Of a DNA stretch of 32,000 nucleotides, positions 1 through 32,000 are shown piece after piece (the stretch's first letter is position 1; every line of letters begins with the position of its first letter). Both the position numbers and the translations under genes were made by a program. The notes below the pieces were generated by a model. It saw nothing but the letters and a program-made list of their open reading frames with translations. It had not been told where the DNA came from and did not search any database. This DNA is from Promethearchaeota archaeon (GTDB lineage: Archaea; Asgardarchaeota; Hermodarchaeia; Hermodarchaeales; Hermodarchaeaceae), in assembly GCA_048938295.1 (NCBI GenBank), contig JBHLMI010000009.1, positions 49,463 through 81,462 on the forward strand, in the 5' to 3' direction.

Positions 1-783
1 GTCAGCCATGGGATTGAACTCATCCGGAGAAATCTGTAAATCTTTACTATCCCAGTTGATAAAGGTCCGAATAATGTGGCCAGGGCGCTTACCTCTTAAA
101 AGTACTCGAGCCCCATAATCAGCGTTGAAAGAAACAAGGAGGGGTACGAAGGTCTTCCCCTCTTTCCTAACTATGACATACACTGGTTCGTAGTCATACC
201 AATGCCGGGGGAATAGCTGGATTGGCCAATAGGCAAAATATTGGATGCAATACACGTCCTTATCCGCTGGGTCATGACTTACACGGTACTTCATCACACA
301 GGTGGGGATTTTTTCTGATGCAAAGATACTCGCGAACAAGCTGTGAACGTAGTTGTGGAATTGAGTGGAGTAGTCGGATCGAAGTCTGTCTCGAATCTTA
401 TCGAGCACCCCATGCATCTCTTTGTCCCAGGGAAGGTCGCTTTCAGGAAGGTCGACACCTAACACAGCGAGTTTTGCGCCAGTTAGATTATTGGGAAATT
501 CGCCAAGACAAAAGAGAAAAAGTGAATCGACAACTCCTGCAAACTCATCACCACGAAACCGTTTCTTCAGGGCCGCGAGCCGTCCTTCTGGTTCAATTAA
601 TTCGAGATTCTTTGCAAGGTCTGTCTGCTCTTCTTTAATGAGCGCAGGGTCTGCGTATAAAGTGGGGCAAAATTGCTGGGCGAGTCGATGTTCCTCATCG
701 GTTGGTGTACGCAAAGCCGGCTTGAATCCAGCCAACGGAAAGGCTTTCTTCCAGCGCGTGGTGATTTGTTCTGCTGATGTCAT
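1..783 (-). CDS. Partial (3'-truncated by window edge) hypothetical protein with a Vps62/NPP1-like H-x-x-D-[WY]-E motif
   Basis: Manual translation: ATG at 783, open for 261 codons to the window edge (MTSAEQITTRWKKAF...LAQQFCPTLY...CIQYFAYWPIQLFPRHWYDYEPVYVIV...FNPMAD). GGAG lies about 9 nt upstream of the ATG. It is absent from the ORF track because no stop falls inside the window. The family resemblance is from recalled motifs only. Confidence 0.8.
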   Translation of the reverse strand, partial: MTSAEQITTRWKKAFPLAGFKPALRTPTDEEHRLAQQFCPTLYADPALIKEEQTDLAKNLELIEPEGRLAALKKRFRGDEFAGVVDSLFLFCLGEFPNNLTGAKLAVLGVDLPESDLPWDKEMHGVLDKIRDRLRSDYSTQFHNYVHSLFASIFASEKIPTCVMKYRVSHDPADKDVYCIQYFAYWPIQLFPRHWYDYEPVYVIVRKEGKTFVPLLVSFNADYGARVLLRGKRPGHIIRTFINWDSKDLQISPDEFNPMAD

Positions 784-921
784 ATTTCGAATCTCCGGCG
801 TCTACACCCGTCAATAGCATAGAAACAGCTTATTATCTACTTTTGGGTCTTTGTTTTCTGATTCTCTTACTAGAGAAGAGCATATTTGAACGAATATGAA
901 AACTGAGGATGAGTTCCAAAC

Positions 922-3294
922 CTATTCGGAACGGATAACCCGTCCATTTGCCATGCGGTATTGATGTTCGGATGCCGAGAGCACGGCCGTTTGATGGCTG
1001 ACTACGATAATCTGTTGGAAGGTTCGTGAAAGTTCATCCTGTAAGAGCCGAATGATGTTGTCCCGTCGTTCTATGTCCGACCCGCCAAAGGGCTCATCAA
1101 GGAGCAGAAACTGAGGGGCCGTTCCCCGCCCTTGCGGGAGGAGAGCTATGGCAAACCCGAGACGTAATGCAAGGAGAAACTGATCCTCGGTTCCGCCACT
1201 ATAGAGATTAGCCCCTACATATTCTCCGGCTTCAGATGAATACACTTTGAGACTATAGTCCTCACTCAGTTTTGGAAACCGGTATTTCCCGTCGGTAATC
1301 GTCGCCAGTAGCCTTTCCATAACGTTTACAACGCGCGGCCGGACTTGTTCACGACCACGCTCGGCGACTTCACGGAGGAATTCGATGATGAACTCACCGG
1401 TTTTGATGTCTTCTTCGAGTTTGGCAACTTCGCGTTCTTTTAGCACATACTCGTCAACGACACCTTTGTTCTCCTGGAGAAGTGATTTCAATTCATCCAT
1501 GCGTTCAACAGTCTTTTTTCGTTCAGTTTGCAGTCTTACTTTCTCTTCGCCCATTTTCCTGACTTGGTGGTCTAACTCCTCATAGAGCCCGTCAGAGTAA
1601 TCACCCAATTCTTTAGGTAATGTGGGAAAACTTAGGGAGGATAACTCGTCGGTGAAGGTGACGATTTCAACTTTGGTCTGCTCCAAATCCTCTTCCGCTT
1701 CAGCCATTCCCTTCAGTTGACCCTCAATCGAAGTCAGCTGTTCGGATATCGAATTTACCCCTGCCTTAAGTTCGAATAACTTCTGTTCGACCCTTCGCAC
1801 CACCTGCTGTAAGGCATCCACTTCAGATTCATTGGGTACTTCGATATCTTCGAGAACCGAAGGAGAAAATTGCGTTAGCTGAGCAAACATTCGCTTAGCG
1901 ATGACATCGATTTCTTTGGATATTTTTTCCCTGTTTTGAATGCGATCTTTAAGTTGCATTTGATAGTCTTCCATGACCCGGTACTTTACAACTTGTTCGC
2001 TGAGCGACTCTTCACGCCGCCGGAGTTGATTCAAATCTGGAGCAGTTCCACTGTAAGAGAGAAAGGTCCATGCAAGGTAACCCAAGAAAGGTAGGGCAGC
2101 AACAATGAGAATACCCCCGATAAGGGGATTGAAGAAGATAGATCCAATACCAGCGGCTAGCAGTCCAATGGATGGAACATAGAGTAGAGGAGAGAAAATC
2201 CGTCGTCGACTGGCTTCAGCCTTTTGGCGTTGCACCTTCACTTGCTCGTATTCGACAAGTACTTGCTCCAGGGGTTCGAATCCATCGATTTGCCCTTCTA
2301 ACCGACTGATGAGTTCGGTCACCATTTGCTGTTCATCAATTTTGATTCCGAGTTGATCCGAAGTCTCTTCGATTTTTTGGAATTTTGCCATATCGTCTTT
2401 TAAATAGTCAAGCTGCTGCTGTTGTTTTTTGAGACGTTTTTGCTGGGATTGGAGTTTTGATGCGCTGGCAAGTTGTTTGGTTAATCGTGTCTCAGTCTGT
2501 TTTCGAAAGGTAAGCTCCCGTTGTAACTCGTTTTGTTTGTCGTGTACGTCTTTGTAAGCCCTAACTGCAGCATAGTTCTTCTCGGTTTGTGCTAGTGTCT
2601 GGCTAATCAGTTTTAGTTGTTGTTCGAGTCTGGTTAGCGCTTGCTGTTTGGCTTCTTGCTCTTCGGTTTGCTTTTCAAAATCCTCTTTGCGGTGTCGAAG
2701 CTGTTCGAGGGCTTTTTGCTCGGGTTCAAGTGTTTTCCGAATTGGTCGGAGTTCCAAGGCGAGTTTGTCATCTGCCCGAGAGAAGCATTCCCGACCCATC
2801 ATGGCATTAATGACATGACGGCGTTCCATCTTTGGCATTTGTGCTAAGCGGTCTAGGTCTTTTTGAAGAACGATATTGCTTGCTAGCAAGTCAGCAAGAG
2901 AAATTCCATTGAGGAGAGTGTTAATCTCTTTGTCGACGTTCGTGACTCCGGTGGCGAGCAAGGAGGCTTGACCTGAAGAGTCGATTTTATGTAGCTGAGC
3001 CTGCGAGGGACGTTTTCCGCTGTGAATTTGTCGCGTGATTCGGTATTTTGTTCCATCCAGTTCGAAGATAAGCCGAACAAAGGTTTTTTCGGCATCGTAA
3101 TTAATGAGCCGATCTTTTTGACCCATAGGTGCTTTATGTGTGCGCCCAAAAAAGGCGAACAAAATGGCTTCAAAGATACTTGATTTTCCGGATTCGTTGG
3201 GCCCGCTGATTGCTAGAATCCCTTGGGGAAAGGTAATGTCTACATCCAAATGCTTGAAATCTTGGGTGATAAGCTGACGAAGAATAACCATCAT
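922..3294 (-). CDS. rad50: Rad50/SbcC-type SMC-like ATPase, atypical: no zinc hook, central transmembrane hairpin
   Basis: Walker A GPNESGKSS, Q-loop IVLQKD, long coiled coils, signature YSGGTEDQ, Walker B/D-loop FLLLDEPFGGSD, H-loop VVSHQ. The start overlaps the mre11 stop (TAATG). Confidence 0.92.
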   Translation of the reverse strand: MMVILRQLITQDFKHLDVDITFPQGILAISGPNESGKSSIFEAILFAFFGRTHKAPMGQKDRLINYDAEKTFVRLIFELDGTKYRITRQIHSGKRPSQAQLHKIDSSGQASLLATGVTNVDKEINTLLNGISLADLLASNIVLQKDLDRLAQMPKMERRHVINAMMGRECFSRADDKLALELRPIRKTLEPEQKALEQLRHRKEDFEKQTEEQEAKQQALTRLEQQLKLISQTLAQTEKNYAAVRAYKDVHDKQNELQRELTFRKQTETRLTKQLASASKLQSQQKRLKKQQQQLDYLKDDMAKFQKIEETSDQLGIKIDEQQMVTELISRLEGQIDGFEPLEQVLVEYEQVKVQRQKAEASRRRIFSPLLYVPSIGLLAAGIGSIFFNPLIGGILIVAALPFLGYLAWTFLSYSGTAPDLNQLRRREESLSEQVVKYRVMEDYQMQLKDRIQNREKISKEIDVIAKRMFAQLTQFSPSVLEDIEVPNESEVDALQQVVRRVEQKLFELKAGVNSISEQLTSIEGQLKGMAEAEEDLEQTKVEIVTFTDELSSLSFPTLPKELGDYSDGLYEELDHQVRKMGEEKVRLQTERKKTVERMDELKSLLQENKGVVDEYVLKEREVAKLEEDIKTGEFIIEFLREVAERGREQVRPRVVNVMERLLATITDGKYRFPKLSEDYSLKVYSSEAGEYVGANLYSGGTEDQFLLALRLGFAIALLPQGRGTAPQFLLLDEPFGGSDIERRDNIIRLLQDELSRTFQQIIVVSHQTAVLSASEHQYRMANGRVIRSE

Positions 3295-4457
3295 TACCAG
3301 CCTCCCGACTCTTCAAGCAGCGCAAGTCCGCGTTCAAGGGCGTTTTGTAAGAGCTTCTTTCTCTCAGGATCAGTTTCTTGCTTGATACGTTCGAGGACAT
3401 ACTCACGGTATTCTGTGTTGGGTGGTTTCAAGTCCGCTTCAGGGACTTGATAATCGGGATCCGGACTGATATACTCCAGATCGTCGATAATTTCTGTTGA
3501 AAAGCACTTTGCGAAGCCATGTCGAACAACTTCAGCCCTTCGATATTGTTCTGCCGACTTGATTGTCATAACCCCCTTTAGGCGGAAGCGGAGAATAAGC
3601 TGGGGATTACGGAGACGAGTTATCTCTTTGGTGAGTATTTGGTTGATGTTTGCATCCTTTGGAATAGTAACGTTGATGGTTTTCATGGGACGAGTGTCGA
3701 TAGGAATCTGCTTGAGTTGTTGAACTCCATCGGTGTTAATTTCCAACCACACAAAGCCCTTCTGGTGTGCTTCTTCGGCAAAGGTAACGTGCTCCGTGCT
3801 TCCTGGAGTGCAAATAGTGGTAGCTTCAACCTGTTGTTTTTGGAATTCGTGATTATGGCCCGCGGCAAGATATGTGAGGTTTCTGGGGACAGATTTGAGG
3901 GGGATATCAGGTTCATGCGGGAAGGTTCCACGTAAGCCTTCCACGTTGTAGTGCGCCAGTAGGATATTCACATCACCCTTCCCAGGTATAGATAACTGCT
4001 GAAGAGGATCTTCAGTGGGAAGTAGGATAGGATTAAAAGAGATTCCCGAGATTTCCACGTCAAGTCCATTGATCGTGATGGTATCGGTGTGGATGACATC
4101 CCATTTTTCAAAGAATTTAACGAACCCAGCGCGAGCATATTCCAGTAAAGGAGCCACGCCATGTCGACGCGCACGTGGGACATCATGATTTCCACTGATA
4201 ATATAGATTGGAATCTGGCTATCGTAGAGTTTTCGGAAGGTTTCCATGACATGGGCTCGGACCGGATTGCGGGGATTTAACCCATCAAATAAGTCTCCAG
4301 AATGGAGTAAGAGATCTGGCTTCTTGTCTAATGCATATCCCATGACTGTATCGAATGCGTTGAGAAAGTCTCTCTTACGTTCATAACGCCTAGCTTGGAA
4401 TTTAATAGCGGGAACATCCAAGTGAGAATCTGAAGTATGCAAGATTCTAATTGACAC
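3294..4457 (-). CDS. mre11: Mre11/SbcD-family metallophosphoesterase nuclease
   Basis: Phosphoesterase motifs SDSH, GDLFD, GNHD, LAHY and GHNH, plus a helical C-terminal tail. GTG start; directly upstream of rad50. Confidence 0.95.
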   Translation of the reverse strand: MSIRILHTSDSHLDVPAIKFQARRYERKRDFLNAFDTVMGYALDKKPDLLLHSGDLFDGLNPRNPVRAHVMETFRKLYDSQIPIYIISGNHDVPRARRHGVAPLLEYARAGFVKFFEKWDVIHTDTITINGLDVEISGISFNPILLPTEDPLQQLSIPGKGDVNILLAHYNVEGLRGTFPHEPDIPLKSVPRNLTYLAAGHNHEFQKQQVEATTICTPGSTEHVTFAEEAHQKGFVWLEINTDGVQQLKQIPIDTRPMKTINVTIPKDANINQILTKEITRLRNPQLILRFRLKGVMTIKSAEQYRRAEVVRHGFAKCFSTEIIDDLEYISPDPDYQVPEADLKPPNTEYREYVLERIKQETDPERKKLLQNALERGLALLEESGGW

Positions 4458-4463
4458 AGGTAA

Positions 4464-6092
4464 TCAGACCTCGGAGAAGGATCCGTCGAGCCTCTTCTCT
4501 TCTTTTCGTTCTTTCAAGAGCTTTTGATCGATGCCGACATCCTTTCGTGCCTTTTTAAGGCGTTCAACCACATCAATGTCTGCCCCCCCTTCCTTTGTTA
4601 TCCGGGGTCTCACTTTTATCATAACGGGTGTGCGGGTAATGTCACCAACAACAACGGCTTCTCCAACGTTAAGGCCGGGAAGGTCAGAGATTAAATCCTC
4701 ACTTAATCGCTCAGAGGATTGAGCAATGGCATTTTGATCACGGGGATTGGTGATTTTTAGGACGATTTGACTGTTGCATTGACTGAGGCTGTCGGGATGA
4801 ATACGACCAGGGCGTTGACTGATAAGAAGTAGAAAAACCCCGAACTTGCGACCTTCCTGGGCTATGCGTCGGATGATGTAAGCCGAGTAGGTGTCTTTCT
4901 CAGGAGGAACGAAATTGTGGGCTTCTTCAACTACTAGAAACACCGGATAAGCGAATTCGTCTGTGACGACTGCTTCGAAGACATCGCGGAGAAGGCGACT
5001 GACAATATAATCGGTGCTTCGGTTACTCAGCCCAGAAAGGTCCATTATCGCCGCATGGTAGGGCTTAATGATTTTTCCTAAAGGAACACCACTTCGTGAG
5101 AAGACCCGCAAACGTTTGAGCCGGTGAATATATTTTATAGCATTTCGCGCACCAGCACGGATCTCTTTACTTTCATCCTCATCAACAGCTACAGCGTTTA
5201 GTTCATTTATGATATCATCCATCAGATAGACAACATTGCGGTCATTCAAACGAGTCAAGGCAACCTCAAGGCCTGCCCGAATGACTGTGAAGGATTCACC
5301 GATTCCACAGATGCTGCAGAGTTCTTCAAAATCTAAGTCAGCTAATCGCACCGTATATTCTTCGACATGCCCAATGTCTTTCTTACTGTATCGACCAGTA
5401 CTTTCAGGATTTTGAAACACCGTAACATGGTCAGAAAAGCTGTGTTTGTCCCCTTTTTCAGTTTGACTTAAGAAGACATAATCTGCGTGGGGGTCGATAA
5501 TGATGACCGTTGCACCCCGTTCCATTAATTCTTCTATGAGAACTCCGGTGAGATAGCTCTTCCCGGCCCCAGTCTGGGCTAGGATTGCTACATGTCGCCG
5601 GAAGCCGTTGATACGAATATTGACTGGAATTTGGGGACGGGAAATGAGGTTGCCGATATATAGACTGGCATCGGGAGGGTAGGCGTAAAATTGGGCTAAA
5701 AGGTGATCAGGAGCGATGTAGATGGGATTTCCTGGAGTGACTGCCCTTCGTGGGAGAAGGATTCGGGGAGGCTGACCCTTCTGTGTTGGCACTAGATATC
5801 CAAGAATACGGGCAACACCCCATGTCTTTACATCATCGATGTGAGCTTCTTTGATGCGGGTAATCGCATCGATATCCAAATCACGGCGTAAGGCGAGGCT
5901 CTGTGATATAATGCGTTCGACTTGTGCCAGCACTTGAACCGGTTGTAGCACGCCATTTACAAGTTCTTCGGATTCTACTGTAAGGTACTCAAATTTTGGT
6001 GGATACCTTTTCCGATCGCTAGCGAAGTAGAATTCGGTCGCTTTGGCTTCCTCGACAATATAACCAACTGGGTCTGCATCAGATTTTGGCAA
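4464..6092 (-). CDS. herA: HerA bipolar DNA helicase/translocase (FtsK-HerA family)
   Basis: HAS-barrel-like N-terminus, Walker A AQTGAGKS, Walker B VVEEAHNF, EGRKFG arginine-finger motif and SQRP. TTG start overlaps the nurA end by 14 nt. Confidence 0.95.
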   Translation of the reverse strand: MPKSDADPVGYIVEEAKATEFYFASDRKRYPPKFEYLTVESEELVNGVLQPVQVLAQVERIISQSLALRRDLDIDAITRIKEAHIDDVKTWGVARILGYLVPTQKGQPPRILLPRRAVTPGNPIYIAPDHLLAQFYAYPPDASLYIGNLISRPQIPVNIRINGFRRHVAILAQTGAGKSYLTGVLIEELMERGATVIIIDPHADYVFLSQTEKGDKHSFSDHVTVFQNPESTGRYSKKDIGHVEEYTVRLADLDFEELCSICGIGESFTVIRAGLEVALTRLNDRNVVYLMDDIINELNAVAVDEDESKEIRAGARNAIKYIHRLKRLRVFSRSGVPLGKIIKPYHAAIMDLSGLSNRSTDYIVSRLLRDVFEAVVTDEFAYPVFLVVEEAHNFVPPEKDTYSAYIIRRIAQEGRKFGVFLLLISQRPGRIHPDSLSQCNSQIVLKITNPRDQNAIAQSSERLSEDLISDLPGLNVGEAVVVGDITRTPVMIKVRPRITKEGGADIDVVERLKKARKDVGIDQKLLKERKEEKRLDGSFSEV

Positions 6093-7422
6093 GGCGAATC
6101 CTCCTGTCTCGGCGTTTTGGTATTAATGGAATTTTCAGCTCTTTCTCTATTAAGGGTTCATATAATGTTCGCACATCCTGCATGGGAAGACGAGCCTGTT
6201 GGTCTGCTTTGACTAAATAGACATTGTACAGCTCTAATCCACCATATTGACCCAACAAAATACCTAAAACGTCGGTGACACGGGTTGGTGGAGGGTCAAG
6301 CAGGCGTGAGGAGGTTATTTGCGATAACCGCGTAGGGAGCCCAACATTGAAGGCCGGCATGTCGATTCGCATTGGAGTATCGTTGTGCCTTAGTTTTGCA
6401 CAAAAGGTCACGAATGTGGGAATCTGGAAGAACTCTTTCATAACTGGAATTGCCCAGTTTTCGAAATCTTCTTCCTTTTCATAGTCGTTGTAGGCGTTAG
6501 CAAAGCGTCGCTGAACATAGGCGGCAGGGTCCTTGGATTCGTATTTGAAGAGGGGTACATCGGGGAAAGGTTCAATCGGGGTCGTATAACCGGCGGTTTC
6601 TGTCCAGGCATGAATGAGAGAAAAGTCGGGTCTGGGTCGGCGCAGCTCATATAATAGGTCCCAGAGCAGATCATATTGGTCACTACTAATTGGTAGGGTT
6701 TTGAGGATGCTGCGGGCAGAAACGGACTGTTTCTTCTCGGTATCAAGCACTTGAGTTAGTTGATCTAATTCGTGGTTTGAAAGTGCTGGGCTGAGATCCG
6801 TGAGGATTTCAGTCTTGAGTGATTCAAGAAGGAGTCTCGTCATGTGGCGAGCCACTGAATCTTTGCTGATGCCTAGGAGTAGGATCTTGCGTTTACGACA
6901 TATTTCGATGAGCTGCATAAAGGTCTCCAGATAACGCAGGTAAAGATCCCGTTCGCCTGGGTAGTTGAATTCGATGGGAACGTGAGTGATGCGGCCATAT
7001 AACGAACCGTCTATCAAAAGCACGTCTACATCAGATGCTTCCGTTACGGCTTCAAGAGCCACCTGATGTTCGATATGTTCTGATCGTATGCTGGCTAGGT
7101 CGATGAGTTGTTCTCTGGGAGAAGCGATCATATGCGCGTTTGATGAAATCCGTCGATGTGTAGGTCCCCATGAAGTGATCGCGCATGCTCGGCAAATATA
7201 CATGAAGGAACCGGGTGCGTACTCTTGGGTTGATCGACCACTATCCACTGCTATGACGCGGAGATCCGGTTTGGTTTCATCAGGAAGGTTTCGCCATTCT
7301 TTCTGAAAGGCGGTTTTCAGAAGCCTATCGAGACTTGTGGATTCTTCGCCGGTGAGTCGACGACGAAGCGCATCTCTATTTTCCTGTATCTCATGGAGGA
7401 ATAGATCTAGAAAATGTGGCAT
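6079..7422 (-). CDS. nurA: NurA 5'-3' nuclease
   Basis: RNase H-like acidic motifs IAVDSG, LLIDGSL and LLGISKDS; operonic with herA, mre11 and rad50. Confidence 0.9.
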   Translation of the reverse strand: MPHFLDLFLHEIQENRDALRRRLTGEESTSLDRLLKTAFQKEWRNLPDETKPDLRVIAVDSGRSTQEYAPGSFMYICRACAITSWGPTHRRISSNAHMIASPREQLIDLASIRSEHIEHQVALEAVTEASDVDVLLIDGSLYGRITHVPIEFNYPGERDLYLRYLETFMQLIEICRKRKILLLGISKDSVARHMTRLLLESLKTEILTDLSPALSNHELDQLTQVLDTEKKQSVSARSILKTLPISSDQYDLLWDLLYELRRPRPDFSLIHAWTETAGYTTPIEPFPDVPLFKYESKDPAAYVQRRFANAYNDYEKEEDFENWAIPVMKEFFQIPTFVTFCAKLRHNDTPMRIDMPAFNVGLPTRLSQITSSRLLDPPPTRVTDVLGILLGQYGGLELYNVYLVKADQQARLPMQDVRTLYEPLIEKELKIPLIPKRRDRRIRLAKI

Positions 7423-7468
7423 AGCACCATCGCCCTGCTGTATGCCTCAAAGAAGCTGGATTTACGCC

Positions 7469-7474
7469 TTTAAA
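7469..7474 (-). promoter_or_regulatory. Candidate archaeal TATA box for the nurA-herA-mre11-rad50 operon
   Basis: TTTAAA about 47 nt upstream of the nurA ATG, with a GGTG ribosome-site-like motif just before the ATG. Position and sequence are the only support. Confidence 0.35.
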
Positions 7475-7558
7475 CATAACCCCCGCACTCTGATAAGTTA
7501 ACTAAACCAATCACCACTTCTTCTACATGAAACACAAATTTTCCCTAGTAAAGCTTTA

Positions 7559-8002
7559 TTGGATACTACAACGAAAGGCAGGCATAATCAGCAAAAATCG
7601 GTGACCCGCATATTGCAAATTGGTCTGTTAATTCTACTCGTTGGAGAACTCGCTCTAGCGTTCGTTTTACGAGTCATTACATTATTCGTCGCCCTATACT
7701 TTGCGAGCCGGATTGTAACCGATCGGAGAATGACTCTGAAAGCGGCTTTCCTCGGAGCCCTCACCATATCAATTGTCTATGAAATATGCTGGGTTACTTT
7801 CTACTTTGTCAACCCTGCCTTTTCTGATTGGATCGCCCTAATCTTTTCATCAGTGGTACTCTTGGGTTTACTACTTAGATACTATGATTTAGGACTTTTC
7901 AGTAGCATTGCGTTGGTTATGCTTTTCATCGGCATATTGTTTACAATTATCGCATTTCGAACAGCAATTATTTACCTGTTCTTTCTCCCCCTTCCAAGCT
8001 AG
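7559..8002 (+). CDS. Small multi-pass membrane protein (paralog of 8089-8508); start uncertain
   Basis: About four hydrophobic helices. ALYFASRIV and LLLRYYDLG resemble LWLAGKVV and LIMHFFDTG of the next gene. TTG start is weak. Confidence 0.7.
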   Translation: MDTTTKGRHNQQKSVTRILQIGLLILLVGELALAFVLRVITLFVALYFASRIVTDRRMTLKAAFLGALTISIVYEICWVTFYFVNPAFSDWIALIFSSVVLLGLLLRYYDLGLFSSIALVMLFIGILFTIIAFRTAIIYLFFLPLPS

Positions 8003-8088
8003 CCTGCGTCCAATATGAATTTCAACTAAACTATAAATGGTAGAAGTAAGTATCAGAATACACTCACTAACATTGGTGATTCTAACTA

Positions 8089-8508
8089 ATGCAAATAGTA
8101 GAATTGATTGTTGAAGGAATTATCTTCCTAATCCTCTGGCTTTTTGGTTCACTAATCCTTTGGCTAGCAGGAAAAGTCGTGTCTGGTTACAATGCTAAAT
8201 TCACAGATGCACTGATAATTTCACTACTGGGAACCATCATCTCTCGAGTTTTTAACTGGGTTATGGTAACATTCGTATCTTCATACCTTCTTTCTCTCGG
8301 ACTTATAGGGGCCATTCTAGTAATTCTTATTCCACTAATCATTGTCCTTATAGTGTACATCGTGCTAATCATGCACTTCTTCGACACAGGATTTCTCGGT
8401 GCCTTAGCGGTAGGAATACTCTACGTCATCTTCATGGTTATCATTCTAATCATTCTCGGGATTTTCATTGGCGTCTTAATCTTGCTGTTGTTGGTTCTAT
8501 TCCCATAA
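8089..8508 (+). CDS. Small multi-pass membrane protein
   Basis: Almost entirely hydrophobic 139-aa ORF with GGTGA upstream of the ATG and a terminator-like element downstream. Confidence 0.8.
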   Translation: MQIVELIVEGIIFLILWLFGSLILWLAGKVVSGYNAKFTDALIISLLGTIISRVFNWVMVTFVSSYLLSLGLIGAILVILIPLIIVLIVYIVLIMHFFDTGFLGALAVGILYVIFMVIILIILGIFIGVLILLLLVLFP

Positions 8509-8512
8509 TAAT

Positions 8513-8561
8513 GAAGGAGGGAGCCCAAGCTACCGGCTTCCCTTCTCCCTTTTCTTTTTTT
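8513..8561 (+). terminator. Hairpin plus T-tract terminator
   Basis: GGGAGCC...GGCTTCC stem (one G-U pair) followed by TTTTCTTTTTTT, between convergent genes. Confidence 0.6.
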
Positions 8562-8582
8562 AGCACAGGATAGAATTTATTT

Positions 8583-9362
8583 TTAATCAAATTTCGTTGC
8601 ATATATCCAAAATATCGGAGTATAAATGACTGCAGGTACGTCCCATTCTAGACCTTTTTCTTGAAGTAATCGGGCCTCAGATTGAATCTCAGTTCTCATG
8701 GCTTTGGCGTCGTAAGTCCAAGAAAGAATCCCATACTGGATTTCATCGAATCGCTGCTGTCTCAACTCTCTTGGGAGATGGCCTCCAGTAAAGGGATCAG
8801 CTCCAAGTCGAATTAGCGCAGTGACAATCGGAAACGGGGGTTTGGGAGACAAAACGGCCGTTTTATTAAAAAGCTCGATTCTTCCAGCATAATCAGGTTC
8901 GATGCATGCTAGAATTCCATGAGGGCGAAGGGTTTCCGTGATTTCTTTAATGGCTTGCATTCTGTTAGGGATCCAGAGTAAAGTGAAGTGATCGAAGGCA
9001 AAGTCCACTAATCCAGTGCGGAGGGGAAGAGATGTGGCATCAGCGAGAAGGAAATGCAGTGCTTGGTTATCTTGAGAGCTATGGACACCTTGTGTCAATA
9101 GTTGGAGGTCGATGTCGAAACCTATAGCTGTGCTTTGAGGTATCTCTTGCGTCAGTTCGGGCGTAATGGCACCTGCTCCGCAACCAATGTCCAAACATAT
9201 AGGAGCAGCATGCCAGACTGTTTTTTGATAGAAAAAGTGGCGAGTTGGTGCGGTGCGTTTAGCCTGGTCATGAAGGTATCGTGGGGTATAAGGTTGCACA
9301 TTCTGTGCCTCCCGCGGTTCGTCGGGGGTGAATTTATGGCGCTTGGGTTCAGCCGCCAACAT
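8583..9362 (-). CDS. Class I SAM-dependent methyltransferase
   Basis: Motif I CLDIGCGAG, GFDID, ADATSLP and IEPDYAGR. I placed the start at ATG 9362, overlapping the radical SAM stop by 14 nt; the track start at 9515 lies inside the SPASM domain. Confidence 0.85.
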   Translation of the reverse strand: MLAAEPKRHKFTPDEPREAQNVQPYTPRYLHDQAKRTAPTRHFFYQKTVWHAAPICLDIGCGAGAITPELTQEIPQSTAIGFDIDLQLLTQGVHSSQDNQALHFLLADATSLPLRTGLVDFAFDHFTLLWIPNRMQAIKEITETLRPHGILACIEPDYAGRIELFNKTAVLSPKPPFPIVTALIRLGADPFTGGHLPRELRQQRFDEIQYGILSWTYDAKAMRTEIQSEARLLQEKGLEWDVPAVIYTPIFWIYATKFD

Positions 9363-10695
9363 TATGGTGGCAGCAAACTTCTTTGTATTCGGTGAAGAGT
9401 GGACACCCACCACCGCAGGCTTTGAGGAGGTCGCACGACAGGCATTTGTCGGCAAGCTTGGTGGTTCCTCGAAGAGCCTTCGCCGTGGGATGATTCCAAA
9501 TAGTGTCCCAGGCATCGGTTAGGATGTTCCCTAAGGGTTCAAAGTAGCTTTGGCAGGGGAGGACTGCGCCGTTGGGTTCGATTGCAAGGCTCGAATAGGC
9601 GGCACTACATCGCCGTGGACCTAGCCCGTATGCAGTTGGATCAAAGTGGCAGTACATCGTTGGGCTATACCAGATTAGGCGAATGTCATGTTCAGCGGCT
9701 TCGGCTAGGATGTCGGTGATGATTTCGTCGAGGTCTTCTTCGGGAATGGCAAGAGCGTCTGCTACTACTTTTCCGCTTCCCGAATATATGAGCCCGTTCA
9801 TTGCAAATTGTTTCTGTCCTAATTTCGCAAGGTAGGCTACGGTTTCTGTAATTGTGGGACGATTTAGCTGGGTCAAGGTCGTGTTGGTCAAGGTATAGAT
9901 GTCGGTGTCAATGAAGCGTTTGAGTCCTGCAAGGGTTTCTTCCCAAGCGCCTTTTACTCCAACCATTTGGTCATGGATTTCAGGTAGATGCGATTCGAAC
10001 GTAATCTGAACATAATCTAATCCCGCATTGACCAAATCATCAACGAGAGTTTTTGTTAATCGACGCCCATTTGTAACTAAGCCGGCGATGATGCCGATAT
10101 CTTCTGCATATTGCACCAGTTCGACTAAATCATCCCGAAGCGTGGGTTCACCACCAGTAAAGGTCACATGGGGAATAGCCTGGTTCAAAAGGGTATCAAG
10201 GACTTTCTTCCATTTTGCTGTCTCCATTTCGCGGGTTGCATCCCAACTTCGCCGCTGAGGAGGAACGTAGCAGTGAGAGCAGGCATTGTTGCAGCGATAG
10301 GTGAGTGCCAAGTCGACGCGATAAGGTGCAGATGGTTCGTGTGAAAAGGGTTCCACTTCACCAAAGTCGAAGGTTTCAATGGGAGATACATCAGGTTGGG
10401 CGATGAAAGAAAGGATTTTTTCTTTCAATTCGCTGTAGTGTACCCGGATCGTGTCTGGTTTAGCGCCGCGATATTTCTTGCGAATGAATTCGATGACTTC
10501 ATCTTCAGAATGCCCTTTAACTGCTGCAATTGCGTAATCGTATCCACTTTCATTCAGAAATAGTAGTCTAGACGCATCGATGACGATGGTTCCACCTTTA
10601 GGATCCTTGCGGAGGTGAAATCGGTGGCCTTCTAAGTCTCCTTTCCCGAAGAGGATTTTGCTTGTTTCGGTTTCCATTCGTGTTGCTCCTGACAT
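9349..10695 (-). CDS. Radical SAM enzyme with C-terminal SPASM domain and putative PqqD/RRE-like N-terminal domain (PqqE-like)
   Basis: CNNACSHC radical SAM motif, FTGGEP, TNG; SPASM cysteines CSAA...LPCQ...CLSCDLLKACGGGCP; N-terminal extension of about 120 aa. Alternative start at 10677. Confidence 0.92.
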   Translation of the reverse strand: MSGATRMETETSKILFGKGDLEGHRFHLRKDPKGGTIVIDASRLLFLNESGYDYAIAAVKGHSEDEVIEFIRKKYRGAKPDTIRVHYSELKEKILSFIAQPDVSPIETFDFGEVEPFSHEPSAPYRVDLALTYRCNNACSHCYVPPQRRSWDATREMETAKWKKVLDTLLNQAIPHVTFTGGEPTLRDDLVELVQYAEDIGIIAGLVTNGRRLTKTLVDDLVNAGLDYVQITFESHLPEIHDQMVGVKGAWEETLAGLKRFIDTDIYTLTNTTLTQLNRPTITETVAYLAKLGQKQFAMNGLIYSGSGKVVADALAIPEEDLDEIITDILAEAAEHDIRLIWYSPTMYCHFDPTAYGLGPRRCSAAYSSLAIEPNGAVLPCQSYFEPLGNILTDAWDTIWNHPTAKALRGTTKLADKCLSCDLLKACGGGCPLFTEYKEVCCHHNVGG

Positions 10696-10848
10696 GCGTT
10701 ATGACTTCTTCATCAGACCATCAACAAAAGTCTATCGAACGGAAGCTCCTTCGCTCTTTTTTAGTGGATTGATTGTTTGGTTCTGAAAAGTCGTAAGGCT
10801 TTTCGGGGAATTATGTTTAACAAGATATGACGGAAGTCGTTTATTGCC

Positions 10849-11442
10849 ATGTCAAAAATTGATGAAATGGAGCAATTAGCTCGAATTTCGAATGTGGGAC
10901 CGATTGCTCGACGTTACTTCGCCATGAACGCCTTTGACGGCACCCTTACTGTCATGGGAATTGTCCTCGCTTCCCATTTTGCTGCACATTTTGATGCCCG
11001 AGCAGTGGTGGCAGCGGGTATTGGTGCCTGTCTAGCTATGATGTTTTCAGGACTTGCTGGAACCTATCTTGCAGAAAAAGCGGAACGTGAGCGCGAATTA
11101 CGGGAAATGGAAAACGCTTTACTTCGAAATCTGGATTCAACCATGTACGAAAAGGCGTCGCAATTCGCCATCCTTATCTCTTCACTTGTCGACGGGTTTG
11201 CACCATTTATCACAGGTCTAATTCTACTTGTTCCTTTCATCCTCGTGATTTTCAACTTAACTTTCTGGGGCATTGGAGTGATTGTGTCAGTGGCCACAGG
11301 ATTCATCCTTCTATTTCTATTGGGGATTTTCTTGGGTCGGGTGTCCGAACAGAACCAGTGGCTCTATGGGCTGCAAACCCTTGCAGCAGGTCTTGGAACC
11401 GCAGCAGCAATCATCCTCCTTGAGATCTTCCTAGCCATCTAA
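10849..11442 (+). CDS. VIT1/CCC1-family metal (Fe/Mn) transporter
   Basis: RRYFAMNAFDG, an acidic GTYLAEKAERERELREME segment and five hydrophobic helices. Confidence 0.85.
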   Translation: MSKIDEMEQLARISNVGPIARRYFAMNAFDGTLTVMGIVLASHFAAHFDARAVVAAGIGACLAMMFSGLAGTYLAEKAERERELREMENALLRNLDSTMYEKASQFAILISSLVDGFAPFITGLILLVPFILVIFNLTFWGIGVIVSVATGFILLFLLGIFLGRVSEQNQWLYGLQTLAAGLGTAAAIILLEIFLAI

Positions 11443-12252
11443 TAATGCCCCCAATGATGCTGGGAGCCTAAATCCTCCATGTTCTCGTAGGTAAAGATGC
11501 ACTTGTCTCAGTTTGGGTGCAGCTTCTTCAAAATCCCTAAGGGAGTGACTATCCGAGCCAACGTAGAAGTGAGCACCAGCCTGAACTAATTCTTCAATTA
11601 GTGATTGCGATGGATGCATTTTCCCCCATGGATGATTCAACCCGCGTAGATTTACTTCAATGAGAACTCCTGTTCGTTGACATAACCCGCCTAGTTCAAG
11701 GGTGCGTCGTTGCCAGATTTCATTGAGTGATGTATCACTGGGATATAGTGGTACAAACCGCATGACTCCATCGATGTGGGCGATTCCATCGAATAGCTTT
11801 GACCTAATTGCACCTTCAACCTCAGTGAAATACCGTTCAATAGTTGAAGGTAATCCGATTCGTGATACGAGAACTCTCAATTCGTCTAGGGTTGTAATAG
11901 CAAAACCACCAATAACATGCACTGTACCAATAAGATAGTTGAAGTCATTTCGAAAGTCATCACAAAATTCTGCAACGCCTGATGCCTCATCTGAATAGTA
12001 ATCTACCTCTAATCCCAATGACACATTCGGATAGTTAGCCTTGGTTTGGTCGAAAGATTCGAGAAGACGGGGTAAAGTCTCATAATTGAGATAGTTTGGA
12101 CGATTGAAGAAAGCTAGCTCGAAATGATCTAAGAACCCTACATGGATTTCTAACTGCTCAGCCAATTGCGCATAGGCTTCTAAGGGAATAGTTGAATCGG
12201 GGCTGAATTCAGTGTGTAAATGCAAATCAAAGAATGACGGTTTTTTGGACAT
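11431..12252 (-). CDS. PHP-domain phosphoesterase (histidinol-phosphatase HisK-like)
   Basis: DLHLHT, LDHFE, GLEVD, GTVH, AHID, EVN and GSDSH metal-ligand motifs. Confidence 0.88.
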   Translation of the reverse strand: MSKKPSFFDLHLHTEFSPDSTIPLEAYAQLAEQLEIHVGFLDHFELAFFNRPNYLNYETLPRLLESFDQTKANYPNVSLGLEVDYYSDEASGVAEFCDDFRNDFNYLIGTVHVIGGFAITTLDELRVLVSRIGLPSTIERYFTEVEGAIRSKLFDGIAHIDGVMRFVPLYPSDTSLNEIWQRRTLELGGLCQRTGVLIEVNLRGLNHPWGKMHPSQSLIEELVQAGAHFYVGSDSHSLRDFEEAAPKLRQVHLYLREHGGFRLPASLGALLDG

Positions 12253-12296
12253 TAGTGGAGCAACACGAACATAGTGGGTTGCTGGTGTGGATATTG

Positions 12297-13037
12297 TTAG
12301 TCTTTGATATAGTATTCGAATCCTTTGCGTTCGTATGCGTGCACCTGTTCATCGAAGGAAAAACCACGATTCTTGACGATTTGAATCTGGCGGAGGGGAA
12401 TTTCTTCTGGTGGAGCAGGTAGTGCGGTGAAACGGACAATACTATCGCTTAATCTTTCAATGCTTTCGGCGAACTGAGTGGTATGCATTTCGGGGTAGAA
12501 CGACGCAATAACGGTAAGTTTTCGATGTTGAATTAATGGTAAAAGGGCTAACCAGAACTGCCACGCAGCACGATCCGACTCCATAGAATGGAGGAGAACA
12601 CTTAACGAATCAATATACATTCGAGCAATTTCGAAGCGCTTGACTGTTGTTCGTAATTCTTCGTAGAATTTTGCAGTGTACCGGACGTTGGAACAGCGAA
12701 TTACACCCTCTTTGGGTGGAAGCGATGGCACACCATAGGCAAGGGAAGATAAACCGTCCATTAATAATATTTGATTAGGTTTCGCCTTTTCATAGAGCGT
12801 TTCAATGGGTGGCAGAAGATCATACTCTCCAACAGTATGTTCTGAGAGGAGGATAATGGCGCCTTCTCCATGTTGTATTCCATCACGAAGAAACGAGATG
12901 CCTAAGAGTCCAGATACTCCTCTAGATTCACCTCTCAGTTCTTCGACGAGGCAAGTGCTTCCCCGTCTTAGACCACCTCCGAGAAGACGATTAATTGCAC
13001 CCCATTCACATTTAATCAATTCTTCTTCAGTTGACAT
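12297..13037 (-). CDS. KaiC/RAD55-like RecA-fold protein with degenerate Walker A (copy 1)
   Basis: LLGGGL, Walker B MYIDSL and C-terminal KNRG. The P-loop position reads EELRGESRG with no GKT. Confidence 0.82.
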   Translation of the reverse strand: MSTEEELIKCEWGAINRLLGGGLRRGSTCLVEELRGESRGVSGLLGISFLRDGIQHGEGAIILLSEHTVGEYDLLPPIETLYEKAKPNQILLMDGLSSLAYGVPSLPPKEGVIRCSNVRYTAKFYEELRTTVKRFEIARMYIDSLSVLLHSMESDRAAWQFWLALLPLIQHRKLTVIASFYPEMHTTQFAESIERLSDSIVRFTALPAPPEEIPLRQIQIVKNRGFSFDEQVHAYERKGFEYYIKD

Positions 13038-13136
13038 GAAACGGAGTATCCTCCTGGGTCTGTGGGCTTAGATTGGCTATTAATAAATCTTAGCAGTTTT
13101 CAAAAGACAACTCACACGATGAGTTCCTTTGATAAC

Positions 13137-13143
13137 TTATATA
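13137..13143 (+). promoter_or_regulatory. Candidate TATA box for the SDR/dehydrogenase pair
   Basis: TTATATA 35 nt upstream of the TTG start at 13178, with GAGGTG and AGGTG ribosome-site-like motifs downstream. Confidence 0.4.
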
Positions 13144-13177
13144 GGTGGGAAGTTGAGGTGAGAAAAGGTGTTCTCGT

Positions 13178-14182
13178 TTGACGACCCAACCAACTCCTGA
13201 TCAAGCTGTGTTAGTGACCGGTGGAACTGGGTTCATAGGATCCCACCTTGCTAAACGCCTAGTGGCAGACGGCTATAAGGTAATATTATACGAGGCTAGA
13301 CCAAATCTAGCCCGAATTGAGGGTGTTGCAGACCGAGTGACGGTTGTTAAAGGGGATGTGGCAGATTTAGATAGCATCCTCACTACGCTCAAGGAGCATG
13401 ACATTCAACACATCTTCCACACTGCAGCTACCCTTTCCGTTGAAGCCGAACGGGATCGTGACACTGCTTTTTCCTGCAATGTATCTGGAATCTATAACGT
13501 GTTGGAGGCAGCACGGGCTCTTGGTGTGCAGCGTTTCATATTTGTTAGTAGCCTAGCGGTGTTCGGAGCGAACACCCCGTTTCCATTTCACGAGATGAGT
13601 TATCGCGATCCGGGGAGCTTTTACGGGGTAAGCAAAGCCTTTGGAGAAATGTTAGGTAGCTACTATCATATGCGGTATGGATTCGATTTCAGGGGAGTGC
13701 GATTTGCAGTGGTCATCGGTCCTGGACGCCGTGGCGCAGGAGCCACAGTGACATACTCCAACTTCATCGAAAGCATCGCTCTAGGAAAGCCTGGTATTAT
13801 TGATATTCCTGATACAACCATTCTGCCGATCATTTACGTTGAAGATGCAGCTGATTTTCTAATAGCCTTATGGAAAGCACCTAAGCTCTCACGCTGCGTT
13901 TACATCGCAGGGGGAGTGCCGATTCCGATTAGGGATCTAATCGCTGAGGTGAAGGCAATTATTCCAGAGGCGCAATTCGCATTTCAGTTGGACCCCGATG
14001 CCGAAAGGGTAGCTCAAACCTGGTCATTTCTTACCACCCTTTTGGTGCAGCAAGGTAAAGAGACCCTGTATCGTGACATTGAAGATTTCGGATGGAAGCT
14101 GCAATTTGACTCGATGCCAGAGATTGTAAAACATTTCATTGAATATGTTCAAGCTAGAAAGGAGATTTATTCGAGATTTTAG
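13178..14182 (+). CDS. Extended SDR, NAD-dependent epimerase/dehydrogenase (resembles SDR-type L-threonine dehydrogenases)
   Basis: VTGGTGFIG Rossmann motif, HTAA, NVSG, VSS and catalytic YGVSK. Substrate not determinable. Confidence 0.9.
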   Translation: MTTQPTPDQAVLVTGGTGFIGSHLAKRLVADGYKVILYEARPNLARIEGVADRVTVVKGDVADLDSILTTLKEHDIQHIFHTAATLSVEAERDRDTAFSCNVSGIYNVLEAARALGVQRFIFVSSLAVFGANTPFPFHEMSYRDPGSFYGVSKAFGEMLGSYYHMRYGFDFRGVRFAVVIGPGRRGAGATVTYSNFIESIALGKPGIIDIPDTTILPIIYVEDAADFLIALWKAPKLSRCVYIAGGVPIPIRDLIAEVKAIIPEAQFAFQLDPDAERVAQTWSFLTTLLVQQGKETLYRDIEDFGWKLQFDSMPEIVKHFIEYVQARKEIYSRF

Positions 14183-15153
14183 TGGAGTTGGAACAAATGA
14201 GTAAGATATCACGGGCTACAATTCTTGGTGCAGGAGCGATGGGTCACGGAATCGCCCAGGTATTTGCCCAAGCTGGATGCGATGTTGAACTATACGACAT
14301 AGATGTCGATGCGCTCAACCAGGCAAAAGAGCACATTAACACCAACCTTCTTCAGCTGATGTCACACCGTGCCATTGCCAGGGAAACTATTCCCTTCACT
14401 CTTTCGCGTATCCATATAGAACCAGATTTTGATAAGGCGGTTTTGAAAGCGGACTTGATTGTTGAAGCAGTGCCTGAACGGTTGGATCTCAAACAGGAAG
14501 TCTTCATGAAGGCAGAAAAAGCATGCCCGAGGAAAGCGATTCTGACTTCTACTACATCCGTGATTCGGGTCGGAGATATTGGAAAGGGGCTGAAAACACC
14601 TCAACGCCTGGTGGGTACACATTGGATGAATCCCCCCTTTATCCTTCCTCTGGTTGAAATCATTCGTGCCCCGAAAACTTCTAACGCAGTAGTAAATCAG
14701 GTCAAACTGTTTTTAGAAAAAGAATGTGGCAAACGCACGATTATCTGCAAGGATACACCGGGGTTTTTGGTCAACCGATTAGCAGGGGCTGTTCTAAAGG
14801 AGGCAGCTAATCTCATAGAGGAGGGCGTTGCTACTCATGTTGAAATTGATAGAGCCTGGAAAGAGCATCTTGGACCAGTCTTCCTACAATATGGACCTTT
14901 TGGGAATCTCGACTATATCGGGCTAGATGTTGTGGTTCTTGCGTCCAAATATCTGGCCTGGGCACTCGATGATGAAGGATACAAATTGCCTCAATGGCTA
15001 GAAGACACCGTTCTCAAAGGAAACATAGGAATCAAGTCTGGCAAGGGCATTTATGAATATCCTAATCAAACTCCTGAAGACCTACGGCGTAAACGGGCAG
15101 AAGAGCTTTTAGCATTACTCCAACAGGTGGGATTAGCACCGGTGCATAAGTAG
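14182..15153 (+). CDS. 3-hydroxyacyl-CoA dehydrogenase family protein
   Basis: GAGAMG, EAVPE, HWMNPP and GFLVNRL. GTG start overlaps the preceding TAG; alternative ATG at 14197. Confidence 0.92.
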   Translation: MELEQMSKISRATILGAGAMGHGIAQVFAQAGCDVELYDIDVDALNQAKEHINTNLLQLMSHRAIARETIPFTLSRIHIEPDFDKAVLKADLIVEAVPERLDLKQEVFMKAEKACPRKAILTSTTSVIRVGDIGKGLKTPQRLVGTHWMNPPFILPLVEIIRAPKTSNAVVNQVKLFLEKECGKRTIICKDTPGFLVNRLAGAVLKEAANLIEEGVATHVEIDRAWKEHLGPVFLQYGPFGNLDYIGLDVVVLASKYLAWALDDEGYKLPQWLEDTVLKGNIGIKSGKGIYEYPNQTPEDLRRKRAEELLALLQQVGLAPVHK

Positions 15154-15156
15154 CGT

Positions 15157-16857
15157 TTAATAGTCCCGTGTAGTGGAGAAAATTTGGGAGAGAAGTGTCA
15201 TGTATTTTCGAGAGACACGGACATCAAGCACATAGGGTTGACCTGATTCCGTGGCCCGTTTTAGTGCTGGTCGGATTTCATCAGGTTTTGTAACCAGTTC
15301 GCCCCGAGCTCCCAATCCTTCAGCAAGTCTGTCTAAACGAGCGTATTCATTTAGTAGAGTGCCACAGGAAGCTTGTTCTTCTGATCGAGTTTTAAGCAGG
15401 CGGGTGTGGTAAACGAGACCCCAAGCACAATCATTGTTGACTATGGCGACAACTGGGATATTATGTCGTACTGCAGTGTCTAATTCACTGACATTGAACA
15501 TGAAACTACCATCACCTGAAATGAGATATACAGGGATTTCAGGACGTGCAAGTTTAGCAGCTAGGCTAATTGGCAATCCGGCACCTAGATGTCCAAGGGG
15601 CCCTTGTGAGCCGATGATTTGTCCCGGATGGTTAGCTCGAAGGTAGAGATAAGCCCAAGCTGTTGTATCACCCCCATCTAACACGAACAGACTATCCGAT
15701 GAAGCAAATTCCCGGATTTCCTTCATCAAGCGTTGTGGTTTAATCGGCACTTCATCGGAATCCGCATCTTTATCGAGCACTTCGAAAAGTTGCTCCCAAG
15801 CTGCATGTGATTGCTTTGCAAAATTACTGACTGAACGCTTTTTTGTCAATTCCTTTGCGGTTTGGAGCATTTGCGTCAATACCGCTTTGGCATCACCAAG
15901 AATTCCCACAGAAACTGGTCGATTCTTTGCGATTGCATCTGGTACGATATCAACGTGAATGAAGTGTGCATCCTCCGAGAAGAAGCTTGGATCACGCCCA
16001 AATCCAAGGAATTCGTCAAGTCGAGCACCTACAACCAAAATCGTGTCTGCTTGTCGTATGAAAGGATTGGCAACAGCATTTTGGATTGAGAGAGGATGGT
16101 TTTGAGGGAAGCACCCGGTTGCTAGATACTCTGCTGCGACGGGAATCCCTAAGAATTCAGCGAATCTCACAAGTTCCTTGCATGCTTGTGACCAGTATAC
16201 ACCACTTCCCGCAATGATGACTGGCCGTTCGGCTTTGAGAAGTAAAATAACTGCTTTTTTCACTAACGTAGGGTCACCAAGAAGGCGTCCCATCGGGCGG
16301 TATTGGGTAGGTTTCAGAAAGCGTTGTCCAGCTTCTTCACTAGGAGTGGCAATTATATCCTTGGGGATATCTAAGAGCACTGGGGCCATTCTTCCAGTGA
16401 GAGCGGCTTTGAAGGCTTTTTGCAGGTACTCACTTATACGGTGAGGAAACACGCATTGTCGTGTCCATTTTGTTACGGATGATACAAGAGCTTTCAAGTC
16501 TAAGTCTTCAAAGGCATCCATTTCTACTAACTTGTGAGAAATACTGGAGGTAATGGCGACGACCGGGCTACCCATCTGATAGGCTTGTGCAAGCGCGGGG
16601 ACAGCATTTACGATTCCAGGTCCCATTGGAAGAAGACAAACGCCTGGAGTCCGCGTAACTCGGGCCCACCCATCAGCAGCATTTCCTGCTGCCTGTTCAT
16701 GCCGTGTTGTTATAATTTCAATTCCCTCAGCGATGAGAGCATCATATATGGGCAGGATTTCCCCACCTGGGAGAGAGAAGACATGAGTAATGCCTTCGAC
16801 TTTTAGAACTGCCGCTACCAATTTACCACTGTCTGTTTGAGGCATCGATAACCTCAC
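15157..16857 (-). CDS. ThDP-dependent enzyme, acetolactate synthase/2-hydroxyacyl-CoA lyase-like
   Basis: RHEQAAG catalytic Glu and ThDP motif GDGS...NND. DGGD and AKLARPE recall the ILVBL/HACL-like branch. The start may be ATG 16845. Confidence 0.92.
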   Translation of the reverse strand: MRLSMPQTDSGKLVAAVLKVEGITHVFSLPGGEILPIYDALIAEGIEIITTRHEQAAGNAADGWARVTRTPGVCLLPMGPGIVNAVPALAQAYQMGSPVVAITSSISHKLVEMDAFEDLDLKALVSSVTKWTRQCVFPHRISEYLQKAFKAALTGRMAPVLLDIPKDIIATPSEEAGQRFLKPTQYRPMGRLLGDPTLVKKAVILLLKAERPVIIAGSGVYWSQACKELVRFAEFLGIPVAAEYLATGCFPQNHPLSIQNAVANPFIRQADTILVVGARLDEFLGFGRDPSFFSEDAHFIHVDIVPDAIAKNRPVSVGILGDAKAVLTQMLQTAKELTKKRSVSNFAKQSHAAWEQLFEVLDKDADSDEVPIKPQRLMKEIREFASSDSLFVLDGGDTTAWAYLYLRANHPGQIIGSQGPLGHLGAGLPISLAAKLARPEIPVYLISGDGSFMFNVSELDTAVRHNIPVVAIVNNDCAWGLVYHTRLLKTRSEEQASCGTLLNEYARLDRLAEGLGARGELVTKPDEIRPALKRATESGQPYVLDVRVSRKYMTLLSQIFSTTRDY

Positions 16858-16877
16858 CTATGCACCATATAGGCATA

Positions 16878-18128
16878 CTATATTGGTTCTAATTCTTTGC
16901 CCTTGGTCTCGGGTAGCAGCCATGGCAGAATCAGCATTAGGATGAACCCGAAGCTTCCAATTAACATCGCTTGAGCCATTGGCCAACTGAAGAAGTCCAC
17001 GAGAATTCCAACAATAACGGCTCCAAGCGCGAATGCACGGGCGGTACTGAAGATGAACGAGGCAGCCGCTGCTCGAGAGCTTGTCGGAAAGATCTCACTT
17101 GTCCAGATTCCAAAAAGACCATGAGAACTGAATCCGAGTGCCAAGACAAACAGCCCTCCGACGGCCACGAAGGGATTGAACAGGACAAACATCGCTACTA
17201 CGAAAATCGCGGAGCCGATAAGGCCGAAGAATGTTGGTACCATGAAGCCTTTTCGTCGTCCGATCCTATCGCCGATATATCCTACCAGGGGAAAGACGAA
17301 GAACAATATTGTGGCTATGAGGAGGAAGATTAGTAACGCTAGTGTGTTTCCGAATCCAAGTTCAACATTGATGAAGTACACGCCCAAGTCGACATAGGCG
17401 TGATAGGCGAATTCTGCAGCCCAAAAGAGGACAATGCAGATTAGGAGGAGCTTGAGATAGCCTGAACTGACTAGTTTCTTGATCTGTTCCATCATTGGAA
17501 CCGATTCTGAAGATTCGAGTTCGTGGTATTTGAGCCATAGTTGAGATTCAGGTAGCACGAAGTAGAGAATGGCAATGAAAGGTAGAGGAATGAGGGCAAT
17601 GAGAAACACAGGTCGCCACCAATTAAGGCCAAAGATTGGAAGAAGGATTGGTTCGAGTAGCAGGCTAGTGATTAATACACCGACAAAGCCAATGATGAAC
17701 ATTGCGTGGACAAAACCACCCCAGGTTGCTCGTCGTTTTGGCGAATAGACCTCACCCAGAAGAGCGAATGCAATCCCCCATGAAACACCGAGTCCGGATA
17801 AAATCCGCAATATGGCAAAGACTATGTAATTGGGGGCAAACGCAGATAATCCTGTTAAGATCGCATCCCAGGCGATGGTTAAGAGGAGAATGTTCTTTCG
17901 CCCCATTTTATCTGCTAACATGCCGAAGATAATTGCACCAGGAACTGTTGCGATGAATTGGGCAGACATCACAAAGCCCAGTGCTGAAATTGGTATTCCG
18001 AATGACAGTTGAATTGGTTCTGCAAGAGCTGTGATCAGTGTTAGTCCGATAGCGTCATGAGCCCATCCGAGCGCACAGGCAAAGAAAACAATGATTTTCT
18101 CTGTTCGTGTAAAGGGTGTTATTTCCAA
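16878..18128 (-). CDS. Major facilitator superfamily transporter
   Basis: About 12 TM helices, motif A in both halves (GMLADKMGRK and GYIGDRIGRR), SEIFPT.R and LPETKG. TTG start with GGAGG upstream. Confidence 0.93.
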   Translation of the reverse strand: MEITPFTRTEKIIVFFACALGWAHDAIGLTLITALAEPIQLSFGIPISALGFVMSAQFIATVPGAIIFGMLADKMGRKNILLLTIAWDAILTGLSAFAPNYIVFAILRILSGLGVSWGIAFALLGEVYSPKRRATWGGFVHAMFIIGFVGVLITSLLLEPILLPIFGLNWWRPVFLIALIPLPFIAILYFVLPESQLWLKYHELESSESVPMMEQIKKLVSSGYLKLLLICIVLFWAAEFAYHAYVDLGVYFINVELGFGNTLALLIFLLIATILFFVFPLVGYIGDRIGRRKGFMVPTFFGLIGSAIFVVAMFVLFNPFVAVGGLFVLALGFSSHGLFGIWTSEIFPTSSRAAAASFIFSTARAFALGAVIVGILVDFFSWPMAQAMLIGSFGFILMLILPWLLPETKGKELEPI

Positions 18129-18266
18129 AGGGAAACCTCCTTTTGGAGAGATGAGAAGCTGTTCTAGAGTTTTTCCATCTATGCCTAGTATCTACCTAAA
18201 GGGTTTTTGATAAGCACAGTTTCTATGACAGAAACATCTGAAGATTCGGTTTGTTGAGGGACTTTA

Positions 18267-19013
18267 TTATTTCACGAATTGAAATTCGTAGTCTTTCAAG
18301 GAGTAGATGTGTTTTCGGTCATCGAAGGTTAATCCTCGGTTCTTTATCACTTGTATCACACGCAGAGGTTGGCCATTCGTTTTGGGTTCACTGGTGAATT
18401 GGATGATAGAGTCACAGATACGTTCAATGCTTTCAACAAAGGCGGGAGAGTGCATTTCAGGATAGAAGGAGGCTGCAACGGTTAGATGGCGGGATCGGAT
18501 AAGCGGGAGTAAACTGAGCCAAAAGCGCCACGCAACTTTGTCTGATTCCATGGCATGTAAGAGGACGCTTAAGGAATCAATGAACATGAGTGGACGCTCA
18601 AACCGGTTCACTGTGGTTCGCCATTCTTCATAGAATTTGGCTGCATATCGGACGTTGGAACAGCGAATTATGCCATTTTCACTAATACCAGGGATTTGAG
18701 CAGGTTCTCCGTAGGTCATCGAGGAGAGGGCATCCATGAAGATGAATTGATCTGATTTTGCCGTTGACAGAATTTTATGAGCGCCAGGAAGGTCTTGAAA
18801 CTCTTTAACGGTATGTTCAGAAAGTAACAAGATTGCACCTTCTCCACGTTGCACACCGGCAGAGAGGAAATCCGTTCCAATAATTCCGGTTAACCCACTG
18901 GATTCACCGTGTAATTCTTCCAAAAGACAGGTGGTTCCAGGTCGTAATCCTCCGCCTAAAAATGTGTCAATAGTGGGAATTCCTATCGATATGATGTTCT
19001 CATCTTTGGACAT
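18267..19013 (-). CDS. KaiC/RAD55-like RecA-fold protein with degenerate Walker A (copy 2)
   Basis: IGIPTIDTFLGGGL, EELHGESSG (no GKT), FIDSL and KNRG; clear paralog of 12297-13037. Confidence 0.85.
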   Translation of the reverse strand: MSKDENIISIGIPTIDTFLGGGLRPGTTCLLEELHGESSGLTGIIGTDFLSAGVQRGEGAILLLSEHTVKEFQDLPGAHKILSTAKSDQFIFMDALSSMTYGEPAQIPGISENGIIRCSNVRYAAKFYEEWRTTVNRFERPLMFIDSLSVLLHAMESDKVAWRFWLSLLPLIRSRHLTVAASFYPEMHSPAFVESIERICDSIIQFTSEPKTNGQPLRVIQVIKNRGLTFDDRKHIYSLKDYEFQFVK

Positions 19014-19127
19014 GGTCTGTTATCCACCTGAGTGCTCAGCCTACTAATTATTATGGATTCGTTTCTTAACGATTTTTCTCTTCCTCAATCCTCATCGAAC
19101 TCAGGTCGAGAGATTATGAGCGGAGGT

Positions 19128-20036
19128 CTAGTAAATCGTACGGGCGATGTCTTCGATGAAATCTGACCGATGCTCTATTAGAAGCTGTGGATCCTCAACG
19201 AAGATGGTGATTGCATAGGTCAACGCCATGGAGCTGACTGAAACCAAGGAAAAGACAGGCTCAAATCCAAATTTCTGTTCCCATCGTTTACATATGTCAC
19301 TAAGGAACTTTGCATAATCTTCTTCTTTCACTTCAATGGGAAATTCCAGCTCTAGGGTGTATTGGATAAGATCAGAAGGATCAATGACTTTACTAATGCT
19401 TTGCCAGATACGCGAAGGCATAGAGGTGCTTCCTTTGGTGTCCTTTTCCGTTTTTCTCTTCTTTCTCTGTTTACGGTCAAATTTGAAGTTCGTCACCGAG
19501 GAGCTCATAACATTGTTGTTGGGTATCAGTGTGACAGATCCATTGATTTGTCGCAGTTTAGTATAGTTCATGCTCACTTCAAGGACAATGCCTTCATTTC
19601 CTCCAATGCGGACATAATCACCTACATCAAAAGGATCCGTAAATAGCACATAGATGCCAGCGACGAAGTTGCGCATGGCGGCACTAATTGCTATACCCAC
19701 TGCAAGACCAATGATTACCGAAGCATCACCGACTATCAAGCTTATCCAAACTAAAAACTGGGGAGGAAGGAAAGCGGTCAACACGACAATCGCTATCCAA
19801 ATGAAGATAAGGCGTATTGCGAGAATCAGCCCGTTTATTGCATCAGCGGACATGCCTCCGTGCACTGCTCTTCTTCTAAGAAATCGGGCGATGAAGGATG
19901 AAATAATCAGGAGAATGATCCAAATGCAAAATACTACGATAATATTGGGAAGAAACGGGCTCCAAAACTGCAACCATTGTAGAAAATTCTCAATGATTAT
20001 TCCGAGGGGGTCTGTAGCTTGCAGCATAGATTTCAC
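19128..20036 (-). CDS. mscS: Small-conductance mechanosensitive channel (MscS family)
   Basis: N-terminal TM helices, then NFVAG...DPFDVGDYVRIGGNEGIV...T.L...NG...IPN, the MscS beta-domain signature. Confidence 0.88.
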   Translation of the reverse strand: MKSMLQATDPLGIIIENFLQWLQFWSPFLPNIIVVFCIWIILLIISSFIARFLRRRAVHGGMSADAINGLILAIRLIFIWIAIVVLTAFLPPQFLVWISLIVGDASVIIGLAVGIAISAAMRNFVAGIYVLFTDPFDVGDYVRIGGNEGIVLEVSMNYTKLRQINGSVTLIPNNNVMSSSVTNFKFDRKQRKKRKTEKDTKGSTSMPSRIWQSISKVIDPSDLIQYTLELEFPIEVKEEDYAKFLSDICKRWEQKFGFEPVFSLVSVSSMALTYAITIFVEDPQLLIEHRSDFIEDIARTIY

Positions 20037-20290
20037 GGGCTTTGATTGAATGTGTTGGGTAATTAGGGGGATTTTAGATTCAGGACTCCTGCTTCGGAGA
20101 GGGAGGAAAGAGGATTGATTATGATCAATTCCTTCAGCGCAGGTGATATGCCATTGTGAACCGGGTTTATTTCAGCCTTTGGCTCATGATGCTTCTATAA
20201 GACTACAATCCACAGGTCGACTAGTTTATCTAGCCCCAAGCTTTTTCAATTTGCAAGGGCTACGCTACGCCATAGTAAAGGATGGTTTAA

Positions 20291-21358
20291 ATGATGCAGG
20301 AGCCCGGAAAACGGCGAATCGACAAAGTTGGGCTTCCCCCTGGAACTCTTTTATATGTTGGTGATAAACCCGTCGAGTCAACGGTTATTTCATATACTAT
20401 ATACGATGAGAAAAATGTGAGCGGGAAGGTTGTTTCCTCCATCGAAGAGTTACCTGAGGTTCCTTCAGCAGAATCTGTACTGTGGATCCAGATTACCGGA
20501 CTAGGGAACATCGAGCAAATCCAGCACATGGGTGAGAAGTTTCATTTAGATTCACTCGTATTGGAAGATGTTCTTGCCACAGATCAGCGTCCGAAACACG
20601 AAAACTACGACGGATACGAATATACCGTGATACAAGCCCTAACCAAGAAAGTGTCCAAAAAGACACCCGACCAAGAACAAATCAGTTTGATTCTAGGTTC
20701 AAATTATGTAATTTCGATTCAAGAACGCCAGACGCTGCTGTTCCAATCCATTCGGGAATGGATTCAACACAACCACGGTCAGATCAGAACTCGTGGTCCA
20801 TACTACCTCCTCTATTCCCTGATAGATTCAATCGTAGACCAATATTTCGTTTTCCTAGAAGCCTTTGGCGAAGAAATTGAAGATCTTGAGGAAGAGCTGG
20901 TATCAGATCCAACCCAAATTACTCTACAAACGATCTACGACATGAAACGTACGATGGCGATGATGCGGAAAGTTGTTTGGCCTTTACGAGAAGTAATAAG
21001 TCGCCTAGAACGGACTGAGGCTCCAGTACTTCGAGACCGTACAGGACGTTTTCTGGGAGACATATACGACCATGTTATTCGGGTTCTTGAAAGTGTAGAA
21101 ACGTCCCGAGAAACCCTTTCGGGGATGTTGGATATTTACTTGACCAGCATGAGTAATCGTATGAACGAGGTGATGAAAGTCTTAACCATCGTCGCCACTA
21201 TTTTCATTCCCCTGACTTTGATTGTTGGTATTTATGGTATGAACTTCCCTAACATGCCTGAATATCACTTTCCATACAGTTATCCCATTTTGTTGATTGT
21301 GATGCTCTGTATCGGAGTAGGGTTATTAGCGTATTTCCGGAAAAAGCGATGGCTCTAA
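20291..21358 (+). CDS. corA: CorA Mg/Co transporter
   Basis: GLPPGTL N-terminus, EDV...QRPK.E, NEVMKVLT and YGMNF signature with two C-terminal TM helices. Confidence 0.96.
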   Translation: MMQEPGKRRIDKVGLPPGTLLYVGDKPVESTVISYTIYDEKNVSGKVVSSIEELPEVPSAESVLWIQITGLGNIEQIQHMGEKFHLDSLVLEDVLATDQRPKHENYDGYEYTVIQALTKKVSKKTPDQEQISLILGSNYVISIQERQTLLFQSIREWIQHNHGQIRTRGPYYLLYSLIDSIVDQYFVFLEAFGEEIEDLEEELVSDPTQITLQTIYDMKRTMAMMRKVVWPLREVISRLERTEAPVLRDRTGRFLGDIYDHVIRVLESVETSRETLSGMLDIYLTSMSNRMNEVMKVLTIVATIFIPLTLIVGIYGMNFPNMPEYHFPYSYPILLIVMLCIGVGLLAYFRKKRWL

Positions 21359-21427
21359 AAGGAGGTACTTTCTGTTGACCGGGGTATCCGACAGTATCGT
21401 TATCCCAATCGAGGGGTGTTGAACTGA

Positions 21428-23218
21428 GTGTCTGAGGTCAAATATAGGAGCGCAACTGGCTACCAATTGGCTGCCTTAAGGCGATATCCAGGCGTCACCA
21501 TTGCAGCTACAACTCTAGCTCTCTTTGCCTCTTATCTGTTAACCCTTCCTGCCATCCTGATTGGAAATGCCATCAACATCCTTGAATCTGAAGGATGGGG
21601 CTTAGCCTTTATCATACAGGTGTGGACCATTCTGGGAATCGCCTTCACCCTCTTCCTCATTATCTTGCTTGCGGGTTACGCATTCGCTATCATTACTTTA
21701 CGCTGGGAACGCGATGCACGCCAAGAGTTCTTCGAACTTATCCAAGACAATAGCATGACCTTCCATGACCAGGTGGATAGCAACCAGCTACTTGCGGTCG
21801 CCATGCAAGATGTACGTTGGGTAAGATTCTCGCTTAACCCCGCTCTACGCAACATCATTTCAGCGCTTGGCACGCTGATTATCGCCTCCATCTTCCTTGC
21901 CTTGATGGATTTATGGCTGGGAGTCATCGTGGTGATTGGCGCACCATTGTATCTCTACCTAGCATACCGCTATGCTGTGAAAATTGAACCCGTCCGCCGG
22001 AAACGATCAGAACAGAACGAGAGCATCACTTCAATCAGCCAAGAGGTATTTCGTGGTATCGAAGTTGTACGAGCCTTTGGATCCGAAGAGCGAGAACAAG
22101 AAAAGTTCAATGACGCGGCAGGAGTCTATGAGGAACTAACAGCTCGTGAAGGGAAGCTTGGATCCTTTTATCTCCCAACCTTGATCCTTATTGCCATAAC
22201 AACGATCGCGTTCGTGTACGGGGCGTATCTGGTCTTAGCGGGGACTTGGTCTGTCGGTATGCTTGTCACTGCCCTTGGGCTGTTTGCTGCCATTGAAGGG
22301 TTTAGCTTCATGCTTCCCCGCTTCCTACTCGTTATTCGGGGCGGACATGTTAACGCTCAACGAATCATTAAAGTGCTCAATTGGCAAGACCCTCTCCAAG
22401 AACCCGAACCAGGAGTGACGGATGTCAATTGGACCGGAGATATTGTGTTTGATAACGTCAGTTTTCAATATGCTATTGATGGTGGTCACAGTAATTCTTA
22501 TGCTTTGAAAAACGTTAATCTCACAATTCCGAGTGGCTCGCGGGTAGCACTAATTGGAGGTCCGGGAGGAGGCAAGAGCACCATTCTTAAACTCCTTTTA
22601 CGACTCTACGACCCCACAGAGGGGCGTGTTCTTGTGGGAGGTGTTGATCTTCATAACGTGTTGACGCGAGACGTACGTGCGGCAGTCGGGCTTGTTGAGC
22701 AGGATATCTTTCTTTTCCGGATGAGCGTTCGGGACAATATCGGATTCGGTTGTATTGAAGCATGTGAAGAGGAAATCATCGATGCAGCGAAAAAAGCGCA
22801 AGCACACGAATTCATCATGAAATTACCCCAAGGATATGACACAATTATTGGCGAGCGTGGGATGACGTTGAGTGGTGGACAACGTCAGCGTTTAGCTATC
22901 GCACGAACCTTAATCCAAAATCCGAAAATTCTACTTTTAGATGATTCGGTGAGCGCGATTGATGCCCAAACCGAATATTCTCTGCGAAAAGCACTCGACG
23001 AAGTGATGAAAAACCGAACAAGCATAACAGTCACACAGCGTCTCCGAACACTTCTGGAGTCTGACCTGATTATCATTATTGATAAGGGTGTTATCGTTGC
23101 AACGGGAAGCCATGATTCATTAATAGAGAGCTCCGAACATTATCAGCGTATTTTTGAGAGGCTCCCAGGTGCTTTGTCTTTTGCTAAAAAGAAGCCAAGA
23201 AAGGAGGAAGGTAATTAA
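21428..23218 (+). CDS. Type IV ABC exporter half-transporter (TMD+NBD), degenerate-site subunit
   Basis: Walker A GGPGGGKST, signature LSGGQ, Walker B LLLDD (Asp replaces the catalytic Glu) and switch TQRL (Gln replaces His). Confidence 0.94.
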   Translation: MSEVKYRSATGYQLAALRRYPGVTIAATTLALFASYLLTLPAILIGNAINILESEGWGLAFIIQVWTILGIAFTLFLIILLAGYAFAIITLRWERDARQEFFELIQDNSMTFHDQVDSNQLLAVAMQDVRWVRFSLNPALRNIISALGTLIIASIFLALMDLWLGVIVVIGAPLYLYLAYRYAVKIEPVRRKRSEQNESITSISQEVFRGIEVVRAFGSEEREQEKFNDAAGVYEELTAREGKLGSFYLPTLILIAITTIAFVYGAYLVLAGTWSVGMLVTALGLFAAIEGFSFMLPRFLLVIRGGHVNAQRIIKVLNWQDPLQEPEPGVTDVNWTGDIVFDNVSFQYAIDGGHSNSYALKNVNLTIPSGSRVALIGGPGGGKSTILKLLLRLYDPTEGRVLVGGVDLHNVLTRDVRAAVGLVEQDIFLFRMSVRDNIGFGCIEACEEEIIDAAKKAQAHEFIMKLPQGYDTIIGERGMTLSGGQRQRLAIARTLIQNPKILLLDDSVSAIDAQTEYSLRKALDEVMKNRTSITVTQRLRTLLESDLIIIIDKGVIVATGSHDSLIESSEHYQRIFERLPGALSFAKKKPRKEEGN

Positions 23219-25125
23219 TGGCGATACGTCGGGGACCCACTGCATTGGCAGGAGAAAGATATAAACGCAGTCGATCACTCCGCCGTCTCCTAGCTGCACA
23301 ATTTGGTTATCTTGGACGGTTCAAGAAACTCATTGTAATTGCAGCAATATTTGCCATCATCGCCACCGTCTTTTCTGCAATCGACCCCATATTCTTAGCG
23401 ATTGGAATTAATCTCGTTCTCACCCCAGGGTCCCCCTTAAGCGCGGTTTTGTTCTTAGGAATAATCTATGTTGTTTTAAGGGCGGCTAGTTGGCTTCTAA
23501 ATTCATTATACACGTGGCTGCTAGCAGGTGCACAGGCAGGATACATCCGTTCACTGCAACAAGATATTTACAAAAAATTGGTTCACACAGATTTGTCTTA
23601 TTTTCGTACCAAACAGAGCGGAGATATCACATCTCGGGTGACAACAGATACGGATAATCTAGCTGTTGGTATTCAGATTATCATTGATTTCGCTAGTCAG
23701 ATGCTCTTGTTAGTTGCTACTTTTATGATCATGTGGTTGGTAAACCCCTTAATCGCACTCACTTCACTTGTCGTTGTTCCGGTTGTAATCATTATTGTTG
23801 TGCTTTTTGGTACTGTTGGACAGCGCACTATGCTTGCTTCACAACGAGCAATCGGTTATGTCTCCGGGCAAATTGCAGAGAATCTCAGCGGAATTCACAT
23901 TGCCAAAGCCTTTAATCGAGAAGACGAAACTGCATCGATTTTAGGTAAATTAAACCAGGAATCATATCGGTATGGATTCAGATTCATGATGCTTATGACA
24001 CTCATGCAGCCCATGGTCCGAGCTACTGGTATTGCAGCAGTGGCAGCTGTGCTATTTGTTGGGGGAAGCCTTGCGATTGGCACTACACCGCTCCTTACCA
24101 TTGGAGAGGTATTTCTTGGCGTGATTCTTATTCAACGGTTTTTGTGGCCTCTTCTTAATCTAAGTATGATGGCCACTCAATTCCAAGCCTCCCTTGCATC
24201 TATGGATCGGCTTCTTGACATCCTCGAAGCTAGGCCAACAATTCAAAATAGCGAGACTGCTGTTCCACTTCAGGCGAATAGCGACGGAATCACCTTTGAT
24301 GATGTTAGCTTCAGTTATGTTGAAGGGGCCGAAGTATTAGAGGAAGTCAACTTTACCGTTAGTCCAGGGGAGATGGTTGCGATTGTGGGTCATACTGGAG
24401 CAGGCAAGACTACAATCGCTGCTCTTATTAACCGGTTTTATGATCCCCAAGAAGGTAGCATCAGGATTGGTGAACAAGATCTATGTTCAATTACCTTGGA
24501 ATCGCTTCATGAGAATGTGGCTCTGATTGCTCAAGAGCCCTATCTGTTTGATGACACAGTGATGGAAAACATCCGGTATGGACGGCCAGAGGCCACCGAC
24601 GAAGAGATCCTCGAACTATCTAAACTAATTGGTGCACACGAATTCATTGAAGTTCTTCCCCAAGAATATGAGACTAAGCTCTCCGAAGGAGGAAAGAACC
24701 TAAGCGCTGGGCAAGTGCAAATGATTTCCATTGCCCGGACTATGTTAGCAAATCCAAAAATTCTTATTTTAGATGAAGCTACCAGCCGATTAGATGCCTA
24801 CTCGGAATCCTTAGTACAAACCGCCCAAGAACAGCTGTTTTCGAAAAGAACCACAGTCGTCATTGCCCATCGACTAACTACCATTGCTAACGCCTCACGC
24901 CTATTTGTTTTCGAAAATGGTAGACTCATTGAGCAGGGTACTCATGAAGAGCTCCTTGCGATGGGAGGCCACTACAAAGCCCTCTACGACACCTACTATG
25001 CTCACCAAACAGCAGAAGAAATCACCGAAGAAGTCCTCAAGATTGCCCAGGAAGAATTAGCAAAAGAAGAACCACCAAACCCCTCGCTAGGACCAGGTAT
25101 GAAGAGAGATCAGAGCGGCGGATAG
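23218..25125 (+). CDS. Type IV ABC exporter half-transporter (TMD+NBD), consensus-site subunit
   Basis: GHTGAGKTT, non-canonical signature LSAGQ, ILDEATS and AHRL. TAATG overlap with the partner gene. Confidence 0.94.
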   Translation: MAIRRGPTALAGERYKRSRSLRRLLAAQFGYLGRFKKLIVIAAIFAIIATVFSAIDPIFLAIGINLVLTPGSPLSAVLFLGIIYVVLRAASWLLNSLYTWLLAGAQAGYIRSLQQDIYKKLVHTDLSYFRTKQSGDITSRVTTDTDNLAVGIQIIIDFASQMLLLVATFMIMWLVNPLIALTSLVVVPVVIIIVVLFGTVGQRTMLASQRAIGYVSGQIAENLSGIHIAKAFNREDETASILGKLNQESYRYGFRFMMLMTLMQPMVRATGIAAVAAVLFVGGSLAIGTTPLLTIGEVFLGVILIQRFLWPLLNLSMMATQFQASLASMDRLLDILEARPTIQNSETAVPLQANSDGITFDDVSFSYVEGAEVLEEVNFTVSPGEMVAIVGHTGAGKTTIAALINRFYDPQEGSIRIGEQDLCSITLESLHENVALIAQEPYLFDDTVMENIRYGRPEATDEEILELSKLIGAHEFIEVLPQEYETKLSEGGKNLSAGQVQMISIARTMLANPKILILDEATSRLDAYSESLVQTAQEQLFSKRTTVVIAHRLTTIANASRLFVFENGRLIEQGTHEELLAMGGHYKALYDTYYAHQTAEEITEEVLKIAQEELAKEEPPNPSLGPGMKRDQSGG

Positions 25126-25170
25126 CAGAGTACTATTTCGGATTTCTTAATAGGTGTGCCCACTGCTTTG

Positions 25171-25201
25171 AAAAGAGTGAAAGCCGACCAACACGGTCGG
25201 C
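25171..25201 (-). terminator. Hairpin terminator between convergent genes
   Basis: Perfect 7-bp stem GCCGACC-AACAC-GGTCGGC (25183-25201), followed on the minus strand by TTTCACTCTTTT. Confidence 0.6.
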
Positions 25202-25223
25202 AATACTTCGTTAAACCTTCTTT

Positions 25224-25706
25224 TCACATATAAGTGCTGATCAGCCAATGGCCAATACTGGTGACGATCATATTGATACCGAGGAAGACGATGAGCCAAC
25301 CGCAGAATGTGACAAACGCTGTGACGGGGAGATAATTCAGACTATACATGTACGCAGCCCAAGTAATACCAGCACTCGAAATGATACCACCGATTGATTC
25401 GATTTGGCGCCGATATGAATCGCGAAAGACAACTCGAAGGACTAGTACAATGATGTTAATGATGATGGTTCCTAGGAAGAAGAGATACATCGCATTGTAA
25501 ACAATGGCGTGTGCTGCAGGTGTTGTTGGTGTCCACCACCAGATCCCAGGAGTGACCTGGGTAAACACCATATCGAGGAGGAAGTTAATGATTGAGGGTA
25601 ATAGCGTCGGAATAGCAACTAAGAGTCCTGCCAGCAGTATGAGAATGAAACCAAAAGTAACTATGCCAAAAACATCTGGATCTTCACGCTTTCTTTTATT
25701 CAACAC
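25224..25706 (-). CDS. Hypothetical membrane protein (about 4 TM)
   Basis: Hydrophobic 160-aa ORF with GGGAGGT ribosome site before the GTG, 12 nt downstream of the zinc-ribbon gene. Confidence 0.8.
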   Translation of the reverse strand: MLNKRKREDPDVFGIVTFGFILILLAGLLVAIPTLLPSIINFLLDMVFTQVTPGIWWWTPTTPAAHAIVYNAMYLFFLGTIIINIIVLVLRVVFRDSYRRQIESIGGIISSAGITWAAYMYSLNYLPVTAFVTFCGWLIVFLGINMIVTSIGHWLISTYM

Positions 25707-25718
25707 AATTACCTCCCA

Positions 25719-26051
25719 CTACCCGACCTCCGTACTTAAACGACGTTTCCGTCGTATCGCGTTCAACGCGAAGAGAATGAGAATAACACCGACAGCAATG
25801 GCAACGATTGGGCCGATAACAAACCAGATGGGGATTTGGTAGACTAATGCTAATCCCAGGACGACAACAACGATGCCGAATAGGATTCCAAAGATGGCGC
25901 CTCCACCGGTAACACCGAAGCATTCTTCTTCAGCTCGTGTACCGACGCGCTCCCGCCAATGACGCTTGACAGGAGTTAATGGAGTACCGCACTTTTTGCA
26001 GAAGTCTGCCTCATCGGCGTTTTCGGTACCGCATTTCTGGCAATACACCAT
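25719..26051 (-). CDS. Zinc-ribbon membrane protein (110 aa)
   Basis: CQKCG...FCKKCG, EEECFG and two TM helices. Start moved to ATG 26051, which has GAGGTG upstream. Confidence 0.85.
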   Translation of the reverse strand: MVYCQKCGTENADEADFCKKCGTPLTPVKRHWRERVGTRAEEECFGVTGGGAIFGILFGIVVVVLGLALVYQIPIWFVIGPIVAIAVGVILILFALNAIRRKRRLSTEVG

Positions 26052-26398
26052 GAGAAACACCTCATCCAGCAGTAGCAACCTTTAGCTTCTTAAGACTTTG
26101 GGGAACCCGCAATCTCTCTAAAAGTGAAAAACCTGTGAAAGAGAAGTTTTTATTAACCTAACCACTAGGAACTAATCTTGTTGGGGACTGAGAAAGAAAT
26201 TCGGACCGGATTGGTAAATATTCAGGCACCACTTACTCCCCTAGAAACCATTCCCTCTCCCCTCCAATTGTGTCCTTTTTGTGGGGCCTGGATTGCCATT
26301 ACTCCGGTCTTCATTTTTCTTAGCTGAGCTGTGGGACCAAAGGGTTTTATTTTCTGATAGGGGATAGCGGATGCACGATTCGTTGGGTTTGTGTTGTT

Positions 26399-27817
26399 TT
26401 GAGAATCTTGTTTGTTGAGCCTCCGAAGAAGCCATGGTTTGTGATGGGTGAATATTTGCCACCGCCGTTGGGGTTACTGTGTTTAGCGGCGTACGTGGAG
26501 GCGAATCTGTCTGGGGTTGAAATCCAAGTGATGGATTGTCAGGTGGAACAAGCAGGGTGGAAGGAGGTTGAGCAGCGGATTCGAGAGTATGGTCCGGATG
26601 TTGTGGCTCCCAGTACGGTTTCAACGTGTAATGCCAATAATGTCCTTCGTGTGGCAAGCCTTGCGAAGGAGGTGGATGAGGAGATTGTGACGGTGGCAGG
26701 GGGTCAGCATTTTTCGGTGCTGGCACAGGCAGTGTTGGAGACGCATCTTCAGCTGGATTTCATTGTTCGGGGTGAGGGAGAGCAGACCTTGTTAGAACTT
26801 ATACGTGCCTTGGATACTCGTGAAGGTTTACAGGGAATTGATGGAATCTCCTTTCGGAAGGATCACCAAGTGGTTCATGCGCCAGATCGGTCGATGATTC
26901 CAGATTTGGATAGTCTCCCGTTTCCAGGGTACCATTTTGTCCGAGAGCATATGGGGAAGTATCGGTTTCCAGCGGGTAAGGATTTGCCTTATGCGTTAGT
27001 GGAAGGGAGTCGGGGGTGTGCACATGCCTGTTCGTTTTGTGGGCAGTGGCGGTATTGGGGAGCGTGTCGGCGTAAGTCCCCTGAACGTGTGGCAGATGAG
27101 TTCGAGTATTTGTATCGGGAGTTTGGGAGCCGGTTTCTTTGGCTGGTCGATGATTTCATTCAATTGGATGAGTGGATGCTTAAGCTGTGTAATGAGCTGA
27201 TCGAGCGTGGAATTACTGAAGAGTTGATGTGGTTCTTTCAGATCCGTGCGGATGAAATCATTTCAGGGAAGGAGTTGTTGCCAAAGCTTCACAAGACGGG
27301 GGTCAAGTGGGTTATGACAGGATTAGAGAGCCACGATGAGGCGGTGCTTGCGGAGTATCATAAAGGCATTGAAGTCGCCATGGGAAAAGAGGCTATCAAT
27401 CTGTTACGGGAAAACGACATCCTGTCCCAGACAACGGCAATTATTGGACATCGTCAGGAATCTTATGAATCGATTAAGGCATTTCGTGAGTGGATTGATG
27501 CGGTGGATCCAGATATCGCGGTGTTCATGACAATGACGCCGTTTCCAGGTACGCAGTTGTATGAGGAGGCGCTGAAGAATGGGTGGATGGCGGATCCGCG
27601 TTGGAGCCAATTTGATATGGTTCATGCCATTATGCCTACAGAGCATTTGACTCGGGAACAAGTGCAAAAGGAGCTTTATGCCACGTATCGCAAGTTCTAT
27701 GGGTGGCGTCGGCGAATTGGTGGTACATTATCGATTAACGAAGTAAAGCGGACCTATTACCGACATATGATGTGGAAAGGGTTTCTAGGTTCGCTGAAGG
27801 GACTCATACGATTATGA
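26399..27817 (+). CDS. Cobalamin-binding radical SAM protein (class B methyltransferase/BchE-like family)
   Basis: B12-binding N-terminus (PPLGLLCLAA, GGQH, RGEGE), SRGCAHACSFC, G.ES and TPFPGT. Specific reaction unknown. Confidence 0.93.
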   Translation: MRILFVEPPKKPWFVMGEYLPPPLGLLCLAAYVEANLSGVEIQVMDCQVEQAGWKEVEQRIREYGPDVVAPSTVSTCNANNVLRVASLAKEVDEEIVTVAGGQHFSVLAQAVLETHLQLDFIVRGEGEQTLLELIRALDTREGLQGIDGISFRKDHQVVHAPDRSMIPDLDSLPFPGYHFVREHMGKYRFPAGKDLPYALVEGSRGCAHACSFCGQWRYWGACRRKSPERVADEFEYLYREFGSRFLWLVDDFIQLDEWMLKLCNELIERGITEELMWFFQIRADEIISGKELLPKLHKTGVKWVMTGLESHDEAVLAEYHKGIEVAMGKEAINLLRENDILSQTTAIIGHRQESYESIKAFREWIDAVDPDIAVFMTMTPFPGTQLYEEALKNGWMADPRWSQFDMVHAIMPTEHLTREQVQKELYATYRKFYGWRRRIGGTLSINEVKRTYYRHMMWKGFLGSLKGLIRL

Positions 27818-28560
27818 CGACAAGAAGACGAGGGGTAAGTTTCCCACTAATTACTCTGGCCTTATCATTGGTTGGGCTTGGTTTGTTGCCATTGTTAGTG
27901 TTGACGGCACCTCCTTCCATCATCGTTCCTTGGCAGAATCAGCTAATGGGTATCAGCTTCGCATTAATTTGCATCTTGGGTATCATTGCAGGGGTTTCTC
28001 CATCACATTGCTCTCGTCGTTCCAAGACAAGTGAACTTCGCGTAGCAGAAACAATGAGGTTAGAAGCAACCGAAAGTTCTACTACATTAATACACAAAGA
28101 AGGACATCATCCCACATGCGACCAGTATCACGGTCACATCCTACGAATCTATAATCGTGTTTTATGTGCGGGATGTACAGGATTGGTTACAGGAGCAGCT
28201 TTTGCATTAATTGGTACTATTTTGTTTTTCTTCGCAAACTTTCCTATCATATTACCGAATGTTATATTCTGGATTGGGTTTATTCTGGTGGCATTAGGGC
28301 TGATTCAACACTTTGTGTATCGTTTAGTTCGGGTTCAGCGTGGAGAGGTTCGGATTATAGTGAATGGGTTATTCGTCATAGGGGCATTCCTACTACTCGC
28401 TAGTGTCGTACAACTAACCAACAACCTCGTTGTTAGTGGGTATCTGCTAATCCTTACTCTCTATTGGGTATTCACACGGATAGCCATGTCTCGTTGGTCG
28501 CATCAACGCATATGTGTACGATGCCAGGTTGCAGATTGCCCTTTGTCAGATGCTTGTTGA
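27814..28560 (+). CDS. Cys/His-rich multi-pass membrane protein (loosely DUF2085-like)
   Basis: HHPTCDQYHGH...LCAGCTG and C-terminal HQRICVRCQVADCP with about six TM helices. ATG 27814 overlaps the radical SAM stop (ATGA). Confidence 0.78.
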   Translation: MTTRRRGVSFPLITLALSLVGLGLLPLLVLTAPPSIIVPWQNQLMGISFALICILGIIAGVSPSHCSRRSKTSELRVAETMRLEATESSTTLIHKEGHHPTCDQYHGHILRIYNRVLCAGCTGLVTGAAFALIGTILFFFANFPIILPNVIFWIGFILVALGLIQHFVYRLVRVQRGEVRIIVNGLFVIGAFLLLASVVQLTNNLVVSGYLLILTLYWVFTRIAMSRWSHQRICVRCQVADCPLSDAC

Positions 28561-28893
28561 TCATGAAGTCTGCCTTCGGCGGATTGAATAAACCGCACCA
28601 GCAACAATCAATACTCCAATAGTGACCAGAATAAGGGGCCAGAAGTAGTCGAAGATATTCCATCCGAGAAGCGCTCCAACTGCCCAGAGGATAATGATAA
28701 TCCCAATGAGTAGGCCACAGATTGCTCCACCATATGGAAGGCCGAAGCATTGTTCCTCGTCAGAGCCATAGCAGTCTTTGTCTTCTGCATGAGCTTTTGG
28801 TTTGACAGTTTTATCAGCAAGATGGGCGCCGCACCGAGCACAAAACTCTGCATCCTTTTCGTTTTCATAACCACAGGCTGAACATTCTTTCAT
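28561..28893 (-). CDS. Zinc-ribbon membrane protein (110 aa), paralog of 25719-26051
   Basis: CSACG...FCARCG, EEQCFG.PYGGAI and two TM helices. ATG 28893 has GGAGG upstream. Confidence 0.85.
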   Translation of the reverse strand: MKECSACGYENEKDAEFCARCGAHLADKTVKPKAHAEDKDCYGSDEEQCFGLPYGGAICGLLIGIIIILWAVGALLGWNIFDYFWPLILVTIGVLIVAGAVYSIRRRQTS

Positions 28894-28973
28894 GAGAAGC
28901 CTCCTTGGCACTACCATCAGAGTCTAACCTCTTAAAATTTCAGGTTAGCCTGTTTCCTTATGAAAAATAGTAG

Positions 28974-29489
28974 TTAGGCATAGAATCCGGGTTGGTGTTG
29001 TTGATCCGTGGGTAGACCAAAATGGTGCCCGAAGGTCCAGATGACAAAAAGCATGCTACGAAACACATCATCAATAGCCTCGAGTAGTGAGGTTTTGGAC
29101 AAATTGTCATCAAGTAAACGGACTTGAAATTGTACAGCATCCCAGACGCCCTCATTTTCTTTGACCGAAAAGCCTGGTCGACGAGACAGGAGCTGGAGTT
29201 TAAGATCGTGAGTGATAGACTTTCGTTTCTCGGGTGAGAGCTTCGAAAGAGCAGTCTTTTGCGAGGGGGCAACGCGTATCACCGAGATGACTAGAACGCC
29301 ATCTTTCATATCTCGGGGTTTAACAATCTCAATATGATAAGGAGAGCCGACTGGATAGTTAATGCCGAAATGGAAACCTGCCTTAGGATCATCAACTTCC
29401 TTGCGAAACATACCCTCCTCAGCTAGCCAATCATAGATTTTTTGTTTCCATTTGGCGGCCTCGTTTGTTAGTTTCACTGATTTTGACAC
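28974..29489 (-). CDS. DUF2299-like conserved archaeal protein
   Basis: IYDWLAEEG, FHF.I.YP, H.EIVKP and FRSMLFVIW match my recollection of DUF2299/COG5440. GTG start. Confidence 0.7.
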   Translation of the reverse strand: MSKSVKLTNEAAKWKQKIYDWLAEEGMFRKEVDDPKAGFHFGINYPVGSPYHIEIVKPRDMKDGVLVISVIRVAPSQKTALSKLSPEKRKSITHDLKLQLLSRRPGFSVKENEGVWDAVQFQVRLLDDNLSKTSLLEAIDDVFRSMLFVIWTFGHHFGLPTDQQHQPGFYA

Positions 29490-29627
29490 AATTATCCCTT
29501 CAATGCCGTGTTCGCTGAGTTCATCAAGTAAGAGTAAATAAGAACCTTTCTTATCATTGGTTCGGTCCAGTCTTTACTGCCTAGAAATTGCTCTTCCAAT
29601 CAGGGAGACTTTAAAGAGAATGTACGT

Positions 29628-30014
29628 TCAGACCAGTAGGCGGATTCTGGCTGGTCGATTTGGATTTATCTCGGCAACCTCAGCGTAGGCCAGGGCCGCA
29701 GCGAACTGGCTGGCGGAGGTGGCCCCGGTTGTATGCGGGCGCACTACAGCGGCCACAGTTCCTGGATTCGGTTGACCAGTGGTGGCACCTATCTTCATCC
29801 ATCCACCGGGAGGCAGAAACTTGAATTCCTTAACGAGATCATCTACCGCATTCATTTGAACCGCAACACGAGCTTTTTTCTCACCAATGCGGAATACCAT
29901 TTCAGTTGGTGAAACTGATTCAACAGTGAATTCCGCACCAGTAGGCGTTTTCAGTGTCGATCCATTTGCAAGTTTCTTTCGGATCGCTTGTCGAATAGTA
30001 TCAGATTGAATCAT
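29628..30014 (-). CDS. Hypothetical soluble protein (128 aa)
   Basis: Stand-alone ORF filling the gap, with natural composition and GGAG upstream. No family recognised. Confidence 0.75.
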   Translation of the reverse strand: MIQSDTIRQAIRKKLANGSTLKTPTGAEFTVESVSPTEMVFRIGEKKARVAVQMNAVDDLVKEFKFLPPGGWMKIGATTGQPNPGTVAAVVRPHTTGATSASQFAAALAYAEVAEINPNRPARIRLLV

Positions 30015-30178
30015 TTTGCATGCAGCTCCAATGACCTGTATATATTAGCAGTGCTGCCTTTTCAGACTTACCTATTCGAATTCTGTTTAAGTCAGACTGC
30101 CAAATGATGGGCCCTTCCTTTTTTCCACTAGCTTTTCGCTGCTGAGTGGATTTTTAATGTAAAATTTTCACATGTGTT

Positions 30179-30703
30179 CTAGGTCAAACTTGCGCCACAA
30201 ACGCCACAGAATTGGGCATCAGGATCTGCGACGGGATTTCCGCATGCGGGGCAGTATTTGACACCAGGAATAGGTTTAGGAGCTTCCTTCTTCGTTGAAG
30301 CGGGGGTTCGAGCCAGAGTTGTGGTGGATTCGCTTGGAGCGATAGCACCTGCAATTAGAACTAAGAGTCCAGGAAGGAACCCAGCGAATAGTAGACCAAG
30401 GATTCCAGTCACAATTAATCCAGCTCTGTGTTGACTGGGTGTGCTACGCCACATGAGCCAGAGAATCGAAAAGATCAGAGCCACGACGGTCATTATACCC
30501 ATGAAAAGGGTTCCACCAAGCATGACATTCATTAAATCAGCTAGGGATGGGGAACCTGGTGGAAGAGAAGATGGGGGAATTGAAAGAACAGCCGCAAATA
30601 AAAACGTAATTAGCGCTGTAAATGCCATCAGCACGAAGAAGAAGATGATTTGGATTATTGCAGCAATTAATACGAGGGTTGAGGATGTACCTTCATCAGC
30701 CAT
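30179..30703 (-). CDS. Membrane protein with C-terminal zinc ribbon
   Basis: Three hydrophobic segments, a low-complexity linker and terminal YCPACG...FCGVCG. Confidence 0.82.
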   Translation of the reverse strand: MADEGTSSTLVLIAAIIQIIFFFVLMAFTALITFLFAAVLSIPPSSLPPGSPSLADLMNVMLGGTLFMGIMTVVALIFSILWLMWRSTPSQHRAGLIVTGILGLLFAGFLPGLLVLIAGAIAPSESTTTLARTPASTKKEAPKPIPGVKYCPACGNPVADPDAQFCGVCGASLT

Positions 30704-30876
30704 TATAAAGATCTCCAGAGGAGTTCCTAAGAATTGCCCTTAATCTGGGCGTATAAAATTATGTATCGAAGCTCAGGCTAAAATAAGTGAGCTGGAAGTC
30801 CAATAGGTTTTTCTACAGCCGTTTTCCATCAGCCCCGGAAGAATGTGTGATAGAAATCTAACAGGAATAGATGACG

Positions 30877-31602
30877 ATGTGCTATCACTACACTGTTCCT
30901 GATGTCGATTCGTTGGAGTCTTGGTTCCATGCAAAGGCTTCTGATTCGGTAGAATTTGACCGCGTGTATCACGTATCGGGTTTTGTCAAACCAAATCTAC
31001 CTGTGATCACGGACGAGCGGCCGGACACTATTCAAATGCTGACGTGGGGGCTTATCCCCCACTGGGTTACAGAAATCGCTACTGCCAAACAACTTCAGGG
31101 GCGATTACTCAATGCCCGGTCAGAGACGATTCATGAAAAGCCTGCCTTTCGGTCTTTAATTGCTACAAAACGGTGCCTTATATTGGCTGATGGTTTCTTT
31201 GAGTGGCGTCACTTCAACGGTCAAATTTATCCTTACTATATTCAACTTGCTAGCCATGACCCCTTTGCCTTTGCTGGACTGTGGGATAACTGGACTAATC
31301 CCGATACAGGCGAGGATGTGAAGACTTACACCATCATCACCACGTGGGCAAATTCCTTGCTTGAACAGGTCCACAACAAACGAAAACGGATGCCCGTCAT
31401 CTTGCACAGGGCTGATGAGAAACCCTGGCTAGAAGTTGAGTTGACCCGCGACGCGATTGATAGCCTGTTAGTCCCCTTTGAGGCAGTTAAAATGGTGGCA
31501 CACCCGGTCTCGCGGTTAATCACCACAAAGGGAGCAAAGAAAAACATCCCTGCTGCCATAAAACCCATTGACTATCCTGAGCTCCCAGCAATTAAACGCT
31601 AA
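30877..31602 (+). CDS. SRAP/HMCES (YedK-like) abasic-site-crosslinking protein
   Basis: NARSET, RCLILADGFFEW, FAFAGLW and H...RMPVIL. Start set at ATG 30877 so that Cys is residue 2 (MCYH), as SRAP chemistry requires. Confidence 0.93.
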   Translation: MCYHYTVPDVDSLESWFHAKASDSVEFDRVYHVSGFVKPNLPVITDERPDTIQMLTWGLIPHWVTEIATAKQLQGRLLNARSETIHEKPAFRSLIATKRCLILADGFFEWRHFNGQIYPYYIQLASHDPFAFAGLWDNWTNPDTGEDVKTYTIITTWANSLLEQVHNKRKRMPVILHRADEKPWLEVELTRDAIDSLLVPFEAVKMVAHPVSRLITTKGAKKNIPAAIKPIDYPELPAIKR

Positions 31603-31620
31603 CCTTGAAGGTGTCAATAA

Positions 31621-32000
31621 ATGACGTCGTGCTATACTGCGTTTCAAACTCCCTTCGGCGAAATGAGCATCGTCTGGGAGGAAACACATCCCCAGATTCT
31701 CGTGAAACATATCTTCCTTTCAAAACCCCCGCAGCCAGCTAAGCAACGAGCAATGAAGCTGTTCCCTGAAGCAGAACCTGCTACATCTCCTCCAATTGCT
31801 GATCTTGTTTCTGCGCTTCAGTCGTTTCTGCGTGGCGAAGTAGTTGAGTTTGATTTAGAGTTGCTTGACTGGTCTCAATGCTCAGAGACACAACAACGGG
31901 TATTACGAGCAGAAGCAGGGATCCCACGGGGCTGGATAAGCACCTACAAACGTATCGCCCAGCACATTGGTATCGTGAATGGTGCCCGTGTAGTAGGGAA
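31621..32000 (+). CDS. ogt: Partial (3'-truncated) methylated-DNA--protein-cysteine methyltransferase (Ogt/MGMT)
   Basis: Manual translation MTSCYTAFQTPFGEMSIVW...QQRVLRAEAGIPRGWISTYKRIAQHIG...ARVVG, i.e. the IP.G...TY..IA...G...AR.VG helix-turn-helix. The PCHR site would lie beyond the window. Absent from the ORF track. Confidence 0.88.
   Translation, partial: MTSCYTAFQTPFGEMSIVWEETHPQILVKHIFLSKPPQPAKQRAMKLFPEAEPATSPPIADLVSALQSFLRGEVVEFDLELLDWSQCSETQQRVLRAEAGIPRGWISTYKRIAQHIGIVNGARVVG

Follow-up and report, generated by a model that had tools for sequence, protein, structure and literature searches.

To our knowledge, every Rad50/SbcC protein is regarded as having, and needing, a zinc hook. 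Canonical archaeal Rad50 (Methanocaldococcus jannaschii, Pyrococcus furiosus, and Sulfolobus) combines a bipartite ABC head, with its Walker A and B motifs, Q-loop, signature, D-loop, and H-loop, with a long antiparallel coiled coil; its gene adjoins that of Mre11, to which it is translationally coupled, and shares an operon with those of HerA and NurA. Canonical herA-mre11-rad50 operons also occur in the phylum considered here: two Asgard loci (L052 in G029 and L053 in G075) have HerA and Mre11 partners and encode a Rad50 of ~700-718 aa that carries a central CPTC hook and no hydrophobic segment (maximum Kyte-Doolittle mean, 0.9-1.3). The nearest published precedent for a Rad50 without a hook is Bacillus subtilis SbcE (YhaN), which is ~960 aa long. 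It is SbcC/Rad50-like and lacks a CxxC, and its central domain, which is hydrophobic, has a conserved proline, and is insoluble when isolated, is not termed transmembrane in the paper that describes it (Krishnamurthy et al. 2009, PMC2811018). SbcE and its nuclease partner SbcF (YhaO) act in double-strand-break repair and transformation, and SbcE-YFP is seen in mobile foci, polar or on nucleoids, and not as a uniform membrane signal (PMC2811018).

The Rad50 described here has the same head motifs, coiled coil, and partners as canonical archaeal Rad50, but it has no CxxC, carries a double hydrophobic helix at the apex of the coiled coil, bears the signature SGGTEDQ, and belongs to a separate clade. 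It shares ~23-27% identity with the canonical Asgard proteins over the N-terminal head, and these fall outside the clade of hairpin-bearing sequences. Its architecture fits that of SbcE as far as the two can be likened from the description in PMC2811018; unlike it, SbcE is bacterial, longer, and paired with a nuclease only, without NurA-HerA. The gene lies in a 32,000-nt stretch of DNA (the window) from an Asgard MAG of 66 contigs that is 91.6% complete, as the last of four adjacent, co-oriented, and coupled genes:

6079..7422, minus strand: nurA, 447 aa, the operon's first gene, overlapping herA by 14 nt
4464..6092, minus strand: herA, 542 aa, a hexameric FtsK/HerA-type translocase
3294..4457, minus strand: mre11, a 387-aa nuclease whose stop codon overlaps the rad50 start (TAATG)
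922..3294, minus strand: rad50, 790 aa, the operon's last gene, hookless and with a hydrophobic hairpin at the apex

Only 6 nt separate herA from mre11. The gene order nurA-herA-mre11-rad50 differs from the canonical archaeal order, herA-mre11-rad50-nurA. NurA matches the Pfam family NurA (PF09376; 67.5 bits). HerA matches DUF87/HerA (135 bits), has the Walker B motif FLVVEEA, and scores 226 bits against the NCBIfam model helicase_HerA, which is below that model's equivalog cut-off. Mre11 matches Metallophos (65 bits), finds archaeal Mre11 as its top NCBIfam and PDB matches, and contains all five nuclease motifs (DSH, GDLFD, GNHD, LAH, and GHNH). A first-pass annotation of this DNA had proposed a complete NurA-HerA-Mre11-Rad50 set, and the four genes with their intact catalytic motifs bear this out. 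The surrounding genes (methyltransferase, radical SAM, VIT, PHP, and KaiC-like) are of housekeeping type, and no defence-island or mobile-element signal was seen among them. A scan of the operon for sigma-70 promoters and terminators found no more than expected from shuffled sequence, the sigma-70 model being inapplicable to archaea. The sequencing runs listed as carrying the stretch are sediment and soil metagenome DNA runs, with no RNA runs among them.

The assignment of the last gene to Rad50 rests on models, motifs, and fold. The protein matches Pfam AAA_23 (73.5 bits), with further matches to SMC_N and SbcC_Walker_B; its top NCBIfam models are archaeal Rad50, and its top PDB matches by sequence and by fold are Rad50 (M. 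jannaschii, T. maritima, P. furiosus, and C. thermophilum). Its best score against the NCBIfam equivalog NF003034 is 126 bits, far below the cut-off of 700, so we regard it as a divergent relative rather than an equivalog. The ATPase motifs are invariant in an alignment of 46 sequences:

3181..3204, minus strand: Walker A, GPNESGKS, aa 31-38, with G31, N33, E34, G36, K37, and S38 invariant
1180..1200, minus strand: ABC signature, SGGTEDQ, aa 699-705, with S699, G700, G701, T702, D704, and Q705 invariant
1075..1110, minus strand: Walker B and D-loop, FLLLDEPFGGSD, aa 729-740, with invariant columns F729...D740

Q144, the FLLLDEP segment (729-735), D740, and the H-loop histidine, His767, are likewise invariant in the 46 relatives. 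An AlphaFold2 model (mean pLDDT, 82) shows two long helical arms, residues 169-364 and 390-666, which reverse direction at 387-389, and a Foldseek search returned Rad50 of 7zr1, 3av0, and 3qf7 as the best matches, with TM-scores of ~0.7 for the head. The protein thus has the ABC half-domains, the antiparallel coiled coil, and the adjacent Mre11 of a Rad50/SbcC, and it lacks the CxxC hook and an equivalog-level score. Its match to Pfam PF13514 (AAA_27), at 18.6-25.6 bits, does not discriminate for YhaN membership, because this model also finds matches in 14 of 14 control genomes. The PADLOC model of Lamassu LmuB scores 91 bits over the whole Rad50 length; the two have the generic features of an SMC/Rad50-like protein, head and coiled coil, in common, and the weaker fold matches include Lamassu structures. 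Rad50 models and structures score higher, and no Lamassu partner gene is present at the locus, where the neighbors are Mre11, HerA, and NurA. Assignment to a defence system through PADLOC was rejected, since the matches are to generic SMC-like and HerA models only and Mre11 and NurA have none.

The hook is missing and a hydrophobic hairpin takes its position. Rad50 has a single cysteine, C170, in GRECF; there is no CxxC, and the zinc-hook family PF04423 does not match the protein (genome-wide, its best score is 14.9 bits, short of the 24.3 cut-off). Residues 366-412, encoded by exactly positions 2059-2199 of the window on the minus strand, lie within the longest run free of D, E, K, and R, which spans 54 residues (366-419) and is centered at 0.50 of the protein length. 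Given that 30% of Rad50 residues are charged, the chance expectation for such a run is ~4e-6. The features of this region are as follows:

2200..2208, minus strand: arginine cluster R363-R365, before helix 1, a putative cytoplasmic flank read from the sequence
2131..2199, minus strand: hydrophobic helix 1, aa 366-388, with a near-invariant P374 and a G/A/S-rich face (G376, G381, and G383)
2125..2130, minus strand: Asn389-Pro390, a tight and putatively outward-facing turn (AlphaFold2 places the turn at 387-389)
2059..2127, minus strand: hydrophobic helix 2, aa 390-412, passing without a break into the descending coiled coil
2017..2025, minus strand: arginine cluster R424-R426, after helix 2, a putative cytoplasmic flank read from the sequence

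These results agree with the first-pass annotation on the single cysteine and absent CxxC, on an uncharged hydrophobic stretch at the midpoint, and on its division by Asn-Pro between two arginine clusters. We compared the two helices with sequence criteria for integral membrane segments (a 19-residue Kyte-Doolittle mean above 1.6, a helix of at least 18 residues that is non-amphipathic, and the positive-inside rule). Helix 1 averages 1.92 (370-388) and helix 2 averages 2.10 (391-409; up to 2.29), far above the best segment of Rad50 outside the apex; both are non-amphipathic and follow the positive-inside rule. On the Eisenberg scale, mean hydrophobicity is 0.68-0.81 and the moment at most 0.12 (helix 1, 0.74/0.12; helix 2, 0.81/0.06), and this low moment means that the helices are greasy all round. 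The Wimley-White octanol sum of helix 2 is ~-9.5 kcal/mol, and helix 1, which contains two prolines, is marginal on the Hessa biological scale (~+2 kcal/mol). In the AlphaFold2 model the apex is a helix (369-386), a turn (387-389), and a second helix (390-473) running into the descending coiled coil, so that the helix-turn-helix sits exactly at the coiled-coil reversal; confidence there is moderate (pLDDT 58-81). A homodimer prediction for two copies of residues 310-470 with the family alignment scored 0.01, and the tool returned no verdict. The first-pass annotation had also read the segment as a hairpin with both ends in the cytoplasm. All the sequence hallmarks of a membrane anchor are indeed present, and from them we infer insertion into the membrane.

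The hairpin is shared by a large group of proteins. All 60 full-length near relatives have it (764-791 aa; 25-88% identity), and a central hydrophobic segment is present in 138 of the best 142 full-length cluster representatives drawn from 1.84 billion proteins. A central CxxC occurs in none of the 60 and none of the 142. Database matches to the hairpin-type clade number in the thousands. In seven hook-bearing controls, the longest charge-free run is 12-23 residues and is never central. Across 46 aligned relatives (25-88% identity) there is not a single D or E in either helix, and the loop between the helices is uncharged and 1-3 residues long across the family. In 97 relatives, the ten residues of the N-terminal flank contain on average 3.3 K+R versus 0.8 D+E, and the C-terminal flank 2.7 K+R versus 1.0 D+E, with K or R directly after helix 2 in most of them. 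What is conserved at the apex is hence a property (hydrophobicity and a length of ~2 x 20 residues), not a sequence.

A tree of the head domain, computed with the apex columns omitted, places the hairpin-bearing sequences in one clade (UFboot 99, SH-aLRT 97, and 98% of bootstrap trees), with 28 hairpin-bearing sequences inside and 11 hook-bearing and 2 SMC sequences outside; B. subtilis YhaN is absent from this tree. Members of the clade come from Thermoproteota and several bacterial phyla as well as from Asgard archaea. The bacterial relatives found in a scan belong to Chloroflexota, Dictyoglomota, Armatimonadota, Nitrospirota, and Gammaproteobacteria, and none of them to Bacillota. Two suggestions of the first-pass annotation have to be revised in this light. 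First, no hook gave way to a hairpin in this lineage; the protein belongs to an old, large, and monophyletic hookless clade. Second, the pairing with NurA-HerA is not unusual: linkage of the hairpin clade to NurA-HerA is common in archaea, and the combination is therefore not unique to this genome. The order nurA-herA-mre11-rad50 with a hairpin Rad50 recurs, at ~30% identity, in three other Asgard genomes, a Thermofilaceae MAG, and an unclassified archaeal MAG (G029, G034, G142, L068, and L071). In the literature on transmembrane or zinc-hook Rad50 in archaea, on Asgard MR-HerA-NurA, and on hookless or membrane-anchored SMC-like proteins, we found no description of a membrane-hairpin Rad50, and a 2026 review of NurA that includes Asgard homologs makes no mention of membranes. 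The hookless hairpin clade is apparently undescribed so far.

The hairpin gene is a sole copy. By phmmer and family searches, the 91.6%-complete genome contains no second Rad50, Mre11, or NurA. The first-pass annotation had proposed a check for a hook-bearing Rad50 in the same genome, and searches with Rad50 queries and PF04423 found none. Two further ORFs were considered as a second Rad50 and rejected: a 979-aa SMC-like ORF (contig C16) has no CxxC, is not matched by Rad50 queries, and has no adjoining Mre11, and a 1195-aa ORF (C39) matches SMC. Of the 18 other genomes of the family, 17 likewise yielded no Rad50 besides the hairpin-type gene; these MAGs are 72-92% complete, and a housekeeping reading leans on absence in them. 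When the same 18 genomes were searched with a canonical Asgard Rad50, the hairpin gene alone was matched in 16, and one genome gave no match, yet its hairpin gene was found separately. One family genome (G043) encodes an extra 942-aa hook Rad50 besides the hairpin type. Rad50 proteins are 59-88% identical to this one within the genus and 47-49% identical in the sister genus, with the downstream gene conserved as well; judged by sequence, the locus looks vertically inherited within the family. Asgard genomes beyond this family carry the hairpin type only here and there, and in one of them (G029) the hairpin operon coexists with a canonical herA-mre11-rad50 (CPTC) operon. The extra hook Rad50 of G043 and the presence of both systems in G029 suggest that the two types are not simply interchangeable.

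We consider it reasonably probable, taking the reading as a whole, that this protein is a functional Rad50 ATPase of a hookless clade, that its apex is a transmembrane hairpin, and that it works in a membrane-tied, general break-resection machine. The hairpin probably tethers the machine made of NurA, HerA, Mre11, and Rad50 to the cell membrane, a call based on hydrophobicity scales, charge distribution, and conservation. In the proposed mechanism, Rad50 would be translated together with Mre11, HerA, and NurA, and its hairpin would insert as two ~20-residue transmembrane helices joined by an outward turn of 1-3 residues, with both ends cytoplasmic. The Mre11-Rad50 nuclease head would then sit ~25-30 nm under the cytoplasmic membrane on a ~195-residue antiparallel coiled coil. 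Two hairpins may pair side by side in the bilayer via their small-residue (G/A/S) faces, and this pairing would close the Rad50 ring at its apex, as the Zn(Cys)4 hook does for canonical Rad50. The complex would clamp and nick DNA ends and hand them to HerA-NurA, which would resect them 5'-3' at the membrane. Because neither this genome nor 17 of the 18 others of the family yielded a hook Rad50, the complex most likely serves the lineage as its general machine for double-strand-break resection and not as an accessory system. The strongest form of this proposal is possible but doubtful: that the family's only Mre11-Rad50 is an integral membrane machine whose transmembrane hairpins pair as the apex lock, with all capture and tethering of double-strand-break ends, and their resection by NurA-HerA, taking place on the membrane's inner face.

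The anchor could instead serve a specialized job, processing DNA at the envelope (uptake or exchange, or viral or plasmid DNA) rather than repairing breaks in general. B. subtilis SbcE/SbcF offers a precedent: it collects at the competence pole, and without it transformation falls 20-fold (PMC2811018). The patchy distribution of the hairpin type among Asgard archaea and its place beside a canonical operon in G029 suggest a non-redundant role, and HerA is FtsK/VirB4-like, with matches to CedD and anti-phage HerA models that are weaker than those to repair HerA. Against these points, the Rad50, Mre11, and NurA of this operon are the only ones found in the genome, and its Rad50 is the only one found in 17 of 18 family relatives. 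Mre11 and NurA have no PADLOC match, and those of Rad50 and HerA are to generic SMC-like and HerA models. The first-pass annotation had raised DNA uptake and defence as roles, for which the housekeeping-type neighbors, the lack of a defence-island or mobile-element signal among them, and apparently vertical inheritance offer no specific support. We regard a dedicated envelope function as rather unlikely, and we keep to the reading of a general resection machine.

Alternatively, the apex might stay outside the membrane, as a greasy self-association module in which four helices from two chains are bundled or clustered in the cytoplasm, and take over from the hook as a dimerizer only. The apex of Rad50 and SMC proteins is always a dimerization site, G/A/S-rich helices favor tight packing, and AlphaFold2 confidence at the apex is moderate; SbcE-YFP foci, moreover, shift quickly between poles and lie on nucleoids (PMC2811018). 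However, soluble bundles are amphipathic, with polar residues outside, whereas these helices are hydrophobic on every face (moment at most 0.12). Over ~40 positions there are almost no polar residues, with no D or E in 46 relatives, and the K/R-enriched flanks around a short uncharged turn form the pattern of a membrane hairpin. The sequence drifts across archaea and bacteria, but hydrophobicity and length are kept, and the isolated central domain of SbcE is insoluble (PMC2811018). A purely soluble apex therefore seems very unlikely to us. An artefact, i.e., a frameshift, a misassembly, or a decaying gene that has lost its CxxC, is scarcely credible: the 790-codon reading frame at 922-3294 (minus strand) is single and intact with all ATPase motifs invariant, proteins of equal length and architecture come from dozens of independent assemblies, the stretch occurs in several sediment metagenome runs, and the ~60 relatives of like length and architecture exclude a frameshift or assembly error.

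A large clade of Rad50 proteins thus never has a zinc hook and carries a membrane-type hairpin at the same position, and in at least one Asgard family this hairpin form is the only Rad50 found. The clade is a natural experiment on what the Rad50 apex requires, namely the locking of two arms, whatever the chemistry. If the strongest form of the proposal is true, the "universal" zinc hook of Rad50 would be dispensable for a whole ancient clade across archaea and bacteria, and processing of breaks at the membrane would be a prokaryotic counterpart of their relocation to the nuclear envelope. If the hairpin lies in the membrane, end resection in these organisms would be spatially restricted to the envelope. 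Ideas on how archaea, the closest relatives of eukaryotes among them, repair their chromosomes, take up DNA, and bring membrane and chromosome into contact would then change.

Four tightly coupled minus-strand genes in the window, nurA, herA, mre11, and rad50, were assigned by profile matches.

6079-7422, minus strand: nurA, NurA by Pfam and NCBIfam
4464-6092, minus strand: herA, HerA (DUF87) by Pfam and NCBIfam
3294-4457, minus strand: mre11, Metallophos; top NCBIfam matches to archaeal Mre11
922-3294, minus strand: rad50, AAA_23, SMC_N, and SbcC_Walker_B; top NCBIfam matches to archaeal Rad50

nurA shares 14 nt with herA, a gap of 6 nt separates herA from mre11, and the start of rad50 overlaps the stop of mre11 (TAATG). 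NCBIfam scores of all operon genes lie well under the equivalog cut-offs. The closest solved structures by sequence are Rad50 and Mre11 of M. jannaschii, T. maritima, and P. furiosus; by fold, they are the C. thermophilum MRN Rad50 and archaeal Rad50 heads. The Mre11 nuclease motifs were all found in the window's Mre11, and the Rad50 ATPase motifs are complete and invariant across the family. As read from its sequence, the operon shows an intact, conserved ATPase-nuclease-helicase-nuclease set. Two small ORFs, at 7559-8002 (plus strand, 147 aa) and 8089-8508 (plus strand, 139 aa), are divergent to the operon at its promoter region, and neither matches a Pfam family.

The first-pass annotation had described Rad50 as hookless, with an Arg-flanked, uncharged hydrophobic stretch at its midpoint split by Asn-Pro, and residue mapping, hydropathy, and the relatives bore this out. 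The 790-aa protein has a single cysteine (C170) and no CxxC, and window positions 2059-2199 encode its residues 366-412. These residues open the longest run free of D, E, K, and R (54 residues, 366-419), which is centered at exactly 0.5 of the protein length; with 30% charged residues overall, charge-free runs of such length are expected by chance at ~4e-6. N389-P390 divides the run, and R363-365 and R424-426 lie on either side. Kyte-Doolittle 19-residue means reach 1.92 and 2.10 in the two halves, both above the classical membrane threshold, and no other segment of Rad50 comes near them. The halves combine a mean hydrophobicity of 0.68-0.81 with a hydrophobic moment of at most 0.12, which indicates that the predicted apex helices are non-amphipathic and hydrophobic on every face, unlike the flanking coiled coil. 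AlphaFold2 (46-sequence alignment, mean pLDDT 82) modeled a helix at 343-364, a break, a helix at 369-386, a turn at 387-389, and a helix at 390-473 that runs straight into the descending arm, with moderate pLDDT at the apex (58-81). The ascending arm (~169-364) corresponds to a coiled coil of ~29 nm, as estimated from helix length. The Rad50 apex shows the sequence properties of a putative transmembrane hairpin.

These properties recur among relatives. A word-indexed search recovered ~65 relatives, the most divergent at 28% identity. All full-length ones have a central double hydrophobic segment and no CxxC, and the few matches with CP.C are distant canonical Rad50/SbcC. Close family members share a conserved motif in the helices, SPLLYIPSIGLL...G, then ...PF..YL. 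At 30% identity, the sequence differs; two ~20-residue hydrophobic helices, a 1-3-residue turn, and K/R flanks are kept. Across 46 aligned relatives, neither helix contains D or E, helix 1 is 34% G/A/S, and P374 is nearly invariant. An exhaustive search of 1.84 billion cluster representatives returned 7,710 matches at E<=1e-3 and 219 at E<=1e-30. A hydrophobic segment at the center is present in 138 of the best 142 full-length representatives, and a central CxxC in none; with the query included (n = 143), the longest charge-free run has a median of 39 residues, centered at 0.49 of the length. Seven hook-bearing controls have charge-free runs of 12-23 residues, central in none. Flanks average 3.3 and 2.7 K+R versus 0.8 and 1.0 D+E (97 relatives whose runs reach 35 residues or more). 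This pattern of runs and flanks is as expected for a membrane hairpin with both ends cytoplasmic, a placement that the two coiled-coil arms would need anyway.

To place the protein independently of its apex, we built a maximum-likelihood tree on the head domains (175 N-terminal and 155 C-terminal residues) of 28 hairpin-type, 11 hook-type, and 2 SMC proteins; two Bathyarchaeota/Crenarchaeota ORFs, in which the stop-to-stop frame hides the start of Walker A, were omitted. A single branch sets all hairpin-type proteins apart from the rest (UFboot 99/SH-aLRT 97; 98% of bootstrap trees). Several hook-type rows are long branches, which makes the branching order of the hook lineages unreliable. The tree places the window's Rad50 in an old hookless clade spanning archaea and bacteria. 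With a single hairpin clade, the hook was not lost in this lineage, contrary to the earlier claim that a hairpin replaced it in this Rad50.

In a sample of 301 genomes from the phylum, an ortholog is present in 18/18 other genomes of the window's family. Identity is 59%-88% within the genus and 47%-49% in the sister genus, a gradient expected for vertical descent. (Submitter labels clash within the genus, as Candidatus Odinarchaeota, Candidatus Thorarchaeota, or Promethearchaeota at loci L064 and L065, and public lineage names are unreliable.) Beyond the family, the hairpin type is found only here and there: full-length in genomes G029, G034, and G142 and fragmentary in G018, G025, and G048. 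The order nurA-herA-mre11-rad50(hairpin) is kept in G029, G034, G142, a Thermofilaceae MAG, and an unclassified archaeal MAG, and mre11-rad50(hairpin) occurs in Bathyarchaeota and Nitrososphaeria MAGs. In bacteria, the protein is typically 640-1,400 aa and occurs in Chloroflexota, Dictyoglomota, Armatimonadota, Nitrospirota, Gammaproteobacteria, and other groups.

A hook-bearing Rad50 alongside the hairpin form, which the first-pass annotation proposed looking for, was not found in the window's assembly (2.52 Mb, 66 contigs, 91.6% complete): PF04423 gave no zinc-hook match above cut-off, and queries with the hairpin Rad50, three hook-bearing Rad50s, the NCBIfam Rad50 model, and PF04423 revealed no second Rad50; besides the hairpin gene, they matched only an SMC and an SMC-like ORF that is unrelated. 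Mre11 and NurA each occur once in the genome. We also searched 19 family genomes with a canonical Asgard Rad50 (CPTC hook, from G029). It matched only the hairpin gene in 16/18 relatives, all genomes being MAGs of 72%-92% completeness, so that a hook Rad50 is not found rather than absent. G096 gave no match with this query, yet its hairpin-type gene was found in the phylum survey, and G043 has an additional 942-aa hook-bearing Rad50. Since the hook query matches only the hairpin gene in most family genomes, the hairpin form fills the Rad50 slot in this family. The extra gene in G043, from the window's own genus (L060, G043:C43:3816-6929), matches the zinc hook just above the Pfam cut-off (25 bits) and is either a retained or acquired canonical gene or bin contamination. 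The two types can coexist: G029, from another family, has a canonical herA-mre11-rad50 with a CPTC hook in a 718-aa frame (L052, G029:C17) as well as a nurA-herA-mre11-rad50(hairpin) operon (L046, G029:C18). G075 and others have canonical forms only.

Other Rad50-like proteins were seen. In G075 (L054, G075:C1:905000-919000; genes 5968-7284 and 7283-8380, minus strand), Mre11 is coupled to a short Rad50-like protein of ~430-445 aa with no CxxC and no hydrophobic segment, which must therefore have a very short coiled coil or none. This protein is common to many genomes of another Asgard family, which also have a canonical hook Rad50 of ~700 aa. The window's genome encodes a 979-aa SMC-like ATPase (contig C16, minus strand, partly L012) with long coiled coils and no CxxC, hydrophobic apex, or adjoining Mre11; it is possibly an SMC-related protein specific to archaea, or a Smc5/6-like one.

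The operon's neighbors encode a methyltransferase, a radical SAM/SPASM enzyme, a VIT-family protein, a PHP phosphoesterase, and KaiC-like proteins, and no mobile-element or defense-island signal was found around it. PADLOC gave only generic SMC-like (LmuB, 91 bits) and HerA matches on the operon and none for Mre11 or NurA. Downstream of rad50, at a distance of 138 nt, lies the gene of a 448-aa protein with no Pfam match (1-783, minus strand); on contig C53, this gene extends upstream beyond the window. It directly follows the operon in G011 and lies ~1 kb off in G114, both of the same family, whereas more distant genomes lack it in the operon flanks.

The sole published analog that we found, B. 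subtilis SbcE/YhaN, resembles the hairpin clade in its described architecture; PF13514 was not usable as its marker. SbcE is SbcC-like, lacks CxxC, and has a novel hydrophobic central domain that is insoluble and carries a conserved proline; the paper does not call this domain transmembrane (PMC2811018). SbcE localizes to the competence pole, and both efficient transformation and break repair involve it, the former requiring it (PMC2811018). Together with the hairpin operon beside a canonical system in G029, this suggests a specialized envelope-linked function, e.g., DNA uptake or defense. Against such a role stand the sole Rad50 copy, vertical inheritance, and housekeeping neighbors, which argue for a general repair role in the window's lineage; the idea of a second, specialized system is contradicted by the hairpin form filling the Rad50 slot in this family.

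We suggest that the hairpin inserts into the cytoplasmic membrane with its turn outside, and that two hairpins might pair in the bilayer, aided by the G/A/S-rich face. Such pairing would close the Rad50 ring and stand in for the Zn(Cys)4 hook of canonical complexes. The Mre11-Rad50 head would then reach ~25-30 nm into the cytoplasm, clamping DNA ends that could be passed to HerA-NurA. A non-membrane hydrophobic bundle at the apex is disfavored by the non-amphipathic helices, the positively charged flanks, and the conservation of hydrophobicity but not sequence. For the membrane-anchored NurA-HerA-Mre11-Rad50 machine proposed earlier, the operon and the hairpin properties hold, and membrane insertion is what we infer from them. 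No account of an archaeal Rad50 with a membrane hairpin turned up in the full-text literature, subscription-only papers aside, and membranes go unmentioned in a 2026 NurA review that includes Asgard homologs. The reading as a Rad50/SbcC-type complex whose apex is a membrane hairpin, here in a NurA-HerA-linked archaeal form that is the only Rad50 found in its lineage, is partly supported. Such a complex would be of moderately high interest, since the zinc hook counts as a universal feature and the hairpin alternative can be tested directly.
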